From the IMG/VR virus record IMGVR_UViG_3300005836_000015: a stretch of DNA of 64,000 nucleotides, one strand, 5' to 3'. Within the stretch, counting starts at the first letter, position 1. Every line of letters begins with the position of its first letter. This document shows positions 1 to 64,000 of this stretch, piece after piece. The DNA is from a virus. The notes under the pieces are model-generated. The model searched no databases. It was given only the letters and a program-made list of their open reading frames with translations, and was not told where the DNA came from. The position numbers were made by a program, and so were the translations under genes.

Positions 1-7
1 GTCGTCA

Positions 8-343
8 TCAGATCGGGGTCCTCGGGGAGATGGGCTTGGAGAGCCGCCTACGGCCTCCAGCGGGCTTCTTGACGGCCTTCCAGGTGGGAGGCAGCCCAGA
101 GGCGCTCTCGACCGTCAGGAGCTGCCTGGAGGGCCCTGAGGAGGCATCCAGGCCGACTGCCAGAACCCGGAAGCGGCAATGAGGGCCGTCCATCTCCAGG
201 ACCTCGTGACGACCCTCGGGGGTGACCCGCTCGAGACGGAATCGCGGGAGGTAGAGGGGGTCTCCGATCCGAAGCAAGCCAGGAAGATCCAGCTTGATTT
301 TCGGCTCGCCTGCAATGTCTTCCAGCTTCACGACCGTGAGCAC
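8..343 (-). CDS. hypothetical protein
   Basis: 111-aa ORF with protein-like composition; no family recognised. Confidence 0.55.
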   Translation of the reverse strand: MLTVVKLEDIAGEPKIKLDLPGLLRIGDPLYLPRFRLERVTPEGRHEVLEMDGPHCRFRVLAVGLDASSGPSRQLLTVESASGLPPTWKAVKKPAGGRRRLSKPISPRTPI

Positions 344-973
344 GGTTCACCTCCAGGAGGGGCAAAAACAAAACCTCCGACCGGCGCTACCCAACCCGAG
401 AGGGCCGGTGTAGGGAGCCCATACACCTCGTTGACCCGGGGTGGGGTTACCAAGGCTCCCTTTTCCGAGAGGAACCGGAGCTCTTTTCGAAGAGCGTCGC
501 GCAAAAGCCTGTTTGCCCGGACGGGGCGGTCACTCTGGCCCCGGATAGCAGCTCCCTCCAAGAGGGGGAGCATCGGGCCTCCGAGGGAAGGATCCTCCGA
601 GAGGCCCCGCTCAAGTAGAACGCAGCACGAGGACGATCCAGCCATGAGGACTAGCTACACCATCCTCAGCCGTCTCTCAGCCAAGAGGATCTCCTAGATC
701 CTCTCTGATACGCGTTCCAAAACGGGATATCCAACAAACACCCTGATCCTCTTTCCCTCATCAACCCTTTTCCTCTTCCAAGACCTTCTAGTCCTCCTAC
801 CGAAGTAGACCCTCCCAGAACAGCAGCGACGAACCCTCCCCCAGGAGCGGATCCTCCCCGTTGTGCGGATGATGCCCCGTCGACGTTTTTCGATGGACCC
901 CCTCACGGCGTTCTGGTAGAAGTGAGCCACCTGTCGGGTTGCCCCTCCTCGGATCCTCCGAGCGGGCTCACTC

Positions 974-1417
974 GTGAAGGAGCAAGTCATGCTGAAGCGT
1001 GCCCGGGAAGTGATCGCTTCCGGAGATGTGAGGCAGGTCGTCGACTACGCGATCGAGGCGAACCGTCAGGCGAGCCAAGCCTCGGCCGAGCTGAACGAAG
1101 CGAAGGCGTTCCTCCGCACCTCTGCTCTCGGACAAGCCGACGGCTTCGATATCGTCGAGCTCGAGGGGAACCTCGGGGTCGCGACCGTCAGCTTCTCACG
1201 GGCCGAAGCGAAGCCGAGGAAGGGCTGGGACCTCAAGGACATCGAGGTCAACCTCCGCCCCGAGGTCTTCTCGGCGCTCTTCGCCAAGGAGATCGTGGTT
1301 CGTCCCGTCGATGACTTCGAGGACCGACTGGCCGATCTTCAGCCGGCGGAGCGGACGATCATCGACCGGTTCATCGAGATCCGGCCTTCTACGCCGAAAG
1401 TTCACCTGACGAAGTAG
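974..1417 (+). CDS. hypothetical protein
   Basis: 147-aa ORF with GC3-rich codon usage typical of this window. Confidence 0.7.
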   Translation: MKEQVMLKRAREVIASGDVRQVVDYAIEANRQASQASAELNEAKAFLRTSALGQADGFDIVELEGNLGVATVSFSRAEAKPRKGWDLKDIEVNLRPEVFSALFAKEIVVRPVDDFEDRLADLQPAERTIIDRFIEIRPSTPKVHLTK

Positions 1418-1937
1418 GGGCCCCTTGGTCGAGGAACGTTGCCGCGTAGGCCCATTGGATGGCCTCGTTCGTCTCGGTTCCGAACTGGGAGCCGACCTCC
1501 ATCGAGCGGCGGAAGAGCCTCCTGGCTTCCTCTCGGTCTCCTTCGAGAAGAGCCCCGACGGCCAGGCACCAGGGACCGAGGGCCATGAGGTGGAGCTCTT
1601 GTCCCTCTCGGGACCCCGGTTCGCACTTCGTCCTGAGCAGAGCCCTGGCCTCTTCGGAGCGGCCCCTTGCCCAGAGCGCCCAGGCGTGAGCCGTTCGCAT
1701 GAAGAGCTGGGTGGCCTCGTCCCCGTCGATCGTCAGCTCCGGAACCTCGAAGCCGAAGCCGAGCAGACGGGACATGGCGGCGTAGCTGAGCCAGCCGGTC
1801 GGGCCTTCGGGCGTGAAGTTCTCCCAGACGGTTCGCACGAGAGGCAGGGCATGATCGCCTGCTCCTTGGGCCATGCACGTGAGCAAGGTGCTGAGGGCCT
1901 TGGCTTCGGCAAGCGTTTGCTGGAGTTCGGAGTTCAC
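1389..1937 (-). CDS. hypothetical helical-repeat (TPR-like) protein
   Basis: 182-aa Ala/Leu-rich ORF with repeated EEARALL/EEARRLF helices. Confidence 0.55.
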   Translation of the reverse strand: MNSELQQTLAEAKALSTLLTCMAQGAGDHALPLVRTVWENFTPEGPTGWLSYAAMSRLLGFGFEVPELTIDGDEATQLFMRTAHAWALWARGRSEEARALLRTKCEPGSREGQELHLMALGPWCLAVGALLEGDREEARRLFRRSMEVGSQFGTETNEAIQWAYAATFLDQGAPTSSGELSA

Positions 1938-2281
1938 GATCGAAACCTAGACCCCTGCACTTCGCACGGAATCGCGCGAGAGTCGGGGCTCCCGCTGGTC
2001 GGTCGGCCTCATCTGGTGCGGGTACCTGACGAGGAGCACGAGGCCGGCGAGAACCGGACTCGAGATCCTAGATACACCGTGAGCTCCCGGAGGTCAACAG
2101 CCGCAAAATCCACGAGTTTTCCACAGAAGATCGTGGTCATCAAAATTCTTGACCCGGGCTCGGCCTCTTTGCTAAGCCGGGAGCTTCCTCCGCCTTGGTC
2201 GGTCGGGAGGGAGGAAGGAAAAATCGCGGTCCCTGCTTCATTTGGGGGTACCGCCGTTCGTAGGGAAGCACGAGGCATCGA

Positions 2282-3331
2282 ATGAGCGAACTACTGGTTG
2301 AGGTCCCCCTCTGGCACGAGAACGGGCCGGTCTGTCAGTGCGTCTGGCCGGAAGGGATCCCGCAGGACTACGACGAGTTCTACCGGGACTACTCGAAGTT
2401 CGTCGCGAACAAGGTGAAGCAGTACAACCGTGTCGACCGGAACATCGAGGACCTCCTCGGTGACATCTGGGTGAAGCTCCTCGGGAGCGACGTGCTGACC
2501 AAGTTCGTCGCCCGGGCAGCCCGGACCCTGCCGTCCACGCTTCCGGGGCGGGAAGCTGCGGCCCTGCTCGGGATGAGCTTCGACGAGTTCATGCTCGTCT
2601 GCCATCTCCTCGAGCCCACGGGCCTGGACTTCAAGCCGATCGAGGGCGACATCTACAGCGAGTCGGCGATTTGGAGGCGTGAAGACCTCCAGGACATCGA
2701 TGAAGCGCACCCGGAGAACGCCCGGTCTCGGCCTCGTCGGATGCTCTGGGTCTCGCCGCTCGCCTTCAAGGCGTACGTGACCCAAGCGATCCACAACCAC
2801 TTCGCCAACTGGTGCCGGACGCGTGCCCGGAAGTACAAGGACATGCTTCTGCCTGGAACGGCCCTCATCGGCCTTGCTGGGGACCAGTACTACCAGAAGG
2901 GCCACAACTTCGAGGCGCACGACTGGGAGAGCCAGCTCGTTGCCCTGTCGATGACGGACGAGGACCTGATCTCGGTCGTCGAGACCGTGCGGGCGGAGTT
3001 CACGGCGGCCGGGCTCGACCTCGATCAGGTCTCCGAGACCGAGACCTACACGATCGAAGGGGACAAGTGGGACCACCACCGACCGACGGAAGCGGCCCTC
3101 GCGGGCATCGAACTGATCGATTCGATGGTCGATATTCTCGATTCGATGGTCAAGGATCGGGAAAAGGGTCGGGTAGGCCCCCTGAACCCCGATCGGAAGC
3201 CGAAGTCGTACCGCAACCCTGGGGTCGTCGTGGCGAGCGAAATTACGCCTTTCGGGGACGGCAAGACCATCCGGGAAGCCGTGAAGATCCAGGCTCGGGC
3301 CCAGCACCGGCTCCGGACCAAGGACGCCTGA
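2282..3331 (+). CDS. sigma70/ECF-like factor with interrupted region 2
   Basis: YDEFYRDYSKFVANKV...IEDLLGDIWVKLL resembles regions 2.1-2.2; AFKAYVTQAIHNHFANWCR resembles 2.3-2.4; ~95-aa insert between them. Confidence 0.55.
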   Translation: MSELLVEVPLWHENGPVCQCVWPEGIPQDYDEFYRDYSKFVANKVKQYNRVDRNIEDLLGDIWVKLLGSDVLTKFVARAARTLPSTLPGREAAALLGMSFDEFMLVCHLLEPTGLDFKPIEGDIYSESAIWRREDLQDIDEAHPENARSRPRRMLWVSPLAFKAYVTQAIHNHFANWCRTRARKYKDMLLPGTALIGLAGDQYYQKGHNFEAHDWESQLVALSMTDEDLISVVETVRAEFTAAGLDLDQVSETETYTIEGDKWDHHRPTEAALAGIELIDSMVDILDSMVKDREKGRVGPLNPDRKPKSYRNPGVVVASEITPFGDGKTIREAVKIQARAQHRLRTKDA

Positions 3332-3362
3332 GTTTCTTCCTATGGCATGGCCTACCTGAGCC

Positions 3363-4139
3363 ATGCAGACAACGAGGCTAGCCTCCCAGGCGACTGCTCT
3401 TTCACGGCGGATCTTCGCATCGCTGCCGTGGGGCTATCGCCTGGCCCACCTGCTGACCAAGTTCGCGGTCGACACCCAAGAGGCGTTCGGCCGCTTCGCC
3501 TACGCCGAGTTCCTCAAGGCAGGGGTCGAGGGGCTCCCCGACATCGGGGGTCAGCCGGCGCTCTCCTTGAGGGACAAGATCCAGGGCCCGAGGGCGGCCG
3601 ACAAACTGCCCCGGGGGTACGGCCGGGACTTCGGGACGAAGGTCTGGAAAGTGGCCTTGGCGAAGTACCACAACCCGGAGATCGTCGAGGATGCGATCAG
3701 CCGGGTGATGATGAAGCTCGTGGCCGGGGATGCTCGGATCCGTGAGGGTTCCCCCCTGAAGGTCGCCGAGGGCTTCCTCATCACGGCGGTCCTCAACACG
3801 GCCACGGATCTCCTCCGGAAGAAGAAGTGGGAGAGCCCCTCGCTCGTTCGACGGGATGAAGAGAGCGGGGGCTACACGGAGATCGACATCACGGACCCCG
3901 GGGCCTTCAAGGATCTCGAGCACATGCTCCCCCGGTCCGAGATGATGAAGGTCATGCGGGACCTGAAGCAGGTCCACGATCGAGCTCCCTCGTGGGTCGA
4001 GGCCCAACTCGACGGCCTGTCGAACATCGAGATCGCCTCGGAGTGGGGCGTGAGCCCAGCAGCCGTGAGCCAGTGGGTCAAGAAGTACGAGCCCCAGATC
4101 GAAGCGGTCTTCAACAAGTACCTGCGCGCCGTCGCCTGA
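3363..4139 (+). CDS. RNA polymerase sigma factor (ECF-like)
   Basis: VEDAISRVMMKL...FLITAVLNTATDLLRKK (region 2) and LDGLSNIEIASEWGVSPAAVSQWV (region 4.2 HTH). Confidence 0.8.
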   Translation: MQTTRLASQATALSRRIFASLPWGYRLAHLLTKFAVDTQEAFGRFAYAEFLKAGVEGLPDIGGQPALSLRDKIQGPRAADKLPRGYGRDFGTKVWKVALAKYHNPEIVEDAISRVMMKLVAGDARIREGSPLKVAEGFLITAVLNTATDLLRKKKWESPSLVRRDEESGGYTEIDITDPGAFKDLEHMLPRSEMMKVMRDLKQVHDRAPSWVEAQLDGLSNIEIASEWGVSPAAVSQWVKKYEPQIEAVFNKYLRAVA

Positions 4140-4147
4140 GGAGTCCC

Positions 4148-4528
4148 ATGTCGCTTCGTCAAGCCGCCGAGGAGTTCGCGAACCTGGGGGTCAGCCGGCG
4201 GGTCGCCGCTCGGTACGCCGCCTCGTCGCTCAAGCCGCAGACCGAGGCGCTCATCAAGAAGATCGACGGGATCGATGCCGGGGCTCCGAAGAAGGAGATC
4301 CAGAAGTCGGTCAACGAGATCACCTCGTTCGGGCGCAAGCTGGAGAAGCAGCTCGAACAGCTCGACGGCAAGATGGACGGGAAGAAGCTGAACCGAGCGA
4401 TCGAACACGCCCAGGCGGTCTCGGCCTACGGCGACAACATCCTCCGGGACGCCGGGGACGCTGCGAAGGTCGACCGACACCTCGGCGGCGTCCAGACGGA
4501 GCTGAAGGAAGTCCTCAAGCTCCTGTGA
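4148..4528 (+). CDS. hypothetical protein with RVAARY motif
   Basis: ATG at 4148 after GAGGAG; helical 126-aa product. Confidence 0.65.
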   Translation: MSLRQAAEEFANLGVSRRVAARYAASSLKPQTEALIKKIDGIDAGAPKKEIQKSVNEITSFGRKLEKQLEQLDGKMDGKKLNRAIEHAQAVSAYGDNILRDAGDAAKVDRHLGGVQTELKEVLKLL

Positions 4529-4764
4529 GCGACCTCTTCCAGCGCCAGAAGGCCCTCCTGGACCAGTACCCGTACGAGTGGGTGCTCCTCATCGGCGACC
4601 AGCTCTTTGCCCACACGCCCGACGAGGCCATCATCTGGGACCTCTGGGACGCCGCCTGGAACGGCTGGAAGCAGGGACGGCCGGAGCCCATGGTCGTGCC
4701 CCCGCTGCCGAAACGAGGCGAGAAGCCCCCGCCGGTTCGTGGCCGGGGCGTCCGACCGGTGTAG
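4525..4764 (+). CDS. hypothetical protein
   Basis: 79-aa ORF; GTGA overlap with upstream stop. Confidence 0.6.
   Translation: MSDLFQRQKALLDQYPYEWVLLIGDQLFAHTPDEAIIWDLWDAAWNGWKQGRPEPMVVPPLPKRGEKPPPVRGRGVRPV
4756..4763 (+). promoter_or_regulatory. candidate phage promoter motif CCGGTGTA
   Basis: Recurring motif, 10 nt before the methyltransferase start. Confidence 0.55.
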
Positions 4765-4773
4765 GCGCAGGTC

Positions 4774-6384
4774 GTGATCGCCTTCGAGAACCAGGTCATC
4801 CTCGGCGACTGTTTGGAAGTCCTGCGAGGGCTGCCCGACAGCACCTTTGATTCGTGCGTGATGGATCCTCCCTACGGCCTCGGTGACGAACCGACGGTCG
4901 AGGAGATCCTGGCGTATCTTCAAGGGGCCGACCTCAAGACCGGGGACTTCATGGGGAAGGACTGGGACATCCCTTCGGTCCTCGTCTGGCGTGAGCTCTT
5001 CCGGGTACTGAAGCCTGGGGCTCACGTGTTGTCGTTCGGCGGGACTCGCACCTGGGATCTCCTCTCGCTTGGGGCCCGGGCTGCCGGGTTCGAGAAGCGA
5101 GACACGATCGCCAATGCGCACCCGGGATTGATGTGGGTTCAGGGGCAAGGAATGCCCAAGAGCACGAACATCTCGAAGCAGATCGACAAGAAGAAGGGGG
5201 CTAAACGGAAAGTCCTGGGTCCCGACCATGCCCGAAGGAAGAGGGCAAACAAAGGGACGACCTCCGAGATCCTTCCGAGCTACGACAAGCCCCGAGAGGC
5301 TCAGGCCGAGGCGGTCATCACGGAGCCGGCGACCGAAGAGGCCAAGACCTGGAACGGATGGGGGACCGGGCTGAAACCCACGTGGGAGCCCATCATGGTC
5401 TTTCGAAAGCCCCTCTCGGAGAAGACCCTCTCGGCCCAGGTGCTCAAGACGGGAACCGGGGGTCTGAACATCGATGCCTGTCGGGTGAGGCACTCGAGCC
5501 CGGAGGACTTCGAGAAGCACAAGGCAGGGGTCGAGGCCATCAAGGCCCGGGGCGGGTCGATGGACAACTCCTGGAAGAACAGCTCAGACTTGTCCGGGGC
5601 GAACGAGGTGACGAGCGCTGGCAGGTGGCCTCCCAACTTGGGCTTCACGCATTCGCCTGAGTGTCGGAACGTGGGGACGAAGCAGATTCCGGGGCACAAG
5701 GGGTATCCGCATGGTCCTGGTGGGAAGACCATGCATTATTCTAGCAGTAAGAGGAGTGCCGAGGTTAGACCGAATCCCTGGGCCGGCCACGCCGACGCCG
5801 ACGGCACTGAGACCATCGATGCCTGGGAATGTGCCCCTGGGTGCCCCGCAGCCGAACTGGATGCCCAGTCGGGGAACCGGCCGAGCACGCTCACCGGCCG
5901 AGCCGATCCGAACGCTCAGCACGAGAACCCGGGGGACAACCACGGCAAGTCCACGTTCGGTGGTGGCAACTCAAGGGTCTACGCAGACGAAGGAGGAGCC
6001 TCTCGATATTATCCTCAGTTCGAGGGACAAGGGCCGGTCGAGGTTCCGTTCCTCTACACGGGCAAGGCCACGAAGAAGGAGACGAGCCTCGACGGGGAGA
6101 TCAAGAACGACCACCCAACTAAAAAACCCTTAAAGTTGATGCAGTGGCTCGTTCGGCTCGTGACCCCCAAGGGAGGCATCACGATCGATCCCTACTGTGG
6201 TTCAGGCTCGACTCTTCATGCCGCCATCGAGGAGGGCATGAAGTACACGGGGATCGAGAAGGACCCCCATGCTCACAAGATCGCCTCGAAACGCATGGAG
6301 ATCGTCGAGGGTCGAGCGCGAGACTACCAGGGACAGAGGAGTCTCTTCGACCTCGCCATGGGTGGGCTCGAAGACGATGAGTAA
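4774..6384 (+). CDS. DNA N6-adenine/N4-cytosine methyltransferase (beta class)
   Basis: DPPY catalytic motif near N-term, HPTKKP, DPYCGSGST SAM-binding motif near C-term. Confidence 0.93.
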   Translation: MIAFENQVILGDCLEVLRGLPDSTFDSCVMDPPYGLGDEPTVEEILAYLQGADLKTGDFMGKDWDIPSVLVWRELFRVLKPGAHVLSFGGTRTWDLLSLGARAAGFEKRDTIANAHPGLMWVQGQGMPKSTNISKQIDKKKGAKRKVLGPDHARRKRANKGTTSEILPSYDKPREAQAEAVITEPATEEAKTWNGWGTGLKPTWEPIMVFRKPLSEKTLSAQVLKTGTGGLNIDACRVRHSSPEDFEKHKAGVEAIKARGGSMDNSWKNSSDLSGANEVTSAGRWPPNLGFTHSPECRNVGTKQIPGHKGYPHGPGGKTMHYSSSKRSAEVRPNPWAGHADADGTETIDAWECAPGCPAAELDAQSGNRPSTLTGRADPNAQHENPGDNHGKSTFGGGNSRVYADEGGASRYYPQFEGQGPVEVPFLYTGKATKKETSLDGEIKNDHPTKKPLKLMQWLVRLVTPKGGITIDPYCGSGSTLHAAIEEGMKYTGIEKDPHAHKIASKRMEIVEGRARDYQGQRSLFDLAMGGLEDDE

Positions 6385-6419
6385 CCCCTTCTTCTCGAAG
6401 GACTCTACCAGGAGAGCCT

Positions 6420-6797
6420 GTGAACAATCCTTTCAAGCTCGACTCGACGCCCCTCCCGACCGACTGGGATAACCTCCAGGACCTCTTCGCCGACATGAAG
6501 AAATTCGCGGAAGATAACCCGGGGCACACTATCCTCCCCGCTGACGACACTGGGCAGCACTACCAGCCGTGGAGGGTTCCTCGTTTGGGATGGACAGCAT
6601 TCCTCGACAACGCCGCAGACGAGCAGGCGAAGATGTTGACCATCAAGCTCGTCAACGTGAAGAACGTCATCGCATCGGGGCACGCCTTCTCGGACGCCCT
6701 TCGAGAGAGCCTGCGGACGCCACTCGGGAAGCAGAAGCTCCTCGAATCCGTGATCGGTCGTCCGCCTATTCCCACTGGCCCCGCAGCCACGACTTGA
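6420..6797 (+). CDS. hypothetical protein
   Basis: 125-aa ORF following GGAGAG RBS. Confidence 0.6.
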   Translation: MNNPFKLDSTPLPTDWDNLQDLFADMKKFAEDNPGHTILPADDTGQHYQPWRVPRLGWTAFLDNAADEQAKMLTIKLVNVKNVIASGHAFSDALRESLRTPLGKQKLLESVIGRPPIPTGPAATT

Positions 6798-7438
6798 GGC
6801 TCCAGGTCTTGTTGGTCCGGTGGTCGGTGACCCGATCATCCTGGGTACGGTAGGTCCTGATCTTGTCGCCCCTCATGCCGGTTCCGACCTGACCTCGACG
6901 AGCTGCATCTCGAGCCTCACGAGCTCTGCCTTCTTCGGCCTCGTTGAGTTTGGCGGCAAGGATCTGAAGGGCCACCGACCGGCTCTGGTGCTGCGAACGC
7001 ATGTCGACCCGGACCCTCAGCCCGGTCGGCTTGTGCGTGGCGACGACGCAGGAGTCGGTCTTGTTCCGATGTTGACCTCCGGGACCGCTCCCCCGAGTCG
7101 TCTGGATGTCCACGTCGGACTCGTTCAGACGGAAGCGGGTCGGAGCATCCGGATGGAGCACGGCAACCGTGACCGTCGAGGTCTGCATGCGACCCCGCTT
7201 CTCCGTGGGCGGGACGCGTTGAAAGCGATGCCCTCCGGCTTCGTCACGGAAGAGCCGCTTGGCGCCTTGGCCGGTGAACAGGACCGAGAGGAATCCCGGC
7301 CGTTCGTCTACGAGTTCCGAGTCAAAGACCCCTCCGCTCCGCAGCCTTCACAAAGGCCGAGCAGAGGTCCTGGACGAGGAGCTTTGCATCCTCGCCACCT
7401 TCCGCAGCACGGAATTCGATGACGACGGACTCGATCAT
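6766..7438 (-). CDS. class I peptide chain release factor-like protein (domains 2-4), +1 programmed frameshift
   Basis: Frame 0 (7438-7325) IEFRAAEGGEDAKLL; after +1 shift at CTT-TGA-C the frame is open to 6766 with GGHRFQRVPPTEKRGRMQTS, GSGPGGQHRNKTDS (GGQ) and IRTY; ATG overlaps the upstream stop (ATGA). Confidence 0.9.
7321..7335 (-). promoter_or_regulatory. prfB-type +1 frameshift cassette
   Basis: Minus strand GGAGG GGT CTT TGA C: internal SD 3 nt before CUU-UGA-C, as in bacterial prfB. Confidence 0.88.
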
Positions 7439-7758
7439 GCCCCCGAGCATAGCCGAGCCTTGGCCTTGTGGCCAAGTTTTTTGATCGCCCGCTCCCGTCG
7501 GATCGCATCGACCTGGCACATGGGGCCCTCGATGTAGGCGACGTCCCATGGCCTCCCGGTTCGGGTGAACTTCGCCCCGCCCGAGACCTCTCCGTTGTGC
7601 TTCCGGAGGCGCTCCTCGAGATCGACGGTCATCCCCGTGTAGAACTTGGGGAGAACGGGGCTCTTCAGGATGTAGACGAACCAGCGCACGTCTTCACTTG
7701 CAGAAGGCACAGGAAGTGTTCGCTTCCTGCCACTGGGACGAGCCCTCTTCGTAGCCAT
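7435..7758 (-). CDS. GIY-YIG nuclease family protein
   Basis: WFVYILKS...FYTGMTVDLEERLRKHN...GGAKFTR...E motifs. Confidence 0.9.
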   Translation of the reverse strand: MATKRARPSGRKRTLPVPSASEDVRWFVYILKSPVLPKFYTGMTVDLEERLRKHNGEVSGGAKFTRTGRPWDVAYIEGPMCQVDAIRRERAIKKLGHKAKARLCSGA

Positions 7759-8356
7759 CTCGAAGCCCGTGCCTGTAGAGCAAGACGTTCAGGCATCGTT
7801 CGCAGGAGGTTGCTGCGATGATGACGGCTCGCTCGAAGGGTTGCGGTACGATTGTGTGTCCCCTGACTTCGGCGACGTGGATCTCGTCAGGCGTCGGCCG
7901 GGTCATGGCGAGTACAAGGTCCACGGGGTAGCTCGACTCGCCCCGGAAAGCCTCCCTGCTTCCTCCGCCGGTCCACTCGACGGGCCAGGGTTCGCCGACC
8001 TTCTTGGTCTGGCTGCCTCCGCAGAAGCGGCAGATGCGTCCCTCGAGTCCCTCGATCAGGCCGTGGTCCTTCAGGATCTCGGGATGATCGCAGGCGTCTA
8101 CCTCCTCTTGGGAGATTAGCCTGAGCACGTTCTCCGTCAGTATTCGAGGGAAACGGCTGTGCTGGTACTTGAACCCCGGAGGTGGTGGAGGATCGAAAGG
8201 GTTGCCCTTGAGGTTGGGCTCCCACTTGTCTCCCTTCTCGTTCTCAAACCAGAGGGTCGGGAGGGGAACATTCAGGTTGATCGCAACCTTGTGCCCTCTC
8301 CTCTGCGGTAGAACTTGAGCAAGAAGGTAACGAAGGGCGACACGCCTGGGGCTCAC
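7694..8356 (-). CDS. hypothetical Cys-containing protein with RVALRY motif
   Basis: GTG at 8356 overlaps upstream TGA; CRFC, CERC, CAFC motifs. Confidence 0.65.
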   Translation of the reverse strand: MSPRRVALRYLLAQVLPQRRGHKVAINLNVPLPTLWFENEKGDKWEPNLKGNPFDPPPPPGFKYQHSRFPRILTENVLRLISQEEVDACDHPEILKDHGLIEGLEGRICRFCGGSQTKKVGEPWPVEWTGGGSREAFRGESSYPVDLVLAMTRPTPDEIHVAEVRGHTIVPQPFERAVIIAATSCERCLNVLLYRHGLRDGYEEGSSQWQEANTSCAFCK

Positions 8357-8979
8357 CACGTGAGGTCTCCTGCTAGCTTCTTCATCCGCAGGCGAGTGAC
8401 GACCCAAGGTCCGAAGGCGGTGGCAGCGAAGAGGCCCCCAGCCCAGCGTTTGGCGTCGTAGTCCGTCTGGGTCTTCATGGCCCGGTCACGCCGGCACTTG
8501 ATGTTGAAATCGGCAGCTTCGATCATCGCTTTGCCGTAGATACCCCAGGCGGGGGCGTGGGCCATGATCCAGACAGAGTAGTCGACGAAGCCCTCTTCGT
8601 AGAAGGGATCCCCCTCGGGGAAGGCGGCGAGGGAAGCGTGGATGAGCTCGTGGGTGATTTTCTCGAGCGTGATCCCGGGCTTGCCCGCCACGACCGAGGG
8701 GCTCAGCCGGATCTGGCCCGAACCGGGCTCGAAACTGGCGTTGGCTCCGGAGCAGTGAGCTCCGTCGGTGAGGGGAAGGATCGTGGGGAGGGGCTCGGTG
8801 GCGTAGGGCCCGAGGGCATGGGCGACGAAGGTGTAGCTGATGGTCGCCCACTGCTCGATGAAGCGGTCCCATTCGGATCCGCAGATGTTGCACGTGAAGC
8901 GACCCGAAGCGGTCCGCCGACGGCGAGAAGCCTCTTCGAAGAGTGCAGACACCTCATCCGGTAGCTTCAGCTTCGGCAT
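8353..8979 (-). CDS. putative zincin-like metallopeptidase
   Basis: ITHELIHASL (HEXXH) followed by downstream EEG. Confidence 0.65.
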   Translation of the reverse strand: MPKLKLPDEVSALFEEASRRRRTASGRFTCNICGSEWDRFIEQWATISYTFVAHALGPYATEPLPTILPLTDGAHCSGANASFEPGSGQIRLSPSVVAGKPGITLEKITHELIHASLAAFPEGDPFYEEGFVDYSVWIMAHAPAWGIYGKAMIEAADFNIKCRRDRAMKTQTDYDAKRWAGGLFAATAFGPWVVTRLRMKKLAGDLTW

Positions 8980-9026
8980 CACAGGGGAGGCGGCAAAAGA
9001 AGAAGTTCTTGTGCCCGACCCTGATC

Positions 9027-9692
9027 ATGCCGAACGAGATGCCGGGTGCCGGAGGGCAATTCATCCAGACCAACATGGGAACGCCCACCGTCGGGCTGAA
9101 CCAGGCAGCGAACTGGGGCGGCTCCTCGATGCAGCCGCACACGGTCGTCCCTCTTCTGCCCGGGCAGGTCTTCGGAACTCGAGGGACCGGAAAGACCAGC
9201 CTCGCAGCCGACCCCCGGTTTGGAGGGGGCTACCTCCTGAGCGGTACCCAGGGGACCATCGACCTCCTCGTGACGATGGGGGCGACAGGAGCCGCTCGAA
9301 CGATCTGCTACCTCACGGACGACTTGGTGACGCCGACCCGGTACATCGCCGTCAAGATGGACAACGCCAACAAGCCCTTCGCCAAGATCACGAACAACCT
9401 CGGGTCCGTCATCGGCGTGATGACCCCGGCTACTGCCGTCGGAGCCGGGCTGACGGCCTCGATCCGTCTGGCCTGGAATTCCCTGGGAGCCGTCGATGTT
9501 CTGAGCGGTCGTCATGCGAGCTTCCGCTTGAACCGGGAGATCGCAGCGGGTAGTACCTGGACGACGGATCCGACGGCCGACTGGGCCAGCTTCCAGCCCC
9601 ACTACCTCGTGTGCGGCGGTTTGCTCTTCGGGGACTCCGACTTCAACGGGAGCATCCTCTCCGTCCAGCTCTCGAACGTCGTGACCCCCTGA
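9027..9692 (+). CDS. hypothetical beta-rich protein (possibly structural or lectin-like)
   Basis: Gly/Thr-rich ORF; start chosen at MPNEM; family not recognised. Confidence 0.55.
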   Translation: MPNEMPGAGGQFIQTNMGTPTVGLNQAANWGGSSMQPHTVVPLLPGQVFGTRGTGKTSLAADPRFGGGYLLSGTQGTIDLLVTMGATGAARTICYLTDDLVTPTRYIAVKMDNANKPFAKITNNLGSVIGVMTPATAVGAGLTASIRLAWNSLGAVDVLSGRHASFRLNREIAAGSTWTTDPTADWASFQPHYLVCGGLLFGDSDFNGSILSVQLSNVVTP

Positions 9693-10145
9693 GATCCTCG
9701 ACGATTTTGGGGGTCGAAAGAAAAAGATCGATCGCGTGAACTTTTTCCCTTGCCTGTGCGTCGAAGGCGATGTACAGGAACAAGGCACGCTCGAAGAGAG
9801 CAACCGCAGGTACAGGGTGATGATTTCCTCAAGGCAGACGCAAACCAAATCGACGATGGGACCGATGGTCTCCACGTCGTGGTGCGTCCGTCATCTGGAA
9901 GCAGCGAAGCGCTTGGATTGCGCCTATCTTGCCATCCCCGTCACCACCTCCAGCCAGTTCGCCAATCCGGAGGTGGGTACCTAGGCGGCCTCAAGTTCAC
10001 CCGAGAGGGATCGAATGGAGGCCGCCCAGGGAAACCCAGGCGGCCTTCGGCGTTTCAGGGGTCCGTAGTCAAGGTACTCGGACCCGCGAGAGGAGTTGTG
10101 TTCCCTGCGCTCGTGAGCGCCACAGGAGACGTGTATCTGAAGTTT

Positions 10146-10225
10146 GGGGTGAGTGCTGGGACACAAGCTGGTCTGTAAAACCGGCGCCATAGGCTAGACG
10201 GGTTCGATTCCCGAACGCCCCACCA
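10146..10225 (+). tRNA. tRNA-Tyr(GTA)
   Basis: Cloverleaf, loop CT-GTA-AA, TTCGA T-loop, CCA. Confidence 0.85.
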
Positions 10226-10281
10226 AGGAAAAGAACGATGAAGGAGGTTCGAATGAAACAGAAGCTGCGTCCCGTCATCAC

Positions 10282-10353
10282 GGGGGCGTAGCTCAATGGT
10301 AGAGCTGGTGGCTTTTAACCACTAGGTTGGGGGTTCGAATCCCTCCGCCCTCA
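10282..10353 (+). tRNA. tRNA-Lys(TTT)
   Basis: Canonical cloverleaf, CT-TTT-AA. Confidence 0.92.
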
Positions 10354-10360
10354 CGAAAAT

Positions 10361-10435
10361 GGATCCGTAGTTCAGTGGCAGAACGGCAGACTCTTAATCT
10401 GCGCGAAGTGGGTTCGATTCCCACCGGATCCACCA
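10361..10435 (+). tRNA. tRNA-Lys(CTT)
   Basis: GCAGA-CT-CTT-AA-TCTGC, CCA end. Confidence 0.92.
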
Positions 10436-10750
10436 GGGTATCTCGCAAGAGGTTCCCCTGATCTCTGACAACCTGACAGGACTCTGAGTCCGCCCCTCAC
10501 CGTCTCTTCGGAGACGGAGAAACGCATCGCTGTACGCCCGGCATGGAGCCGGACACGGCACTGATGGTCCCCCGCTGCAAAGTAGGGCATCCGACTGCCA
10601 AAACCGGATGGAAGACGAGGCGCACTCTCTCCTGACTGTTCGTTTCGGTGGCGGGGCCGTTCTGCGGCCTGGGCTTCGGCTCTGGTCTCAGGGCGACCCC
10701 GCCACCTCGTTTTTTCGAAGGGAGCCCTCCCCCTTGAAGTGAGGAGTCAT

Positions 10751-10825
10751 TCCAGCGTAGCCAAGAGGAAAGGCAGTCGGCTGTTAACCGACCTATCGTA
10801 GGTTCGAATCCTACCGCTGGAGCCC
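10751..10825 (+). tRNA. tRNA-Asn(GTT)
   Basis: GTCGG-CT-GTT-AA-CCGAC. Confidence 0.92.
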
Positions 10826-10843
10826 ACGCAGGTAAGCGAACAT

Positions 10844-10914
10844 TGGGGTGTCGTCCAACGGTAGGACAGCGGTCTCTGAAGCCGTGAATGGAGGTTCGAT
10901 TCCTCCCGCCCCAG
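10844..10914 (+). tRNA. tRNA-Gln(CTG)
   Basis: GCGGT-CT-CTG-AA-GCCGT. Confidence 0.92.
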
Positions 10915-10916
10915 CC

Positions 10917-11086
10917 GATCGAGTATCCATCCGAACAGATCATACACGCAATTGTCGGTTCGAATCCGACCTCCCCCTCCGGAGCCTCGGCTCCTCAAGT
11001 TTGGGGGAGTAGCCTAACTGGAAAAGGCAACGGCCAGCAAAGCCGTCTCGCAAGAGACCCTGCTCTGTCCCCTCGGATACTTGATC
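10917..11086 (+). ncRNA. Y-RNA-like element with circularly permuted tRNA body
   Basis: Terminal helix GTATCC/GGATAC, CCGA/TCGG, ACAGA/TCTGT plus TACACGCA; then T arm and 3' acceptor strand CTCCCCC precede 5' strand GGGGGAG, D arm and anticodon arm (loop CAGCAAA). Confidence 0.75.
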
Positions 11087-11092
11087 GAATCT

Positions 11093-11164
11093 GCCGATGT
11101 AGCTCCAAGGTGGAGCGCCTGTTTCGTAATCAGGAGGGCTGGGGTTCGATTCCCCTCGTCGGCT
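11093..11164 (+). tRNA. tRNA-Thr(CGT)
   Basis: CCTG-T-TT-CGT-AA-T-CAGG; acceptor GCCGATG/CGTCGGC. Confidence 0.88.
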
Positions 11165-11301
11165 CCGCTGACTTCTCTGGTGACAGTGCCCGCCCACTAG
11201 GCGAGGTGCATGCTCGACGGTTTCGGTGGTGGATCCCCCTGAACCAAGGCCCCTGACTGATCACCCGGGCCGTGAGATCGACCTTGAAGTTGGCGTGCAA
11301 T

Positions 11302-11377
11302 GCACCCGTAGTCTAACCGGCAAGGATACCGGCCTTTCAAGTCGGATGGTAGGGGTTCGAGTCCCCTCGGGTGCGCC
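11302..11377 (+). tRNA. tRNA-Glu(TTC)
   Basis: CCGGC-CT-TTC-AA-GTCGG. Confidence 0.9.
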
Positions 11378-11422
11378 GCTGGCTCTCGTCGTGTAGTCTC
11401 GCGATGGTCGGCAAGTTCGAAT

Positions 11423-11497
11423 GCCCTGGAAGCTAACTAGGTAGAAGCGGCGGTTTGAAAAACCGCAGGAGTTGGTTCGATACCAACCCGGGGCACC
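11423..11497 (+). tRNA. tRNA-Phe(GAA)
   Basis: GCGGT-TT-GAA-AA-ACCGC. Confidence 0.88.
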
Positions 11498-11579
11498 GCA
11501 GAGAGGGAGCAACGGTAGCTCGGAGGGCTCATAACCCTTTGCCTCTGGCTAACCAGGTTCGATTCCTGGCTCTGCAACC
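11497..11579 (+). tRNA. tRNA-Met(CAT), initiator-like
   Basis: GAGGG-CT-CAT-AA-CCCTT with three G-C pairs and a C1:A72 mismatch. Confidence 0.82.
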
Positions 11580-11654
11580 GGGATGTAGCGCAATTTGGAA
11601 GCGCGGGGGCTCTGGAAGCCTCAGGTTGGGGGTTCGAGTCCCTCCATCCCGACC
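11579..11654 (+). tRNA. tRNA-Pro(TGG)
   Basis: CGGGATG acceptor, TGG anticodon, TTCGA T-loop. Confidence 0.88.
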
Positions 11655-11717
11655 GAGAGAACGGCGAGGTCCGAGACGCATGGTTCTCGGCATCGTGAGA
11701 CCTCTCGACCTAGAAGA

Positions 11718-11791
11718 GGGCCCGTAGCTCAGTGGTTGAGCATCTCCCTGACGCGGAGAAGGTGAAGGTTCGATTCCTTCCGGGCCTACCA
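11718..11791 (+). tRNA. tRNA-Val(GAC)
   Basis: TCTCC-CT-GAC-GC-GGAGA, CCA. Confidence 0.92.
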
Positions 11792-11831
11792 TCCGAAAAA
11801 GTTCGGATCCCTAACTCGATCGCCCTCGGTT

Positions 11832-11839
11832 CCGGTGTA
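11832..11839 (+). promoter_or_regulatory. candidate phage promoter motif CCGGTGTA
   Basis: Upstream of the vWA/ubiquitin-like operon. Confidence 0.55.
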
Positions 11840-11872
11840 CTTCTCTGGAGCCAACCGCGATTGCGGAGGAAA

Positions 11873-13744
11873 ATGAAGATGGACCGTGAAAACCTGGGAC
11901 CGGCGGAGCGCATCATCCAGACGCTCCTCGCTTACTCCGACCACATGTACCACAACCGGCCGGGCATCGTGACCCAGGCCCCGGGCTCCGTCACGGGGGT
12001 CCTCTGGCAGCCGGCCGTCCGCAAGACCGAGAAGGTCGACGGGGCCGACAAGAACCACATCTACCAGCTCGCCAAGCAGGGGAAGAAGACGACGAAGACG
12101 CTCGTCGGAAGCCTCTGGCAGGACGGGACGGTTCGGACGGACGACCGCCGTAAGGTGGCCGAGTTCCGTGAGCCTGGCATCTTCCCCGAGGTTGCCTCCT
12201 GGTGCTACCAGCAGGTCGCCGAGGTCTGGAAGCTCGACAACGAGTTCGCAGCCCGCTGGGCGTCCTACGCCTTCGGGGACAAGTCGACGAGCCGGGACAT
12301 GAAGGTCGTTCTCGCGGCGTTCATGCTCTGCCAGTCTCGTCGGGGTGACCCGGTGAAGGAGAACGGCCAGGTGCTCTTCCTCGACGACGACTTCCGGAAC
12401 GTCGGGGAGGCGATGACGCTGCTTCCTGGTGGCTTCGACCTGAAGCTCCTGCTCCGGATCCGTGAGGTTCTGGAGCTCGAGACGGTGGCCAAGATCAACC
12501 GGGAGCTCGGCTTCGGCCGGTCGGCTCGGAAGGCTCACCTCGGTCGTTGGCCGGTCGTTGCGGCCAAGTGGCTGCGGTATCGGGAGCAGAACCCGAAGGT
12601 TCTCGACGGGCTCCTGAAGTCCGGGTTCCGCAAGTCGGTCATCAAGCTCTGCAAGGCGATCGGCTACAAGCCCACGACTCCGGAGGTCTTCCGGAAGCTC
12701 CGCTGGCAGCAGGCTCAGGCGGCCGATGGTCGTCGGGGCATCGCCATCGGAGAGAAGGTCGAGGCCGGGGAGACCTGGATCGGCCTGAAGGAGGAGCAGG
12801 TCTGCGAACGCATCCTCCGGGACAAGCCGACCTTCAAGCAGATCGTCGGCAAGCTCCCGGAAGGGCTCACGCGGGCCATCGTGGCGGCAGCCATCGAGGC
12901 TGGATCCTTCTCGGACAAGGACCTCATCATCTTCACGCCGACGCTCGAGGAACTGGGCCTGCTCAAGGTCCAGGACGTTCGGGAGCGGTGGGAGAAGGCG
13001 GTCCGGTCGGCCGAGGACCAGCGGGCGGCGAACATCGCCCGCAACGTCCAGTCGAAGGAGACGAAGGAGAAGCTCCAGGAGGGCGCCGACACCGCTGTCA
13101 AGGCGGCGGTGGAGGAGGTCATCAAGGGCATCCGGGTCTACTTCATGGTCGACATCTCGGCTTCGATGCAGGGTGCGATCGACGCGGCCAAGAGGTACAT
13201 CGGGAAGTTCCTCAGCGGCTTCCCGCCGGAGCAGATCCACATCTCTGTGTTCAACACGGGAGGCCGTGAGGTGACCCTCAAGCACGCTTCGGCGGCTGGG
13301 GTGGACCAGGCGTTCCGTGGGATCATGGCGGGTGGTGGAACCGACTACGGCGCCGGTGTTCGGGCGCTCCAGCACCACAAGCCGAAGGCAGACGAGGACG
13401 TGCTCTTCATCTTCGTCGGCGACGAGGAGGCGAACCCCTTCGTGGATGCTGTCCGTCTCTCGGGCCTCAACCCGATGGCGTTCGGCTTCCTCAAGGTTCG
13501 GAACTCGCCGAACTACTCGGCCGTCACCACGACGGCGGCTCAGCTCGGCATCCCGTGCTTCATGATCGACGAGAAGACGTTCGAGGACCCCTACGCTATC
13601 CCCAGGACGGTGAGGGCTCTCGTGGCGGCTACCCCCGTCGGCAAGGCGCACGCAGCGGCTCCGGTGGTCCGTGTTTCCCTCGTGGACACGATCATGAAGA
13701 CGGAGCTGCTCAAGAAGCCGGTCTGGGCAGACGCAGCAGCGTGA
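11873..13744 (+). CDS. vWA-domain protein with helical N-terminal domain (TROVE/Ro60-like architecture)
   Basis: C-terminal MIDAS VYFMVDISASMQG...GGGTD...FVGDEE; basic helical N-terminal region; GGAGG RBS before ATG 11873. vWA is firm; TROVE is inference. Confidence 0.75.
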   Translation: MKMDRENLGPAERIIQTLLAYSDHMYHNRPGIVTQAPGSVTGVLWQPAVRKTEKVDGADKNHIYQLAKQGKKTTKTLVGSLWQDGTVRTDDRRKVAEFREPGIFPEVASWCYQQVAEVWKLDNEFAARWASYAFGDKSTSRDMKVVLAAFMLCQSRRGDPVKENGQVLFLDDDFRNVGEAMTLLPGGFDLKLLLRIREVLELETVAKINRELGFGRSARKAHLGRWPVVAAKWLRYREQNPKVLDGLLKSGFRKSVIKLCKAIGYKPTTPEVFRKLRWQQAQAADGRRGIAIGEKVEAGETWIGLKEEQVCERILRDKPTFKQIVGKLPEGLTRAIVAAAIEAGSFSDKDLIIFTPTLEELGLLKVQDVRERWEKAVRSAEDQRAANIARNVQSKETKEKLQEGADTAVKAAVEEVIKGIRVYFMVDISASMQGAIDAAKRYIGKFLSGFPPEQIHISVFNTGGREVTLKHASAAGVDQAFRGIMAGGGTDYGAGVRALQHHKPKADEDVLFIFVGDEEANPFVDAVRLSGLNPMAFGFLKVRNSPNYSAVTTTAAQLGIPCFMIDEKTFEDPYAIPRTVRALVAATPVGKAHAAAPVVRVSLVDTIMKTELLKKPVWADAAA

Positions 13745-13752
13745 GGTGAACC

Positions 13753-14709
13753 ATGGGATGGAGGGATCTTCTTCAGACACAGGATGAGAGGGTGACCTCT
13801 CCTTGGGTCGGAGGAAGGTCCCTCCGCACCCAGGACCGAACGTGGACCATCGAAGGTCGTCTTCCTCAGGAGGTCGGCTGGTACACGTTCAAGCTCAACG
13901 GCCGCAAGGCAAGGGTCGACCGTCCGACGGAGCCCTCTCACGAGACCCTCGGGCACGTCGTGAAGGGCTACCTGGTCGGTGACCGGATCGTCCCGGATGG
14001 TGTTCGGATCGTCCCGAGCATCGCCCAGGTGGCTGGGGCCTCGGAAACGGTCCACCTCATCGAGCCCGGGCTCGATCGCTTCGTCCGTGTTGCGGCAGGT
14101 CGTCCTTTCGAGGAGGGTCCTCTCGTCTACATCGGGCAGGAGTTCCCGCTTGGCCCCGAAGAAGCAGTCCTTCAGGCGTACCTCGATGGGCTTCGTTCCG
14201 TCGGGCATGTTCAGGGGGTTGCTCCGGCCCTCGATGCGGCTTTCCGTATCGAGGTCTGGCAGAAGGTCGAAGCCGAACGTCGACGTCTCGAAGAAGAGCG
14301 TCGTCGTCGAGAGGAAGAAGAGCGCCTGGCTCAGGAAGAGCGTCGGCGTCAGATCGTCGAACGGCTCGGTGATGGCCAGGGTCGAAGGGAGATGGCTCTC
14401 GTCGACTTTGGGGAGGCAGCACGGGCGGCCCTCGCAGTTGGGGGTGCTACTTACCTCGACCATCGTCCTTCGGTTCGGCGGGGTGAGATGACCGTCCGGT
14501 TTCGGCTGGATGGTCGTCGATTCGAGTGCGTCTGTTCGCAGGCCCTTCGAATCATCGACGCCGGCATCTGTCTCACGGCGCACTACGACGACCCGGACTT
14601 CGAGGCGGGAACGAAGGGCGATGAGCTCTTCACGTTGGAGTCTCTCCCGGCGGTCATCCGTCAGGCGCAGGAAGAAGGAAAGCTTGTCGTGTTTCGGCAC
14701 GTCGACTAG
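13753..14709 (+). CDS. putative E2 (UBC-fold)-like protein
   Basis: C-terminal IDAGICL...FTLESLPAVIRQA parallels the E2 G-x-I-C-L active site and following helix; central Glu/Arg coiled coil; operon context. Confidence 0.5.
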   Translation: MGWRDLLQTQDERVTSPWVGGRSLRTQDRTWTIEGRLPQEVGWYTFKLNGRKARVDRPTEPSHETLGHVVKGYLVGDRIVPDGVRIVPSIAQVAGASETVHLIEPGLDRFVRVAAGRPFEEGPLVYIGQEFPLGPEEAVLQAYLDGLRSVGHVQGVAPALDAAFRIEVWQKVEAERRRLEEERRRREEEERLAQEERRRQIVERLGDGQGRREMALVDFGEAARAALAVGGATYLDHRPSVRRGEMTVRFRLDGRRFECVCSQALRIIDAGICLTAHYDDPDFEAGTKGDELFTLESLPAVIRQAQEEGKLVVFRHVD

Positions 14710-14717
14710 AGGAAACC

Positions 14718-14891
14718 ATGAAGGCGCAGGACAAGGACGAGACCTACCAGGGCATCGGCCGGAAGCGTCGGCGCCTCATGGTTCGCCTCTGGAAGGAAAG
14801 TGGAACGACCCTGAGCCTCAAGGCTTGGGCGAAGATGGCGGAGATCGGCGAGGTCGGCCACGTCTGGATCAACGCGAAGCGAGGTCTGTGA
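14718..14891 (+). CDS. small hypothetical protein (57 aa)
   Basis: GAGGA RBS, MKAQDKDE...AKRGL; TGA overlaps next ATG; absent from the ORF track. Confidence 0.55.
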   Translation: MKAQDKDETYQGIGRKRRRLMVRLWKESGTTLSLKAWAKMAEIGEVGHVWINAKRGL

Positions 14892-15262
14892 TGGAAGCCG
14901 GAGTTGTTCTCGATCTACAGGGTCAGCCGATCCACTGGCACCTGCCCCCGGGTCGAACTGCGGGGTCTCTTCCCGAGAGTCCCGACCTCTGGGATGTATT
15001 CTGGGGGAATCGGGACAATCTTTCGGGATTTGCTCACAGCCATCCCGGATCCGGTGTACCTGGTCCATCGTACACGGATGTCACGACGTTCGCCGCTGTC
15101 GAAGCGGGCCTCGGAGCTCGTCTCGACTGGTGGATCACGAGCAGCGATTCGGTTGCCCTCTTCCGTTGGAAGGGGCCCGATCGCCTGAGCTACCAACGAG
15201 AACCCTTGGCTTCGGTCCCCGCTTGGGTGACCGAGCTTCGTCGGGTCTCGAACCAGATGTAG
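14891..15262 (+). CDS. JAB/JAMM (MPN+) metallo-isopeptidase
   Basis: N-terminal Glu (MEAG) and AHSHPGSGVPGPSYTD = HxH...SxxD. Confidence 0.85.
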   Translation: MEAGVVLDLQGQPIHWHLPPGRTAGSLPESPDLWDVFWGNRDNLSGFAHSHPGSGVPGPSYTDVTTFAAVEAGLGARLDWWITSSDSVALFRWKGPDRLSYQREPLASVPAWVTELRRVSNQM

Positions 15263-15276
15263 AAAGGAGGCCGATC

Positions 15277-15543
15277 ATGGCCGAGGTCATCAGGGCCGAC
15301 GAGGCCCGTCTCAACATCACGTGGCAGCGCAACAACGGCGACCTCCCCGATCCGGTCTCCTTCGACGCAGCGGACGGGGACATCTTCCAGTGGGCGGCCG
15401 AGGCCGTTCGTGGGGGAGGGGTCCCGGGCATCCCGGCCGACCCTGGCGTCAACTTCCAGGACTTCGTGGTCCGTCGGTTCTCGGCCACGGCCGACAACCC
15501 GGTCAACCGGATCATGATCCACCCGAAGACGCCGTTCGGCTGA
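15277..15543 (+). CDS. ubiquitin-like (beta-grasp) protein with C-terminal Gly
   Basis: 88 aa, AGGAGG RBS, ends RIMIHPKTPFG-stop; lies between JAB and E1 genes. Confidence 0.7.
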   Translation: MAEVIRADEARLNITWQRNNGDLPDPVSFDAADGDIFQWAAEAVRGGGVPGIPADPGVNFQDFVVRRFSATADNPVNRIMIHPKTPFG

Positions 15544-15556
15544 ACTGGAGGTCACG

Positions 15557-16132
15557 ATGAAGACGATCGTCATCGTGGGCGTGGGAGCCCTCGGTTCTCA
15601 CGCCGTCCAGTTCCTCCGCAACGTCGAGGCGACGATCCGTGTGGTCGACTTCGATCGGGTCGAGCAGCGGAACGTCATGGCGCAGTTCCACGGCAAGCCG
15701 AGTGTCGGCAAGGCCAAGGTCCAGAGCCTCCAGCAGGCGATGGACTTCCTCTTCAAGAGGAAGGTCGAAGCGGTCCCTCACAAGCTCGTCGAGAACAACG
15801 CCAAGGAGCTCCTCGGCTCGGCCGATCTCGTGATCGACTGCCTCGACAACGGCGAAGGACGACGGGTCATCCAGAGCTTCGTTCGGAAGGCCAAGGTTCC
15901 GTGCCTGCATGGGGCCCTGGCAGCCGACGGAAGCTTCGGATCGGTCCTCTGGGACGAGCACTTCGTCATCGACGACGTGACCGGCACCGGCAAGACCTGC
16001 GAGGACGGGGAGCACCTCCCCTTCATCGGCATGGTCGCCGTTCTGCTGGCTCAGGCCGCCCAGGAGTTCCTGCTGCATGGTCGCCAGGAGGGCTTCAACG
16101 TCTTCCCGGGCGGCCTGGTGAAAATCGGCTGA
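15557..16132 (+). CDS. ThiF/MoeB/E1-like adenylyltransferase
   Basis: IVGVGALGS, DFDRVEQRN..Q, K.K, DCLDN...R; candidate catalytic Cys in KTCEDG. Confidence 0.92.
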   Translation: MKTIVIVGVGALGSHAVQFLRNVEATIRVVDFDRVEQRNVMAQFHGKPSVGKAKVQSLQQAMDFLFKRKVEAVPHKLVENNAKELLGSADLVIDCLDNGEGRRVIQSFVRKAKVPCLHGALAADGSFGSVLWDEHFVIDDVTGTGKTCEDGEHLPFIGMVAVLLAQAAQEFLLHGRQEGFNVFPGGLVKIG

Positions 16133-16165
16133 CGGCCGTCAGATTTTTCTTCCGGCGGCCGTTTT

Positions 16166-16173
16166 CCGGTGTA
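16166..16173 (+). promoter_or_regulatory. candidate phage promoter motif CCGGTGTA
   Basis: TTTTCCGGTGTATACAAT directly before the chimeric RNA cluster. Confidence 0.55.
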
Positions 16174-16237
16174 TACAATGGCTCAAGGCGGGCTGTCGCC
16201 GCCTCAGACCCTGAAGTTAGGGGTTCGACAGCATCTC

Positions 16238-16379
16238 GGAGGACACTGAGGGTTGGTCCCTCGCCAGTCTCGTAAAACTGGTGCCAAAAGCACAACCCGC
16301 ACCGCGCCCTCGGTTCCCGTAAGGGAGCCATCCGAACGGTTCGTACACGCAACTTGGTTCGAATCCAAGGTCCTCCACC
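16238..16379 (+). ncRNA. tRNA-Tyr(GTA)-like RNA with conserved helix inserted before the T arm
   Basis: GGAGGAC/GTCCTCC acceptor, CCAGT...GTA...ACTGG arm, insert CCGCACCG...CCGAACGGTTCGTACACGCA, CTTGG-TTCGAAT-CCAAG T arm. Confidence 0.75.
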
Positions 16380-16395
16380 GACCGCACCCAACTGA

Positions 16396-16506
16396 CTGGA
16401 CCTCACAAGCATCTAGCGGGTTCGACTCCCGTCTTCTCCGCAAGGAGATGAAGCCAAACGGTAAGGCACTCGTCTGCAACACGAGCATCTAGCAACCAAG
16501 GTCCAG
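16396..16506 (+). ncRNA. circularly permuted tRNA-Cys(GCA)-like RNA
   Basis: T arm, then CTTCTCC-GCAA-GGAGATG closed acceptor, D arm, CTCGT-CT-GCA-AC-ACGAG; closed by CTGGACCT/AGGTCCAG. Confidence 0.75.
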
Positions 16507-16529
16507 CCCCTCGGGTAGGTCGAAACTTT

Positions 16530-16666
16530 GCCGGCTATGAGGGACGGTCCCTCACTTCCCTGTCAAGGAAAGCAATCCCCCGCACTGAGCACTCTCCTCT
16601 CCTCGTGGGAGGAAACCGCTGAGTTCGTACACGCACTTTCTGGTTCGACTCCAGAAGCCGGCGCCA
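16530..16666 (+). ncRNA. tRNA-Asp(GTC)-like RNA with conserved helix inserted before the T arm
   Basis: GCCGGCT/AGCCGGC-G-CCA acceptor, CT-GTC-AA loop, insert ending GTTCGTACACGCA. Confidence 0.75.
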
Positions 16667-16667
16667 G

Positions 16668-16789
16668 GGGCATCCAACCGAGCAGTTCGTACACGCAAGT
16701 AGCTCAATGTAGAGCAACGGCCTTGAACGCCGTGGGTTGTGGAGTCAAATCCACCTCGCACAAATCCGCACTGCCACCTCGGATGTCCC
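16668..16789 (+). ncRNA. Y-RNA-like element enclosing tRNA-Ser(TGA)-like arms
   Basis: GGGCATCC/GGATGTCC terminal helix, CCGAGCAGTTCGTACACGCA, D arm, ACGGC-CT-TGA-AC-GCCGT, degenerate T arm. Confidence 0.7.
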
Positions 16790-16798
16790 GAATCTTTT

Positions 16799-16945
16799 GG
16801 CCCGTACGGGGAACGGTACCCCACCTGCCTCATCAGCAGGAGCCGCCGCAAGGCGCTCTTCCCGCACCGTATTCTCGGTCCTCTCACGGGGACCAACCGC
16901 ACGGTTCGTACACGCATAGAAGGTTCGACTCCTTCACGGGCCTCC
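16799..16945 (+). ncRNA. tRNA(CAT)-like RNA with conserved helix inserted before the T arm
   Basis: GGCCCGT/ACGGGCC acceptor, CCTGC-CT-CAT-CA-GCAGG, insert ending CGGTTCGTACACGCA, GAAGG-TTCGACT-CCTTC. Confidence 0.75.
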
Positions 16946-16971
16946 TCTTCTCTCAAATCGCAGCAAGTCAC

Positions 16972-17057
16972 GCGGACGTGGCGGAATGGCAGACGCACTA
17001 GCTTGAGGTGCTAGCGGGTGAAAATCCCGTGGAGGTTCGAGTCCTCTCGTCCGCACC
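16972..17057 (+). tRNA. tRNA-Leu(GAG)
   Basis: Class II cloverleaf, CTAGC-TT-GAG-GT-GCTAG. Confidence 0.93.
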
Positions 17058-17226
17058 GATCGTCATCCATCTGAACAGATCATACACGCAAAATAGTGGG
17101 TTCGACTCCCACCTCCTCCACCGGGTCTTCGGACCTGAAAATGGGGGAGAAGCCCAACGGTAGGGCACCGGTACATGGAAACCGGCTCGAAAGAGCAACT
17201 CTGCTCTGTTTCCTCGGATGACGATC
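17058..17226 (+). ncRNA. Y-RNA-like element with circularly permuted tRNA body
   Basis: GATCGTCATCC/GGATGACGATC terminal helix, AACAGATCATACACGCA, T arm and CTCCTCC before GGGGGAG, D arm and anticodon-like arm. Confidence 0.75.
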
Positions 17227-17346
17227 AATCTTTTCCCCTCGAAGGCTTCCTGGTGGGGACCAAGCGGGCCGGTTTGATCAACCGGAAGCGCACGTAGAGC
17301 GAGTACACACCCTCGCCCTCACCAGAAAGCCTTCGAGGAACATCAC

Positions 17347-17423
17347 CGGGATATGGCGCAACCTGGTAGCGCACCTGTCTGGGGGACAGGGGGTTGTCGG
17401 TTCGAGTCCGGCTATCCCGACCA
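17347..17423 (+). tRNA. tRNA-Pro(GGG)
   Basis: CCTGT-CT-GGG-GG-ACAGG, CCA. Confidence 0.92.
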
Positions 17424-17458
17424 GAGGCTTGGGCCCGCCTCTTTCCTGGAGCCACCCA

Positions 17459-17639
17459 ACTCCAGGACTTGAAGGTCCTGCTCCGTTACAGGCTCGATTC
17501 TTGAACCAAGGGGTCATGATCGGCTGCCAGGGGACGCCCTGGTAGAACCAGCACATACCGGCGCTTTTCACGCCGGCATTCGTGTTCCGTGACTGTCGCC
17601 ACTCGAGAAGCTTGAATGTAGACGGAGCTCGACTGGAGT
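17459..17639 (+). ncRNA. 6S RNA-like long hairpin (candidate)
   Basis: ACTCCAG/CTGGAGT, GCTCCGT/ACGGAGC, TACA/TGTA, GGTCATG/CGTGACT stacked helices with a bubble containing CTTGAACCAAGG; ~180 nt. Confidence 0.45.
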
Positions 17640-17663
17640 GATAAACAACGGGCCCAACGAAAC

Positions 17664-17747
17664 GCTCAGGTGGCGGAATGGCAGACGCCCCGGTCTCAGA
17701 AGCCGGTGTCCCTAGAGGACGTGAGGGTTCGAGTCCCTCCCTGAGCA
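17664..17747 (+). tRNA. tRNA-Leu(CAG)
   Basis: CCGGT-CT-CAG-AA-GCCGG, long variable arm. Confidence 0.93.
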
Positions 17748-17748
17748 C

Positions 17749-17823
17749 TGCGGGCGAGTGACGCGGTTCATACAAGGCTCATAACCTTGTGACGGCAGGG
17801 TTCGACTCCCTGTGCCCGCAACC
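17749..17823 (+). tRNA. tRNA-Met/Ile2(CAT)
   Basis: CAAGG-CT-CAT-AA-CCTTG; short D arm. Confidence 0.82.
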
Positions 17824-17994
17824 AGGGATCCTTCCGGAAGGGTCCTCAGACAGAAGCAGTCCCGGGTTAGGAGACCCGGCGGAGCTAGGTGGTGACAGTC
17901 TGGGAAACTTGAGGTAGCCATCCCTCAAGGTCCGTTCGAATCGGACTTACCCACTGAATGCTGAGGTGTGTGCAACACGGCTTCTGTCGAACAT

Positions 17995-18068
17995 CGGGGT
18001 GTAGCGCAATCTGGTAGCGCGCTCGGTTCGGGACCGAGAGGTTGTGGGTTCAAGTCCCGCCACCCCGA
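17995..18068 (+). tRNA. tRNA-Pro(CGG)
   Basis: CTCGG-TT-CGG-GA-CCGAG. Confidence 0.92.
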
Positions 18069-18074
18069 CTACAT

Positions 18075-18146
18075 GCCGGATTAGCCCAATGGTAAGGCGA
18101 CCGTTTCATACGCGGTTCATCGGTGGTTCGATTCCACCATCCGGCA
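18075..18146 (+). tRNA. tRNA-Met/Ile2(CAT)
   Basis: ACCGT-TT-CAT-AC-GCGGT. Confidence 0.85.
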
Positions 18147-18152
18147 CTACTT

Positions 18153-18236
18153 GGAGGATGCCGCTGAAGGTCGGCAACTGGTTTGGAACACCAGGGGGAC
18201 CGCAAGGTTCGACGTTCGATTCGTCCTTCCTCCGCC
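18153..18236 (+). tRNA. tRNA-Ser(GGA)
   Basis: CTGGT-TT-GGA-AC-ACCAG, long variable arm, G73. Confidence 0.88.
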
Positions 18237-18297
18237 GCGAGTTCGATGTGACCAGTCCGGCCCGTTGGGCGATGGGGACGACAGAGGGTTCGCTTTT

Positions 18298-18381
18298 GGA
18301 AGGTTAGAGGGCGGTGGCGCCCTACCGGCCTCGAAAACCGGGTGCCCGCAAGGGTCGGGTTCGACTCCCACACCTTCCGCC
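18298..18381 (+). tRNA. tRNA-Ser(CGA)
   Basis: CT-CGA-AA loop, long variable arm. Confidence 0.88.
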
Positions 18382-18394
18382 GTTGGTGTACGTT

Positions 18395-18480
18395 GGAAGC
18401 TGAATCCGGGTGGTCCGGAGCCTCCCTGCTAAGGAGTGTGTGGGTAACACCATGCCGTTCGACTCGGCCTGCTTCCGCCA
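18395..18480 (+). tRNA. tRNA-Ser(GCT)
   Basis: CTCC-CT-GCT-AA-GGAG, long variable arm, GCCA end. Confidence 0.88.
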
Positions 18481-18481
18481 T

Positions 18482-18558
18482 GGAGACGTTTGCCATCTGG
18501 TGATGGTGGCTGGCTGTGAACCAGTCCTAGGCGGGTTCGATCCCCGTACGTCTCCCCA
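18482..18558 (+). tRNA. tRNA-His(GTG)
   Basis: GCTGG-CT-GTG-AA-CCAGT; 8-bp acceptor with G-1:C73. Confidence 0.88.
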
Positions 18559-18561
18559 AAT

Positions 18562-18634
18562 GTCCCTGTAGCACAGTGGATAGTGCAGTGGTTTCCTAAA
18601 CCAAAGGTCGCAGGTTCGAGTCCTGCCAGGGACG
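18562..18634 (+). tRNA. tRNA-Arg(CCT)
   Basis: TGGT-TT-CCT-AA-ACCA. Confidence 0.9.
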
Positions 18635-18652
18635 CTGGTGTAGGTTTGGACG

Positions 18653-19087
18653 ATGGATGACATCGCCTGGCTCAGGATCCTTCACGAGGAGCTCTGGGTA
18701 AAGAAACCCTCTCCTAGAGCGGCCCCTACTCTCACGAAGGAGGAGTTCGAGAGGGTTCTGAACTGCATCGAGAAGTACAAGCTCGTCGCCGAGATGGTCT
18801 CGACGCACATGTTCGGGGGTTACGGAATGCAGCTCTACGAACACGAGCTCTATCCGGGAACGGGCCCCCAGCTCCTGGTGCTGATCTCCGAGGACAACCT
18901 CCCGGTACCCACGAGGTATGACCGCATCCTCGGCACGGCCCAGGAGCCGCCGAAGCGTAAGCCTGGGTCTGGACGGGACGACGCCTGGGAAATCTTCTCG
19001 AGGTACACGCACTCGGAACAGAACCGAAAGTGGCTCAAGGAGTACAAACTCCACCGCTCAGAAGAGCGTGTCCACTACGACTACTAG
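18653..19087 (+). CDS. hypothetical protein
   Basis: 144-aa ORF preceded by CTGGTGTA motif (18635-18642). Confidence 0.65.
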   Translation: MDDIAWLRILHEELWVKKPSPRAAPTLTKEEFERVLNCIEKYKLVAEMVSTHMFGGYGMQLYEHELYPGTGPQLLVLISEDNLPVPTRYDRILGTAQEPPKRKPGSGRDDAWEIFSRYTHSEQNRKWLKEYKLHRSEERVHYDY

Positions 19088-19339
19088 GCCGACTGCGCTC
19101 CGGGTTCGATCTCGATTTGGAAGTGGGCTTCGAGCTCCCGCCGCATCTTGTCGAAGCGGCTCCAGTCGCCCTTCCACATGGCCTCAGGGAATTCCGCTCG
19201 AAGCTCTCGGAAGAGTCGGATTCCTTCCTCGCACATGAGGAGCTTGTCCCGGACGCACCCACAAGCCAGGGGTCGAACGGCAAGGCGTGTTCCTGACCGG
19301 TGATCGGTCACGCCAACAGGATTTCAACAAGAGCATCAT

Positions 19340-19414
19340 GGTCCCGTCTGCTAACGGTTAGGCGATCTGGTTCTCAGCCAGAGGATGCGGGTTCGATTCC
19401 CGCCGGGATCACCA
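19340..19414 (+). tRNA. tRNA-Glu(CTC)
   Basis: TCTGG-TT-CTC-AG-CCAGA, ACCA. Confidence 0.9.
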
Positions 19415-19420
19415 CAAATT

Positions 19421-19501
19421 GGGGATGTAGAGGAGTCCGGCCGTCCTCGCCTGCCTGTCACGCAGGAGACTTCGCGGGTTCGAATCCCGTCATCCCCGCC
19501 A
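19421..19501 (+). tRNA. tRNA-Asp(GTC)
   Basis: CCTGC-CT-GTC-AC-GCAGG, GCCA. Confidence 0.92.
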
Positions 19502-19577
19502 TGCCCCTGGAGCCGAGATTCGCTTGGCGGGGCTCACAGCAGGACAGAGAAAGCGGGGTTGGCAACCCCACAAGACC

Positions 19578-20744
<1,167 letters not shown>

Positions 20745-20772
20745 CAACCGGTGGGGCTCGTCCCCACCACAA

Positions 20773-20848
20773 GCCTCGTGAGTCGACTGGAGTCGACGCT
20801 TGATTGTCAATCAAGAGGAGATGGGTTCAATCCCCATACGGGGCGCCA
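20773..20848 (+). tRNA. tRNA-Asp(GTC)
   Basis: CTTGA-TT-GTC-AA-TCAAG, GCCA. Confidence 0.85.
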
Positions 20849-20977
20849 CGGCATCCAACCGTGCAGACCACACACGCAAAGACAGCTCAAATGGTTGAGC
20901 GTCGGCCTCTCAAGCCGAAGGTTGCTGGTTCGACTCCGGCTCCTTGCACCCAAACTGGTCTGTTCTCTCGGATGCCG
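20849..20977 (+). ncRNA. Y-RNA-like element enclosing a tRNA-Glu(CTC)-like cloverleaf
   Basis: CGGCATCC/GGATGCCG terminal helix, CCGTGCAGACCACACACGCA, D arm, TCGGC-CT-CTC-AA-GCCGA, T arm, then CTGGTCTGTTCTCTCGG. Confidence 0.72.
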
Positions 20978-20984
20978 CGATCAT

Positions 20985-21054
20985 ACGTCCGAGCCAAGGC
21001 GGCAACGTGGCCTCCAAAACCACGGATGAGGGTTCGATTCCTTCCGGGCGTGCC
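20985..21054 (+). tRNA. tRNA-Trp(CCA)
   Basis: CT-CCA-AA loop, short D arm, ACGTCCG/CGGGCGT acceptor. Confidence 0.75.
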
Positions 21055-21127
21055 GGTTCCCGTACGACCTCATGTACGGGGGTGCTCCGCAGGATAAGCA
21101 CCGGATAGCATCCGAAACACCTGCCAT

Positions 21128-21202
21128 GGGTCCGTAGTTCAGCGGGAGAACGTCGGCTTTGCAAGCCGAATGTCGTCGGTTCAATTCCGACCGGATCCAC
21201 CA
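21128..21202 (+). tRNA. tRNA-Ala(TGC)
   Basis: TCGGC-TT-TGC-AA-GCCGA, G3:U70, CCA. Confidence 0.92.
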
Positions 21203-21203
21203 C

Positions 21204-21285
21204 CCTCCGCGAGTAGAGCTGGTTGAACTCACCCGCCTGATAAGCGGGGCCGAAAGGCTGCAAGGTTCGATTCCTTGGCGGAGGA
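21204..21285 (+). tRNA. tRNA-Ile(GAT) with long variable arm
   Basis: CCCGC-CT-GAT-AA-GCGGG plus GCC-GAAA-GGC variable hairpin. Confidence 0.78.
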
Positions 21286-21291
21286 CTACAT

Positions 21292-21367
21292 GGGACCGTA
21301 GCTCATCTGGGAGAGCGCTGCTTTCGCAAGGCAGAGGTAGAGGGTTCGATCCCCTTCGGTTCCACCA
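21292..21367 (+). tRNA. tRNA-Ala(CGC)
   Basis: TT-CGC-AA loop, G3:U70, ACCA. Confidence 0.9.
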
Positions 21368-21368
21368 A

Positions 21369-21926
21369 CTACGGAGCGGCGACCTCGACGGCCCCGCCTT
21401 GCCAGCAAGGCATGCAGCGGGGCTCGTAGAGGGCGTCTCCTCCGACGAGGACCTGGCAGTCGTCGGCGACCTTCCGATGCGTCCTGGAGGCTTTTCCGCC
21501 GCACTGAGCGCAGGTAGCCTCCAGGAGCAGGACTTCGGTCGCCAGGGCGATGAACTCTGGCATCGGGCCGAAGGGCCTGCCGAAGCAGTCGAGGTCCAGC
21601 CCTGAGAGCACGATATCGGTCTCGCTGGCCAGCAGGTTCTTCACGACCTGGACGGCCTCGGGCTTGAGGAACTGGGCTTCGTCGATGGCGACGAGTCCTC
21701 CTGGCCAGAGCTTGTCGAGGGTCGGCGAGATCCAGGACCCGTGAAGCTTCCGGCCCCCGTGGGAGATGATTCCGGAACCCTCGTGGCGGGTATCGACGGT
21801 CGGCTTGAAGACCCGGACGGCCTTCTTGGCGCTGAGTACCCGGTCGATGAGTCCCTCGGTTTTGCCCGCAAACATCGGGCCACAGAAGACGGTCAGCGTT
21901 CCCTGCATCATCGGGAGGGGTTCCAT
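21369..21926 (-). CDS. tdk: thymidine kinase (type II)
   Basis: GPMFAGKT P-loop, FKP..DTR, IDEAQF, GLDLDCFGRPFG, CAQC...YEPRC..C. Confidence 0.96.
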   Translation of the reverse strand: MEPLPMMQGTLTVFCGPMFAGKTEGLIDRVLSAKKAVRVFKPTVDTRHEGSGIISHGGRKLHGSWISPTLDKLWPGGLVAIDEAQFLKPEAVQVVKNLLASETDIVLSGLDLDCFGRPFGPMPEFIALATEVLLLEATCAQCGGKASRTHRKVADDCQVLVGGDALYEPRCMPCWQGGAVEVAAP

Positions 21927-21942
21927 CGGTAGAACCGGGGCC

Positions 21943-21950
21943 TACACCGG
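21943..21950 (-). promoter_or_regulatory. candidate phage promoter motif CCGGTGTA
   Basis: Reverse-strand copy oriented toward tdk, 16 nt before its ATG. Confidence 0.6.
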
Positions 21951-21977
21951 GGAAAATCTACTAATGCCCCTCCCCGG

Positions 21978-22733
21978 GTGATGAGCACCATCGCCGAGCG
22001 TGTTCGTGCCCGTTTCTCCCAATCCGAGGAGCCCACCGTCCAGGAGCGAGTGGCCAGCCGCTACACCATGAAGCGTCTGGCAGTCCACTGGGAAGGCAAG
22101 CTCGTCGGACAGGACTGCCGCCTCCAGTGGAGCCGGGATAGCTGGGTCCTCGAAGAGCTGCCCCAGAAGGGCAAGAAGAAGCTCCGCGTCGCCAAGATGC
22201 AGAATCTCTTCGGGATCATCTCGATGCGGCGCAATCCCGGGACGGACCTGCTCATGCCGCAGAACATCCTTCGGGATGCGAAGCCGGTCTCGAGCGACAG
22301 CTACGACGAGATCAAGTCGAAGATCGAGAAGGCCATGGGGGCGGCCGTCAAGGAGCTCATCGCTCAGAACAAGGACGATCCCAAGGACGACATGAAGTGG
22401 GTCCAGAAGTCTGGAACCACCTGGTACGAGAACGAGGTCTACTTCCTCGAAGTCGTCCCGGAGAACGTCGACCCCTTCAAGGCTGAAGGGAAGGACTTCA
22501 CGGTCTCGGTCGCCTGGGGAGATTTCAAGGCGTACTCGCCGTCCTCGGACTTTCAGCAAGCCGACCCGCACTACACGGTCATCGAGGAGAAGAGCCCCGG
22601 GGCTGCCCGGAAGCTCTACAACACGCTGAAGACCGACCCGAAGGCGCTGAAGAGCGTCTCTTGGGACGACTTCTCGAAGTGGCTCGATACGAAGAAGATC
22701 GGCTACAAGTATCGGCACTCGCAGTGGCACTGA
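21978..22733 (+). CDS. hypothetical protein with two RVxxRY/F motifs
   Basis: 251-aa Lys-rich ORF; IAERVRARF and QERVASRY near N-term. Confidence 0.75.
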   Translation: MMSTIAERVRARFSQSEEPTVQERVASRYTMKRLAVHWEGKLVGQDCRLQWSRDSWVLEELPQKGKKKLRVAKMQNLFGIISMRRNPGTDLLMPQNILRDAKPVSSDSYDEIKSKIEKAMGAAVKELIAQNKDDPKDDMKWVQKSGTTWYENEVYFLEVVPENVDPFKAEGKDFTVSVAWGDFKAYSPSSDFQQADPHYTVIEEKSPGAARKLYNTLKTDPKALKSVSWDDFSKWLDTKKIGYKYRHSQWH

Positions 22734-22775
22734 CTTGCGAGTAGAAGGCGAGCTCCCGCCGAGCGGAGCAAAAAC

Positions 22776-22848
22776 GGGCCTGTAGCTCACTTGGGAGAGC
22801 GCCTCGCTGGCAGCGAGGAGGTAGCCGGTTCGATCCCGGCCAGGTCCA
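22776..22848 (+). tRNA. tRNA-Ala(GGC)
   Basis: CCTCG-CT-GGC-AG-CGAGG, G3:U70. Confidence 0.93.
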
Positions 22849-22980
22849 CTAGGGTGACTGGACGACCCCCACGAGAGGCTGGAGTGATCCCCTGGCTTTT
22901 CGTGTGGATAGAGAGCCTGCTCGTGGAGGAGTGATCGTCCTCCTGTAACGAGAGCCGGTGGGACCCCGGCCCCTGACCAC

Positions 22981-23334
22981 TCAGCGAGCCTGGAGGTAAT
23001 CCAGCGCCCGCTTGTTGAACCTCTTCAGCTCCTCGGTGATGGCCTCCCGACCCCCATCTGAGGGATCGGTGCTCACCCACTTGTCGAAGAGGTCCTGACC
23101 CTCGAGAGCAAGGACCGTCGCCAGGTGAGACCCATCACTTCGAAGTCGCTTCAGCAGGTCGAGCACGATCGCCTGTAGGAAGCTGTAGGTGTTCGAGATG
23201 TTCTGCATGTTCTGCCGGAACCGGCGCCACTGAACTGTTTGGGCTCGGTTCTGGAGACCGTTCGTGCACCACGGGCATCCCTCACCCTTGCAGGCTTCGC
23301 AGGTGCGTAGGGTATCGGGCGCCTGGTCATCCAT
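22981..23334 (-). CDS. hypothetical Zn-finger protein
   Basis: CEACKGEGCPWC near N-term. Confidence 0.65.
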   Translation of the reverse strand: MDDQAPDTLRTCEACKGEGCPWCTNGLQNRAQTVQWRRFRQNMQNISNTYSFLQAIVLDLLKRLRSDGSHLATVLALEGQDLFDKWVSTDPSDGGREAITEELKRFNKRALDYLQAR

Positions 23335-23382
23335 CTACCCAAGACGTTGTAACAGACGAATTTGGGGTTTGCCAAAAGTCAT

Positions 23383-23454
23383 GCCGGTGTCGTCTAGTGG
23401 TAGGGCACCTCCTTGGTACGGAGGAAATCGAGGGTTCGATTCCCTCCACCGGCT
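23383..23454 (+). tRNA. tRNA-Thr(GGT)
   Basis: CCTCC-TT-GGT-AC-GGAGG. Confidence 0.92.
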
Positions 23455-23493
23455 CTACGGTTTTTCTTGTAAAGTCTTGTTCATGTAATGCAT

Positions 23494-23568
23494 GCCGTCG
23501 TAGCTCAACTGGCAGAGCACCTGCCTTGTAAGCAGGGGGTTAGGGGTTCAAGTCCCCTTGGCGGCTCC
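23494..23568 (+). tRNA. tRNA-Thr(TGT)
   Basis: CCTGC-CT-TGT-AA-GCAGG. Confidence 0.93.
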
Positions 23569-23757
23569 GGAGGCCCCGTCGTAATTGTACCTGATGGGAA
23601 CTGCCTTCGTCGTCGATCGACTCGAAGGAGTCGTAGTCGACGTTGAGTTGATACGATGGGTCGGAGCGCAGGGAAGTGGCGGATTGGGCGTCCCAGTGGG
23701 AGTTGTCGACAACCCAAGTGAATTCCCTTGGCCCTGCGCTCCGGCCCCCAAGATTCT

Positions 23758-23827
23758 GCGGGTGCCCGGTTGGACCGGCACTTCCTTGCCAGGGAAGTTG
23801 TTGGGGGTTCGATTCCCCTCACCCGCT
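23758..23827 (+). tRNA. tRNA-Gly(GCC)
   Basis: CTTCC-TT-GCC-AG-GGAAG. Confidence 0.85.
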
Positions 23828-23916
23828 CTGGTTCGTCTGTGCAGACTTGACAAGTCTGAGAGGGGTGCGTCGCCAAATGTCAACGACGCGTAATTCCCCA
23901 ACACGACGAACCTCTT

Positions 23917-23991
23917 GCGAGCGTAGTTCAGTGGTAGAACGCTAGCCTTCCAAGCTGGATGTCACGGGTTCGAACCCCGTCGCTCGCTCCA
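23917..23991 (+). tRNA. tRNA-Gly(TCC)
   Basis: CTAGC-CT-TCC-AA-GCTGG, TCCA end. Confidence 0.93.
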
Positions 23992-24147
23992 GGGACTCGA
24001 GTCCCTTCCCTTGGCCCCTCGCAGGAGGTGTAACCAGTGGGACGCCTGAGATACTTTCCAACGTGAGCATCGGTAGTTGATGCATCCGGCCACGGGTAGG
24101 AGGCCCAGGTGCGAGTCCTGGACGTTGACGTAAAGTAGATCAGGTCT

Positions 24148-24221
24148 GCGGGCGTAGGTCAGTGGTAGACCGGTAGCTTCCCAAGCTGCATGTCGCGGGT
24201 TCGATCCCCGCCGTCCGCTCC
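24148..24221 (+). tRNA. tRNA-Gly(CCC)
   Basis: GTAGC-TT-CCC-AA-GCTGC. Confidence 0.92.
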
Positions 24222-24475
24222 GAGGACTTCGGTCCTCATCCGATCGGCGTCCTCGAAGGAGGACCCAACCGATTCGGAGCCGTCAGAGAGACCGTTTCGG
24301 CGGTCTGGGCTTTTGGGGTTCGATTCCCCCTACCCTTCGGCCTCGGCCCTTTGGTAGCTAGGATGATGGTCCGCATCCAACACGTTTTTACCGTGTGCGC
24401 CTATTTTTACGGAGAGCCAGAGGCCCTTCCGAAATCGAGGTGCGGCCCCCCACCATGCGTTGGCTCTGATGTTCT

Positions 24476-24550
24476 GCGGGTGTAGCTCAGTTGGTAGAGC
24501 GTCGCGTTGCCAACGCGAAGATCGAGGGTTCGAGTCCCTTCACCCGCTCC
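24476..24550 (+). tRNA. tRNA-Gly(GCC)
   Basis: TCGCG-TT-GCC-AA-CGCGA. Confidence 0.93.
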
Positions 24551-24962
24551 GATTCGACCGTTCGACGGCGAATAGGATTCGACGGAAGAGTGCCGTCGAG
24601 TTCGAGAAGTCCTTGAGGATGAAGTCCTCAGCCCCTTCACGGATGAGCTGCACGGCGAGGTCCTGGTCCTTGTTGTTGCTCACGATGACGATCGGGGTAC
24701 TCGGAAAGGCTTCGTGAATCGCCATGAAGGTATCCCGGCCCGTTGAGTCGGGCAGGCCAAGGTCCAGGATGACGCAGTGGAAATACGGCTCGTCGGCGGG
24801 GACATCCGGGGCGAGAGAAGTGTGCCGCCGGTTCAGGTACTCGAAAGCCCCCTCCAGCGTGGAGGCTGTGCGGAACTTCGCCTGAGCCATGAAGTGATCC
24901 TGGAGCAGCTCGAGAAGCAGCTCCCGGTCGTTCTGGTTGTCCTCGACGATGAGAATGCGCAT
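24540..24962 (-). CDS. stand-alone response regulator receiver protein
   Basis: ILIVEDN, ILDLGLPDSTG, IVIVS, GAEDFILK. Confidence 0.92.
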   Translation of the reverse strand: MRILIVEDNQNDRELLLELLQDHFMAQAKFRTASTLEGAFEYLNRRHTSLAPDVPADEPYFHCVILDLGLPDSTGRDTFMAIHEAFPSTPIVIVSNNKDQDLAVQLIREGAEDFILKDFSNSTALFRRILFAVERSNRSG

Positions 24963-24966
24963 CGGA

Positions 24967-25302
24967 TCAGATCATGGAACGGGCGTCAGCCATGTCCAAC
25001 GATCCCTCCGGTCCGATGATAGCATCCCCTTCGATCGGCCAACCCTTCTGGATGGCGAGTCGAGGCACGTCTCGACCTCGAACAAGAGCGTCGGCGATGT
25101 CCCCCGCCACGCCACGAGAGACTCCTGTCACCTCACGGATGTGCCTCATGAGGCGGTCGACCTTCGACTGCTTCTTCTCTTTTGGCTCGTACTTGAAGCT
25201 CTCGACGTATCGACGGGCGACCCGTTCGGCGATCGTACCGGTCTCCCTGAGCTCGGTGAGGAGCTTGGTCTTCAGAGCCCGAACTTCTTCGAGTGTCATC
25301 AC
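24967..25302 (-). CDS. hypothetical protein with RVARRY motif
   Basis: 111-aa ORF, GGAGG RBS. Confidence 0.65.
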   Translation of the reverse strand: MMTLEEVRALKTKLLTELRETGTIAERVARRYVESFKYEPKEKKQSKVDRLMRHIREVTGVSRGVAGDIADALVRGRDVPRLAIQKGWPIEGDAIIGPEGSLDMADARSMI

Positions 25303-25327
25303 CTCCTACGTCGCAATCAAAACTTTC

Positions 25328-25399
25328 GGCCCGGTTCGCTGGAGCGGGGTGCGGTCTGCAAAACCGACACACAGGGGTTCGATCCCCCTCTGGGCCTCC
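25328..25399 (+). tRNA. tRNA-Cys(GCA)
   Basis: CGGT-CT-GCA-AA-ACCG, U73. Confidence 0.82.
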
Positions 25400-25402
25400 C
25401 AT

Positions 25403-25474
25403 GCCCTCGTAGTCTAACGGAAAGGCGTGACCGTTCTAAGGTCAAAGATGAGGGTTCGAATCCTTCCGAGGGTG
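25403..25474 (+). tRNA. tRNA-Arg(TCT)
   Basis: TGACC-GT-TCT-AA-GGTCA. Confidence 0.85.
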
Positions 25475-25479
25475 CTCGT

Positions 25480-25553
25480 GTCCCCATCGTCTAGCTGGCC
25501 CAGGACGGCAGCCTCTCACGTTGCAAACGCGGGTTCAAGTCCCGCTGGGGACG
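25480..25553 (+). tRNA. tRNA-Glu(CTC)
   Basis: GCAGC-CT-CTC-AC-GTTGC. Confidence 0.9.
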
Positions 25554-27878
25554 CTATTTCTCGTACTTCACGATCATCGGGGCCAAGACCGGGGAGGCTG
25601 TCCCGTTCTTCGTCCCGTCGATCGAGAAGTACACGTGGGTGTCGTCGACGAGGATGTTCGCCGCGTTGTAGAGGTTGTCGAGAAGGTAGGTCGGCATCCC
25701 TCCAGCCAGGGGGTAGCTGATGAGCCGATCTTGGGCTCCCGCGCTGAAACGTCCGAGAACGTAGACGGTCGTGTCATCGATGGCGATCCCTCGAACGATG
25801 AGCGAGGACGTGATCGCCACCAGGGTCGGACTTTGGCCCGAGTGCATCTTCACGATCGCTTGGCCCGAAAACTGAAGCGTGGTCCACATGGCCATGTCGT
25901 CGAGGTTGTTCTTGACGATGTACCTGCCGGAGAAGAACGACTCGAACGTTCCACTGATATAGACGCCACCCCCAGCGCCTCCGTAGTAGTCGGCCGGATT
26001 CGTCTTGTGCTGCCCAATAGTCGGAGAATATGGGCTTGAGGGACCAGTCGTGTACCACTGGATCCTCTGCACGTAGTTTCCCGTCACGACCAGGCCGGGC
26101 CAGCCGGGGTAGACGTACGAATTTGCCTGGGTGTTGATGACCGTCGGGGTCCCGCCACCCAGCCCGAGCTGGTAGATGTACGTCGCCGAGTTGTCGGAGC
26201 AGTAGCAGGGGTCGTAGGCCGTCCTCGTCGTGAAGTAGAGGTTCGTCCCGTCGTTCGTCATCTCGACCGGCCCGTACGTCGTGTTCAAGTCGGTGATCGT
26301 TCCGCCGCTAGTCGACATCGAGCGGATCTTCACGGGGGCCGCCGAGTTCGACCAGACGACGTTCGAGCCGGTCATCTGGATGGCCTTCGGAGTCGTCTGG
26401 CCCGAGGCGAGGACCGTCGAGGTTCCCCCGTCAGTCGGGGCCTTCTCGACCGTCCCTCCCGAGGTGGTCCAGTAGACCTCGTTCACCGAGAAGGGCGTTC
26501 CGAGGGCCAGGCTGGTCACGTCCGTGACATCGGCCACCTTCACGAGCCCGGAGCATTGCCCAGCCGTACAGGTCGCCCCGACACCGATGCACGTGATCCC
26601 GCACCCTCCGCAGTTGTTGATGTCGGAGTTGGTGTTGGTCTCGCAACCGTTGGCCGGGTTTCCGTCGCAGTCGTCGTGGCCGGTGTTGCACGTGAAGTCG
26701 CAGCCGGTCGGACCGCAGAATCCGGTCCCGTTGGCCGGGGAGGCACAGGCGTTCCCGCAGCTCAGGCAGTTGGTCGTCGTTCCAAGCTGAGTCTCGCAGC
26801 CCGCCCCGGCGTTGCAGTTCCCGAAGCCGGGGTTGCAGGTGATGCCGCAGCTTCCCGAGGAGCAAGAGGCCGTCCCGTTCACCGTCGAGCAAGCGTTCCC
26901 GCAGCTTCCACAGGTCGTCGGGCTCGAGAGGTCGGCTTCGCAGCCGTTGGTCGAGTTGCCGTCGCAGTTCTCGAAGCCGCCCTGGCACGAGAAGCCGCAG
27001 ACTCCGGCTCCGGAGCAGGTGGCCGTCGCATGGGCCGGGGCCGAGCAAGCGACGGAAGAGCCCCACTGGCCCGAGGAGTCGCAGGTCTGGGTCGAGCTCC
27101 CGGAGCACTTCTTGTCGCCCGGGTTGCAGACGCCGGTGCAGGAACCGTTCGAGCAGAGGAAGGGGCAGGTCGAACCGCTCGTCCACTGCCCTGAAGCGTC
27201 GCAGGTCTGCGGGGTTTTGCCGGAACACTGCGCCGAACCGGGGGTACAGACCCCGGAGCAGACGCCCGAGTTGCAGACGTAAGGGCAGGTCTGCGAGTCC
27301 TGCCAGGCGCCGCTCGAGTCGCAGGTCTGGACCGTGTTGCCGTTGCACTGCGTGTCGTTCGGGGTGCAGGCCCCGGTGCAGGCTCCGTTCGAACAGGCGA
27401 AGGGGCAGGCCGGCCAGCTCGTCCAGTAGCCCGTCGGGTTGCAGGTCTGGGGGACGAGGCCGCTGCACTTCACGTCCACGCCGGGAACGCAGATCCCGGA
27501 GCATGAACCGTTCGAGCAGACGAAGGGGCAGCTCGAGGTCGTTTGCCAGTTCCCGGTAGTGTCGCAGGTCTGAACGTCGGTCCCCGAGCACTGCGAGGTC
27601 CCAGGGGTGCAGTTCAAGGGATTGCCACCGCCGGCCCCTCCCGAACCCGAGTCCCCACTTCCGCCGGTGCTGGAACTGCTTGAGCTCGCTCCTCCGTCGC
27701 TGCTGCTGCTTCCTCCCCCGTCGCCTCCAGTACCGCCACCGCCCTCTTGGCCGGACGCCGTGCTGGAAACCTTCGAATTTCCACCAGAACTGCTGCTGGT
27801 GCCGGAAATACCCGGAGCCGGACCCCCGCACCCCAGAAGGGTGAGAGCCAGGCTCAGGGCCAAAATACGAGTCTTCAT
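25554..27878 (-). CDS. secreted lipoprotein with tandem Cys-rich repeats and C-terminal beta-propeller-like domain
   Basis: MKTRILALSLALTLLGC lipobox, Gly/Ser linker, repeats CTPG..QCSG...QTCD..G.W....SCPF.CS.G.C.G, then NNCGGCG-type repeats. Confidence 0.85.
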   Translation of the reverse strand: MKTRILALSLALTLLGCGGPAPGISGTSSSSGGNSKVSSTASGQEGGGGTGGDGGGSSSSDGGASSSSSSTGGSGDSGSGGAGGGNPLNCTPGTSQCSGTDVQTCDTTGNWQTTSSCPFVCSNGSCSGICVPGVDVKCSGLVPQTCNPTGYWTSWPACPFACSNGACTGACTPNDTQCNGNTVQTCDSSGAWQDSQTCPYVCNSGVCSGVCTPGSAQCSGKTPQTCDASGQWTSGSTCPFLCSNGSCTGVCNPGDKKCSGSSTQTCDSSGQWGSSVACSAPAHATATCSGAGVCGFSCQGGFENCDGNSTNGCEADLSSPTTCGSCGNACSTVNGTASCSSGSCGITCNPGFGNCNAGAGCETQLGTTTNCLSCGNACASPANGTGFCGPTGCDFTCNTGHDDCDGNPANGCETNTNSDINNCGGCGITCIGVGATCTAGQCSGLVKVADVTDVTSLALGTPFSVNEVYWTTSGGTVEKAPTDGGTSTVLASGQTTPKAIQMTGSNVVWSNSAAPVKIRSMSTSGGTITDLNTTYGPVEMTNDGTNLYFTTRTAYDPCYCSDNSATYIYQLGLGGGTPTVINTQANSYVYPGWPGLVVTGNYVQRIQWYTTGPSSPYSPTIGQHKTNPADYYGGAGGGVYISGTFESFFSGRYIVKNNLDDMAMWTTLQFSGQAIVKMHSGQSPTLVAITSSLIVRGIAIDDTTVYVLGRFSAGAQDRLISYPLAGGMPTYLLDNLYNAANILVDDTHVYFSIDGTKNGTASPVLAPMIVKYEK

Positions 27879-27951
27879 TGGATGTGTGCCTCCGGGGGAG
27901 TTACGTAAGAGGTCACTCAAAAATAAAGACGGTTGCGCGATTTTTCAAAGA

Positions 27952-28027
27952 CCCCCTCTAGCCCAACGGATAGGGCACCGGCCTTCGAAGCCGTGAGGTC
28001 CAGGTTCGAGTCCTGGGAGGGGGACCA
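27952..28027 (+). tRNA. tRNA-Arg(TCG)
   Basis: CGGC-CT-TCG-AA-GCCG, ACCA. Confidence 0.9.
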
Positions 28028-28028
28028 T

Positions 28029-28104
28029 CTCCTTGCAGCACGATGGATCGTGCAACGGCTTGCGAAGCCGGAGGTTGTGGGTTCGAGTCCCGCCGAGGAG
28101 GCCA
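28029..28104 (+). tRNA. tRNA-Arg(GCG)
   Basis: CGGC-TT-GCG-AA-GCCG, GCCA. Confidence 0.85.
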
Positions 28105-28157
28105 TGCAAACGACCAAGAAAGAGGGGGTGCCGCCTTGAATGGAGGGCACCCCCAGG

Positions 28158-28361
28158 ATGCACAAGAATCATCGCAGGAAGTTCCGGTACCGGGCGAAGC
28201 ACCATGGCTCCGCCGGCTGGATGAAGCTCGACTCTCTCAAGCTGTTCCGGGTTGCGGAGGCTCGTCGCCGCCGTGCTCAGGAACGTCACCTGATGTCGAA
28301 CGACAAGTTCGACATGCTGAGCACCAAGGTCCGGAGGGACATCCTCTGGAACTATTGGTGA
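28158..28361 (+). CDS. small basic hypothetical protein
   Basis: 67 aa, Arg/Lys-rich, lies between tRNAs. Confidence 0.5.
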   Translation: MHKNHRRKFRYRAKHHGSAGWMKLDSLKLFRVAEARRRRAQERHLMSNDKFDMLSTKVRRDILWNYW

Positions 28362-28387
28362 CGAACAAGGCCCGGAAACGGGCCCAT

Positions 28388-28457
28388 GCCCCTGCCGGCG
28401 GATCCGGCGGCCTGGCTACGAACCAGGCTGGCGAAGGTTCAACTCCTTCCAGGGGTG
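28388..28457 (+). tRNA. tRNA-Arg(ACG)
   Basis: CCTGG-CT-ACG-AA-CCAGG. Confidence 0.85.
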
Positions 28458-28462
28458 CTAAT

Positions 28463-28537
28463 GTCCCTGTGGCTCAACGGATAGAGCACCGCCCTCCGAA
28501 GGCGGGGGTTGCAGGTTCGATTCCTGCCAGGGACGCC
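28463..28537 (+). tRNA. tRNA-Arg(CCG)
   Basis: CCGCC-CT-CCG-AA-GGCGG. Confidence 0.93.
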
Positions 28538-28555
28538 GGCTCCTTGGAGCCATTT

Positions 28556-28626
28556 TGGGGTGTCGTCTAACGGTAAGACCGTGGTCTTTGAAGCCACTTA
28601 TCGGGGTTCAACTCCCTGCGCCCCAG
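28556..28626 (+). tRNA. tRNA-Gln(TTG)
   Basis: GTGGT-CT-TTG-AA-GCCAC. Confidence 0.9.
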
Positions 28627-29109
28627 CTACTTCTTCTTGCGGGTCGGCTTCTTCTTGGAAACGGGAGGCAAGGTCATCTTCTGTACCGCTGCGTAGTTGC
28701 CAGGTAGGACGGCTGTCTTGAACCAGAACTGCCCAGCAATGTGGAGAACGGCGGTGAGTCCGTCGAATCCAACGGGTTTCCGGATGTAGGCGTTCGCATG
28801 GGCGGTGTAGCAAGCGGCCACATCGTCGGGAGCCGTGCTGTTGGTCAGAATGATCACAGGGGTCAGCCGAAGATGGGGGTCCTGCTTGATGACCCTCAAG
28901 ACCTCGATTCCAGAAACTTTCGGAAGGTTGAGATCGAGGAGAACGAGGTCGGGACGCCGTTCGCGAGCCCTGAGATGCTGGATCGCAGCTTCGCCATCCG
29001 TGACGACCTCGAGTCGATAGAGAAAGCTGGCATCCTTCAGCGCCTCCTCGATGAGCTGAGCGTCGACTCGGCTATCCTCGACGAGGAGGATGTCTACTTC
29101 ATCGGGCAT
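28627..29109 (-). CDS. response regulator receiver (Rcp1-like)
   Basis: ILLVEDS, PDLVLLDLNLPKVSG.EVL..IK.D..L..TPVIILT, ANAYIRKP. Confidence 0.93.
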   Translation of the reverse strand: MPDEVDILLVEDSRVDAQLIEEALKDASFLYRLEVVTDGEAAIQHLRARERRPDLVLLDLNLPKVSGIEVLRVIKQDPHLRLTPVIILTNSTAPDDVAACYTAHANAYIRKPVGFDGLTAVLHIAGQFWFKTAVLPGNYAAVQKMTLPPVSKKKPTRKKK

Positions 29110-29119
29110 GGGTTGTTCC

Positions 29120-29923
29120 TCAGGGGTTCGCGAGCGTGAAGTAAAATGTGGCCCCGTCACCCGGTTTGGACAAGACCCAAATCTTTCCCCCATGCTTGTC
29201 GATGATCTTCTTCACGATCGCGAGTCCGATCCCCGTGCCCGGGTACTGATCGACCGTGTACAGCCTTTGGAAAATCCCGAAGATGCGATCGGCATGTCGC
29301 ATGTCGAAGCCGATGCCGTTGTCCTTGACCGAGATGCACCACCAGTCCGGGTCCTCTTGGTAGGGTTCGGCGGAGACCTCGATGACAGGCGTCACGTCCT
29401 TCGCCCTATACTTGATGGAGTTGGAGAAAAGGTTCTGGAAGACCTGAGCGATCTGTCCTCGGTCTCCGCGCACCTCAGGTAGGTTGCCGTATCGGATGTC
29501 GGCAGCACTCTTCTCGACCGACCCCACGAGGCTCCTGCGAGCTTGTTCGACAGCAGCTCCAAGTGGAAAGGTTCCGTACATGGTGCTGCGTCCTGCTCGG
29601 GAGAGCTCCAGGAGATCGTCGATCTTCTGCTCCATGCTCTTGCAGCCCCGAACGGCTTCGGCCAGAAAGTGCTTCCCCTGGTCGTCGAGCTTGTCGCCGT
29701 AGCGCTTCAAGACGAGGGTCACGTAGCCGGCTACTCCGATGAGCGGTTCTCGAAGGTCATGGGAGGCCACGTAGACGAACTGCTCGAGAGATTCGTTGGC
29801 CTCAGCGAGCTGTTGCCGTTGGCGTTCCCACTCCTCCTTCTGGGAGAAGACCTCGCAGGTGTAGTGCCCGTCATCGGAAGCTCGTCCGTAGGGGCACAGC
29901 TTCTTCTCCTCGGCGTCACTCAT
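29120..29923 (-). CDS. histidine kinase (HisKA + HATPase, phytochrome-like output) lacking a sensor domain
   Basis: FVYVASHDLREPL H-box, QVFQNLFSNSIKY N-box, VKDNGIGF, FGIFQRL, GTGIGLAIVKKI. Confidence 0.93.
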   Translation of the reverse strand: MSDAEEKKLCPYGRASDDGHYTCEVFSQKEEWERQRQQLAEANESLEQFVYVASHDLREPLIGVAGYVTLVLKRYGDKLDDQGKHFLAEAVRGCKSMEQKIDDLLELSRAGRSTMYGTFPLGAAVEQARRSLVGSVEKSAADIRYGNLPEVRGDRGQIAQVFQNLFSNSIKYRAKDVTPVIEVSAEPYQEDPDWWCISVKDNGIGFDMRHADRIFGIFQRLYTVDQYPGTGIGLAIVKKIIDKHGGKIWVLSKPGDGATFYFTLANP

Positions 29924-30867
29924 TTCTTCGCTCCGGTAGCAGCAGGGGGGTCCTGCGGCTTGTGAACAGCGGACTCGTAGGTTGCAATGGCTCCGCTGAT
30001 GACCCCGATGAGCGTGAGGACTCCCAGGATGATCTTCGTCCGGTTCGACATTCGGTGCTGAGTGAGCTGAAGGGCTTGCTGTTGGCCGGTCATGTCGGCC
30101 TCGGCCTTCTTCTCCTCGAGATGCTTGAACTTGGTCTCGACGGTCGTCAGCCGGTGATCGATGAGGTCCATTTGAGATCGCATCGAGGACCTGCCCGGAC
30201 CCCCACGAAGGATCTCCTGGTCGAGGTTCTCGACCGTCTTCATCAGGTTCGCTTGGTTGGTGCCGACCTGCGTGACCTGGTTCGAGATGGCCTGCATCTC
30301 CGTGAACATGCGGCGAGACAGGTCGGCGATGGCCGAGGTCACCTCGACTTGGGTGTCTCGGATCGCCGAATGCTGACCGCTCTGGTGAGCCGTCTTGAGG
30401 TTCGCTTCTGCACGGTCCAGGCGATGAACGGAGGCTGCATCCTCCGGAGGCACACGCACGGTGTGTCTGTGCTTCTCCATGGCGAAGACGATGCGACGGA
30501 AGAGCTCCTCTTCGTCGGTGAAGTTCTTGATCACGTAGTCGGCGGCCCCGAGCTGGATCATGTCGATCGCGAGCTGCCTGTCCTTGTTGTGGGTCATCAC
30601 GATGAAGGGCAGACTCGGGTAGCGCTCGTACAGCGTCGTGAAGGTGGCCTTTCCGGTTGAATCCGGAAGCTGAAGGTCGAGGACCACGCAATCGACCGAC
30701 TCCTTTGTCAGGATAACCAGAGCAGCTCGGAGGGTCGCCGCCTCCAAGATCAGGAGGTCCTTGAAGCGTGCCTCCAGAAGGTATCGAAGGAGCTCTCGAT
30801 CGGTGGGACTGTCCTCGACGACCATGATGCGCTGAGGAACCCTTGGGTCATCAGGTCGTGATGGCAT
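29920..30867 (-). CDS. response regulator fused to coiled coil and C-terminal transmembrane helix
   Basis: IMVVEDS, VLDLQLPDSTG, AADYVIK; C-terminal KIILGVLTLIGVISGAIA. Confidence 0.85.
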   Translation of the reverse strand: MPSRPDDPRVPQRIMVVEDSPTDRELLRYLLEARFKDLLILEAATLRAALVILTKESVDCVVLDLQLPDSTGKATFTTLYERYPSLPFIVMTHNKDRQLAIDMIQLGAADYVIKNFTDEEELFRRIVFAMEKHRHTVRVPPEDAASVHRLDRAEANLKTAHQSGQHSAIRDTQVEVTSAIADLSRRMFTEMQAISNQVTQVGTNQANLMKTVENLDQEILRGGPGRSSMRSQMDLIDHRLTTVETKFKHLEEKKAEADMTGQQQALQLTQHRMSNRTKIILGVLTLIGVISGAIATYESAVHKPQDPPAATGAKK

Positions 30868-30934
30868 ACGAGGACGTAGTTTCCCGAGTTGCGGCATCCT
30901 TCCAGGCAAAGTCGACAAGTCTTTTCGCAGCCAC

Positions 30935-31010
30935 GCGAGACGAGCGAGCTGGTGAACGCACCCGGATCACACCCGGGCCTCGTCGGGTTCGATTCCCGAG
31001 TCTCGTACCA
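30935..31010 (+). tRNA. tRNA-Val(CAC)
   Basis: CCCGG-AT-CAC-AC-CCGGG, ACCA. Confidence 0.85.
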
Positions 31011-31034
31011 ATTTTCCGGTGTAGAAGAGCAGTC

Positions 31035-31120
31035 GGGCGCGTGGCGGAATAGGCAGACGCACCGGGTTTAGGTTCCGGCGTCCTTGTGACGTGAGGGTTC
31101 GAACCCCTCCGTGCCCACCA
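31035..31120 (+). tRNA. tRNA-Leu(TAG)
   Basis: CCGGG-TT-TAG-GT-TCCGG, long variable arm; CCGGTGTA motif at 31016. Confidence 0.93.
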
Positions 31121-31141
31121 ACCCCTAAAGTCCTTGTTCAC

Positions 31142-31218
31142 GGCGGGTGAGCCAGCTCGGTGACGGCGCCGACCTTACAAGTCGGAGATGGCGGGTTCGA
31201 TCCCCGCACCTGCTACCA
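31142..31218 (+). tRNA. tRNA-Val(TAC)
   Basis: CCGAC-CT-TAC-AA-GTCGG, ACCA. Confidence 0.9.
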
Positions 31219-31224
31219 ATTGTT

Positions 31225-31302
31225 GGCCCTCTGGCGGAACAGGCATACGCGGCGACCTTAAACATCGCGTCGGTTCCCGGTTCGACTCCGGGGAGGGCCA
31301 CC
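31225..31302 (+). tRNA. tRNA-Leu(TAA), short variable arm
   Basis: Leu-type D arm GGCGGAACAGGCATACGC; CT-TAA-AC loop. Confidence 0.8.
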
Positions 31303-31313
31303 GGGCCGTGGCC

Positions 31314-31667
31314 TCAGTTCAACACGAGAAGGCCCGCGTGAACTTTGGCGTGACAGTTCATGCAGAGGCAGACGCACTTCTCAAGCTCCATTTGGATCTT
31401 CTCCAAACTTCGATGAGAATGCCGAGCAAGTTCAAACGACTTCGATGCGGGGTCGAGGTGGTGGGCCACCATGCAACACGGGGCCTTCTCCTTGCAGCCC
31501 GGGGCCATGCATCCTTGAGCCTTGAAGGCGTCCACGAGCGCCTTGTTGGCCGCCCGGTGCTTTCGCTTGTTCGCCAGGGTGTGCTTCTTGATCCTCGCCC
31601 TGAACTCCGGGTCCGTTCGATAGCGCTCCCGCATGTACGCGGCATGCTTCTCGGGGGTCGTAGGCAT
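31314..31667 (-). CDS. HNH endonuclease
   Basis: C...C...HHLDP.SK.F...EKCVCLCMNCHAKVH. Confidence 0.88.
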   Translation of the reverse strand: MPTTPEKHAAYMRERYRTDPEFRARIKKHTLANKRKHRAANKALVDAFKAQGCMAPGCKEKAPCCMVAHHLDPASKSFELARHSHRSLEKIQMELEKCVCLCMNCHAKVHAGLLVLN

Positions 31668-31704
31668 ACCCTTATAGCTGAATAAGGGGTTTATGACACC
31701 TGAT

Positions 31705-31712
31705 CCGGTGTA
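31705..31712 (+). promoter_or_regulatory. candidate phage promoter motif CCGGTGTA
   Basis: 9 nt before the Pth2 ATG. Confidence 0.6.
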
Positions 31713-31721
31713 CAACGAGGC

Positions 31722-32198
31722 ATGCCTGTCGAACCGAACCCTTACGACCGCATGGACCTTCTCGACTTGCGGAAGGGCCAGGACGATCCGATCTACCTCT
31801 ACTACGTCGTCCGCAAGTCGGTGCCGATGACACCGGGTAAGTTTGCGACTCAAATCGGACATGCGACCGGGATGCTCTTCGGTCGGTACTACGAACTCAT
31901 CGCCCAGGTCCAGGGCACTGAAGAAGAGGATCGAAAGGTCTGGAACACCCGAGAGTGGCTTGCGTCGAGCTACCGCAAGGCGACCCTCGTTGCCGACGAC
32001 AAGGAGTGGGAGAAGCTCAAGGAACAGCTCTGGTGCTTCGTCGTGAAGGACGCCGGGCTGACCGAGGTCGACCCAGGTACGGAGACCGTGATGGCCCTCT
32101 GGCCGATGCGGAAGAGCGAGGTCCCCAAGCTCGTGAAACGCCTCCAAACGCTCAAGGGGGATCCGATTTTCAGGCCGATCGACCCTCGGCCGGTGTAA
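31722..32198 (+). CDS. peptidyl-tRNA hydrolase type 2 (Pth2)
   Basis: VVRKSVPMTPGKFATQIGHA, K.TL, VKDAGLTEVDPGTETV. Confidence 0.93.
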   Translation: MPVEPNPYDRMDLLDLRKGQDDPIYLYYVVRKSVPMTPGKFATQIGHATGMLFGRYYELIAQVQGTEEEDRKVWNTREWLASSYRKATLVADDKEWEKLKEQLWCFVVKDAGLTEVDPGTETVMALWPMRKSEVPKLVKRLQTLKGDPIFRPIDPRPV

Positions 32199-32213
32199 AG
32201 GGTCGGTGAGGAA

Positions 32214-32729
32214 ATGAAGATGAAGACCGACGGCTACTCCCTGCGTGAAGCGATCAAGCAGTGGGAGCTGCGCAAGGAAGTCGCCGAGCGCGCTTTCTCC
32301 AGCAGCCTCTACAAGTTCAAGGACGAGAAGAAGGAGACCCCGAAGCAGGTGGTCGACTCCTACCTCCAGGCCGAGGACGCCATCTCGAAGCTCCAGGTGG
32401 CGCAGATGCGCTACAACCTCACCGTCCAGGTCGAGGTTCAGGGCGAGAAGATGTCCCTCGCCGAAGCCATCAAGAGGTCCGGATCGGCGGGCCGCATCGA
32501 GAAGATGTGGAAGACGGCCACTCCGCAAGAGCGTCACCATCGCTACGGCGAAGACCACCTCACCCGGACCCCGGGTCAGGAGCGGGCCGAAGCGACCATC
32601 GATGCGAAGGCCGTTCTGGGTCTCGCTACGCAAGCCGGCAAGCGGACCGGCGCCTTTCGTGCGGCCATCTCCACGGCGAACGCCACGAAGGTCGAAATCG
32701 AAGACTTGAACTCGGCACTCTTCGAGTAG
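32214..32729 (+). CDS. hypothetical helical protein
   Basis: 171 aa, internal repeat SLREAIK/SLAEAIK; CCGGTGTA motif at 32190. Confidence 0.75.
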   Translation: MKMKTDGYSLREAIKQWELRKEVAERAFSSSLYKFKDEKKETPKQVVDSYLQAEDAISKLQVAQMRYNLTVQVEVQGEKMSLAEAIKRSGSAGRIEKMWKTATPQERHHRYGEDHLTRTPGQERAEATIDAKAVLGLATQAGKRTGAFRAAISTANATKVEIEDLNSALFE

Positions 32730-32912
32730 CCGGGTCAGGAGCGGCACCCTCGGGTGCCGCTGGGAAAGGGTCCATAATCAAGGCAACCGACCAAGTATTG
32801 GGTGGAGCAGCATAGGCTTTCGAGGGTGCAGCCAAAGTACTCCTTGCGCTCAGCCGCTACAGCGACCACCCAGCAGGTCTTCCTGTTCTCTCCTGTTGAC
32901 CCTTTCCCGTTT

Positions 32913-32986
32913 GCTCAGGTGGCGCAATTGGCAGACGCACCGGCTTCAAACTCCGGATGTTGAGGGTTCGAGTCCCTCTCTGAGCA
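32913..32986 (+). tRNA. tRNA-Leu(CAA), short variable arm
   Basis: 5' half near-identical to tRNA-Leu(CAG) at 17664; 17-nt arm CCGGC-TT-CAA-AC-TCCGG. Confidence 0.8.
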
Positions 32987-33030
32987 CTGCTTGACGGATC
33001 CTCTCCGTCAGGCTATTCCTGGAACAACAC

Positions 33031-33380
33031 GGGCCTGATCGGCTTCGACGTGGGAAGGAAGGCAAAGTCTGCGTGCTGGCGGCTCCTGCTCCGCCCTATC
33101 AAGCGGGACGTATTAGCTGCGAACGACAACGCATCCGCTGCTCCCGCCCTCGCGGCGGCCTGAGTGGCTGTTCGGCGGGAAGATCGTCCTGGTACCCGCC
33201 GGGCATCATCACGAGGGCTGGATCCCAGGCGTGCTCAACGGCCGAAGGGTCGAGACTCACAGGTGGGCTAGGTCGAGGCCGAATCCTCGAACTCAGCCCG
33301 AGGGGATACTCGGGCTACGCACGTGAACGAAGACTTGCTGGATAGCTCGCGGACCTGGGTTCGATTCCCAGCAGGTCCAC
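33031..33380 (+). ncRNA. ssrA: tmRNA (tag ANDNASAAPALAAA)
   Basis: GGGCCTG...TTCGAC 5' end, G3:U acceptor with CAGGTCCA 3' end and T arm; resume GCG at 33119, tag ends TGA at 33163. Confidence 0.95.
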
Positions 33381-33476
33381 AAATCTTGACCCTCGGCACT
33401 TCTGCCGGGGGTCAGTCGTATCTGGGCAAACAAGGAACGCCAACAACCATGAGGAAGAAACGAAGGTAGGTGCGTC

Positions 33477-34070
33477 ATGTTCACACGGACGCTGATTCTG
33501 AACCAGACATACAGGCCCCACGAGGTCGTCGACTGGAAGGACGCCGTAACCCGGATGTTCAAGGGCACCATCGAGGTGCTCGTCCAGTACGACGAGGTGC
33601 TCGCTCATCTCGATCGCCAGACCCTGGGCACGTTTCCCGAGCTTCGACGGGCACTCCGCCAGGTCATCGGGACCGATGCCGAGTCGCTGGAGATCAAGGT
33701 CCCGGCCGTCGCAGTTCTGCGGCGTCGGGTGAGCCACGTGAAGGGCGGCGTGAAGTTCAGCAAGATCAACGTCTGCCTCCGGGACGACTTCCGCTGCCAG
33801 TACTGCGGGGTGAAGCTCCCGATGAGCAAGCTGAACTACGACCACGTGCTTCCTCGCTCCCTCGGGGGCAAGACCGTGTGGGAGAACATCGTGATGGCTT
33901 GCTACCCCTGCAACGACAAGAAGGGCAACCTGACGGTCGATGTAGCGGGTATGAAGCTGCTCGCTGTTCCCACGAAGCCCAAGGTCCTGCCGATGAACGA
34001 ACCGATCATCGACATGGCCCAGGCGCCCGACGAGTGGACCCCGTTCATCTCTGGTGCCAACGCGGCCTGA
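33477..34070 (+). CDS. HNH endonuclease (McrA-like)
   Basis: LILNQTYRP, RDDFRCQYCG, DHVLPRSLGG.T.WENIV.AC.PCN..KGN. Confidence 0.93.
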   Translation: MFTRTLILNQTYRPHEVVDWKDAVTRMFKGTIEVLVQYDEVLAHLDRQTLGTFPELRRALRQVIGTDAESLEIKVPAVAVLRRRVSHVKGGVKFSKINVCLRDDFRCQYCGVKLPMSKLNYDHVLPRSLGGKTVWENIVMACYPCNDKKGNLTVDVAGMKLLAVPTKPKVLPMNEPIIDMAQAPDEWTPFISGANAA

Positions 34071-34135
34071 ACGTCTTCGGCCCCCGGACGCAAAACGGGG
34101 GCCTTCCCTTTTTGTGGTCGGTGTAAAGTGAGCCC

Positions 34136-34402
34136 ATGACCAGGGATCAAGTTCTCGCTGCGATTCGCAAATACGACGGGTGGTTGGGCGAAGCGGGGGT
34201 CCCGGTTCGCAAAGTCGGGATGACCACTCGCGGTCCGAGCGCACCAGCAGCCATGGCCCATCTCCGTTGGATGTTCTCCGAGATGGAGAACTGGATCGAA
34301 GAGAGCCAGGGCAAGGCGGATCGCTGGATCGGCTTCGTACAGGGGGCGCTCTGGCTCGCGGGCTTCGGGACCATCGACGAGTTCAAGAACGACAACCGCT
34401 GA
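34136..34402 (+). CDS. hypothetical protein
   Basis: 88 aa, KADRWIGFVQG; TCGGTGTA motif at 34118. Confidence 0.7.
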   Translation: MTRDQVLAAIRKYDGWLGEAGVPVRKVGMTTRGPSAPAAMAHLRWMFSEMENWIEESQGKADRWIGFVQGALWLAGFGTIDEFKNDNR

Positions 34403-34791
34403 TGCCTCACTCGGTTGCTAGCAAGGCCCATCTCGCTGCGGCGCTTTTGCAGCGCTACCAGCAGCTTCACAACGACGCCGAGAAATCCTCCACCATTTCG
34501 ATGCTGAACGAGGTGTTTCCGAACATCCGGTTCCGGCACCGGAACGAAGAAGGGCTCATGGTTTTCTACCTTCAGGGTGCCACTACCTACAAGAGGCTTC
34601 CGAAGGTAGTGACCCATGTCGCAGGGGTCATTGTCGAGGTTCGGTCCGATGGTCAGGGGGAGGTCCTGAGGGATCGCATCTATGGACCAGGGCTTCTCTT
34701 CGATGCGACCGAGCTCCTGGTCGAGCTTGGCGGTGAAGTTCCTCGGAAATCCCGCTGGGAAATCCTGGGCGCCGAAGAGGACTGGATCTAG
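34402..34791 (+). CDS. hypothetical protein
   Basis: TGATG coupling to upstream gene; 129 aa. Confidence 0.6.
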   Translation: MPHSVASKAHLAAALLQRYQQLHNDAEKSSTISMLNEVFPNIRFRHRNEEGLMVFYLQGATTYKRLPKVVTHVAGVIVEVRSDGQGEVLRDRIYGPGLLFDATELLVELGGEVPRKSRWEILGAEEDWI

Positions 34792-34981
34792 TCGTCGGTC
34801 TGGTGTATGGTGGCTCCTGAGGCATCGCGCCCCCTGGGGCTTGGATCCTCGTAACAGCGAACCGCACCTTCGGGTTTGGGGACGCTGCGGACATCGAACC
34901 CGGAACGCCAACGGTTTGGGGATCTCGTCCGGATCCCGCGCTGACGGCAATCCCCTCGACTGTTTTACGGAGGATCTCACC

Positions 34982-36571
34982 ATGGAGATTCTTGCGCGTT
35001 TCACTCACGAAAACCTCGACCACACCCAGGACAACAAGGTCCACTTCGTCGTCAGCCTGAAGGCGCCGACGCTCGACTGGATGCAGAAGCGGCCGAAGCT
35101 CTGCGTCCTCCCGGTCATCGACCTCTCGGGTTCGATGCAGGGCGACAAGCTCCGGTACGCTCAGGCGAGCATGCTGAAGCTCGTCGACCAGCTCGCCGAC
35201 GGGGATTTCGCCGGTCTGGTTGCATTCGAGAGCCGGGTCCACGTGCTCGTCAAGCCGGGTCCCGTGACGGCCGACCTCAAGGACCGGCTCAAGGCGGCCA
35301 TCAACAAGCTCCACATCATGGGCGGGACGAACTTCGCCGAAGGCATGATGAAGGCGGTCAAGGAGGTTCAGCAGCTCGACTTGCCGAACGCCTTCCTGAA
35401 GCGGGTCATCATGTTCACGGATGGTCAGCCGACCGAGGGCGTGACCGACTCGAAGGTCATCCTCAAGATGCTCGACTCCAACCGGGGGAGCGTGACCGTC
35501 AGCTCCTTCGGCTATGGGGACCCGGCCGGCGGGACCTACAACGGTTGCGATCAGGACTTCCTCCTGAAGTTCTCCGAGCTCGGGAAGGGCAACTACGCCT
35601 ACGTCAAGAACCCCGACGATGCCCTGGCGGCGTTCGGCAAGGAGCTCGGCGGGCTCCTGAGCACCTACGCCACGGACCTCGAGATCGAGGTCGAACCGGT
35701 CAACGGGCACATCCTCGAGAAGCTCGTCTCGAACGTCGAGCACACGAAGGACGACACCGTAGGGACTTTCGAGGTCCCCTTCTCGGACATCCTCTGCGAA
35801 GAGACCCGTCACTTCGTCTTCGAGACGAAGCTCTCGAAGCAGCACAAGGTGTTCCCTCGGGAGACGACGGCCTTCAACGTCAAGCTCACCTACTCGGTCC
35901 TCACGGAAGACGGGAAGAAGGAGGCCAAGACGTTGGAGGAGAAGGCCCGGGTTCGGTTCGTCCGCCCGGCGGATGCCCAGAAGGAGCCGAACGCCGAGGT
36001 GATGGAGATCGTGAACCTCCACCGGGTGATCCGGGCTCAGCTCGAGGCCGAGGAGAAGGCGAAGAAGGGCCGGTATGAGGAAGCCGCCGCCCACATGAAC
36101 GACATCGCCGAAGAGGTCAAGACGAGCGGCGGGGTCCGGGGACGGAGGCTCGCTGCCGCAGCCATGAACGTCAGCCACCGGCTCGGCGATGCACACGTCT
36201 ACGCCAACAGCCAGGGCTATCTCCGGAGCTTCGCAGCCGGCGGGACTCGGGGCTACGGAGCGTCCGCCATGGACGAGGAAGCTGGGGCCGACCTCTTGGC
36301 TTGCAACGTCTCGCTCAGCAACAGCAGCCAGGAAGCCTACACGAGCGTCTTCACGGGCAGTGAGAACCTGAACATCGTGACCCACCAGCCGAGCCTCGTG
36401 GACCTCGTTCGACCGAGCTTGGCGGTTCCTCCGGCAGCCTCGAACCTGGTCCTCGAGCCCGGGGCCCTCAACGCTCTCTGGGGGGAGGCGGCTGCTCAAC
36501 AGACTCCGGCCTCGCCGGAAATCTCTCCCATCTCTTGGGTGGGAGGAAACGAAACGAACAAGTCAGGCTGA
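34982..36571 (+). CDS. vWA domain protein
   Basis: VIDLSGSMQG.K, GGTNF..G, IMFTDGQPT, GKGNYAYV; GGAGG RBS. Confidence 0.92.
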   Translation: MEILARFTHENLDHTQDNKVHFVVSLKAPTLDWMQKRPKLCVLPVIDLSGSMQGDKLRYAQASMLKLVDQLADGDFAGLVAFESRVHVLVKPGPVTADLKDRLKAAINKLHIMGGTNFAEGMMKAVKEVQQLDLPNAFLKRVIMFTDGQPTEGVTDSKVILKMLDSNRGSVTVSSFGYGDPAGGTYNGCDQDFLLKFSELGKGNYAYVKNPDDALAAFGKELGGLLSTYATDLEIEVEPVNGHILEKLVSNVEHTKDDTVGTFEVPFSDILCEETRHFVFETKLSKQHKVFPRETTAFNVKLTYSVLTEDGKKEAKTLEEKARVRFVRPADAQKEPNAEVMEIVNLHRVIRAQLEAEEKAKKGRYEEAAAHMNDIAEEVKTSGGVRGRRLAAAAMNVSHRLGDAHVYANSQGYLRSFAAGGTRGYGASAMDEEAGADLLACNVSLSNSSQEAYTSVFTGSENLNIVTHQPSLVDLVRPSLAVPPAASNLVLEPGALNALWGEAAAQQTPASPEISPISWVGGNETNKSG

Positions 36572-36639
36572 AAATCCTGTCAGGTGAGGGTGTTTCACGG
36601 GAAACACCCTCAGCTCGGCTTTGGCAGGGCCGAGCACCT

Positions 36640-36725
36640 GGAGGGTGCCGCCCGTTGGTGGGCAGCGAGCTTTGAACACTCGTGGGCACCGAAAGGTGTG
36701 GGGTTCGACTCCTCCGCCCTCCGCC
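36640..36725 (+). tRNA. tRNA-Ser(TGA)
   Basis: CGAG-C-TT-TGA-AC-A-CTCG, long variable arm, G73. Confidence 0.9.
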
Positions 36726-36741
36726 GGTGTATCGGATCCCC

Positions 36742-37032
36742 ATGTCTGGGGACATCCGCTTCGCCAACATCAGCATCGTCAGCATCTCGGATGATCTGAT
36801 CGCCCGGGTTGCTCGTCGGACAAGACGGTCCATCGATGAGGTTCGTGCCTACCTCAAGACGGACCAGCAGGATGACGAGCTCCTTCGGGCGTTCTTGTTC
36901 TTTGGGGTCGGACCCAGGAACAAGCGGTTCACCAGGACCGAAATCGAGGTGCTGTTGGCCGACGAGTCTGGGCGCGAGCCCCTCGGCTACAGGATCTTCA
37001 CAAATCGCAAGGACTTCGAGAGCAACAGGTAA
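36742..37032 (+). CDS. hypothetical protein
   Basis: 96 aa; CCGGTGTA at 36724. Confidence 0.55.
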   Translation: MSGDIRFANISIVSISDDLIARVARRTRRSIDEVRAYLKTDQQDDELLRAFLFFGVGPRNKRFTRTEIEVLLADESGREPLGYRIFTNRKDFESNR

Positions 37033-37036
37033 CGTC

Positions 37037-38443
37037 ATGTCCCTCAAGTACGCTGCGTCGAAGGTCGAAGAAGGTCACTACGTCCTGCCGAAGGTCGGGA
37101 CGATGAAGGTCGAGGCTCACGCCTTCCTCTCGGACGAGCTGTACGCCTCTTCCGAGGAGAACTTCTGGGATCAGCTCTCCAACGGGGCGAGTTACGAGGG
37201 CATCATCGGCGCCTATGCCATGCCCGATTGCCACGTCGGGTTCGGTGTCCCGGTCGGGGTCGTCCTGGTGACCGAAGACACGATCATCCAGGCGGGGAGC
37301 GGCTACGACATCTCCTGCGGGGTGATCTACATGAAGGTCCCGGGTCTGACGGCGACAGGAATCAAGAGCTGGTACAAGCGTGAGACCTGGGTCCGTGAGG
37401 TCGAGAAGCGGATCGCTACGGGAATGGGCTCGGAACGGCCGAGCCTCATGCCGAAGTTCAAGTCCGGGCAGGCCGACGAGATCCTTCGCCATGGGGCCAA
37501 GGCCCTCGGCGTTTCGGCCGACCTTTGCGAGCGCCAGTACATCCCGGTGCCCGAGGGCATGGATTTCAAGAAAATCGACAAGGCATACGACAAGGTGATC
37601 CCGCAGCTCGGCTCGGTCGGCGGGGGCAACCACTTCGTCGAGATGCAGGTCGACGAGAAGACCGGTGAGGTCTACGTCATGGTCCACTGCGGCAGCCGAG
37701 GCTACGGCTGGCAGACGGCGAACCACTTCTTCTTCGAAGGGGCGAAACTCCGGGGACTCCCGTCGAACCGCCGGGAAGACTCCTGGCTCCGGATCGACGA
37801 GCCTCTCGGAAAGGAGTACTGGGCCTACCACAACTCCGCTGCGAACTTCGCCGTCGCCAACCGCCACATCATCGTTCGCGGCATCCAAGAGGCCCTGGAA
37901 AAGGTTTTCAGCGTTCAGGGCGAGGTCTACTACGAGATCAGCCACAATCTCGTCCAGGAGGAAACGCTGGTCCTTCCAGATGGGACATCCAAGAAGGGCT
38001 TCGTCCACCGGAAGGGAGCGACGAGGGCCTTCCCGGCGGGGCATCCCGACCTCAAGGGGACCGTCTGGGAGAAGACCGGGCATCCGTGTCTCATCCCGGG
38101 GTCGATGTACCACGGGGCGGCCATCCTCTTCGCCGGAGAGAATGCCTACAAGTCCGCCTGCTCGGTCAACCACGGGTCGGGTCGGATCATGGCTCGGGGT
38201 GCCGCCAAGAAGAAGCTGGGCCACAAGCAGGCCGAGATCGACGGCGAGATGAAGGAGGTCCAGCGTGAGCTGGGCGGCGTTCGGGTCGATGGCATCGTGG
38301 GCAACCACAAGCACACGCCCCTCGACGAGTGCGCTCATGTCTACAAGGACCTGGACGAGGTGCTCGGTGTACTGGAGTCGACGGGCATTGCCCGGGTGGC
38401 CCATCGCCTCTGGCCCGTGGCCAACCTGAAGGGAACCGAATGA
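37037..38443 (+). CDS. rtcB: RNA ligase RtcB
   Basis: MPDCHVGFGVPVG, GYDISCG, GSVGGGNHFVE, HCGSRG, HRKGAT, IPGSM, HGSGR. Confidence 0.96.
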   Translation: MSLKYAASKVEEGHYVLPKVGTMKVEAHAFLSDELYASSEENFWDQLSNGASYEGIIGAYAMPDCHVGFGVPVGVVLVTEDTIIQAGSGYDISCGVIYMKVPGLTATGIKSWYKRETWVREVEKRIATGMGSERPSLMPKFKSGQADEILRHGAKALGVSADLCERQYIPVPEGMDFKKIDKAYDKVIPQLGSVGGGNHFVEMQVDEKTGEVYVMVHCGSRGYGWQTANHFFFEGAKLRGLPSNRREDSWLRIDEPLGKEYWAYHNSAANFAVANRHIIVRGIQEALEKVFSVQGEVYYEISHNLVQEETLVLPDGTSKKGFVHRKGATRAFPAGHPDLKGTVWEKTGHPCLIPGSMYHGAAILFAGENAYKSACSVNHGSGRIMARGAAKKKLGHKQAEIDGEMKEVQRELGGVRVDGIVGNHKHTPLDECAHVYKDLDEVLGVLESTGIARVAHRLWPVANLKGTE

Positions 38444-38542
38444 TCGACTTGCACGCCGAGCTGCCCATCGAGCAGCTCAAGCTCGACTTCACGCCGGGTG
38501 AGCTGTTCCAGAAGTTCTACACGACCGAGGAGCTCGACGACC

Positions 38543-38881
38543 GTGAGTGACACCCCCGCCGAGATCCCGTTCAGTGACTTCGAGAAGGTGGACCTTCGCC
38601 TTGGTACCGTGAAGGCGGCCGAACGTGTGCCCGACACCGACAAGCTCATCAAGATGCAGGTGAGCTTCGGGAGCTTCGAGCGGCAGATCGTGGCCGGCGT
38701 CGGAAAGAGCTTCACTCCCGAGGGTCTCGTCGGAGCACAGTTTCTTTTCGTGGTGAATCTCGCTCCGAAAAAGCTTCGGGGGGTCGAGTCCCACGGGATG
38801 ATGCTCGCTGCGAGCAGCGAAGGCACCCTGGCTCTCGTCCGGCCCATGTCGGCCGTCGCGGATGGGACGCCCGTCGGATGA
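38543..38881 (+). CDS. tRNA-binding OB-fold protein (Trbp111/CsaA/MetRS C-terminal family)
   Basis: [38 protein letters not shown]. Confidence 0.92.
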
Positions 38882-39432
38882 TCGAGGTCTACGTCAGCAC
38901 CGACATCGAGAGCGACGGCCCGATCCCGGGTCCGAATTCGATGCTCAGCTTCGGGTCGGCCGCCTTCACTCTCGAGAAGGGGTGCATCGGCACTTTCTCG
39001 GCGAATCTCGTACAGCTTCCGGAAGCCAAACCGGATCCGATCACGATGCGGGAGTTCTGGGACAAGAATCCCGAGGCATGGGCCGCTTGTCGGCTCGACC
39101 CCAAGGATCCGGCTGAGACGATGTGTGAGTACGTCGCCTGGGTGAACAAGCTGCCCGGGCGTCCGGTCTTCGTTGGGTACCCGGCGACGTTCGACTTCCT
39201 CTTCGTCTACTGGTACATCCGGCGCTTCGGCCTCGAAAGCCCCTTCTCGTTCTCGGCCCTCGATATCAAGAGCTACGTGATGTCGATGCTGAAGACGTCC
39301 TTCAGGGAGTCGACGAAGAGGAACATGCCGAAGAGGTGGTTCTCGGAATCTCCCCACACGCATGTCGCTGTCGACGATGCGATCGAGCAGGGGGAGTTCT
39401 TCATGAACATCTTGCGCGAGAACCTCGGATAG
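38878..39432 (+). CDS. DEDDh 3'-5' exoribonuclease (RNase AS-like)
   Basis: [29 protein letters not shown]. Confidence 0.88.
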
Positions 39433-39446
39433 GGGAACCTCGGACC

Positions 39447-39848
39447 ATGCCGACGATCGAAGAGATGACGGCGTGGTCCTCCGACGACATCGTAGCCGCC
39501 ATCAGCGTGAGCCTCCCCCCGGGGGTTCAGTTCGATTATGGCTACGATCGGGATGCCGGAACGTGGTTCATCCGTTTCTGGCAGGTCAAGGACAGCAAGA
39601 AGGAGGTCCTCTACGAGGATTGGGGGTGGGAGCAACGGATCACGTACCTCAACGGGTACGGCTGGGTCTGGGCTCGACAGAGGCCGCCCCCTCCGTCGAT
39701 ATCGCCGTGGAAGCCTCGTCAACGTGAGGTGACACCTCAGGCGGTTCAGCGAAGGGCTCACGCTCGTGTGCCCGATCCGGAGGACCTGGATCCGAATGAG
39801 ATCAAGGCGGTGTATGACCGCTACCGCGAGCAACCCAAAAAGAGGTAG
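39447..39848 (+). CDS. hypothetical protein
   Basis: 133 aa from MPTIEE. Confidence 0.65.
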   Translation: MPTIEEMTAWSSDDIVAAISVSLPPGVQFDYGYDRDAGTWFIRFWQVKDSKKEVLYEDWGWEQRITYLNGYGWVWARQRPPPPSISPWKPRQREVTPQAVQRRAHARVPDPEDLDPNEIKAVYDRYREQPKKR

Positions 39849-41695
<1,847 letters not shown>

Positions 41696-41719
41696 GGTAT
41701 TTGTCCCGCTGCTCCTGCG

Positions 41720-42112
41720 GTGGACAACAGGCTCTTCTACGTCGACGGCCGCCGAATCGTCAGGCTACGCAAGGAGGACCTGCCAGAACTGGCTCGGGCT
41801 CTCATCGCGGTCATCCGCAAACGGGCCCGAGCCGGTGTAGCACGCGTCAAGAACGTGGACTACATCGAGATGGTCGGGCCGGACACCCATGTCTTCGTTC
41901 TTCGCAGCGACTGGGAACGGATCTACCCTTTCGTTCAGGACGAGTCCCTCAACACCCTCGTCGCTCCGGCTGAACCCCCAGGTCGTTACTCCGACCCCCA
42001 GGTCGCCTACAGCGAGCCCATCCTGGATCGAGCCGACCGAAAACTCTATGATCGGATTCTGGGGATCCTCCTCGGACTCTTTACCGAAGAGTTCCCGACG
42101 AGGCCCTACTGA
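41720..42112 (+). CDS. hypothetical protein
   Basis: 130-aa ORF. Confidence 0.6.
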   Translation: MDNRLFYVDGRRIVRLRKEDLPELARALIAVIRKRARAGVARVKNVDYIEMVGPDTHVFVLRSDWERIYPFVQDESLNTLVAPAEPPGRYSDPQVAYSEPILDRADRKLYDRILGILLGLFTEEFPTRPY

Positions 42113-42120
42113 AAGAGGAG

Positions 42121-42336
42121 ATGTACATGCCCGTCGATCCTGCTGGTACGACCCCTGGTTTGACTCCTGGTGCAGCCCCTGAAGAGAAGATCCACATGCG
42201 CTGTCGTTCGGGCAAGTGCGACTCGATGACCGCTGTGATCATGAAGATCCCGGGACAGGAGGCCATCCGGATGTACCGTTGCACGGCTTGCAATCACACG
42301 TGGGGGATCAACATCGGGGGTCCCGTCAATCTTTGA
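42121..42336 (+). CDS. small Zn-ribbon protein
   Basis: CRSGKC...CTAC; GAGGAG RBS. Confidence 0.65.
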   Translation: MYMPVDPAGTTPGLTPGAAPEEKIHMRCRSGKCDSMTAVIMKIPGQEAIRMYRCTACNHTWGINIGGPVNL

Positions 42337-42348
42337 AAGGATGAACCC

Positions 42349-42654
42349 ATGCGGCGGATTGGTCTTGCAGTTGTCGGCATTTCGCTCGTAACGGCGGCTA
42401 CGGCCCTTGCTAGCGAGGTGCTGCTCTCCGGATCGGGGGACAGCGGGTGGGCTTCCTCGGAGCACTACGCCCAGGAGTTCGCTCGGTTCAATGCGAAGAA
42501 CGAGGCCCGAAACAAGTGCAACAGCCGACACGGAGTGGTGGTCGACTGGATCGACAACGACAACTACTACTGCACCACGCGGGAGTTGATGAACGGCTAC
42601 AGCACCACTCGATGCACGCACACGATCGACGTGATGTGTAGGGTGCGTCCTTGA
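42349..42654 (+). CDS. small secreted Cys-containing protein
   Basis: N-terminal signal peptide MRRIGLAVVGISLVTAATALA; four Cys. Confidence 0.65.
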   Translation: MRRIGLAVVGISLVTAATALASEVLLSGSGDSGWASSEHYAQEFARFNAKNEARNKCNSRHGVVVDWIDNDNYYCTTRELMNGYSTTRCTHTIDVMCRVRP

Positions 42655-42747
42655 GTTGTGGGACGAGCGTCTGACAAGGACGTTTGCTCGATTTGCGGCG
42701 ATTGACGACTCCCTTTATCAGCACAGCCTTCTGCGCCCGTTGAAGCC

Positions 42748-42972
42748 ATGACCGACGAACGAAGCGACCACGACCGGAGCATGATGCGTTGCCTGCGGTG
42801 TAAGGGCACCGGGCTCATGCGGAGCGGTCGTGAGCCCCATCGTTTGATCTGCCGTGACTGCGGACAAAACTTCCTGGCAGTCATGCAGCTCGTCCCCGTA
42901 GCTCCGGCTTCGGCAGACCGCCCGCTGTTGGAGGAGGCCCACGTTGTTGACCGAGGTACGGGAGCAGGCTGA
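42748..42972 (+). CDS. small Zn-finger protein
   Basis: CLRC...CRDC. Confidence 0.6.
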   Translation: MTDERSDHDRSMMRCLRCKGTGLMRSGREPHRLICRDCGQNFLAVMQLVPVAPASADRPLLEEAHVVDRGTGAG

Positions 42973-43906
42973 TGGCGTACGGTTTCTTCAGCGAGTCATC
43001 GAAGGCCAGTACACGAGCCCCCTGCTGCTCGTAGGTCCGGAGGGTGTCGGCCGTCGATTTTCGATCACGCAAGCGGCTCGAGAGGCGTTTTCAAAGGGAG
43101 CTCCCGACAGTATCCACAGCCTCCAGATCGATCGCGGTGTACACCCCGACTTCATGGTCGTCCAATCGCAGGACCAGAAGAGCTTGGGGATCGAGCTCGT
43201 TCGAGGCATCATCGAGCAGGCCAGCTTCATCCCGATGATGTCCGACCGTCGCTTCATCGTTGTCGATGGGGCCGACGAGATGACGGTCGAGGCAGCCAAT
43301 GCCTTCTTGAAGGTGCTCGAGGAGCCCCACGAAAGCACCCAGTTCTTCCTGTTGTCGCAGTCGGTCCAGGGGGTGCTCCCGACGATTCGATCCCGGTGTG
43401 GACTCGTCCACTACCGACCCCTAAGCGAGGGGTTCGTGGTTCACCAGCTCATGCAGCACACGAGCGACGGGACTAAAGCACTTGTCTACGCTCGTCTTGC
43501 AGAGGGCTCGGTAGGCCGGGCCCTCCAATACCTCGGTTCCGGGCGGCTCGTGCTACGAGACAGCATGGTGAACCTTCTGCGGAAGGGGCTCACACGCGAT
43601 CTTGCGTCCATTTTTGCTGGTGTGAACGCTATCGCCGGAGCGGCGGTGAAGGGAGCCTCGGGGCTCAAGCTCGGTCTTCATTTTCTCGACCATGTTCTTC
43701 GCGACCTCGCCATGATCCCTCACGACCCGAGCATGCTGACGAACCTCGACATCGTGGAGGACCTCACCCAACTGCGAGGGCAAATCGGGGAACGACGCCT
43801 GGAGAAACTCCTGACCAACATCAAGGAGATCCGCCGTCGGCAAGATGCCCCCATCAACCTCGGGTTCCACGTCAAGACCTACCTGGCGACCGCCTTTTCG
43901 GAGTGA
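42944..43906 (+). CDS. holB: DNA polymerase III delta-prime subunit-like
   Basis: LLVGPEGVGR, HPDF, IVVDGADEMTVEAANAFLKVLEEP, LPTIRSRC. Confidence 0.93.
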   Translation: MLTEVREQADGVRFLQRVIEGQYTSPLLLVGPEGVGRRFSITQAAREAFSKGAPDSIHSLQIDRGVHPDFMVVQSQDQKSLGIELVRGIIEQASFIPMMSDRRFIVVDGADEMTVEAANAFLKVLEEPHESTQFFLLSQSVQGVLPTIRSRCGLVHYRPLSEGFVVHQLMQHTSDGTKALVYARLAEGSVGRALQYLGSGRLVLRDSMVNLLRKGLTRDLASIFAGVNAIAGAAVKGASGLKLGLHFLDHVLRDLAMIPHDPSMLTNLDIVEDLTQLRGQIGERRLEKLLTNIKEIRRRQDAPINLGFHVKTYLATAFSE

Positions 43907-43912
43907 TGCGTC

Positions 43913-44881
43913 GTGGCAGGTACCAAGCATTCAGGGCCCTTTGTTGTTGCGTACGGAGAAGAGGACTTTCTCCTCGATCGCATCATCGCCCTCGGGCGTT
44001 CCTGGAAAGATCGTCAGGTCACCCAGCTCAACGGTGACGATGGCCTGACCGACTACGAGGTCGTCTCGTATTGCGAGCAGGACTCCTTCGATAGTCAGAA
44101 GAAGAGGGTCGTTGTTCTCGACTATGCCAACAAGGTCAAGGGGGACAAGGCTCTCACGACCTACGTCGAGGACAAGAAGCTGGAGGATGACCGCGTTGTA
44201 CTTGTAGCGGTCATCCGATCCGAGAAGCTGCCCAAGGTGTGGCAGATGGCGGCTGCGAAGGGCCGCATGGAGTACTACAAGAAGCTCCGGCCTTGGGAGA
44301 CTCAACCGCTCAAGGAGCGCATCGAGAACGAAGGCAAGCGGCTCAAGCTCAAGCTCGACAACGAGCTGATCGACGCTTGTGTGCTGTACTTCGGTGACAA
44401 CCTGCGTCGTATCGCCAACGAACTTCGTAAGCTATCGCTCATCTCCAAGGGCGGCCGTGCCACCAAGAAGGACTTCTTGGCCATTGCCGTTCCGAATATC
44501 GAGATCAATCCCTTCGAGATCGCCAAGGTCGCGACGAACAAGGAGTCGAAGAGGGCCCTTCGAATGGCCTCGACTCTCTTCAAGATGAACGGGGATTCGG
44601 CCGCCGTCCCCATCACGGCGGGCCTCGTGAGTCATGTCGAGCAGCTCATCGTGACCCGCCAGTTGCTCGACGGTGGCGTCGAGCAGAAGACGATCGCCGA
44701 GATGTTGGGGGTCCCTCTGTATCCGGTGCAGAAGGACATCATCCCCCGAGCCAAGAAGCACACGGTTCCTGAGCTTCTCACCCAAATGAAAAACCTATGT
44801 AGATTGGATGCCCAGGTCAAAGGGGCTGCTCGGTCCAAACGGACCTTGGTCGAGCTTGCCATCCTATCCATCGCCGCATAG
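43913..44881 (+). CDS. holA: DNA polymerase III delta subunit-like
   Basis: YGEEDFL, GDNLRRIANELRKL, LCRLDAQVKG...LVEL; adjacent to holB. Confidence 0.85.
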   Translation: MAGTKHSGPFVVAYGEEDFLLDRIIALGRSWKDRQVTQLNGDDGLTDYEVVSYCEQDSFDSQKKRVVVLDYANKVKGDKALTTYVEDKKLEDDRVVLVAVIRSEKLPKVWQMAAAKGRMEYYKKLRPWETQPLKERIENEGKRLKLKLDNELIDACVLYFGDNLRRIANELRKLSLISKGGRATKKDFLAIAVPNIEINPFEIAKVATNKESKRALRMASTLFKMNGDSAAVPITAGLVSHVEQLIVTRQLLDGGVEQKTIAEMLGVPLYPVQKDIIPRAKKHTVPELLTQMKNLCRLDAQVKGAARSKRTLVELAILSIAA

Positions 44882-44890
44882 AGGGACCTC

Positions 44891-46831
44891 ATGGAGATTG
44901 TCGAGACCACCCAACCTTCCCCGATTCGCCTTCGTGAAGCGTTCCTGGAGCCGTACCGTAGGAAGGGGGATCCCTTCAAATCGCTCCTTGCCCGCTCGAC
45001 GTACCTCACGAAGTACTGCCGGGGCAATGTCGAGACGTGGACCGACACGATCTGCCGGGTCGTCGAGGGGAACATCGGCCTGGCTCCAGGAGTGACGGAA
45101 GCCGAGGCCGAGCTCCTCTTCCACCTCTTCTGGACCGGGCAAGCGCTTCCTCCGGGACGAGGACTCTGGACGGGCGGCGTTCCGGGGATCCCTGCGGATG
45201 CTCGGTACAACTGCTGGTTCACGACGCTCTACGGCATCGACGACTGGTGCTGGACAGCAAACCAGCTCATGTTGGGTGGAGGTGTCGGCGTCGGCCTGGG
45301 AGACATCGGTTCGTTGCCCTACGTTCGTGGGGACAAGGGTCGGTTCGCCATCTGGTGCCGGCAAGACCACGCCGACTTCAACGAGGTCCACCCCGAGGGC
45401 CCGGAGTTCCTCAACGGTTCGACCCCTGTTTACAGGGTGGCCGACTCTCGTGAGGGATGGGTCGAGGCTCTTCGTCGGGTACTCGTGTCTGCTTTCACAG
45501 GGGAGGATCTGGTCATCGACGTATCGGATATCCGTCCCCGGGGAAGCCTCATCCGTACGTTCGGAGGGATCGCCTGTGGTCCGGGCCCTCTCTCGCACCT
45601 GCTTCGTTCCGCGTGGAACATCATCCGGGGGGCCAAGGGCCGGCGTCTGAGCTCGGTCGAGTGCCTGGACATCACGAACCACATCGGGCTCTGCATCAAG
45701 AGCGGCAACGTTCGCCGTTCTGCCCTCATCGTGCTCGGACAGGCTCACGATCAAGACTTCCGCAACGCCAAGAAGGACTGGGAGGCCGTTCTCAGTCACC
45801 GGCACACGAGCAACAACAGCATCGTGTTCCGGTCCTGGAGCGAGATCGAGAACTTCAACTGGGAGGGCCTCGTCGAGGACAACATCCACTTCGGGGAGCC
45901 GGGCATCCTGAACCTCGCCAAGGTCTGGGAGACGGACCCCAAGGCCAAGGGTGTCAACCCTTGTGGAGAACAAGCCCTGCACGATCGTGAAGCCTGCAAC
46001 CTCGCGGAGGTCTTCCCGGCTCACTTCGAGGCCGAGACCAACCCGTCGGTGGCCTTCCGGCTCGTGACTCGTTACACCCTGCGCCAGAGGCTCACGCCCC
46101 TCTCGGATCCGATGAGCCACGAAGTCGGCCTTCGGAACATGAGGGTGGGCGTCGGGCTCGGCGGGATCTGCGACTTCGACTGGCAGCCGAAGCAGCTCGC
46201 CGAGTGGTTCGGCATCGTTCGCAAGGAGGCCGACGACTACGCCGACGAGCTTCGTGTGAACCAGCCGATCACGGTCACGACGGTCAAGCCGTCCGGGACC
46301 ATCAGTCTTCTCAACGGCTCGAGTCCTGGTATCCACGCCCCTCACGCCCCCTACTACATCCGGCGTACCCGCATCGCCAAGAACGATCCCATGGCGGGAG
46401 CCATGATGGAAGCCGGCGTACCCTTCGAGGAAGATACCTACGACAAGTCGGGACACACGTGGGTCTTCGCCTTCCCAACGAAGGCTCCCCACATGACGAC
46501 CTCGAAGCAAACGGAGACCATCCGGGAGCAGTTCGAGAGGCAGGCAACGGTCCAGGAGTGGTGGGCCGACAACGCGGTGAGTGCGACCCTGAACTTCGAC
46601 CCGGATACCGAGAAGGGTGCTCTGACCGAATGTCTCCGGGAGTTCGTCCCGAAGCTGAAGTCGACCTCATGTCTGCCGAGCCAGCACTCTTACGCCCAGG
46701 CGCCCTACGAAGCGATCGGAGAGGCCGCCTACAACGAGATGATGGTCGGCATCAACCACGATCATCCCCTCGTGAAGGGCGGAGAGATCGAAATCGAAGA
46801 GTGCGCCAGTGGCGCTTGCCCCATCCGCTGA
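44891..46831 (+). CDS. nrdJ: class II (B12-dependent) ribonucleoside-triphosphate reductase
   Basis: LPPGRGLW, NCW, GGGVG, NPCGEQ.L...EACNLAE, TTVKPSGTISL, C-terminal CASGACPIR. Confidence 0.95.
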   Translation: MEIVETTQPSPIRLREAFLEPYRRKGDPFKSLLARSTYLTKYCRGNVETWTDTICRVVEGNIGLAPGVTEAEAELLFHLFWTGQALPPGRGLWTGGVPGIPADARYNCWFTTLYGIDDWCWTANQLMLGGGVGVGLGDIGSLPYVRGDKGRFAIWCRQDHADFNEVHPEGPEFLNGSTPVYRVADSREGWVEALRRVLVSAFTGEDLVIDVSDIRPRGSLIRTFGGIACGPGPLSHLLRSAWNIIRGAKGRRLSSVECLDITNHIGLCIKSGNVRRSALIVLGQAHDQDFRNAKKDWEAVLSHRHTSNNSIVFRSWSEIENFNWEGLVEDNIHFGEPGILNLAKVWETDPKAKGVNPCGEQALHDREACNLAEVFPAHFEAETNPSVAFRLVTRYTLRQRLTPLSDPMSHEVGLRNMRVGVGLGGICDFDWQPKQLAEWFGIVRKEADDYADELRVNQPITVTTVKPSGTISLLNGSSPGIHAPHAPYYIRRTRIAKNDPMAGAMMEAGVPFEEDTYDKSGHTWVFAFPTKAPHMTTSKQTETIREQFERQATVQEWWADNAVSATLNFDPDTEKGALTECLREFVPKLKSTSCLPSQHSYAQAPYEAIGEAAYNEMMVGINHDHPLVKGGEIEIEECASGACPIR

Positions 46832-47127
46832 TGCCCAAGCCTGAAGCACCCCCCAATCTCGGCCACCTCATCGAAGGGGTGGTCGAGCGCGACCCCCTCT
46901 CGGACCGCTACGTCATCCACACGGTCGATGGCCGGGGGCGACCCCTCACGGTGGACGTCCAGGACCTTCTTGCCATGTACCTCGGCAAGGAGGTCCGCTT
47001 CACCTTGGCGAGCTTCGAAAATCTCGAGAAGCTCGCCAAGCTCGTGGAGGGGAAGGGTGGCGGCCGGGTCATGGGCATTCATCCCAGCGAACTGCCCGTC
47101 CCGTTCGATATCGTGCGCAAATCCTGA
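46831..47127 (+). CDS. hypothetical protein
   Basis: 98 aa; TGATG coupling. Confidence 0.6.
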   Translation: MPKPEAPPNLGHLIEGVVERDPLSDRYVIHTVDGRGRPLTVDVQDLLAMYLGKEVRFTLASFENLEKLAKLVEGKGGGRVMGIHPSELPVPFDIVRKS

Positions 47128-47130
47128 TCT

Positions 47131-47138
47131 CTGGTGTA
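47131..47138 (+). promoter_or_regulatory. candidate phage promoter motif CTGGTGTA
   Basis: 10 nt before the ligase ATG. Confidence 0.55.
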
Positions 47139-47148
47139 GAGACCGGGC

Positions 47149-49071
47149 ATGGTCTTCGAACTGATGGATCGTGCCAACCAGCTTCGCATCTCGGAGCTGG
47201 AGGAGCAGATTGCTCAAGCACGAGACGCCTACTACAACGGCACGCCCTCCGTCGAAGACGCCCTCTACGATGCCTGGATCGATGAACTGGCGGAGCTGAA
47301 GGCGGACAGTCCTGCGGTGACGGCCGTCGGTGCCCCCGTTGCGGTCTCCTCCTGGCCGAAGACAACGCACAGCATCCCGATGGGGTCGCTCGACAAGGTG
47401 CAGACCCTCGACGAGATGACCTCCTGGGTCAAAGCGAAGACCAGGAAGGAGCGCAAGTTCGAGCCCCTCCTCGTGACCGAAAAGCTGGATGGCATCTCAG
47501 TCAGCCTTCGCTACGAAGAAGGACTGTTCGTTCAGGCGATCACTCGAGGGGATGGCTTGGAAGGCGAGGACATCACGCCGAACGTGGCTCGGATGAAGGG
47601 TGTCCTGAAGCAATTGCCAGAGAAGACCTCGGTCATCTGCCGGGGCGAGATCATCCTCCTCAAGGAAGATCACCAACAGCACTTCCCGGAGACCTCCAAC
47701 CCGAGGAATACTGCGAGCGGGACGTCCAAGCGCCTCGACGGCAAGGGGTGCGAGCATCTCAGCGTCGTCGTGTACCAGGCTCTCGAGGGCCCAGAGTTCT
47801 CGACCGAAGGCAGTCAGTTCGAGTGGCTCACCAAGATGGGCTTCCAGGTGCCTCGCTGGTACGTCTCGGCGATGAACATCGGGAGCAAGACACCTCACGA
47901 TCTGTGGGTCGACTACCAACAGACCATCCGGGAACAGCTTCCCTACGAGATCGATGGCCTCGTTGTACGGTTGAACGACCTGGCCTACCAGTGGTCCCTT
48001 GGGGAGAAGAACGGCCGCCCGCTTGGAGCCGTCGCCTTCAAGTTTGCTCCCATCACCCGGGAGACTGTTTCAACGGGCCGGGTCGATCAGGTGGGAGGGA
48101 CGGGGCGCATCACGCCGGTCGCAGTCTTCAAGCCGATTCGGATTCTCGGAGCGGAGATCAGTCGGGCGAGCCTCTACAACCAGAGGTACATCGAGCAGAT
48201 CGGCTGGGATGTCGGGGCTCGTGTTCTGGTGAGCCGGGCCAACGACGTGATCCCACGTGTCGTTTCCGTGGTGGGACCGACGGGGACCATCTCGAAACCG
48301 CCCGCTGCTTGTCCTGAGTGTGGGACTGAAACGGTACGGGACGGTGAGTACGTTGTCTGTCCGAACACGGGTACGTGCCCTGCTCAGACGGAAGGGCGGA
48401 TCAAGCAGTGGATCCGTGAACTGGGCATCCTCGAGTGGGGGCCGACGCTCATCCAAAAGGTCGTTGGGGAAGGGCTCGTAGCCTCGGTGCCCGATCTTTA
48501 CCGGCTCAAGTTCGAGCAGCTCGCTGCCTTGGAACGGATGGGGGAGACCAGTGCCAAGAACGCCATCGCCGAGCTCAGGAAGGTCCTGCCGCTCTCGTTG
48601 GAGCAGTTCCTGGGCTCGCTGAGCATCCCTCTCTGTGCAACGAGCACGATGCAGACGGTGGTCGATGCAGGCTACGACTCGGTGGACAAGATCCGAGCGG
48701 CCACCAAGGAGCAGCTTCAAGGCATCCCGGGGATGGGTCCGAAGCGGGCCGAGGCCCTTGCGGCCTGGATGGCCCGTAACGGGGCTGTCCTCGACGAACT
48801 GGCCTCCGTAGGGGTTCGCCTCAAAGACCGGTCCAAGGGCGTCCTGACGGGCAAGAGCGTGTGCTTCACGGGCAAGAGCACCCGGAAGCGGGCCGACCTC
48901 GAACGAGTCGTCCAGGAGGCGGGAGGAACGGTCAAGAAATCGGTCGGGAAGGGTCTCACGTACCTCGTCATGGCGAGCTTCGACTCGACCTCGACGAAGG
49001 CTCAGGCGGCCAAGAAGAGCGGGGTGGAGTGCCTCTCCGAAGAGGACTTCCTACGCCTCGTCCAAGGGTGA
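47149..49071 (+). CDS. ligA: NAD-dependent DNA ligase
   Basis: YYNG...D..YD, MGSLDK, EKLDG, TRGDG..GEDIT, IDGLVV, AVAFKF, CPEC zinc finger, BRCT domain. Confidence 0.97.
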   Translation: MVFELMDRANQLRISELEEQIAQARDAYYNGTPSVEDALYDAWIDELAELKADSPAVTAVGAPVAVSSWPKTTHSIPMGSLDKVQTLDEMTSWVKAKTRKERKFEPLLVTEKLDGISVSLRYEEGLFVQAITRGDGLEGEDITPNVARMKGVLKQLPEKTSVICRGEIILLKEDHQQHFPETSNPRNTASGTSKRLDGKGCEHLSVVVYQALEGPEFSTEGSQFEWLTKMGFQVPRWYVSAMNIGSKTPHDLWVDYQQTIREQLPYEIDGLVVRLNDLAYQWSLGEKNGRPLGAVAFKFAPITRETVSTGRVDQVGGTGRITPVAVFKPIRILGAEISRASLYNQRYIEQIGWDVGARVLVSRANDVIPRVVSVVGPTGTISKPPAACPECGTETVRDGEYVVCPNTGTCPAQTEGRIKQWIRELGILEWGPTLIQKVVGEGLVASVPDLYRLKFEQLAALERMGETSAKNAIAELRKVLPLSLEQFLGSLSIPLCATSTMQTVVDAGYDSVDKIRAATKEQLQGIPGMGPKRAEALAAWMARNGAVLDELASVGVRLKDRSKGVLTGKSVCFTGKSTRKRADLERVVQEAGGTVKKSVGKGLTYLVMASFDSTSTKAQAAKKSGVECLSEEDFLRLVQG

Positions 49072-49075
49072 CGAG

Positions 49076-51352
49076 ATGCCTGAGACGATTTCTGGCCGGA
49101 TTCTTCGCATCGTCTACCAGAGCGAGAGCTTCTACATCCTGAACATGGAGGTCGAAGAGTCGGACCCGCCTGTCGCCAAGCAGGTCGAGGCGGCACGTGG
49201 CAACATCCACGGACTCATCCAGATTCGAGCGGGCGTCCCCTTGCGCCTCTCCGGCCGATGGAAACGGCATGCGAAGTACGGGCGACAGTTCTCGTTCTCG
49301 AGCTGGGAACCTTGGGCTCAGACCAGCGCTGACATCCGAGTCTTTCTTCAGACCTGCATCGAGGGGTTCGCAAATCCGTCGGTAGCAGCAGCCATTGCTG
49401 AACTGGGCACGAGCGTCTACCGAACGCTCACGAACTCGCCTGGCGCCCTCCAAGATCAACCTCCTCCTGGACTGACCCGAGAATCGATCGAGCCCGGTCT
49501 CCTTGGTTGGAGTCGAGCCATTGCCGTTCGGGATCTCTCCGAACTGCTGTTGGCCGGAGGGCTGGGAGCAAGCGACGTACAGATGGCGTTCATCCGCTTC
49601 GGGATGGATGCTCCGGCCGTCATTCGGGCGAATCCCTACCGGCTGATGGAGATCCTAGGGTTCTCCTTTCCGAAGGTCGACCAGTTGGCCCAGCACTTGG
49701 GCATCGACCCTCAGGACCCCCGACGGCTACAGGGAATCACCCTCTGGGCCTTGCAGGACGGAGGACTCCGAGGACATCTCTATCTTTCACGGGCGGGGGT
49801 CATCCGTGCGGGGATCGACCTCGCCTCTGAACATCGGTTGAAGTCCGTGGGGGCAACCCCTGAAGCCTACGGTCAAGCTCTTCAGGCCCTCGTGGAACAA
49901 GGGGCCGTCAGGTTGGAAGCAGGGTTGGGTGTCTACCTGCCCGACTACTACCGGTTCGAGCGCGACTCGGCCAAGATGCTCGGGGAGCTTCTCAAGCCCA
50001 AGCTGATCGAGATTGACCCGAAGCCCTTTCTGGAAGCGTACGAGCGGATCAACCGCATCACCTTGTCGGAGCATCAACGCCAGGCAGTCGAACGTCTCAT
50101 CGAGTATCCTGTGCTTGTTCTGACGGGGTTGCCGGGCACAGGAAAGACGACGGCCGTTCGAGCTCTGGTTCGAGTGTTCGAGGAGGCCCGCATCCAGTTC
50201 GCTTTGATGGCCCCGACGGGCATTGCAGCGAAGCGACTCGCTTCCGTGACCAGCCATGAAGCTTCGACGATTCATCGAGCCCTACGGTTCGACGGCACCT
50301 CTTGGGGGCACGGAGCTCACAATAGGTACCTTGTCGATGCCATCATCGTCGACGAGATGAGCATGGTCGACCAGGAGTTGTTCTTCCGACTCCTCAGTGC
50401 GCTTCGTCCTGGCACCCGTCTTGTGCTTGTGGGAGACGATGCTCAGCTTCCATCGGTAGGACCAGGGAACGTCCTGCGAGAGCTCGTGGACTGCAAGGAT
50501 GTGCCCAACGTACGGCTGACCCAAATCTTCCGTCAGTCGGAGACGAGCGAGATCGTCACGAACTCGCACCGGATCAATCGAGGGGAAGCTCCCGAGCTCG
50601 TCGACCCGAAGCAGGAGACCGCTTTCAAGTTCATCCGAATGGGGGACGAGGAGCGCATCGTCGAGACCGTTGTGGAGATGGCCGCCCGGCTCAAGGCTCG
50701 GGATGCCAACTTCCAGGTCCTTTCTGCCAAGTACGAAGGGACGGTCGGCGTCGACAACTTGAACCAGTGCCTCCGGGATCGATTGAACCCCGAGGGGCCA
50801 CGGGAGTGGAAGCAAGGAAAGCAGCACTTCCGCTTGGGGGACCGCTTGATGGTCATCCGCAACGACTACAAGCGGAGCGTCTACAACGGAGACGTGGGCA
50901 AGCTCGTCGAGATCAGTCGTGACGCCCTGGTCGTCAGGATCCATGGGGTCGGAGCAGGAGCCCTCGACATGGAGGTCGAATTCCCGAACGAGGTCGCCGA
51001 GGATAAGCTGCGGCTCGCCTACGCGATCACCGTGCACAAGTCCCAGGGGTCCGAGTTCGACACCATCATCCTCCCCATCGTGAAGCAGCAAGGGATCATG
51101 CTGCAACGGAACCTCCTGTACACGGCCATCACCCGAGCAAAGAAGCGGGTGTGGTTGCTCGGGGAGGAGGCCGCCATCGTGAAGGCCGTGGCGAACGATA
51201 AGGTCATTATGCGCAACACCGCCTTCGGAAAGGCGATCACCGAAGCGATGCGGGCCGGTGTAGGCACCCAGGGTGATGAAACCCAACTTGGAGAACCTGA
51301 CGGACGGGCAGAAGGAACGCCTGAAGAAGCTCGAGTCCGAGATCCGGTTTGA
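49076..51352 (+). CDS. recD2: RecD2/TraA-like SF1B helicase
   Basis: GLPGTGKTT, APTGIAAKRL, IVDEMSM, VGDDAQLPSVGPG, LTQIFRQ, YAITVHKSQGSEF, LLYTAITRAK. Confidence 0.95.
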   Translation: MPETISGRILRIVYQSESFYILNMEVEESDPPVAKQVEAARGNIHGLIQIRAGVPLRLSGRWKRHAKYGRQFSFSSWEPWAQTSADIRVFLQTCIEGFANPSVAAAIAELGTSVYRTLTNSPGALQDQPPPGLTRESIEPGLLGWSRAIAVRDLSELLLAGGLGASDVQMAFIRFGMDAPAVIRANPYRLMEILGFSFPKVDQLAQHLGIDPQDPRRLQGITLWALQDGGLRGHLYLSRAGVIRAGIDLASEHRLKSVGATPEAYGQALQALVEQGAVRLEAGLGVYLPDYYRFERDSAKMLGELLKPKLIEIDPKPFLEAYERINRITLSEHQRQAVERLIEYPVLVLTGLPGTGKTTAVRALVRVFEEARIQFALMAPTGIAAKRLASVTSHEASTIHRALRFDGTSWGHGAHNRYLVDAIIVDEMSMVDQELFFRLLSALRPGTRLVLVGDDAQLPSVGPGNVLRELVDCKDVPNVRLTQIFRQSETSEIVTNSHRINRGEAPELVDPKQETAFKFIRMGDEERIVETVVEMAARLKARDANFQVLSAKYEGTVGVDNLNQCLRDRLNPEGPREWKQGKQHFRLGDRLMVIRNDYKRSVYNGDVGKLVEISRDALVVRIHGVGAGALDMEVEFPNEVAEDKLRLAYAITVHKSQGSEFDTIILPIVKQQGIMLQRNLLYTAITRAKKRVWLLGEEAAIVKAVANDKVIMRNTAFGKAITEAMRAGVGTQGDETQLGEPDGRAEGTPEEARVRDPV

Positions 51353-51653
51353 GAAGTTGACGGTCTCCTTCTCCATCGAGGATCGCGACGGGGCCGGACG
51401 TCGCAAGCAGACGTTCTACTCGGCTTCGGCCAGTAGAAATGCAGAGCAGGACAAGAGCTGGACGATGCAAGAGGTTCAGATCCCCTCCTGCCTGCTCTCC
51501 CGGCATGTGGTCGTGATGACCTACCGGGATGCCCTGCAACGAAAGGTGTTGCCGAAGGAGGTCGTCGCGACGGAGCTCCCCGGCATCCTTCAGGCGTACG
51601 ACCAGACTCTTGCGAGCCTTCTCGCGAATGGCGAGGACAAGTCCGATGGATGA
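51276..51653 (+). CDS. hypothetical protein
   Basis: CCGGTGTA at 51255; 125 aa. Confidence 0.6.
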   Translation: MKPNLENLTDGQKERLKKLESEIRFEKLTVSFSIEDRDGAGRRKQTFYSASASRNAEQDKSWTMQEVQIPSCLLSRHVVVMTYRDALQRKVLPKEVVATELPGILQAYDQTLASLLANGEDKSDG

Positions 51654-52437
51654 GCCCAGGGTCAAAGAAATCTACGACGAACTGGAGAAGCTCGTCGTGA
51701 CCTTGGCTCGCGACCCGGTGTCCCTTGGGCCGGCCTATCTCCAGGATCTGATCTCTACAACCCGTGGGTACCTGAATCAGACGAGCAACTACCTCACGGA
51801 GGTCTTGCGGGAGCAGCACAGCCACGAGATGACCCTGACGGAACTGGAGGCAGCCTTCCAGGTGTCCTCGGACGACCTCATGGCCCACAACCGACAGGTC
51901 TCGAGCCTGCCGGCCATCCAAGACCGAATCGCCATGGTGAACGTCCTCTTGGCCGAAGACAGGCGAAAGATCATCGCCACGAAGAAGACCCTCAAGAATC
52001 TCGGGCTCGTCGAGAAGGTCATCCGCCATCGACACAAGGAGCTCGAGAACACCATGAGCGCGATTCGGCTTCAGCGCTCACTGGTCGAGACCGAGCTTCG
52101 GACGGGCTCGTTCTACGGGGATGAGAACGACCAGTCGAGGGGCTCGAAGTGGGGCAAGCCGAGCGGTACGTCGGGTGACCCCTCGGCGTACGAAGACCTC
52201 GACGAGAACGAGATCAACCGTCTCCTGCGTGAGGCTGAGGAGGAGCTCGAGAGTGGAGCCTCCGAGGAAGCCCCCAAAGGAGAGCCCGAGAACGGGACTC
52301 CTGAGGAGACATCCAAGGAGACCGTGGAGGCCAAGCCTGCCCCTCAGCCGAAGCTCGAGGAGCCGGAGGACGACGACATCACTCGCTTCCTGAATCAGGA
52401 AGCGAGCATTACGGAGGACATGTTCAAAGACTTGTGA
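51646..52437 (+). CDS. coiled-coil protein with acidic tail (possible recombination accessory)
   Basis: Heptad helices then Glu/Asp/Pro-rich C-terminus; in recombination cluster. Confidence 0.6.
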   Translation: MDEPRVKEIYDELEKLVVTLARDPVSLGPAYLQDLISTTRGYLNQTSNYLTEVLREQHSHEMTLTELEAAFQVSSDDLMAHNRQVSSLPAIQDRIAMVNVLLAEDRRKIIATKKTLKNLGLVEKVIRHRHKELENTMSAIRLQRSLVETELRTGSFYGDENDQSRGSKWGKPSGTSGDPSAYEDLDENEINRLLREAEEELESGASEEAPKGEPENGTPEETSKETVEAKPAPQPKLEEPEDDDITRFLNQEASITEDMFKDL

Positions 52438-52535
52438 CAACCTGGTCCCTGGTGGTGTAGGGACCACCCAACGTACCGGACTGACCAACCCTCAATTCGC
52501 CTGTTTGGTCGGGCCGGACCTACCGGAGAACAATC

Positions 52536-53426
52536 ATGAGCAATCCGTTCGAAGAAGACCTCGAGAACGTCGAGCAGTACGAAACCGAGGATGTCGGTCT
52601 TGCCCCCGAAGACCGTCAGTACACGAAGTCCAACGACCTCGAGTGGTTCAAGGGAGAGAAGGGGGTCTCCTACTACGTCGCCTGCATCTACTTCTGGCCG
52701 CTCATCATCTCCCGCATCTCTCGTGCGCGGAAGGAGGCGAAGGCCAAGAACGAGACGCTCTCGAAGGAGCAGGAGACCGAGCTGGCCAAGAAGATCCTCA
52801 CGAAGCGGGCCGAGGAGTACAACGTCGCCGTCGACCAGCTCAAGGATCACCAGAAGCTCGACCTCACCGAGGCGCACTTCAAGCGGATCCTCTTCCACTA
52901 CAAGGAGGGGATGGGCTACATCGTGTCGCGCCTCGGCAAGGACGGGGACTCCGCCGACGAGGTGTGGAAGATGCTCGGGGAACAGAAGGCGACCTTCACG
53001 ACCGTTCTTCTGCTCTATCCGGCGAACCGGAAGGGCGAGCTCGACAGCGAGCGGATCGCGAAGGACTTCCGGATCATGCCGTGGCGTCTCTCGCAGAAGG
53101 TCTACAACCAGCTCCACGGGCAGGCGGCGAGCCTCCGGAACAACAAGCTCTCGATCGCCGACCAGGATCTCCTGATCACCTGCACGAACTCCGACTACCA
53201 GAACTTCGACAAGATGGAGGGGAAGGGGCCGGCGATCTGGCGTCGGAGCCCCAAGTTCCAGGAGGTCGTGTTGGCGAAAGCCTACGCGCTCTACGACAAG
53301 CTCCAGCCGTTCCGTGAACTATCGACTGCGGACCTGAGGATCAAGCTCGGGGTCTCCGACAGTGGTGGGCGGAACGACGACGTGTCGATCGACGACGTGA
53401 CGGACCTGCTGAACAACAGCGTCTGA
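52536..53426 (+). CDS. putative single-stranded DNA-binding protein
   Basis: Acidic termini (DDVSIDDVTDLL), aromatic/basic core, upstream of RuvC and RecA; inference from context. Confidence 0.5.
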   Translation: MSNPFEEDLENVEQYETEDVGLAPEDRQYTKSNDLEWFKGEKGVSYYVACIYFWPLIISRISRARKEAKAKNETLSKEQETELAKKILTKRAEEYNVAVDQLKDHQKLDLTEAHFKRILFHYKEGMGYIVSRLGKDGDSADEVWKMLGEQKATFTTVLLLYPANRKGELDSERIAKDFRIMPWRLSQKVYNQLHGQAASLRNNKLSIADQDLLITCTNSDYQNFDKMEGKGPAIWRRSPKFQEVVLAKAYALYDKLQPFRELSTADLRIKLGVSDSGGRNDDVSIDDVTDLLNNSV

Positions 53427-53434
53427 CCCGTGTC

Positions 53435-54103
53435 GTGATCACCCTTGGGCTAGACCCGTCCCTGACTGGATTCGGCTGGTGCATCCACAATTCAGCCGTG
53501 ACCGGTCCGGGACGGGTCGTAGCCAAAGGAGTCTTCTCGACGCCGGCCAAACGCATCTTCGTGTGGCGGTACATGTTCCTTCGGGAGAAGGTCGGGCAAC
53601 TGCTCGACCAGTACCCCGAGATACAGAACGTGGGAGTCGAATCCCCGCCATTCGGAGAGTTGTTCAGTGAGGGGCTCTACGGCTTGTTTCTCTACGTCAA
53701 CGAGGCTGTGTTCCTTCGGAAGAAGGACATCGTTTACTTCGACCCGCAGACGGTCAAGCGCCTCGCCAAGATGGACCCCAGCATTCGTCGGGGGACCATG
53801 GACAAGGGAGACATGATCGAGGCCGCCAAGGTGGACTCCGAAGTCAAGCGTTGGAATCACAATGAGGCTGACGCTTACATCGTTGCGAGGTCGGCTGCGC
53901 GGTTCTGGGAGTTCTTGGAGGGCTACCTCCAAGAAGACGAGCTGACGCCTGCGGAACACGCCTCCTGGCTTTCCTCCCACACGTACGTGCGGGGTAGGAA
54001 GGCTGGCAAGACCGTCAGGAGTGGTCTCTCGTTCAAGGAGAACGACCGGTGGTTCCGGTTCTCCCTCTTGGAGCCTCATGAGATCGCGGTGACCGACCCC
54101 TGA
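53435..54103 (+). CDS. RuvC-like Holliday junction resolvase
   Basis: LGLDPSLTGFG, VGVESP, NEADAY acidic motifs. Confidence 0.82.
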   Translation: MITLGLDPSLTGFGWCIHNSAVTGPGRVVAKGVFSTPAKRIFVWRYMFLREKVGQLLDQYPEIQNVGVESPPFGELFSEGLYGLFLYVNEAVFLRKKDIVYFDPQTVKRLAKMDPSIRRGTMDKGDMIEAAKVDSEVKRWNHNEADAYIVARSAARFWEFLEGYLQEDELTPAEHASWLSSHTYVRGRKAGKTVRSGLSFKENDRWFRFSLLEPHEIAVTDP

Positions 54104-54119
54104 GAATTCGAGAGTCCCC

Positions 54120-55472
54120 ATGGTGAAAGAGACTGCTACCAAAGACAACAAGACCCCTTCGCCGGAACCGGCCAAGGCGGCTCCTGCCAAGCCTGGCCCG
54201 AAGCCGAAGACCGGGACGGACAAGACGGCTGCCGTCGACCAAGCGAAGATGGTCGCGGCGGCTCGCAACGCCATCCTCAAAGGCACCGGTCAGAAGCAGA
54301 TCGGCGAGAACCGGAAGCCCCTGGCCTCGGTTCCGAGTGGGAGCTCCTGCATCGACGACATGATCGGTGGGACGCTCTCTGCGGACAAGTCCGGGCCGAA
54401 GTGCCCCGGGTATCCTCGGCGGCACATCACCGAAATCTATGGTCCGGAGTCGTCCGGGAAGACGACCCTTGCCCTGGAAGCCATTTCCGAGGTCCAGCGC
54501 TTGGGTGGCATCGCGATGTTCATCGACTTCGAGCATGCCCTCGACCACCAGTACGCTCAGAGGGTGGGGGTGTCCTTCGATCAGGACAAGCTCATGCTCT
54601 ACGCCCCGGAGACGATGGAGCAGGGCTGGAAGATGATCTTCATCGGCATCGCCGGTGGAATCGACCTCATCGTCGTGGACTCGGTGGCGGCGATGGTTCC
54701 CGAGGCCGAGTACAAGAAGAAGCCGGGCGAGCCTCCGAAGATCGGTGCCGTGGCGGCCAGCATGAGCGAGAACCTCAAGAAAATCTGCGTTTGGCTGAAC
54801 GGCCCCGTCTCCAAGAACCCTCGGGGTGGGACGGCTCTCCTCATGCTGAACCAGATCCGGTCGACCATCTCTTCCGGCGGGGGTGGCAAGCCCCCGGCAA
54901 ACGACAACACCGCCGGAGGCAATGCCCTCAAGTTCTACGCCTACGTACGGCTGAAGGCCAGCCGTACGGGATCCGAGATCATCAAGCGCAAGAACCGGTT
55001 CACGGGCAAGGAGCAGTCGTACCCCTACGGCAACCACACGAGGGTCAAGCTCGTGAAGTCGAAGGTCGACGGCAAGCAGGGGTTCACGACCGACATCTTC
55101 ATCCGTTTCAACCACGGGGTCGACGACTTCTACTCGATGATCGAGGCCGGGGTCACGACGGGCAACGTCGAGAAGGAGGGCGCCTACTTCGAGTACGAAG
55201 GGCAGCGCTTCCAGGGCCGGGACAAGTTCCGGGCCTACCTCATGGACAACCCCAAGGTCTTCAATGGCTTGCGGGCGAAGGTCCTCGCGATGGTTCGCAA
55301 CGAGGATGACATCCAAGACAAGGACCTGAACGAAGAGGACGAGCTCGTTGCTCAGATGGAGAACGAGTTCCCCGACAGCGACAGCTCGGAGAGCACGCCC
55401 GAAGAGCTGGAAGTCGAAGCCGACGATGCCGAGACGCCCGAGGACAGCGAGGTGGAAGAGGCCGGGACGTGA
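54120..55472 (+). CDS. recA: RecA/UvsX recombinase
   Basis: EIYGPESSGKTT, FIDFEHALD, LIVVDSVAA, NQIR, GGNALKFYA, KVDG. Confidence 0.95.
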   Translation: MVKETATKDNKTPSPEPAKAAPAKPGPKPKTGTDKTAAVDQAKMVAAARNAILKGTGQKQIGENRKPLASVPSGSSCIDDMIGGTLSADKSGPKCPGYPRRHITEIYGPESSGKTTLALEAISEVQRLGGIAMFIDFEHALDHQYAQRVGVSFDQDKLMLYAPETMEQGWKMIFIGIAGGIDLIVVDSVAAMVPEAEYKKKPGEPPKIGAVAASMSENLKKICVWLNGPVSKNPRGGTALLMLNQIRSTISSGGGGKPPANDNTAGGNALKFYAYVRLKASRTGSEIIKRKNRFTGKEQSYPYGNHTRVKLVKSKVDGKQGFTTDIFIRFNHGVDDFYSMIEAGVTTGNVEKEGAYFEYEGQRFQGRDKFRAYLMDNPKVFNGLRAKVLAMVRNEDDIQDKDLNEEDELVAQMENEFPDSDSSESTPEELEVEADDAETPEDSEVEEAGT

Positions 55473-56710
55473 TCGAAGTCGAGGTCGAGAACTTCCAGTC
55501 GGTCGAGAAGGTTCGCTTCAAGATCGACGGGTTCACGGCCCTCGTGGGACGCTCGAACATCGGCAAGAGTGCCCTCGTTCGAGCTATCCAGAGCGCTCTC
55601 ACGGGGGCTTCAGGGACGGACTTCGTTCGTCATGGGTCCTCGTGTGAGCGGCGTCTGAAAGAGAACAAGAAGTGCAAGTGCCAGACGACCGTTCGGCTTC
55701 GGACTCCGAGGATTGAGCTGGTCTGGGAGAAGGGGGATGCCGTCAATCGGTACACGATCACACGGCCTGGGCAGGCCCCGGTCCCCTACGACAAGGTGGA
55801 TCGGGGAACCCCAGACTTCCTTCAGCCGGACTTCGCTCCGGTCAAAATTGGGGACAGCTCGAACCTGATCCAAGTATCAGAGCAGTTCAGCCCCATCTTC
55901 CTCCTCAATACCTCCGGGTCGGTGGTGGCTGACGTGCTCAGCGATGTGGCTCGGCTCGATGCGATCAACGAGGCCACACGCCTCGTGACGAAGGACCGCA
56001 AGGAAGCATCCTCCACGCGTACCGTCCGAGAACGGGACGTCGGAGAGCTGGCTCGAGACTTGACCGCCTACGATGGGTTGGACCTGTGCGTAGCCGATGT
56101 TCAACGTATCGAGGCTAAGCATGCGGACATCCTCGCCAGACAAGCCGAATTCCACGAGGTCCAGAGGATGGCGAGGCACATGGAGGTTCTGATCCCCTCG
56201 ATCCTGGCCATCCATGAAACCCTGAAGCCCAAGCTTCCCAACATCGAGACCGTCACCAAGACGTGGGAGCGCTTCGACAAGAACTTCGAGTTCGAACGAG
56301 AACTAGCCCAACGCTCGGAGGCTGTAGGGGAGCTAGAAGCTGTCGAGCAGGTGGACCTACCCAGCCTCGACAAGATACTTGAGAACCTCAAGTGGTTCCA
56401 GCAGGTGGACCAATGTCTGCGGCGATTCGTGGTCTTCAAGCAGGACTTCGAACGAGCCAGGGCTCTTTCGGCGGCGAAGGACCCAGATCCGGAAGGCGCC
56501 CGGACGGCCCTCGAACGGCTTCGGGTGGTTGCGGGGCTCCTCACGAGATACGAGGCCCTGACGACATCGATCACGACCCTTGAGGTCCAGGCCCAGACTG
56601 CCGATCAAGAGGCTGAAGCGGTCCTGGAAGAACTCAAGGAGTTGGGGATGTGCCCAACCTGTGCCCAGCCTGTCGGTACTGATCAGCACCTGCACCTGGA
56701 GGTGTCGTGA
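55469..56710 (+). CDS. SbcC/Rad50-like ATPase, N-terminal half with zinc hook
   Basis: VENFQS, GRSNIGKSAL Walker A, Q-loop, coiled coil ending CPTC. Confidence 0.85.
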   Translation: MIEVEVENFQSVEKVRFKIDGFTALVGRSNIGKSALVRAIQSALTGASGTDFVRHGSSCERRLKENKKCKCQTTVRLRTPRIELVWEKGDAVNRYTITRPGQAPVPYDKVDRGTPDFLQPDFAPVKIGDSSNLIQVSEQFSPIFLLNTSGSVVADVLSDVARLDAINEATRLVTKDRKEASSTRTVRERDVGELARDLTAYDGLDLCVADVQRIEAKHADILARQAEFHEVQRMARHMEVLIPSILAIHETLKPKLPNIETVTKTWERFDKNFEFERELAQRSEAVGELEAVEQVDLPSLDKILENLKWFQQVDQCLRRFVVFKQDFERARALSAAKDPDPEGARTALERLRVVAGLLTRYEALTTSITTLEVQAQTADQEAEAVLEELKELGMCPTCAQPVGTDQHLHLEVS

Positions 56711-57681
56711 GTCGCCTGGCCTTTCTCTTCCGCACGGATACCCACGCCGCAGACAAGGGTCCCGAATCGTGGAAGGGGGACTACCCGGGCGAGATTTGGT
56801 CCAGCCTCAAGCAGGTCGGTGACCTCGCTCGGGCGCATCGTGTGGAGGCCGTGCTGGACGGGGGAGACTTCTTCCACGTCAAGGCTCCCACGAGGAACTC
56901 CCACGGGCTCGTAGCGCAGGTTGCCCGAATCCATGCCGACTATCCGTGCCCGGTCTTCTCGGTCGAGGGAAATCACGATCTGACCTACAACAATCTGGAG
57001 ACGCTCGATCGACAACCCCTAGGAGTGCTCTTCGATACGGGGGTGTTCCGGCAATTGCGCGAACAGCTCTTCGAGGCAGAGGGCCTTCGAGTTCGGGTGG
57101 TCGGGGTCCCCTTCGTCCCGGGCCGGGGGCTCGACTTCTTGCAGAGCCTGAAGAAGCAACCCGGGGACGACCGCCTGATTGCTGTGGTTCATGCTTTGGC
57201 GGGGAAGAACCCTCCTGGGCACGTCGAGGACTTCTTCGGGGAGCCGGTGTTCCGATACCAGGACCTCGTGTTCGACGATGGCCCTGATGTTTGGTGCTTC
57301 GGGCACTGGCACAAGGATCAAGGGATCGAGCTACTCGAGAACAGGTGGTTCGTGAACCAAGGGGCCCTGAGTCGAGGGGCCCTGGTTCGAGAGAACCTCG
57401 AACGAGTTCCCAAGGTCGCCCTCATCGTGGTAGACGGACCCGACCTGAACGTGACCTCCCTGCCCCTTCAAGTTGCTCCGGCCTCTGAGGTCTTCGACTT
57501 GGAGCGTAAGGAGCGACGGGACAAGGAGGAGCAGATCATCGAACGATTCGTCCGCCGCCTCGAAGAGGACATCCAGTTCGACCCCTCAGCCTCGATTGAG
57601 GATAGCATCCGGGGCCTCGACTTTGCTCCAGAGGTTCGCGACCTGTCCCTCCAGTACCTCGAACGTGCACGGGAGAAGTGA
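56707..57681 (+). CDS. SbcD/Mre11-like nuclease
   Basis: TDTH, GGDFFH, GNHD, VH, GHWH metallophosphoesterase motifs. Confidence 0.9.
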   Translation: MSRLAFLFRTDTHAADKGPESWKGDYPGEIWSSLKQVGDLARAHRVEAVLDGGDFFHVKAPTRNSHGLVAQVARIHADYPCPVFSVEGNHDLTYNNLETLDRQPLGVLFDTGVFRQLREQLFEAEGLRVRVVGVPFVPGRGLDFLQSLKKQPGDDRLIAVVHALAGKNPPGHVEDFFGEPVFRYQDLVFDDGPDVWCFGHWHKDQGIELLENRWFVNQGALSRGALVRENLERVPKVALIVVDGPDLNVTSLPLQVAPASEVFDLERKERRDKEEQIIERFVRRLEEDIQFDPSASIEDSIRGLDFAPEVRDLSLQYLERAREK

Positions 57682-57682
57682 G

Positions 57683-58639
57683 ATGTACCTGTCCTATTCG
57701 GGCTGGAAGAAGAGCGACTGCAACTTCGCATACTGGCACGGGTACATCAACAAGACGAAGCTGCCGGGACCCGATGACCGCCTCGGTTCGATCTACGGGT
57801 CCGTCGTGGGCAAGCTCTTCGAGGTGTTCTACAACGAGGAGCTCTACCGCAAGCCTCAGCCTGCTGGAGAGCTCTTGTCCCGTGTTGACGCCACCATCCA
57901 GGAGATCATCCACGACGAGACCTCAGCAGGAGGCTGGAAGACAGCAGGCGTCCTCATGTGGAAGGGGAAGGAACCGGGTCAGAACCCGAAAGCCCTCTAC
58001 GCCAACGTGGAGGAACTAGCAGCCGATGTTCGGGATGCGATCGATCATGGCTTCCGAACCATTCGTCAAGAGCGCCTTCTCGGTCGAGGGGCCCAGGCGG
58101 AGGTCAAGCTCGACGCGACGATCGGTGGGCACCGAATCGGAGGCCGGGCCGACTTCGTGATGCGACGGGTCCAGCCTCACAACGACGAGGTGATCATCGA
58201 CGGCAAGGGCTCCAAGTGGCGGGAAGCCTTCGTCGACCATCGCCAGCTCAAGTGGTACGCCATGCTCTTTCGCCATCATCACGGCCGGCTGCCGGATCGA
58301 CTCGGGTTCCTCTACTGGAGGTTCGACCCGCCCGAGAGCCTCGACTGGGTGGAGTTCACGAGCAAGGAGATCGACGAGTTCCAGGCTCGGGTGCTCGGTG
58401 ACATCGCCCGCATCGAGGAACTAGCGAAGGGGCTGACCACCCCCACGACATTCGAGGCTGCTCGGAAGGTCTTCCTTCCGCTAGCTGGATCCGGCGCCGA
58501 TATCAAGGAGGTCGAACAGGCGTGCAGGTTCTGTCCCTTCGCCACGGAGGAGATTTGTCCTGAGGGGGCTCGTGTCCAGCAGGGCATCGCGGAGAGGGGG
58601 CCTAGAAAACCTAAGAGGTCTTCCGGAAATTCGGTGTAG
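57683..58639 (+). CDS. PD-(D/E)xK exonuclease (Cas4/AddB-like)
   Basis: LSYS...C, GRADF, IIDGK, QL..YA, CRFCPF....C Fe-S-type Cys. Confidence 0.82.
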   Translation: MYLSYSGWKKSDCNFAYWHGYINKTKLPGPDDRLGSIYGSVVGKLFEVFYNEELYRKPQPAGELLSRVDATIQEIIHDETSAGGWKTAGVLMWKGKEPGQNPKALYANVEELAADVRDAIDHGFRTIRQERLLGRGAQAEVKLDATIGGHRIGGRADFVMRRVQPHNDEVIIDGKGSKWREAFVDHRQLKWYAMLFRHHHGRLPDRLGFLYWRFDPPESLDWVEFTSKEIDEFQARVLGDIARIEELAKGLTTPTTFEAARKVFLPLAGSGADIKEVEQACRFCPFATEEICPEGARVQQGIAERGPRKPKRSSGNSV

Positions 58640-58651
58640 GAGGCGCCCTGT

Positions 58652-58927
58652 ATGTCGTCGCTCGACCAGTACAAGCAAAGGTTGGATGACCTCACCCGCC
58701 GCTTCAATGCGGCGGGCAAGAAGAGGTCGGAGTATCGAGGTCAGCTCGAAGCCAAGAAGGACGAGCTCGTGGCCCTGAAGCGCGAGATCGAAGCGGCTGG
58801 GTTCGACCCCAAGAATCTCCGGAAGGAACGGGACAAGCTCGAAGCGGAGCTGGTCGCCAACATGGACACGTTCGAAAAGGAACTGGCCGAGGTCGAGACG
58901 GCCCTCGCGGCCTTCGACAAAAAGTGA
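58652..58927 (+). CDS. small coiled-coil protein
   Basis: 91 aa of heptads; TCGGTGTA at 58631. Confidence 0.7.
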   Translation: MSSLDQYKQRLDDLTRRFNAAGKKRSEYRGQLEAKKDELVALKREIEAAGFDPKNLRKERDKLEAELVANMDTFEKELAEVETALAAFDKK

Positions 58928-58934
58928 GGGATGT

Positions 58935-60212
58935 ATGAAGCTCCGATTCCAGGTCCATGCTCTCAATGAGGCGCTCGATGTGGCGTCCATCGTACCCCCT
59001 CGTTCGATTGCGGCCGAGGGAGGTGCCGGCTACCTCTTCATCGTCAAGAACAAGGAGTGCTGGATCTACTCGAGGGAGCAGAAGCACCAGATCCGTGTGA
59101 GTGTCCCGCTCGAGGACGCCGACGGAGACGGAGCCTTCGTGTTTCCGGCCGAGAAGGTCGGAGCCTTCAAGTTTCTCGAGGGTTGGATCCAGATCGAGTC
59201 CGGCCATGAGGCCGCCGAGGATCGCTACTGGCTCAAGTACGAGGCGGAGTCGAAGGACAAGCAGGAGGACATCTCGACGATCGACCCTCGCTTGATGCAG
59301 AGCCTCGACGAGGCGTTCCAGAAGTCTACCGAGGGGGCCGAGTTCCCGGCGGCGTTGCTGCGGGACGCCATCACCGTGACGAAGCCTTATCTGGCCAAGC
59401 CGGGCGAGAGCCGGGTCGAGGAGCACTTCCAGACCCTTCAGCTCTTCGATGCCTCCAAGGACGAGTGGAAGAAGGGCAATGGGGTCATGTTCGCTGCGGA
59501 CGGGATCCGCGCCTGCTACTACTCCTGCGACAAGCTCCAAGACCGGGGTCTTGCCCTGCATGGGGGCAGCCTCCCCTTCGTGTCGTCCTTCCTCTCGAAG
59601 TGCTCGGGGAATGTCCAGATCCGTCGGGGCAAGGGGATCACGTTCCTGGCTACGAAGGCGGGGCATGTGCTCGGATGGGCTCACTCGGTCCAAGAGCACG
59701 GACAGTTCAAGGTCTACTCCTTCAAGAGCGACGGGTTCGTGTTCCGCATCGATAAGGTCCCGTTCGTCAAGGCCCTGAAGTACGTTCGGGCCGCCCTCGA
59801 TGCGAAGCGGGACAAGGTTCGTCTCGAGTACTCGCACGACTCCAAGGCGCTCATCATCCGGGCCAGTGAGGGTGTCGCCAAGGCGGTCAGCCGGCCCATC
59901 GTCGTCGAGCCGACCCCGGATGAACCGAAAGGCGGGGAGAAGGTCGCTGGGGCCTCCGGCGAGTCGGAGGACTTCGCCGTGAACATCAACCTCAACCATC
60001 TCATCGATCTCGTGGATCCGATGCGGTCCCACAGGATCGAGCTTCGTGTTGCGGTCGTCCCCCCTGCCAATGGTCAGAAAGCATCGGCGTTCTTCCGGAC
60101 CATCGATGCCTTCTACCTCGACGAGGAGGGGCGTGTGGTCATTCCGGCCGATGTCGAGGAAGGCAAGCTCTCCGAATGCAAGGTGATCCGGTTCATGCCC
60201 TCTCGGGAGTGA
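58935..60212 (+). CDS. DNA polymerase sliding clamp (beta-like)
   Basis: Three-domain length, clamp-like patterns (FAADG.R, IDK..F.KAL..V, VNIN..HLID.V); context with holA/holB/dnaX. Confidence 0.68.
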   Translation: MKLRFQVHALNEALDVASIVPPRSIAAEGGAGYLFIVKNKECWIYSREQKHQIRVSVPLEDADGDGAFVFPAEKVGAFKFLEGWIQIESGHEAAEDRYWLKYEAESKDKQEDISTIDPRLMQSLDEAFQKSTEGAEFPAALLRDAITVTKPYLAKPGESRVEEHFQTLQLFDASKDEWKKGNGVMFAADGIRACYYSCDKLQDRGLALHGGSLPFVSSFLSKCSGNVQIRRGKGITFLATKAGHVLGWAHSVQEHGQFKVYSFKSDGFVFRIDKVPFVKALKYVRAALDAKRDKVRLEYSHDSKALIIRASEGVAKAVSRPIVVEPTPDEPKGGEKVAGASGESEDFAVNINLNHLIDLVDPMRSHRIELRVAVVPPANGQKASAFFRTIDAFYLDEEGRVVIPADVEEGKLSECKVIRFMPSRE

Positions 60213-60856
60213 GCGACCGGGTTCGCAGTCTCAGCAACCGCTCGGCTCAGCTCCTGGCTTTGCGAAATCGCTTGAGCCAGGAGCTTTCGCGGAAGCAAGC
60301 GGAAGTCCGAGAACTGTCGGATCGGGTGGAGAAGCTCAGCAAGGTAGGCGAACTGTTTCGCCTGCTGATGGACCTGCTCGTCGACAAGCAGGTCAAGGTC
60401 GTCGAGGGGCTCATGACCGAGGGGCTCCAGAGTATCTTCCACGACCTCAATTTGAGCGTCGAGGCAGAGGTCGGAACCAAGTACAACCGGATCGCGGTTG
60501 ACTTCTTCATGCGGCAGGGTTCAAAGGAAGACCCCTTGAGTCATCGGGGCCGGCCCTTGGATGCCTTCGGAGGAGGTCCCTCAAGCGTTGCCTCACTCAT
60601 CCTTCGAATCCTGACCCTTCTCCGCCTCAAGAGGTACCCGATGCTCATTCTCGACGAAGCCTTGGGGGCGGTCTCGGATGAATATACCGAGCCGACTGGA
60701 AGGTTCCTGGCTAACCTTGCAGGGAAAATGGGAGTCGATGTCCTGCTTGTCACCCACAAGCCGGCCTTCGTCGAGCACGCCGACGTGGCCTACCGCTGCG
60801 AAGAGATCGTCGAAGCCGATGGGCTGCGCCGGCTGAACATCAGGAGCATCCGGTGA
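60209..60856 (+). CDS. SbcC/Rad50-like ATPase, C-terminal half
   Basis: AFGGGPSSV signature-like motif, LILDEAL Walker B, LVTH H-loop. Confidence 0.85.
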   Translation: MSDRVRSLSNRSAQLLALRNRLSQELSRKQAEVRELSDRVEKLSKVGELFRLLMDLLVDKQVKVVEGLMTEGLQSIFHDLNLSVEAEVGTKYNRIAVDFFMRQGSKEDPLSHRGRPLDAFGGGPSSVASLILRILTLLRLKRYPMLILDEALGAVSDEYTEPTGRFLANLAGKMGVDVLLVTHKPAFVEHADVAYRCEEIVEADGLRRLNIRSIR

Positions 60857-61542
60857 GGACCGACGAAGAGATCCGGGGTCGAGTCCGCGAACTCGTCAAG
60901 GCTGAGCTGAAGCGACGGCTCGATGCAGCCCACGAGAAGCTTCCGCATCGTTGCGAACACAACCACCGGCATGCCCTCGATAGCCGGAAGGAAACGCTCG
61001 GTGAGCCCAACGAGCGCTACAACCGAATCCAAGATGCTCGGCATCTTCCCCTCTCGCAGACCATGGGGTTGTGCATGTTGGGAGCCAGTGACCCCGAGCA
61101 ATGGGGTGGGAACATCTGCGACGACCCCATCGATGCCCAGAGGTGCCCGTACTTCAAGCCCCGTGAAGACGACAAGTCCATCATGGACGAGTTCTCTGCT
61201 TCGTTGAAGGAACCCGCTTGGGTTGAGGCTCATCTTCCGGACGTGGCCGCTCTCTTGTGGGTTGCGGGCGGAAGTGTCGAGCAACGGGATGAGCCCAAGG
61301 AACCCGAGGTCTCGGAGCCCGAACCCAAGGAAGAGGAAGAAACCCAGGAGTCCGAACCCGAGCAAGACGAAGCGGGTGTTCGAACGGAACAGCGAGTAAT
61401 CCGGGTGACCCGTCATCTTCTCGACGGCGGCGTGAAGACCGAAGACCGAGAGATGAACGTGAAGGTTCATCCGTACCGGCCCAAGTTGTCCTGGTGGAGG
61501 CGGTTCTTGATTTGGATCGCCTTCGGAGGCAAGGACCGGTGA
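60853..61542 (+). CDS. hypothetical Cys-containing protein
   Basis: 229 aa, GTGA coupling. Confidence 0.65.
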   Translation: MRTDEEIRGRVRELVKAELKRRLDAAHEKLPHRCEHNHRHALDSRKETLGEPNERYNRIQDARHLPLSQTMGLCMLGASDPEQWGGNICDDPIDAQRCPYFKPREDDKSIMDEFSASLKEPAWVEAHLPDVAALLWVAGGSVEQRDEPKEPEVSEPEPKEEEETQESEPEQDEAGVRTEQRVIRVTRHLLDGGVKTEDREMNVKVHPYRPKLSWWRRFLIWIAFGGKDR

Positions 61543-62189
61543 GGGTCTCTGCCCTCGAACGAATCTTGGTACCTGAAAGGGTCCGGCGTCGGGCAACCCA
61601 AGTTCGTGTGGTGCAAGGCGACTTCGCTCGGCCGATGCTTCACGAGCGTGTTGTCGAACCTGCCGAGGCCCCCTATGTCGTCACGAGCACTCGTCAGACG
61701 TTCCTGCCGAGCCGACGACGGCAGGATGGGACGCTCTGGGCGGGGTTCTCTGAAGTGCAGATCAGCGAGGAGAGCGGGCTGCTCCGGGTACTGCATCGAT
61801 CGCTCTGGCAAATCTCTACGGTCAACGATTGGCCGAACCGGTGTACTTCTCTTCAGGACGCAGCACCCATCATGCAGACGCTCGGGTTCGAGCCCAAGTG
61901 CCTGGTGGTTCCGGTTTCCCTCCTGAAGGAAGCCTGCGGCGAAGCAATGACCGTCGAGGATGCCGAGAAGCTCATGCTGATGCAAGGTCACGTGACCAAG
62001 ATGGGGGACCTCTTTGTCTTGGCAGGAGACCTCGACCCGGGAACGGCTCTTCTCACAGCGGCCCCCAACATGGTGGGGACCTACACGAGGGCCGACACGG
62101 CTTTGGCGCTCATGCTCTTTCGGGTGGATCGTGCTGTCGTCCTTGTGGGTCGAGAGTTCGAGGAGTCCCCCGGCGATGGAGTGGCTTGA
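61539..62189 (+). CDS. hypothetical protein
   Basis: GTG overlaps upstream TGA. Confidence 0.6.
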   Translation: MRVSALERILVPERVRRRATQVRVVQGDFARPMLHERVVEPAEAPYVVTSTRQTFLPSRRRQDGTLWAGFSEVQISEESGLLRVLHRSLWQISTVNDWPNRCTSLQDAAPIMQTLGFEPKCLVVPVSLLKEACGEAMTVEDAEKLMLMQGHVTKMGDLFVLAGDLDPGTALLTAAPNMVGTYTRADTALALMLFRVDRAVVLVGREFEESPGDGVA

Positions 62190-62895
62190 GCAGCTCGCCC
62201 TGGTCGCGCACGAGCAACTAGGGGATCGTGTACGAGAAGCCCTCTGGACGAGGGGTGTGACCGACGAGCAGATCGAGCTCTACGGCCTCGGGCATCTCGA
62301 CAAGAACCTGCCCCCTCTTTCGTATCCTCCTGAGTTCCTTGAGTGGAGCTGGAATGGGCGTCGGCTCGACGACGTGTTCCTCCTCCCTCTGACGAACACC
62401 CTCGGCCAGGTCAAGGGCCTCCAGTTCCGCCACGTGGACCGAGCTCGTTCGGGCTACTCGGACTACATCCCCTACGAGGACGAGCCCGTTCTCTTTGGCC
62501 TGGGGCAGGCCATGCCCCACGTCTGGGAAACGGAGTCGATCTGGCTGGTTGAGGGCGGGTTCGACCTGTTCCCCATCCAGAGGGTCTACCCGGAGGTCGT
62601 CGCAACCCTGACGGCGAGGGTCACGAGCGGATTTAGTCGTCTGCTTAGGCGGTTGGCGAAGGAAATCTGGCTCGCGTATGATATGGACGACACCGGACGC
62701 AAGATGACCAGGGAGGTCGTTCAGACCTACGGCCGAGATTTCAGCATCCATCCGGTGAATTTTCCGCGACCCCTGCGGCCAGACGGCAAGGCACGAGCCA
62801 AGGACCCTTCTGAGCTGTGGGAAGTCTGGGGCGACCGCCGACTCGGTGTATTCCTCCGACGGTTGAAGGACCCCCTATCCCAGGAGATTGAGTAA
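62176..62895 (+). CDS. DnaG-type primase catalytic (TOPRIM) fragment
   Basis: LFGL, WLVEGGFD, LAYDMDDTG, KDPSE; no N-terminal Zn-binding domain. Confidence 0.85.
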   Translation: MEWLEQLALVAHEQLGDRVREALWTRGVTDEQIELYGLGHLDKNLPPLSYPPEFLEWSWNGRRLDDVFLLPLTNTLGQVKGLQFRHVDRARSGYSDYIPYEDEPVLFGLGQAMPHVWETESIWLVEGGFDLFPIQRVYPEVVATLTARVTSGFSRLLRRLAKEIWLAYDMDDTGRKMTREVVQTYGRDFSIHPVNFPRPLRPDGKARAKDPSELWEVWGDRRLGVFLRRLKDPLSQEIE

Positions 62896-63395
62896 TGGCC
62901 AAGACGTTCAGTGAAGCCGAGACCGTCGAGCAGATCGCGGGAGGTCTCATCCCCAACTACCACCCCGAGCTGGCCGAGGCTCGGATCATGTACGTGTTCG
63001 TCGACAAGGTGGGCATGAAAAACGGCCGGGAACTGTACGGGAAGGCCCAGAAGGTTTCGGGAATCTGGGAGTGGGCGACCGAGAAGGACTTCGTGATCCA
63101 GGTCGGGACCGACAAGTGGAACGACCTGGATGCCACCCAGCGAACGGCCCTCATCGATCACCTGCTCGAGTGCTGCACGGGCGAGGAGGACGAGGAGTCC
63201 GGCGAGATGAAGTGGAAGATCCGGGACCCCGAGGTCCAGGAGTTCGCCACGATCCTCCAGCGGTACGGCGTGTGGCACCTCGGGCTCCAGTCCTTCGTCT
63301 CCATCGCCAAGCAGATCAACCTCGACGCCCTCATCGAGGAGGAGGCCGAGATCGATCTGTCCCAAGAGGAAGAGTCGGAACAGGTCAACACCTGA
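62895..63395 (+). CDS. putative phage metallopeptidase-like protein
   Basis: W..L...QR.ALIDH.L..C...PEVQEF..I..RYG; acidic tail. Confidence 0.55.
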   Translation: MAKTFSEAETVEQIAGGLIPNYHPELAEARIMYVFVDKVGMKNGRELYGKAQKVSGIWEWATEKDFVIQVGTDKWNDLDATQRTALIDHLLECCTGEEDEESGEMKWKIRDPEVQEFATILQRYGVWHLGLQSFVSIAKQINLDALIEEEAEIDLSQEEESEQVNT

Positions 63396-63397
63396 GC

Positions 63398-64000
63398 ATG
63401 TGGGACCGGAAATACCGCCCCATTCGATTCGCGGAGGTCCTCGGACAGGAGGGCTCCGTCAGGATCCTCAAGGCCCGGCTTCAAAATAAGTCGGGCCTTG
63501 AGTCCTCGTACATTTTCAGCGGCGGTTCGGGTCAGGGGAAGACGACCCTGGCTCGAATCCTCTCCAGGGCTCTCTTGTGTGAGAACCTGGTCGACGAGGA
63601 ACCCTGCAACAAGTGCGGTAACTGCCTCGGTATCCTGCACGGCAACTCGGAGGCGTTCGTCGAGCAGGATGCCGCCAGCCGGGGATCCGTCGATGCGGTG
63701 CGAGAGATCGTTGACGACCTCCCGTTCGTCGTACCGGGGGCCAAGAAGCGCATCTACCTCTTCGACGAAGCCCACCGGATGAGCAATGGAGCCCAAGATG
63801 TCCTGCTCAAGCCGATCGAAGAGGGCAAGTTGGTGTGCATGTTCTGCACGACCGAGCCCGAGAAGATCCGTGGGCCGATCCAATCGAGGTGTGAGGAGTA
63901 CCGCATCCGAAAGATCACCCGAGAGGAAATCTCAAGTCGGATGGTGTGGGTCCTCGAACAGGAGAAGGTCTCCTACGAACTCGATGCGGTTCTCACGATC
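63398..64000 (+). CDS. dnaX: DNA polymerase III gamma/tau subunit (partial, runs off window)
   Basis: KYRP..F.EVLGQ, GGSGQGKTTLAR, PCNKCGNC, DAAS..SVD.VR, LFDEAH, LLK.IEE, IQSRC. Confidence 0.96.
   Translation, partial: MWDRKYRPIRFAEVLGQEGSVRILKARLQNKSGLESSYIFSGGSGQGKTTLARILSRALLCENLVDEEPCNKCGNCLGILHGNSEAFVEQDAASRGSVDAVREIVDDLPFVVPGAKKRIYLFDEAHRMSNGAQDVLLKPIEEGKLVCMFCTTEPEKIRGPIQSRCEEYRIRKITREEISSRMVWVLEQEKVSYELDAVLTI

Follow-up and report, generated by a model that had tools for sequence, protein, structure and literature searches.

RESULTS

A release factor gene divided by a +1 frameshift site

The DNA analyzed here, which we refer to as the window, is a stretch of 64,000 nucleotides from a virus (IMG/VR record IMGVR_UViG_3300005836_000015). 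The gene of interest lies on its minus strand, as do all features given for it below. Its first part, ORF0 (7325..7438), runs for 38 codons from an ATG at 7438-7436 to a slippery CTT at 7327-7325. The translated peptide, MIES...ERRGL, supplies the first strand and helix alpha-5 of release factor (RF) domain 2 (Pfam PCRF positions 101-134), and its N terminus follows a pattern, M-x-S/T-V-I-V-E-I-R-A-A-E-G-G, that is kept among relatives. ORF0 ends at the shift site CTT TGA C (7321..7327), in which the leucine codon CTT is followed by an in-frame TGA at 7324-7322 and a C at 7321. With C rather than U after the UGA, this is a weak termination context. A Shine-Dalgarno (SD)-like GGAGG is found at 7331..7335, and the spacer GGT (7330-7328) places it 3 nt upstream of the CTT. 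The GGAGG at 7335-7331 is the probable stimulator of a +1 shift.

The second part, the +1 ORF (6766..7323), extends for 185 codons from the GAC at 7323-7321 to a TAG stop at 6768-6766 and encodes the remainder of domain 2 together with domains 3 and 4 (Pfam PCRF and RF-1). It contains a PxT-type tripeptide, P76-P77-T78 (7204..7212), within RVPPTEKRGR and the GGQ catalytic motif, G120-G121-Q122 (7072..7080), within GPGGQ. When CTTT is read as one step, ORF0 and the +1 ORF are joined into a product of 223 amino acids. Two further sites in this product correspond to decoding residues of RF1: the tip of helix alpha-5, G14-G15-E16-D17 (7388..7399), matches Thermus RF1 G116-E119 with Asp in place of E119, and Q85 (7183..7185) occupies the position of His193. 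In a plain list of open reading frames, the gene appears as two fragments, 7322..7549 and 6766..7188. An initial annotation made from the letters of the window had described this anatomy, i.e., a 38-codon ORF ending in GGAGG-GGT-CTT-TGA-C, a 185-codon +1 frame carrying RVPPTEKRGR and GPGGQ, a product of about 223 amino acids, and a split into two fragments in the ORF track. We recovered each of these elements.

Other ways of expressing the second part were considered. The first start codon in the +1 frame is M84 (the Met of RGRMQTS), which lies downstream of the PxT motif. Since the +1 frame has no start upstream of M84, separate initiation would lose the PxT region and would not yield a complete decoding domain. 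Readthrough at the TGA was also rejected because the 0 frame beyond it has no RF similarity and runs into another TGA about 25 codons on. A gate that depends on a suppressor tRNA therefore cannot explain the frameshift type of gene.

The product corresponds to RF1 without domain 1

Pfam assigned the 223-amino-acid product to the second half of PCRF (positions 101-194 of 194) plus the RF-1 domain. NCBIfam models gave bit scores of 210 for RF1, 125 for RF2, and 86.4 for PrfH, each below the model's own equivalog cutoff (400 for RF1 and 166.65 for PrfH), and the match to the RF1 model covered positions 105-330 of 347. The best sequence match among solved structures was Thermus RF1 (E = 2e-45, residues 107-320). 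This alignment is ungapped through the frameshift junction (AERRGLDSELVDERP over AEEMGFETEVLDSHP), and seven in-frame protein relatives also align ungapped there. An AlphaFold2 model of the product had a mean pLDDT of 81. In a fold search, it matched ribosome-bound RF1 with TM scores of 0.86-0.88, while PrfH appeared only at rank 50. The predicted product is RF1 domains 2 to 4, with domain 1 absent. We asked whether a neighboring gene supplies domain 1, but the upstream ORFs have no PCRF match.

With regard to class, the product has neither the full four-domain architecture of RF1 nor a score above the RF1 equivalog cutoff. It does have the PxT, Q181, T194, and GGQ of RF1, in the form of PPT, Q73, T86, and GGQ at residues 120-122. 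As for RF2, the tripeptide is PPT instead of SPF, and the RF1 model outscores the RF2 model. The initial annotation had called the gene an RF1-type PxT factor that lacks domain 1. The first point is borne out by the margin of RF1 (210 bits) over RF2 (125) and PrfH (86), and the second agrees with the restriction of the match to RF1 model positions 105-330 of 347. The annotation had also likened the product to PrfH. This likeness holds for the absence of domain 1 but goes no further, as the product is an RF1 derivative that scores below the PrfH cutoff and has no adjacent RtcB.

The frameshift cassette is conserved among relatives

We collected relatives in two scans of IMG/VR viral contigs, which gave 121 loci (best 80 loci per scan). 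After removal of duplicates, 88 distinct genes, mostly from huge-phage contigs, were classified; the proportions below describe this sample and not the whole family. Of the 88, 54 require a +1 shift, always at the codon that lies 31 codons past the Glu of the E-I-R-A-A-E-G-G motif. The last 0-frame codon is CTT in every one of these 54 shifted relatives. The gating stop is TGA in 48, TAG in 5, and TAA in 1, and the base that follows it is never T but C in 38 cases, G in 11, and A in 5. Upstream of the site, 46 of the 54 cassettes have an SD-like element (mostly CGGAGG), with a spacer to the CTT of 3 nt in 45 of the 46. Among members that are unshifted at the shared site, no comparable SD-like element was seen in the contexts inspected, which were not formally counted.

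Relatives carrying the cassette are 41-84% identical in protein sequence to the product. The nearest of them, at 74-84% identity, keep CGGAGGGGT/CGGAGGCGT-CTT-TGA while the neighboring codons vary. For comparison, CTT makes up about 12% of the Leu codons in the identified genes of the window. In a large protein database, most of the 120 best matches cover only about 77-88% of the query. These entries are the downstream ORF as a gene caller sees such genes. Gene callers thus split or truncate the genes for this short factor, as most database entries show.

One extra base alone would split a gene, and so errors of sequencing or assembly and decay into a pseudogene have to be weighed. The initial annotation had pointed to in-frame homologues without a conserved CTTTGAC as the pattern expected of such artifacts. 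We found the opposite in 54 of the 88 relatives. The same extra base and the same 7-nt motif recur in 54 distinct genes from independent assemblies, and both halves of the gene are conserved as protein among relatives. The same arrangement at the same codon in 54 of 88 homologues is far beyond chance. On these comparative data, which reject an artifact, we judge the frameshift to be programmed and regard error or decay as virtually out of the question. Transcriptional slippage at CTTT, in place of a ribosomal shift, is formally possible, but CTTT is not a slippage-prone run. We also looked for a cultured phage with a frameshift-type gene and found none.

Decoding-site residues differ from those of bacterial RF1

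Residues at the decoding site were compared between the phage family (n = 88) and bacterial RF1 (n = 25) by using Thermus RF1 numbering. G116 and the GGQ motif are present in all 88 and all 25 sequences. Three other residues that are invariant in the 25 bacterial proteins are nearly so in the family: Q181 (86 members), P184 (84), and T194 (83). Position 119, in contrast, is Glu in all 25 bacterial RF1 proteins and Asp in 87 family members, including the product (D17). The middle residue of PxT, position 185, is Pro in 81 members, whereas bacterial RF1 has A, E, K, or T. T186 is kept in 66 members and replaced by Asn in 14, compared to Thr in all 25 bacterial proteins. At positions 188 and 189, where bacterial RF1 has T/S/A followed by Q, the family has K or R. 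Finally, position 193 is His in 55 members and Gln in 33, the latter including the product (Q85), while all 25 bacterial sequences have His. The product, with D17 and Q85, therefore lacks the Glu119 and His193 pair of RF1.

From RF1 termination complexes, we take residues 116-119 and 186 to contact the first two bases of the stop codon and His193 to stack on the second base. Given these contacts, the family-specific changes sit where second-base discrimination is made. This implies that the codon specificity of the short factor may differ from that of RF1. Among the 88 genes, neither the tripeptide, residue 193, nor other decoding features were linked to the identity of the gating stop. E119D in 87 of 88 members, Pro in the middle of PxT, K/R at 188/189, and H193Q in the product count to that extent against an RF1-like specificity.

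Other stop gates recur at or near the same place

The frameshift type is not the only gated form. In about 25 of the 88 genes, the reading frame continues without a shift but is interrupted by an in-frame stop, nearly always TGA. In a clade of 12, the gene is interrupted by GGC-TGA at index 30 past the E-I-R motif, the position of a Trp that is conserved in bacterial RF1 (23 of 25); the CTT of the frameshift members occupies this same position. Three genes (L081, L113, and L069) have an in-frame TGA or TAG exactly at the position of the frameshift stop. In a clade with E-I-R-P-G-E-G-G, an in-frame GGC-TGA-C lies 10 codons further downstream, and at that downstream spot one member of this clade, L128, requires a +1 shift in CAC-CTT-TGA-C. 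Uninterrupted genes number only 7 of 88. A code-4 coverage test of relatives with in-frame TGA or with TAG cassettes, run on loci of about 2.4-6.7 kb, gave no clear code-4 signal.

We placed the family and the 25 bacterial RF1 proteins in a maximum-likelihood tree (quick search). The branch separating the two groups has 100% SH-aLRT support. With the tree rooted on bacterial RF1, four uninterrupted genes branch first, and nearly all gated genes fall in one clade (98% support). Each of the five TAG cassettes forms a tip of its own nested within TGA relatives.

Genomic context of the short factor gene

The window is 62% G+C and carries about 49 tRNA genes (46 by ARAGORN and three found by Rfam only) and a tmRNA. 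It also encodes EF-Tu, RtcB, GroEL, RecA, an NAD-dependent ligase, ribonucleotide reductase, an ExoV-like helicase, a DNA methyltransferase, and a sigma-like protein. This gene content fits a huge phage. Directly upstream of the factor is a gene for a GIY-YIG nuclease (7435..7758, minus strand) whose TGA overlaps the ATG of the factor (ATGA); two ORFs without a Pfam family match are also found upstream. In the closest relative, L202, no GIY-YIG gene was called in this position, and an opposite-strand gene of 95 amino acids lies upstream instead. The RtcB gene is at 36809-38443 on the plus strand, 29 kb from the short factor. A tRNA-Leu(GAG) gene (16972..17057, plus strand) provides the phage with an isoacceptor for CUU, a candidate for the tRNA that slips.

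Of the 15 identified genes in the window, 12 stop at TGA, two at TAA, and one, the short factor itself, at TAG. TGA is therefore a real stop and the main terminator of this phage. Genome-wide recoding of TGA was rejected on the same count, 12 of 15 identified genes ending in TGA, and because the window already codes densely under the standard code. ARAGORN and Rfam found no stop-suppressor tRNA in the window. Three matches were inspected as candidates: the Rfam "tRNA-Sec" match at 18482-18555 is a tRNA-His(GUG), the match at 20773-20845 is a tRNA-Asp, and the match at 16693-16762 has the anticodon UGA and is not a stop suppressor.

Five related phage genomes (369-459 kb, four of them estimated to be complete) carry a frameshift-type gene. 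We found no other RF-domain gene in them and hence no RF2, and RtcB is present in one and absent from four. Without a phage RF2 in the relatives, the UGA of the cassette would fall to host RF2, if the short factor does not read it itself. We note separately that for a phage in which about 80% of the genes stop at TGA, extra termination at UAA and UAG is of little benefit, which weighs against a pure RF1 specificity.

Copies in myxobacteria

To survey cellular genomes, we took the 80 best matches in bacterial contigs with one genome per species. Of these, 76 are ordinary full-length, uninterrupted RF1. One match, L123, from a metagenome-assembled genome of the Sandaracinaceae (Myxococcota), has CGGAGGGAG-CTT-TGA-C at the usual codon of the family. 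From its neighbors, a tRNA-dihydrouridine synthase, a LysR regulator, and a DsbA-like gene, this locus looks chromosomal. The same 8.7-Mb genome (G001) also encodes a normal RF1 (PAT), an RF2 (SPF), and an ArfB-sized protein, and its prfB has a canonical GGGGAGG-TCT-CTT-TGA-C at codon 26. SD-N3-CTT-TGA-C thus occurs in two release factor genes of one myxobacterium, the short factor and prfB. Within that order, the short gene is present in 3 of 81 sampled genomes, all with the same cassette.

DISCUSSION

Self-regulation of a translation factor has its textbook example in the +1 frameshift at CUU-UGA-C, which, to our knowledge, is regarded as unique to RF2. Here, the same signal has arisen in an RF1-type gene, mostly gated by a stop that RF1 cannot read. 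The short factor shares with the prfB cassette the CUU slippery codon, the in-frame UGA, C as the commonest next base, and an SD-like element 3 nt upstream (PMC12421855, PMC3711429). In both, a release factor gene is gated by a stop codon. The gated gene, however, is of the RF1 type and not RF2, and the gating stop is most likely read by a factor other than the one encoded. TAG is found in 5 of 54 cassettes, compared to none in 8,164 prfB motifs (PMC12421855). The site also lies in domain 2 (about Thermus residue 140), while that of prfB is in domain 1 at about codon 26. Because the domains and positions differ, the two sites are not homologous, and an independent origin is the simplest account.

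UGA is read only by RF2. This fact, together with the absence of a phage RF2 in the relatives, suggests that the share of ribosomes that shift, and with it the amount of factor, would track free host RF2. We favor, with modest confidence, a model in which the gene encodes an RF1-derived factor without domain 1 that is expressed only through a prfB-type +1 shift, in an RF2-dependent manner, and that has an RF1-like specificity. In this model, a ribosome on ORF0 would pause while tRNA-Leu occupies CUU in the P site and UGA-C, a poor terminator, stands in the A site. The GGAGG located 3 nt before the CUU would pair with the anti-SD of 16S rRNA, tRNA-Leu(GAG) would re-pair from CUU to UUU, and decoding would resume at GAC (Asp39). 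Host RF2 would compete by terminating after 38 residues, and less free host RF2 activity should therefore mean more factor. This factor would then release peptides at UAA and UAG and would do so with no contact to RF3 or the L11 stalk. We infer the shifting itself, its RF2 dependence, and the codon specificity from sequence comparisons. It is most likely that host RF2 sets the shift rate and that the product releases at UAA and UAG. Tying an RF1-type factor to RF2 activity, a cross-wiring that the initial annotation had proposed, would be consistent with TGA as a true stop and with the lack of a phage RF2. The five TAG cassettes and the one with TAA, which have the same decoding motifs, imply that RF2 would not be the sensor in every lineage.

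In the leading alternative, the gate might serve classic autoregulation, with a short factor whose specificity includes UGA terminating its own ORF0 when abundant, so that the supply of UGA termination would limit itself. TGA serves as the gate in 48 of 54 frameshift members and in almost every member with an in-frame stop, and with 12 of 15 identified phage genes ending in TGA, a UGA-reading factor would be the useful one. Changes at the decoding site (E119D in 87 of 88, PPT, K/R at 188-189, and H193Q in 33 of 88) point the same way, as does the occurrence of all three stops in the cassette without a matching change of motif, which is expected of an omnipotent factor. But the first residue of the tripeptide is Pro and not Ser, T186, Q181, and T194 are of the RF1 type, and by sequence the factor resembles RF1 much more than RF2. 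Members with an in-frame TGA at the Trp position would also be self-defeating if their product read UGA efficiently and TGA meant Trp. We therefore consider autoregulation possible but on the unlikely side. A related and bolder proposal is that the changes in the decoding pocket let the factor read UGA, UAA, and UAG, making it a natural, self-limiting omnipotent release factor of the bacterial type that phages and a few myxobacteria would switch on when termination at the gating stop falters. We think this unlikely. If true, the gate could use any of the three stop codons.

Sensing may not be involved at all if the frameshift is a fixed attenuator or timer that keeps a factor harmful in excess at a low constant yield or couples it to general translation. 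Overexpression of release factors lowers fitness in Bacillus subtilis (PMC12421855), and the stop is not strictly fixed, with TGA, TAG, and TAA all occurring in the family. A weak ribosome binding site or promoter would, however, give a fixed low yield without cost, and here the complete prfB cassette is kept, down to the weak base at +4 and the exact SD spacing. Other stop gates also recur at or near the same place, such as in-frame TGA and the L128 shift 10 codons downstream. Cassette retention and recurrent gates indicate selection on the stop codon itself, and we rate a plain attenuator as rather improbable. Rescue of stalled or damaged ribosomes by a hydrolase like PrfH or ArfB, alongside the phage tmRNA and RtcB, appears more improbable yet. 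Although domain 1 is missing, as in PrfH and ArfB, and the window encodes tmRNA, RtcB, EF-Tu, and about 49 tRNA genes, the whole codon recognition domain is conserved (PxT, Q181, T194, and the alpha-5 tip), and the PrfH model scores 86 bits against a cutoff of 167. RtcB lies 29 kb off on the other strand and is absent from 4 of 5 related genomes. A module of the PrfH-RtcB type was rejected on these scores and distances. PrfH, which acts with RtcB2 in the rescue of damaged ribosomes, does resemble the product in size, in its GGQ, and in having no domain 1; the product differs in keeping the RF1 decoding elements, in its score below the PrfH cutoff, and in having no adjacent RtcB.

Compared to bacterial RF1, domains 2 to 4 of the product are about 40-45% identical and share PxT, Q181, T194, GGQ, and the fold of ribosome-bound RF1. 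The product differs in having no domain 1, in E119 being Asp, in the Pro in the middle of PxT, in basic residues at 188-189, and in Gln at His193. Bacterial prfA, moreover, has no programmed frameshift (PMC12421855). That 2025 survey of more than 12,000 bacterial genomes reported no programmed frameshift in prfA and no TAG among the 8,164 prfB motifs (PMC12421855), and the GeneTack survey lists RF2 alone among release factors with a frameshift (PMC3711429). RF1 and RF2 genes have been described in huge phages (PMC7162821). In recoded phages, RF1 in TGA-recoded Jade and RF2 in TAG-recoded Lak and Agate are likewise phage-borne class I factors and are thought to tilt termination within the cell under infection (10.1101/2021.08.26.457843). 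Those factors are described as standard-code genes without a frameshift, whereas the phage studied here shows no sign of recoding and its factor needs a +1 shift. No frameshift is mentioned for the RF1 and RF2 genes noted in the papers on huge and recoded phages (PMC7162821, 10.1101/2021.08.26.457843), and our literature search for a frameshifted or truncated phage RF1 found no published description.

If the RF2-dependent circuit that we favor works as proposed, phages would sense the RF2 activity of the host and respond by making their own factor, a form of viral control over termination that would be new. In addition, the family offers natural variants for probing what the stop of the cassette senses, namely, cassettes gated by TGA, TAG, or TAA, genes with an in-frame stop as the gate, and copies without a gate. 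As a natural RF1 without domain 1, the factor lets one ask what domain 1 and RF3 are needed for. A 2016 review of frameshifting considered an RF1 counterpart unknown and cited a giant amoeba virus as the only related case (PMC5009743). As far as that account describes it, the release factor gene of this virus also needs recoding at stops for its own expression, by readthrough and frameshifting, in a eukaryotic-type system that has different signals and is unrelated to the short factor (PMC5009743).

Stop-codon gates in mini-RF genes

The stop codon that interrupts the mini-RF gene, which we refer to as the gate, was not of one design among the relatives of this release factor. At exactly the frameshift position, the genes at loci L081 and L113 carried an in-frame TGA, and the gene at L069 carried an in-frame TAG. 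At L128 (L128:4001-4690), a CTT-TGA-C shift was located 10 codons downstream of the usual site, and the clade-mates of this gene had an in-frame GGC-TGA-C at that same spot. Differing stop-codon gate designs seem to interconvert in mini-RF genes.

An in-frame GGC-TGA at the conserved Gly-Trp position of RF1, approximately 100 nucleotides into each gene, was shared by one clade of 12 mini-RF genes (L085, L088, L093, L098 to L100, L105, L112, L114, L115, L119, and L120). Either TGA is read as tryptophan throughout these genomes, or the UGA is a gate specific to the mini-RF gene. A coverage test under genetic code 4, in which TGA encodes tryptophan, gave no clear signal for the 12 genes, whose loci are short. 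With a gene-specific UGA gate, readthrough by tRNA-Trp would restore the native residue of RF1.

The mini-RF gene of the window itself ends in TAG (6766-6768, minus strand), and therefore a product of RF1 type would terminate its own full-length mRNA. This was the sole TAG among the 15 identified genes of the window; 12 ended in TGA and two in TAA.

Genomic setting of mini-RF genes

Directly upstream of mini-RF, a GIY-YIG nuclease gene (7435-7758, minus strand) overlaps it at an ATGA and is translationally coupled to it. By gene calls, the closest relative, L202, has no gene at the GIY-YIG position. Because of this, the nuclease gene may be a mobile insertion. In L202, the gene upstream of mini-RF (L202:3543-3830) lies on the opposite strand and encodes 95 amino acids.

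The sample from one myxobacterial order comprised 81 genomes, and three of them also carried a frameshift-gated mini-RF gene (L123/L211, L209, and L210 in G001, G075, and G054, respectively). Here, mini-RF is an additional paralogue with Dus, LysR, and DsbA as neighbours, and its setting looks chromosomal. The Sandaracinaceae genome G001 also encodes RF1, an ArfB-sized protein, and RF2, the last with its own canonical frameshift. A phage release factor on a 276-kb AT-rich viral contig (L027) has the RF2-type SPF motif and a longer N-terminal region; it falls outside the mini-RF1 family.

Other translation genes in the window

The window encodes a phage tmRNA (33031-33380, plus strand) with the tag peptide ANDNASAAPALAAA, together with EF-Tu (19524-20744), RtcB (36809-38443), and GroEL (39867-41501). 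Three plus-strand tRNAs were without an ARAGORN call: a second copy of tRNA-Asp with anticodon GUC (20773-20845), a tRNA with the His anticodon GUG that scored as tRNA-Sec in Rfam (18482-18555), and a 70-nucleotide Rfam call (16693-16762) whose anticodon loop, CTTGAAC, contains the Ser anticodon UGA. This last tRNA lacks a long variable arm, which is unusual for tRNA-Ser.

What the first reader, a model, noticed from the sequence alone, without database searches (positions are those of the whole stretch)
11873..16132. Phage-encoded ubiquitin-like conjugation operon: vWA/TROVE-like, E2-like, JAB, Ubl, E1
Seen: six tightly spaced co-oriented genes behind one CCGGTGTA motif, embedded in the tRNA array. 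They include a ThiF/E1 with a candidate catalytic Cys (KTCEDG), an 88-aa protein ending PKTPFG-stop, a JAMM protease (HSH...SYTD), and a 318-aa protein whose C-terminus (DAGICL...TLESLPAVI) mirrors the E2 G-x-I-C-L active site. Established: E1+E2+Ubl+JAB sets act in bacterial anti-phage ubiquitination (Bil, CBASS Cap2/Cap3); sulfur-carrier operons have E1+Ubl but no E2 and sit beside Moco/thiamine genes, which are absent here. Inference: the phage carries its own protein-tagging cascade, with the vWA protein as adaptor or substrate. It could tag host defence or translation proteins, or jam host Bil-type systems.
Basis: partly seen in the sequence, partly recalled or inferred. Interest (0 to 1): 0.92.

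Follow-up and report, generated by a model that had tools for sequence, protein, structure and literature searches.

The report
Ubiquitin-like tagging operon, E2 unproven
This large phage carries a real, widely conserved operon for a small ubiquitin-like protein, its activating enzyme and its trimming protease, joined to a metal-binding vWA protein and a new cysteine protein that is not demonstrably an E2. The same module also sits in bacterial genomes beside tRNA gene arrays, so it is probably tied to translation rather than being a phage-only weapon.

Summary
Six co-oriented, tightly coupled genes at 11873-16132 lie inside a tRNA array. I confirmed a minimal ThiF-type E1 (Pfam 1.5e-25, invariant Cys148). 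I also confirmed a JAMM protease with an intact E...HxH...S..D motif. The 88-aa protein models as a beta-grasp and ends in an invariant ...PFG. The vWA protein has an intact MIDAS site.

The E2 call is not supported. The 318-aa protein models confidently (pLDDT 94) as two OB-like barrels, a long helix and a small alpha/beta domain. That domain carries an invariant Cys in [AS]G[IV]CL. Five structure searches and Pfam scans of 75 family members gave no UBC/E2 match. TROVE homology was not detected either.

The order vWA > Cys protein > (JAB) > Ubl > E1 recurs in more than 30 loci. These include a complete 412-kb phage, a 595-kb phage, and Myxococcota and Verrucomicrobiota assemblies, often beside tRNA arrays. 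Where JAB is missing, the Ubl gene ends exactly at the Gly.

The most likely reading is a Ubl activation and transfer module with a non-UBC cysteine carrier, acting on translation or RNA machinery. This scan had already found the module on other DNA. I found no paper describing it.

The parts
11832..11839 (+). CCGGTGTA promoter-like motif 34 nt upstream of the first gene
   Evidence: 13 copies in the window against 0.71 expected, 12 of them on the + strand. Other copies lie at 15051 and 16166.
11873..13744 (+). 623-aa protein: N-terminal ~410-aa domain of unknown family plus a C-terminal vWA domain with an intact MIDAS site (DxSxS...T...D)
   Evidence: Pfam VWA_2 4.9e-6, residues 422-514. D427, S429, S431, T490 and D517 are invariant in 7 homologues. 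No TROVE hit.
13753..14709 (+). 318-aa protein: two OB-like barrels (about 11-139), a long helix (158-206) and a C-terminal alpha/beta domain (about 213-312) with invariant Cys273 in DAGICL
14718..14891 (+). 57-aa ORF with a weak HTH-like hit; not conserved, so probably accessory or not a gene
   Evidence: Pfam Phage_terminase small-subunit HTH 0.0049, below cut-off. No homologue in other loci by BLASTP. Other loci hold different small ORFs, or none, at this position.
14891..15262 (+). 123-aa JAB/JAMM metallopeptidase
   Evidence: E2, H49, H51, S60 and D63 are invariant in 9 homologues. Prok-JAB scores 0.014 here, 1.3e-4 for the L002 homologue, and is an unmarked precomputed hit for the L006 homologue.
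15277..15543 (+). 88-aa ubiquitin-like (beta-grasp) protein ending in the invariant ...RPKTPFG
15557..16132 (+). 191-aa minimal E1-like adenylyltransferase (ThiF/MoeB type)
   Evidence: Pfam ThiF 1.5e-25. E. coli MoeB 1jw9 1.9e-11, with the query segment 'g.ktc.edg' over MoeB 'ltc.veag'. GxGxxG, D31, K54, D94/D97 and T147-C148 are invariant.
16126..16142 (+). terminator-like hairpin plus T-run overlapping the E1 stop codon
   Evidence: It is a consensus match only: 4 were found in the region against 3.5 expected.

Best explanation
The genes form one operon. It is the local copy of a widespread four-to-five-gene module in fixed order: MIDAS-vWA protein, OB/coiled-coil/Cys protein, optional JAMM peptidase, beta-grasp Ubl, minimal E1.

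Proposed mechanism:
1. The JAMM peptidase removes whatever follows the invariant C-terminal Gly of the Ubl. In this phage the gene already ends at the Gly, so here it more likely removes conjugates.
2. The 191-aa E1 adenylates that Gly. Through its invariant crossover-loop Cys148 it probably holds the Ubl as a thioester, as Uba5 and Atg7 do.
3. The Ubl then passes to the invariant Cys273 of the 318-aa protein. That protein would work as an E2 analogue but is not shown to be a UBC-fold homologue.
4. The Ubl finally goes to a target. The MIDAS-vWA protein acts as the receptor, or is itself the target.

The module travels with tRNA arrays and a variant EF-Tu, and it also occurs in bacterial assemblies. 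The target is therefore more likely part of the translation or RNA machinery than a host Bil-type defence.

Shown here: gene order, motifs, predicted folds and conservation. Inferred: every chemical step and the target.
For: - E1: ThiF 1.5e-25, ATP and Mg residues conserved, Cys148 invariant.
- Ubl: beta-grasp model and invariant terminal Gly.
- JAMM: full catalytic motif.
- JAB and Ubl tails co-vary. In 6 of 6 loci without JAB the Ubl ends exactly at Gly. In 19 of 26 loci with JAB it carries a tail of 1-131 residues. Fisher p = 0.002, not corrected for relatedness.
- 318-aa protein: Cys273 in [AS]G[IV]CL is kept in every locus where that part of the gene is intact. This includes a 30%-identical homologue in a 595-kb phage whose N-terminal half does not match the family profile.
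- Order vWA > Cys protein > (JAB) > Ubl > E1 holds in more than 30 loci, at 27-84% identity of the Cys protein.
- No sulfur-pathway partner appears among the called neighbours.
- tRNA genes lie within 7 kb in about 14 of 22 loci of 9 kb or more.
- A variant EF-Tu 78% identical to the window's sits next to the module in a Polyangiaceae contig.
Against: - No UBC fold or E2 family was detected for the 318-aa protein.
- The E1 is closest by sequence to the sulfur-carrier activators ThiF and MoeB rather than to Cap2 or Uba-type E1s.
- No conjugate, thioester or target has been observed.
- The complex prediction of E1 + Ubl + 318-aa protein gave no verdict. That counts neither for nor against.
Confidence: 0.45

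Rival explanations
1. E2-independent Ubl conjugation, as in archaeal SAMP/UbaA/HvJAMM1, Thermus TtuB/TtuC or Urm1/Uba4. The E1 alone activates the Ubl, which attaches directly to target lysines. The 318-aa and vWA proteins are targets or structural partners, for example an RNA-protein particle. On this reading the invariant Cys273 serves a structural or redox role, not a relay role.
For: No E2 fold or family was detected. The E1 scores 1.9e-16 against the SAMP-activating E1 model. The N-terminal half of the 318-aa protein resembles tandem OB/cold-shock domains of RNase II/R and translation factors. The module is linked to tRNA arrays.
Against: A single invariant Cys, kept even where the rest of the protein has diverged, is what a catalytic or carrier residue looks like. 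SAMPs, TtuB and Urm1 end in Gly-Gly, whereas this Ubl ends in Phe-Gly (Gly-Gly from established knowledge).
Confidence: 0.2
2. Sulfur-carrier system. The E1 adenylates the Ubl, and the Ubl is converted to a thiocarboxylate. Cys273 of the 318-aa protein and/or E1 Cys148 would act as persulfide relay. The sulfur would go into a thionucleoside of the neighbouring tRNAs or into another metabolite.
For: The E1's best matches are ThiF (TIGR02356, 1.5e-20) and MoeB (1jw9, 1.9e-11). In the printed alignment, the Cys148 segment lies over the MoeB 'ltc.veag' segment. JAMM trimming of sulfur carriers is known for CysO/Mec+ and QbsE/QbsD (established knowledge). The module sits in a tRNA-array context.
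Against: No PP-loop ATPase, rhodanese, cysteine desulfurase, ThiG, MoaE or CysM appears among the neighbours in the loci whose genes carry Pfam labels. The terminal motif is Phe-Gly, not Gly-Gly. A MIDAS-vWA partner is unknown in sulfur transfer. Some Ubl genes are fused to 55-131-aa C-terminal domains.
Confidence: 0.2
3. A phage-specific E1-E2-Ubl-JAB cascade homologous to Bil or CBASS Cap2/Cap3, used to tag host defence proteins or to jam host Bil-type systems.
For: The parts list superficially matches Bil (Ubl, Cys protein, JAB, E1). The E1 hits the E1 part of PADLOC Cap2 E1-E2 models at 5e-16. A Tad3-like anti-Thoeris gene lies 1.6 kb upstream of the module in the 412-kb phage.
Against: No PADLOC model hits the Ubl, JAB, vWA or 318-aa proteins. 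The 318-aa protein is not a detectable E2. The module also lies in a 1.28-Mb Verrucomicrobiales contig beside DUF1501, PSCyt2/PSD1 and glucose/sorbosone dehydrogenase genes, and in many Myxococcota assemblies. JAB is dispensable in six loci. The vWA gene and tRNA arrays are constant companions, which a Bil decoy would not need.
Confidence: 0.05

Closest known systems
Archaeal sampylation (SAMP1-3 / UbaA / HvJAMM1) and Thermus TtuB / TtuC with a JAMM peptidase
   Same: A small beta-grasp protein with a C-terminal Gly, one ThiF/MoeB-type E1 and a JAMM peptidase, with no recognisable E2. The E1 scores 1.9e-16 against the SAMP-activating E1 model.
   Different: Those Ubls end in Gly-Gly and double as sulfur carriers. 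They have no fixed vWA partner and no partner with an invariant Cys. Their E1s are about 250-270 aa (the NCBIfam SAMP-E1 model is 270 positions). This E1 is 191 aa and aligns with no Zn-binding CxxC pair.
Bil (BilABCD) and CBASS Cap2/Cap3 bacterial ubiquitination-like defence systems
   Same: The gene set reads Ubl + Cys protein + JAB + E1. The E1 domain is related to Cap2 (PADLOC E1-E2, 5e-16).
   Different: No PADLOC model hits the other four proteins. BilB and the Cap2 E2 domain are UBC-fold; the 318-aa protein is not detectably so. This module always includes a MIDAS-vWA protein, is linked to tRNA arrays, and is frequent in huge phages.
Non-canonical eukaryotic Ubl systems: Atg8/Atg7/Atg3 and Ufm1/Uba5/Ufc1 (established knowledge, not tested here)
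   Same: A single terminal Gly follows a hydrophobic residue (here Phe-Gly). It is exposed by removing 0 to a few residues. The E1's Cys lies in the adenylation domain rather than in a separate Cys domain. UBA5 is among the PDB sequence hits at 4e-4. Those systems use E2s that lack the HPN motif.
   Different: No sequence or structure match links the 318-aa protein to Atg3, Atg10 or Ufc1. The trimming enzyme here is a JAMM metalloprotease, not a Cys protease.
Sulfur-carrier pairs with JAMM trimming: CysO/Mec+/MoeZ and QbsE/QbsD/QbsC
   Same: A ThiF/MoeB-like E1, and a JAMM that removes residues after the terminal Gly of a beta-grasp carrier.
   Different: Those operons include the sulfur-accepting biosynthetic enzyme (CysM, or the thioquinolobactin enzymes). 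None is present here or in the related loci.
Ro60/Rsr - Y RNA - RtcB RNA-repair loci
   Same: A large protein ending in a MIDAS-vWA domain lies beside tRNA-like RNAs. RtcB is in the same window at 36809-38443. Language-model features place TROVE clusters among the nearest families, with scores 0.90-0.93.
   Different: The TROVE HMM gives no hit to this protein or in three phage records and five genomes carrying homologues. Profile-profile comparison of the N-terminal 415 residues with eight TROVE proteins is at shuffle level, P = 0.28. The only YrlA-like Rfam match scores 25.6 bits against a gathering score of 69.

Membership tests
E1-like adenylyltransferases (ThiF/MoeB/Uba superfamily) | Rossmann-type ATP-binding domain matching the ThiF family, with GxGxxG | tested here: met
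   Pfam ThiF 1.5e-25, 90 bits against a cut-off of 28. G8, G10 and G13 are invariant.
E1-like adenylyltransferases (ThiF/MoeB/Uba superfamily) | Conserved Lys and Mg-binding Asp of the adenylation site (VGKxK, DCxDN) | tested here: met
   In the printed alignment, 'vgkakv' lies over MoeB 'vgqpkv' and 'lvidcldn' over MoeB 'lvldctdn'. K54, D94 and D97 are invariant in 42 sequences.
E1-like adenylyltransferases (ThiF/MoeB/Uba superfamily) | Cysteine in the crossover loop able to carry the Ubl (as in ThiF, Uba5) | tested here: met
   T147-C148 is invariant, including in distant homologues. It lies over the MoeB 'ltc.veag' segment. Chemistry not tested.
Ubiquitin-like beta-grasp modifiers/carriers | Beta-grasp fold | tested here: met
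Ubiquitin-like beta-grasp modifiers/carriers | Conserved C-terminal Gly exposed directly or after trimming | tested here: met
   G88 is invariant in 44 sequences, followed by 0-131 variable residues. The tails co-vary with JAB presence.
Ubiquitin-like beta-grasp modifiers/carriers | Gly-Gly terminus (ubiquitin, ThiS, MoaD, SAMP type) | tested here: not met
   The terminus is Pro-Phe-Gly, with F87 at 90% or more.
JAMM/MPN+ metallopeptidases | E ... HxH ... S..D zinc and catalytic motif | tested here: met
   E2, H49, H51, S60 and D63 are invariant in 9 homologues. The Pfam Prok-JAB score is below cut-off for the window protein (15.7 against 25 bits). An unmarked precomputed hit is on record for the L006 homologue.
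E2 / UBC-fold conjugating enzymes (including Prok-E2, BilB, Cap2 E2 domain) | UBC fold recognisable by structure comparison | tested here: not met
E2 / UBC-fold conjugating enzymes (including Prok-E2, BilB, Cap2 E2 domain) | Match to UQ_con, Prok-E2, RWD or UEV sequence families | tested here: not met
   None is hit by any of 75 family members at E up to 10. No PADLOC hit. The profile search against PDB gives nothing.
E2 / UBC-fold conjugating enzymes (including Prok-E2, BilB, Cap2 E2 domain) | HPN motif upstream of the catalytic Cys | tested here: not met
   No invariant or near-invariant His or Asn is listed anywhere in alignment A2.
E2 / UBC-fold conjugating enzymes (including Prok-E2, BilB, Cap2 E2 domain) | Invariant Cys in the loop after the fourth strand of an alpha + four-strand sheet | tested here: met
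   H219-229, E233-239, E245-252, E255-262, E266-269, then C273, then H298-307. C273 is invariant. This is a resemblance in layout only.
E2 / UBC-fold conjugating enzymes (including Prok-E2, BilB, Cap2 E2 domain) | Binds E1 and accepts the Ubl as a thioester | not testable with these tools
   The one complex prediction gave no verdict. This needs biochemistry.
Ro60 / TROVE ribonucleoproteins | TROVE domain | tested here: not met
   No Pfam TROVE hit. No hit over cut-off in three phage records or five genomes carrying the homologue, while the positive controls ring. hhalign of the N-terminal region against 8 TROVE proteins gives P = 0.28, within shuffles.
Ro60 / TROVE ribonucleoproteins | C-terminal vWA domain with MIDAS | tested here: met
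   VWA_2 4.9e-6. The DxSxS, T and D positions are invariant.
Sulfur-carrier operons (ThiS/ThiF, MoaD/MoeB, CysO, TtuB) | Sulfur-accepting or sulfur-donating partner enzyme in the neighbourhood | tested here: not met
   No such Pfam family appears among the called neighbours of four loci or in L002. The other loci were scanned only for the five module proteins.

The most novel reading that the evidence does not exclude
The 318-aa protein would be a new, non-UBC class of Ubl carrier whose tandem OB domains bind RNA. Together with the MIDAS-vWA protein, the module would then couple ubiquitin-like tagging to tRNAs or tRNA-like RNAs. Either RNA guides which translation factor is tagged, or an RNA or aminoacyl-tRNA amine is itself the acceptor. 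That would be an RNA-linked ubiquitin-like system shared by huge phages, Myxococcota and Verrucomicrobiota.
Probability: 0.15. Interest if true: 0.9.

Novelty: new variant of a known kind. Interest (0 to 1): 0.62.

Why it matters
Prokaryotic ubiquitin-like systems are known as sulfur carriers, as E2-less modifiers and, recently, as antiphage defences (Bil, CBASS, Bub).

This module has a different make-up. It combines a 191-aa E1, a Phe-Gly Ubl, an optional JAMM, a MIDAS-vWA protein and an OB/coiled-coil protein with one invariant Cys. It is abundant: more than 1,300 homologues of the Cys protein and 2,401 proteins at E up to 1e-20 in the E1 search. It is shared by huge phages and bacteria and travels with tRNA arrays and a variant EF-Tu.

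If it conjugates, it offers a compact, experimentally tractable system with a possibly new kind of Ubl carrier. It may also link protein tagging to the translation apparatus that huge phages bring with them.

I found no description of it in the searched literature. Among GenBank phage records, only the metagenome-assembled Rctr197k carries the Cys protein, and it is unannotated there.

Tried and rejected
- Complex prediction of E1 + Ubl + 318-aa protein: no verdict, score 0.00. It is evidence for nothing.
- Structure searches for the 318-aa model: Foldseek against PDB, BFVD, AFDB clusters, AFDB Swiss-Prot and the ESM Atlas, plus two VIA searches. None gave a significant named match. Only uncharacterised AFDB proteins matched (4e-12), along with weak OB and cold-shock hits.
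- ESM Atlas feature search of the C-terminal domain: no usable hit.
- I wanted a profile-profile test against bacterial E2s. Prok-E2_B was found in none of 201 Myxococcota genomes or the control genomes, so I had no E2 alignment and dropped the test.
- TROVE: HMM and hhalign were both negative. The full-length hhalign P of 0.004 rests on the shared vWA start and vanishes when the vWA domain is cut off.
- First genome contigs attempts failed: the alignment was too diverse, then a single sequence found nothing. A 12-sequence alignment worked.
- No whole genome is held for the window.
- The 57-aa ORF as a conserved component: rejected, as it has no homologues in other loci.
- The second conserved Cys (C259) as part of a Cys pair: rejected, as it is lost in several loci.

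Full report
**What is in the sequence.** Between tRNA-Val (11718-11791) and the next tRNAs lie six + strand ORFs:
- 11873-13744, 623 aa
- 13753-14709, 318 aa
- 14718-14891, 57 aa
- 14891-15262, 123 aa
- 15277-15543, 88 aa
- 15557-16132, 191 aa

The gaps between them are 8-14 nt, with one 1-nt overlap. Shine-Dalgarno-like sequences precede the starts I read. A CCGGTGTA motif sits 34 nt upstream of the first gene. It occurs 13 times in the window against 0.7 expected. One copy lies inside the JAB gene (15051) and one just after the operon (16166). A terminator-like hairpin overlaps the E1 stop codon.

The window is part of a large phage-type genome. It holds 46 tRNAs, a tmRNA, RtcB, GroEL, ribonucleotide reductase, a NAD-dependent DNA ligase, a UvsX-like recombinase and an EF-Tu paralogue. 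Its nearest GenBank relative is the metagenome-assembled virus Rctr197k.

**The three parts that hold up.**
- *E1.* The 191-aa protein is a ThiF-family adenylyltransferase (Pfam 1.5e-25; E. coli MoeB 1.9e-11). In 42 homologues the GxGxxG loop, D31, K54, D94/D97 and T147-C148 are invariant. In the printed alignment the Cys148 segment lies over the MoeB 'ltc.veag' segment. The protein is about 60 residues shorter than MoeB, and no CxxC pair aligns with MoeB's.
- *JAB.* The 123-aa protein has a full JAMM motif. E2, H49, H51, S60 and D63 are invariant in nine homologues. Its own Pfam score is below cut-off, but homologues score better.

The Ubl C-terminus RPKTPFG is conserved, with P83 and G88 invariant. 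It is followed by nothing, by one variable residue, by short tails, or by whole extra domains of 55-131 residues.

**The part that does not hold up: the E2.** The 318-aa protein has more than 1,300 homologues at E up to 0.001. It has no Pfam, PHROG, NCBIfam, PADLOC or PDB sequence match, alone or as a profile. None of 75 members hits any E2, RWD or UEV family at E up to 10.

Its AF2 model is confident, at pLDDT 94.1. It shows:
- A 49-residue helix (158-206).
- A C-terminal alpha/beta domain (about 213-312): one helix, a four-stranded sheet, then invariant Cys273 in [AS]G[IV]CL, a long loop and a helix.

The layout, with a Cys in the flap after the fourth strand, fits an E2-like job. Homology is not shown, and there is no HPN motif. 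The Cys is strongly constrained. It survives in a 30%-identical homologue from a 595-kb phage whose N-terminal half does not match the family profile. The second Cys, C259, is not universal.

**The vWA protein.** The C-terminal vWA domain has an intact MIDAS site. The 'TROVE-like' label is not supported by what I could test:
- There is no TROVE HMM hit to this protein, nor in three phage records and five genomes that carry homologues. The controls did ring.
- A profile-profile comparison of the N-terminal 415 residues with eight Myxococcota TROVE proteins gives P = 0.28, inside the shuffle range.
- Language-model features do place TROVE clusters nearby, at 0.90-0.93. That is a lead only.

**Conservation and distribution.** The order vWA > Cys protein > (JAB) > Ubl > E1 recurs in every locus I fetched:
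- A complete 412-kb IMG/VR phage with terminal repeats.
- Several ENA, JGI and Logan contigs.
- Rctr197k, where other genes are inserted between the parts.
- A 595-kb uncultured phage with a strongly diverged copy.
- 25 GTDB species genomes, mostly Myxococcota/Polyangiaceae and Verrucomicrobiota assemblies.

Homing endonucleases (LAGLIDADG, HNH) interrupt the module in some phages without changing the order.

One copy lies in a 1.28-Mb Verrucomicrobiales contig next to ordinary PVC-type chromosomal genes, a transposase and 13 tRNAs. So the module is not confined to phages, although it may be mobile.

tRNA genes lie within 7 kb in about 14 of 22 loci of at least 9 kb.

In a Polyangiaceae contig the module is preceded by an EF-Tu that is 78% identical to the window's EF-Tu paralogue at 19524-20744.

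**A functional clue from gene loss.** Six loci lack JAB. In all six the Ubl gene ends exactly at the Gly. Of 26 loci with JAB, 19 have tails after the Gly (Fisher p = 0.002, not corrected for relatedness). This fits the JAMM peptidase as the enzyme that exposes the Gly. It leaves vWA, Cys protein, Ubl and E1 as the core.

**Most likely mechanism.** The JAMM trims or deconjugates. The E1 adenylates the terminal Gly and probably forms a thioester on Cys148. The Ubl then moves to Cys273 of the 318-aa protein and on to a target, with the MIDAS-vWA protein as receptor or target.

From established knowledge, three features recall Atg8/Atg7 and Ufm1/Uba5, whose E2s also lack HPN:
- the single Gly after a hydrophobic residue;
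- the short trimmed tails;
- an E1 whose Cys sits in the adenylation domain.

Every chemical step is inferred.

The rivals are:
- E2-free conjugation of the SAMP/TtuB kind.
- Sulfur transfer. The closeness of the E1 to ThiF/MoeB and the tRNA context favour it. The absence of any sulfur-pathway partner and the Phe-Gly end count against it.

**Novelty.** I found no description of this gene set in the searched literature, including the comparative reviews of jumbo phages and of prokaryotic Ubl systems. This scan had already noted the same module on other DNA at least seven times. My results agree with those notes on the five-gene module and its spread to Myxococcota and Verrucomicrobiota. I could not confirm their Ro60 assignment with the sequence-based tests I ran.

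Noticed in passing
window 19524-20744 and L017 3555-4940: The window's EF-Tu paralogue is 78% identical to an EF-Tu placed directly upstream of the same module in a Polyangiaceae assembly contig.
   Followed up: partly
window 16444-16511, 16693-16762, 17094-17166: Rfam finds tRNA-like elements that ARAGORN does not call, just downstream of the E1 gene (24.5 and 43.9 bits). It also finds a weak YrlA (Y RNA-like) match at 25.6 bits against a gathering score of 69. YACACGCA occurs 5 times in the 1.27 kb after the E1 stop.
   Followed up: partly
window, 13 sites (e.g. 405, 4756, 11832, 16166, 31016, 36724): CCGGTGTA occurs 13 times against 0.7 expected, 12 of them on the + strand. It is a candidate phage promoter element.
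   Followed up: no
window 36809-38443 and 33031-33380: An RtcB RNA ligase (PHROG 2.4e-66) and a tmRNA lie downstream of the tRNA array. This is the kind of company Ro60-type loci keep in bacteria.
   Followed up: no
L002 873-2144 (-), 7970-8986 (+); L006 8185-8649 (-): In the complete 412-kb phage, a Tad3-like (Thoeris inhibitor) gene lies 1.6 kb upstream of the module, and a LAGLIDADG homing endonuclease is inserted between the Ubl and E1 genes. An HNH gene is inserted in another phage's copy.
   Followed up: no
L001 (KX853510.1) 6926-8917 and 8845-9867: In the GenBank record of virus Rctr197k, the homologue of the 318-aa protein is not annotated; a CDS on the opposite strand is called instead. 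The vWA homologue is only a misc_feature. The module's five genes are spread over 9.5 kb with unrelated genes between them.
   Followed up: partly
L008 3875-4543; L001 13808-14308; L021 6304-6801: Some Ubl genes continue past the conserved Gly into 55-131-residue C-terminal extensions. For L008, a precomputed Pfam label Phage_T4_Y07B is on record. These are natural substrates for testing JAMM cleavage.
   Followed up: partly

What the first reader, a model, noticed from the sequence alone, without database searches (positions are those of the whole stretch)
16396..16506. Circularly permuted tRNA-Cys closed by a GNRA tetraloop and bounded by a 10-nt direct repeat
Seen: order is T arm, 3' acceptor strand, GCAA tetraloop, 5' acceptor strand, D arm, anticodon arm (GCA). 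AGCATCTAGC occurs at both 16408-16417 and 16484-16493, exactly the anticodon-stem/variable-loop/T-stem junction where the permutation opens. It lacks the YACACGCA motif and has no free 3' CCA, so it cannot be charged. Inference: the terminal redundancy fits a tandem tRNA duplication or capture of a circularised tRNA (the window encodes RtcB). It may serve as an uncharged decoy or a precursor processed through a circular intermediate.
Basis: partly seen in the sequence, partly recalled or inferred. Interest (0 to 1): 0.7.

Follow-up and report, generated by a model that had tools for sequence, protein, structure and literature searches.

The report
Y-RNA-like tRNA mimic in huge phage
The "permuted tRNA-Cys" is a real, conserved, tRNA-shaped non-coding RNA with a sealed acceptor end, one of a family encoded next to a very divergent Ro60-like gene in huge phages, so it is best read as a new variant of the known bacterial Y RNAs rather than as a decoding tRNA.

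Summary
Positions 16416-16485 run T arm, 3' acceptor strand, GCAA loop, 5' acceptor strand, D arm, anticodon arm (GCA). Re-ordered, ARAGORN calls the sequence tRNA-Cys, and the 10-nt repeat is exact.

It is not a one-off. A covariance model finds 41 such elements in 29 of 65 sources (the window plus 64 related huge-phage loci). All lie on the strand of, and within 5.5 kb of, a conserved 620-aa protein gene. Seventeen of 20 core pairs show compensatory changes.

That protein's helical domain matches only Ro60 structures at Z 8 or more (11.9, 10.8, 8.7), and it ends in a vWA domain. The family shares two closing helices and the flank motifs YACA(C/A/U)GCA and CUCGG. The element has the commonest motif variant, CACAAGCA, so it does not lack the motif.

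The GCA loop occurs only here and in one other phage; relatives carry unrelated loops. The discriminator is G, not U73. Both phages with the GCA form also have a normal tRNA-Cys. The direct repeat is unique to this window, and six of its ten bases come from conserved motifs.

Best reading: a YrlA/Yrn1-type Y-RNA-like tRNA mimic, a new variant of a known kind. Maturation through a circular intermediate is unsupported. Earlier notes on this same window read it similarly.

The parts
16379..16389 (+). P1, outer closing helix, 5' strand (pairs with 16513-16522; small internal loop)
   Evidence: MFE fold. Outer stems of 7-13 bp sit at the same distance in relatives.
16396..16403 (+). P2, inner closing helix, 5' strand CUGGACCU
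   Evidence: Compensated in L002 (GUUGUGGCU with AGCCAUAGC).
16404..16411 (+). Conserved junction motif CACAAGCA, a variant of YACACGCA, 4 nt before the T arm
   Evidence: Sequence. A NACA[ACU]G motif lies in 34 of 37 family members at this place.
16416..16432 (+). T arm (5-bp stem, loop UUCGACU)
   Evidence: Covariation at 3 of 5 pairs.
16433..16450 (+). Acceptor-like 7-bp stem closed by GCAA (3' strand first, then 5' strand). The base after the 3' strand is G, not U73.
   Evidence: All 7 pairs covary in the family.
16453..16467 (+). D arm GCC-AAACGGUAA-GGC, with G18 and G19
   Evidence: The D arm is conserved across the family.
16469..16485 (+). Anticodon-like arm, loop CUGCAAC (GCA at 16476-16478)
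   Evidence: The stem covaries at 5 of 5 pairs. The loop is not conserved in relatives.
16486..16498 (+). 3' junction strand with the conserved GCAACCA
16499..16506 (+). P2, 3' strand AGGUCCAG
16507..16522 (+). Conserved CUCGG motif (16510-16514) followed by the P1 3' strand (16513-16522)
   Evidence: CUCG[AG] lies downstream in 36 of 37 family members.
16408..16417 (+). Direct repeat copy 1 (AGCATCTAGC). Copy 2 is at 16484-16493.
   Evidence: Not conserved in relatives.
11879..13744 (+). Gene of the divergent Ro60-like protein (N-terminal beta domain, TROVE-like helical domain, C-terminal vWA), the presumed protein partner
   Evidence: Pfam finds vWA only. Foldseek on the full-length model ranks Ro60/TROVE first. 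The helical domain alone gives Z 11.9, 10.8 and 8.7 to three Ro60 structures and 6.1 to the next chain.
10930..11074 (+). Paralogous permuted tRNA-like element. Its acceptor closure of 25 nt starts UCC and contains a hairpin.
   Evidence: Covariance model R1, 75.9 bits..
17070..17210 (+). Paralogous permuted tRNA-like element. Its closure of 23 nt starts ACC. P1 is 11 bp, 17060-17070 with 17216-17226.
   Evidence: R1, 66.3 bits..
25328..25399 (+). Canonical tRNA-Cys(GCA) of the same phage, with U73
36809..38443 (+). RtcB RNA ligase gene, 20 kb away
   Evidence: Pfam PF01139, E 2.3e-84.

Best explanation
The element is a stable non-coding RNA of the Y-RNA kind (YrlA/Yrn1 type). It has a tRNA-shaped body whose acceptor stem is sealed by a tetraloop, carried on a two-part stem (P1, P2) formed by its own 5' and 3' flanks. 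It is probably made from the same precursor as the neighbouring tRNA-like genes. I infer that its stem and the conserved junction strands (YACAAGCA on the 5' side, GCAACCAG and CUCGG on the 3' side) are held by the phage's Ro60-like ring protein, encoded 2.65 kb upstream on the same strand. The tRNA-like body would then give nuclease resistance and a handle for a tRNA-binding partner, as in Ro60-Y RNA particles that work with RNA decay and repair enzymes. It does not decode and is not charged. Shown here: the anatomy, its conservation with compensatory changes, the family, the linkage and shared strand with the Ro60-like gene, and the Ro60-like fold. Inferred: transcription, binding by the Ro60-like protein, and the function.
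For: (1) Anatomy. (2) Orthologue at the same site in a 406-kb phage (L002:6837-6951), with compensatory changes in the T stem, anticodon stem, acceptor hairpin and P2. (3) Family. A descriptor scan and covariance model R1 find 41 elements scoring above the best decoy (62.1 bits) in 29 of 65 sources (window plus 64 loci), all on the strand of the Ro60-like gene and within 5.5 kb of it. The window has three: 100.3, 75.9 and 66.3 bits. (4) Covariation. In the seed, 17 of 20 pairs change on both sides, and 97.9% of cells pair against 36-52% when partners are slid. In 27 non-seed hits, 98.1% pair and 17 of 20 pairs change on both sides. (5) Flank features not used in the search. A NACA[ACU]G motif is present in 34 of 37 members and CUCG[AG] in 36 of 37. 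Closing stems of 8 bp or more occur in 86% against 15% of shuffles. (6) Partner. The helical domain of the 620-aa protein, searched alone against 48,161 chains, has exactly three hits at Z 8 or more, all Ro60: 1yvp Z 11.9 over 262 residues, 2nvo Z 10.8, 9l5y Z 8.7. The next chain scores 6.1. The full-length model ranks TROVE/Ro60 first (E 6.9e-8), and the C-terminal domain is vWA as in Ro60. (7) The best non-tRNA Rfam family on the element is YrlA, aligned to its T, acceptor-stem and D blocks. (8) Literature. YrlA RNAs are described as resembling circularly permuted tRNAs with closed acceptor stems, encoded within 4 kb of Ro60 on the same strand, also in phages, and Yrn1 has an anticodon-like arm (PMC4201824; bioRxiv 10.1101/312249). 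TROVE proteins with a tRNA-like partner are noted in some jumbo phages (PMC7824862). (9) Evidence that it does not decode. The discriminator is G here and C in L002. Position 8 is A. The anticodon-like loops of relatives are 6-9 nt, often without U33. A canonical tRNA-Cys with U73 exists in both phages.
Against: No sequence method sees TROVE in the protein or anywhere in five relatives' whole records, so the Ro60 link rests on predicted structure (pLDDT 75-78). The Rfam YrlA score is far below threshold (19.5 against 69 bits; relatives 25-28), and tandem tRNA junctions score as well. The published Ro-binding motif GNCGAAN0-1G is not in this element; paralogues have AUCCGAACAG. The two closest relatives with DNA (L107, 83% identical; L110, 71%) lack the element at the syntenic site, so it is dispensable. 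The perfect 7-nt CUGCAA(C/A) loop kept in two distant phages is not explained by a pure scaffold role.
Confidence: 0.68

Rival explanations
1. True permuted tRNA gene. The precursor is cut at the two junction strands, the ends are joined (RtcB) into a circle, and RNase P and 3' trimming open the acceptor loop to give a working tRNA-Cys.
For: The re-ordered sequence is a good cloverleaf with U33, GCA and A37. Cutting at the same place in both repeat copies and joining them would give exactly one variable loop. RtcB is encoded in the window. A 7-bp acceptor stem made M. smegmatis YrlA an RNase P substrate with CCA addition in vivo (PMC4201824). The GCA loop is kept in L002.
Against: The discriminator is G here and C in L002, not the U73 seen in both phages' canonical tRNA-Cys. 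Position 8 is A. The closure is only 4-5 nt and has no CCA. The closing helix is a plain 8-bp stem with 12-13-nt single strands, so there is no bulge-helix-bulge. The repeat is absent from all other members, including L002. Relatives have non-anticodon loops. A canonical tRNA-Cys is present in both phages. The element is missing at the syntenic site in the closest relatives.
Confidence: 0.07
2. Ro60-independent tRNA decoy. This would be an exonuclease-proof, uncharged tRNA look-alike that soaks up a host tRNA-directed nuclease, modification enzyme or sensor during infection. Its position next to the Ro60-like gene would be only because both sit in the tRNA array.
For: It has a tRNA-shaped core with intact T and D loops and a canonical anticodon loop. 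Both ends are sealed or paired. It sits inside a 47-tRNA array of a phage that also encodes RtcB, tmRNA and EF-Tu.
Against: The conserved P1 and P2 helices and the junction motifs, shared by 34-36 of 37 members, are not needed for a simple decoy. Anticodon-like loops differ widely between relatives. No tool here can test a nuclease target.
Confidence: 0.15
3. Decaying relic of a tandem tRNA-Cys duplication, with no function.
For: A 14-nt direct repeat with one mismatch bounds one 76-nt unit. The element is absent at the same site in L107 and L110.
Against: It is kept at the same site in a phage with 54-62% identical flanking proteins, with compensatory changes in four helices. It scores 100.3 bits in a family model whose members show 98% pairing. 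Two stable closing helices and both conserved motifs are intact.
Confidence: 0.03

Closest known systems
YrlA (Y RNA-like A) of Salmonella, Mycobacterium smegmatis and mycobacteriophages; Rfam RF02553
   Same: The order T arm, closed acceptor-like stem-loop, D arm. The 5' and 3' ends pair into a stem. It is encoded near, and on the strand of, a Ro60-type gene. There are several Y-like RNAs per locus, co-located with tRNA genes. The 7-bp acceptor stem matches M. smegmatis YrlA.
   Different: In YrlA the terminal stem takes the place of the anticodon stem and there is no anticodon loop. Here the terminal stem leaves from the variable-loop position and a full anticodon arm is present. The conserved motifs differ (YACAMGCA and CUCGG instead of GNCGAAN0-1G). 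The Rfam model scores 19.5 bits against a threshold of 69. The partner protein is not recognised by the TROVE profile.
Deinococcus radiodurans Yrn1
   Same: A Y RNA with a T arm and an anticodon-like 5-bp arm, no V arm, made with a tRNA from one precursor, and bound by Rsr (PMC4201824).
   Different: Yrn1 has a 6-nt loop and only partial D-arm features. No sequence similarity was tested here.
Circularly permuted tRNA genes of Cyanidioschyzon merolae and some other algae and archaea
   Same: The 3' half is encoded before the 5' half, and the acceptor stem is first a closed loop.
   Different: Those precursors form a bulge-helix-bulge motif cut by the splicing endonuclease, pass through a circle and end as charged tRNAs. 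Here there is no such motif, no U73 and no conserved anticodon among relatives.
Two-piece (permuted) tmRNA of alpha-proteobacteria and cyanobacteria
   Same: A bacterial precedent for a permuted tRNA-like gene with the T arm and 3' acceptor strand first (own knowledge).
   Different: tmRNA carries a tag reading frame and a CCA end and is charged with alanine. The window has an ordinary one-piece tmRNA at 33031-33380.

Membership tests
YrlA/Yrn1-type bacterial Y RNA | tRNA-like module in the order T arm, closed acceptor-like stem-loop, D arm | tested here: met
YrlA/Yrn1-type bacterial Y RNA | 5' and 3' ends pair into a long stem | tested here: met
   P1 and P2 in the fold. Closing stems of 8 bp or more in 86% of family members against 15% of shuffles. 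In silico only.
YrlA/Yrn1-type bacterial Y RNA | Encoded within about 4 kb of a Ro60 (TROVE) gene on the same strand | tested here: inconclusive
   It lies 2.65 kb downstream on the same strand of a protein whose helical domain matches only Ro60 structures at Z 8 or more and which ends in vWA. The Pfam TROVE profile finds nothing in the protein or in five related phage records.
YrlA/Yrn1-type bacterial Y RNA | Reaches the gathering score of the Rfam YrlA model (69 bits) | tested here: not met
   19.5 bits, E 0.35. Relatives score 24.8-28.1 bits, no better than a tandem tRNA junction.
YrlA/Yrn1-type bacterial Y RNA | GNCGAAN0-1G motif near the 5' end (proposed Ro60 contact) | tested here: not met
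   This element has AACUGACUGG at that place. Paralogues at 10930 and 17070 have AUCCGAACAG and AUCUGAACAG.
YrlA/Yrn1-type bacterial Y RNA | Bound and stabilised by Ro60 in cells | not testable with these tools
   Needs a pull-down or crosslinking experiment.
Circularly permuted tRNA gene (C. merolae type) | 3' half upstream of the 5' half, giving a cloverleaf when re-ordered | tested here: met
Circularly permuted tRNA gene (C. merolae type) | Precursor ends form a bulge-helix-bulge motif at the junction | tested here: not met
   The fold shows an uninterrupted 8-bp helix with 12-13-nt unpaired strands on either side.
Circularly permuted tRNA gene (C. merolae type) | The product has the identity elements of its isoacceptor (U73 for Cys) and the anticodon is kept among orthologues | tested here: not met
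   G73 here and C73 in L002, while both canonical tRNA-Cys genes have U73. Loops of relatives are unrelated.
Circularly permuted tRNA gene (C. merolae type) | Circular intermediate and a mature linear tRNA | not testable with these tools
   No RNA data were found.

The most novel reading that the evidence does not exclude
The element, and more plausibly its paralogues whose acceptor closures begin with NCC(A), is opened by RNase P and 3' trimming, or is excised at the repeated junction and circularised by the phage RtcB. The product would be a two-piece or re-linearised tRNA-like molecule with a free CCA end that can be charged. That would be the first permuted-tRNA maturation pathway in a bacterial virus.
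Probability: 0.06. Interest if true: 0.9.

Novelty: new variant of a known kind. Interest (0 to 1): 0.5.

Why it matters
Y RNAs with a tRNA-like module are known from bacteria and a few phages, but their function is still unclear. Here the module appears in a different permutation, opened at the variable loop with a whole anticodon arm kept. It has its own conserved motifs, occurs in several copies per genome, and sits beside a Ro60 look-alike that sequence profiles miss. It is present in dozens of 100-600 kb phages, and a copy of the same cassette lies on a contig with bacterial-type neighbouring genes. This widens the known range of Ro60-Y RNA systems. It also gives a compact, well-covarying RNA family for structural and binding studies. 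Practically, it shows that tRNA finders miss such genes, so the stretch could be mistaken for a broken tRNA.

Tried and rejected
- blastn of 16100-16900 against 50,697 phage records found no match.
- An exact-pattern scan of IMG/VR for T loop, gap, tRNA-Cys D arm and CTGCAA returned 100 stretches. All except the window-like L002 contig were ordinary tandem tRNA-X plus tRNA-Cys genes that ARAGORN calls normally.
- Sequence-level detection of TROVE failed. Pfam, NCBIfam, PHROGs and PDB phmmer found nothing on the protein. Pfam found nothing on 27 homologues. The TROVE profile found nothing over five whole phage records.
- Protein language-model neighbours are TROVE and DUF2828 clusters at 0.87, which is a lead only.
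- The VIA second look at the full-length model was filled by vWA domains and said nothing about the helical part.
- Foldseek on the helical domain alone gave no hit at E 0.001 or better, though the two TROVE entries had the best TM scores, 0.39-0.40.
- No RNA holder was listed among public runs for 16150-17260, so expression could not be examined and read laying was not used.
- The only named GenBank relative, Virus Rctr197k (KX853510.1), has the Ro60-like region as a misc_feature but no permuted element within 6 kb.
- Model R1 scores tandem tRNA-X/tRNA-Cys junctions up to 62.1 bits in 99 decoy loci, so only hits above that were counted.
- The seed alignment was picked by a descriptor that demands pairing, so its percent-paired figure is circular. 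The non-seed hits and the flank motifs are the fairer evidence.
- The idea that the direct repeat is a family feature was tested and rejected.
- The idea that the element is a recent copy of the phage's own tRNA-Cys was rejected, because the two are dissimilar.

Full report
**What is there.** The window comes from a huge phage. It has 46 tRNA genes and a tmRNA, plus EF-Tu, GroEL and RtcB.

At 16416-16485 the parts run in this order:
- T arm 16416-16432
- 3' acceptor strand 16433-16439
- GCAA 16440-16443
- 5' acceptor strand 16444-16450
- D arm 16453-16467
- anticodon-like arm 16469-16485, loop CUGCAAC

ARAGORN and Rfam's tRNA model do not call this stretch as it stands. When 16444-16493 is joined to 16418-16439, ARAGORN calls tRNA-Cys(GCA). 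The 10-nt repeat is exact and extends to 14 nt with one mismatch.

The fold adds two closing helices made by the flanks. P2 pairs 16396-16403 with 16499-16506. P1 pairs 16379-16389 with 16513-16522. The fold has z = -3.1.

**It is conserved and belongs to a family.** The gene upstream (15557-16132) is ThiF-like. Loci holding its relatives gave an orthologue at the same site in a 406-kb phage contig, L002:6837-6951.
- There the T stem, anticodon stem, acceptor hairpin and P2 all differ by compensatory changes.
- CUGCAA and the D arm are kept.
- The closing loop is CAUUG, not a GNRA loop.

A strict pattern scan of IMG/VR found no further GCA-bearing copy. Its other hits were ordinary tandem tRNA genes.

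I then fetched 60 loci around relatives of the 620-aa protein encoded at 11879-13744 and scanned them with a structural descriptor. This showed dozens of elements with the same order of parts.

A covariance model built from 14 of them finds 41 hits that score above the best decoy. The decoy score is 62.1 bits, measured on 99 loci rich in tandem tRNA-Cys junctions. The 41 hits lie in 29 of 65 sources (the window plus 64 loci), all on the strand of the 620-aa gene. The window has three: 16391-16512 (100.3 bits), 10930-11074 (75.9) and 17070-17210 (66.3).

Covariation:
- Seed alignment: 17 of 20 pairs change on both sides, and 97.9% of cells pair against 36-52% when partners are slid.
- The seed was picked by a rule that demands pairing, so I also counted 27 non-seed hits. 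There 98.1% pair and 17 of 20 pairs show double changes.

Features that played no part in the search are also shared:
- a NACA[ACU]G motif just 5' of the T arm, in 34 of 37 members
- CUCG[AG] downstream, in 36 of 37
- closing stems of 8 bp or more, in 86% against 15% of shuffled flanks

The element therefore does not lack the motif. It has the commonest variant, CACAAGCA, at 16404-16411.

**The direct repeat.** Across 37 members, the longest word shared by the two junction strands is 3-7 nt. Only this window has 10.

Six of the ten bases are conserved family sequence: AGCA of YACAAGCA on the 5' side, AGCA after the anticodon stem, and the GC of GCAACC on the 3' side. The real coincidence is the 4-nt spacer UCUA on both sides and a T stem that begins GC. 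This is weak evidence for a duplication or for capture of a circular tRNA.

**It does not decode.** The evidence against a decoding tRNA is as follows.
- The base after the 3' acceptor strand is G here and C in L002.
- The canonical tRNA-Cys genes of both phages have U73 and look unlike the element (window 25328-25399; G001 229132-229206).
- Position 8 is A.
- The closure is 4-5 nt with no CCA.
- Relatives have loops such as CUAGAAA, CAAAUAA, AUAUUGGA and UUUUGGU, of 6-9 nt and often without U33.
- The two closest relatives with DNA lack the element at the syntenic site (L107 and L110).

**The protein next door.** Pfam sees only a vWA domain in the 620-aa protein. Several structure-based searches point to Ro60.
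- Its AlphaFold model (pLDDT 77.5) has a beta domain, a helical repeat domain and a vWA domain.
- Foldseek ranks TROVE/Ro60 structures first over more than 500 columns, at E 6.9e-8 to 2e-5.
- The helical domain was folded alone and aligned to 48,161 representative chains. It has exactly three hits at Z 8 or more, all Ro60: Xenopus 1yvp (Z 11.9, 262 residues, rmsd 5.2), Deinococcus Rsr 2nvo (Z 10.8) and Thermus phage 9l5y (Z 8.7). The next chain scores 6.1 over 113 residues.

Sequence profiles for TROVE find nothing. I call it Ro60-like by fold, not a proven Ro60.

**Comparison with what is known.** Chen et al. (PMC4201824) report the following.
- YrlA RNAs carry T, closed acceptor-stem and D modules.
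- They lie within 4 kb of Ro60 on the same strand, in bacteria and phages.
- M. smegmatis YrlA has a 7-bp acceptor stem, is cut by RNase P and receives CCA.
- Yrn1 has an anticodon-like arm.

Wang et al. [quoted passage not shown] They discuss an origin from dimeric pre-tRNAs. Iyer et al. (PMC7824862) note TROVE proteins with a tRNA-like partner in some jumbo phages.

So the kind is known. What differs here:
- the break point is at the variable loop, so a whole anticodon arm remains
- the conserved motifs are different
- the Rfam YrlA model fails (19.5 against 69 bits; relatives 25-28 bits)
- the partner protein is very divergent

**Verdict.** This is most likely (0.68) a Y-RNA-like tRNA mimic that works with the Ro60-like protein.

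Rivals:
- a Ro60-independent decoy (0.15)
- a true permuted tRNA precursor (0.07)
- a relic (0.03)

Transcription, binding and function are inferred. No RNA data could be found.

Earlier notes of this scan on the same window read the protein as Ro60-like and the neighbouring RNAs as a Y-like family. I reached the same reading from my own searches and tested the fold claim independently.

Noticed in passing
window 16239-16380, 16530-16668, 16800-16946: Three tRNA-like genes in normal order, with an open acceptor stem ending ACC or GCCA. Each carries a 65-70-nt insert between the anticodon arm and the T arm. The insert forms the same helix (CCGCAC.. with ..GUUCG, with a conserved C.U mismatch) and ends in GUACACGCA just before the T arm. 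It is the Y-like stem placed as a capped variable arm. D stems are 6 bp with 4-nt loops. Anticodon loops vary between relatives.
   Followed up: partly
window 16669-16762: The motif GUUCGUACACGCA runs straight into a tRNA-like gene (Rfam tRNA 43.9 bits) whose acceptor stem pairs poorly. L107, L108 and L110 have the same arrangement.
   Followed up: no
window 10930-11074 and 17070-17210; many loci: In most family members with a long closure, the acceptor closure begins with NCC or NCCA (ACCA.., UCCGG.., GCCA..), often followed by a small hairpin. This looks like an encoded tRNA 3' end. It suggests that RNase P and 3' trimming open these copies, as in M. smegmatis YrlA. Short closures such as GCAA, UUCG, C-GCAA-G and C-GUAA-G look permanently sealed.
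   Followed up: partly
L108:5711-5836 and L109 (GCA_005776825.1): The same cassette occurs on contigs with bacterial-type neighbours (tryptophan synthase, a CHAT-WD40 protein). It consists of a permuted element, the Ro60-like gene, small genes, a ThiF-like gene and two tRNA-like chimeras. The system may therefore also live in cellular genomes.
   Followed up: no
L141:11413-11505: A bacterial small SRP RNA (Rfam 57.7 bits, threshold 40) lies directly after two permuted elements in a 497-kb phage contig.
   Followed up: no
window 18482-18555: An Rfam tRNA-Sec match just above threshold (49.3 against 47 bits) inside the tRNA array. ARAGORN does not call it.
   Followed up: no
window 34682-36571: A second vWA protein (629 aa, vWA at residues 145-305) lies directly upstream of tRNA-Ser and RtcB. 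It has a weak hit to a PHROG annotated as RNA-binding protein.
   Followed up: no
window 16126-16180: A terminator-like hairpin with a U run lies right after the ThiF-like gene, followed by CCGGUGUAUACAAU. The RNA array may have its own promoter. No sigma-70-like site was found in 15900-17400.
   Followed up: no
L107:10131-10240, L110:10340-10390: The closest relatives lack the Cys-like element (L107 also lacks chimera 1) at the syntenic place, while the distant L002 has both. The distribution is patchy, implying repeated loss or exchange.
   Followed up: partly
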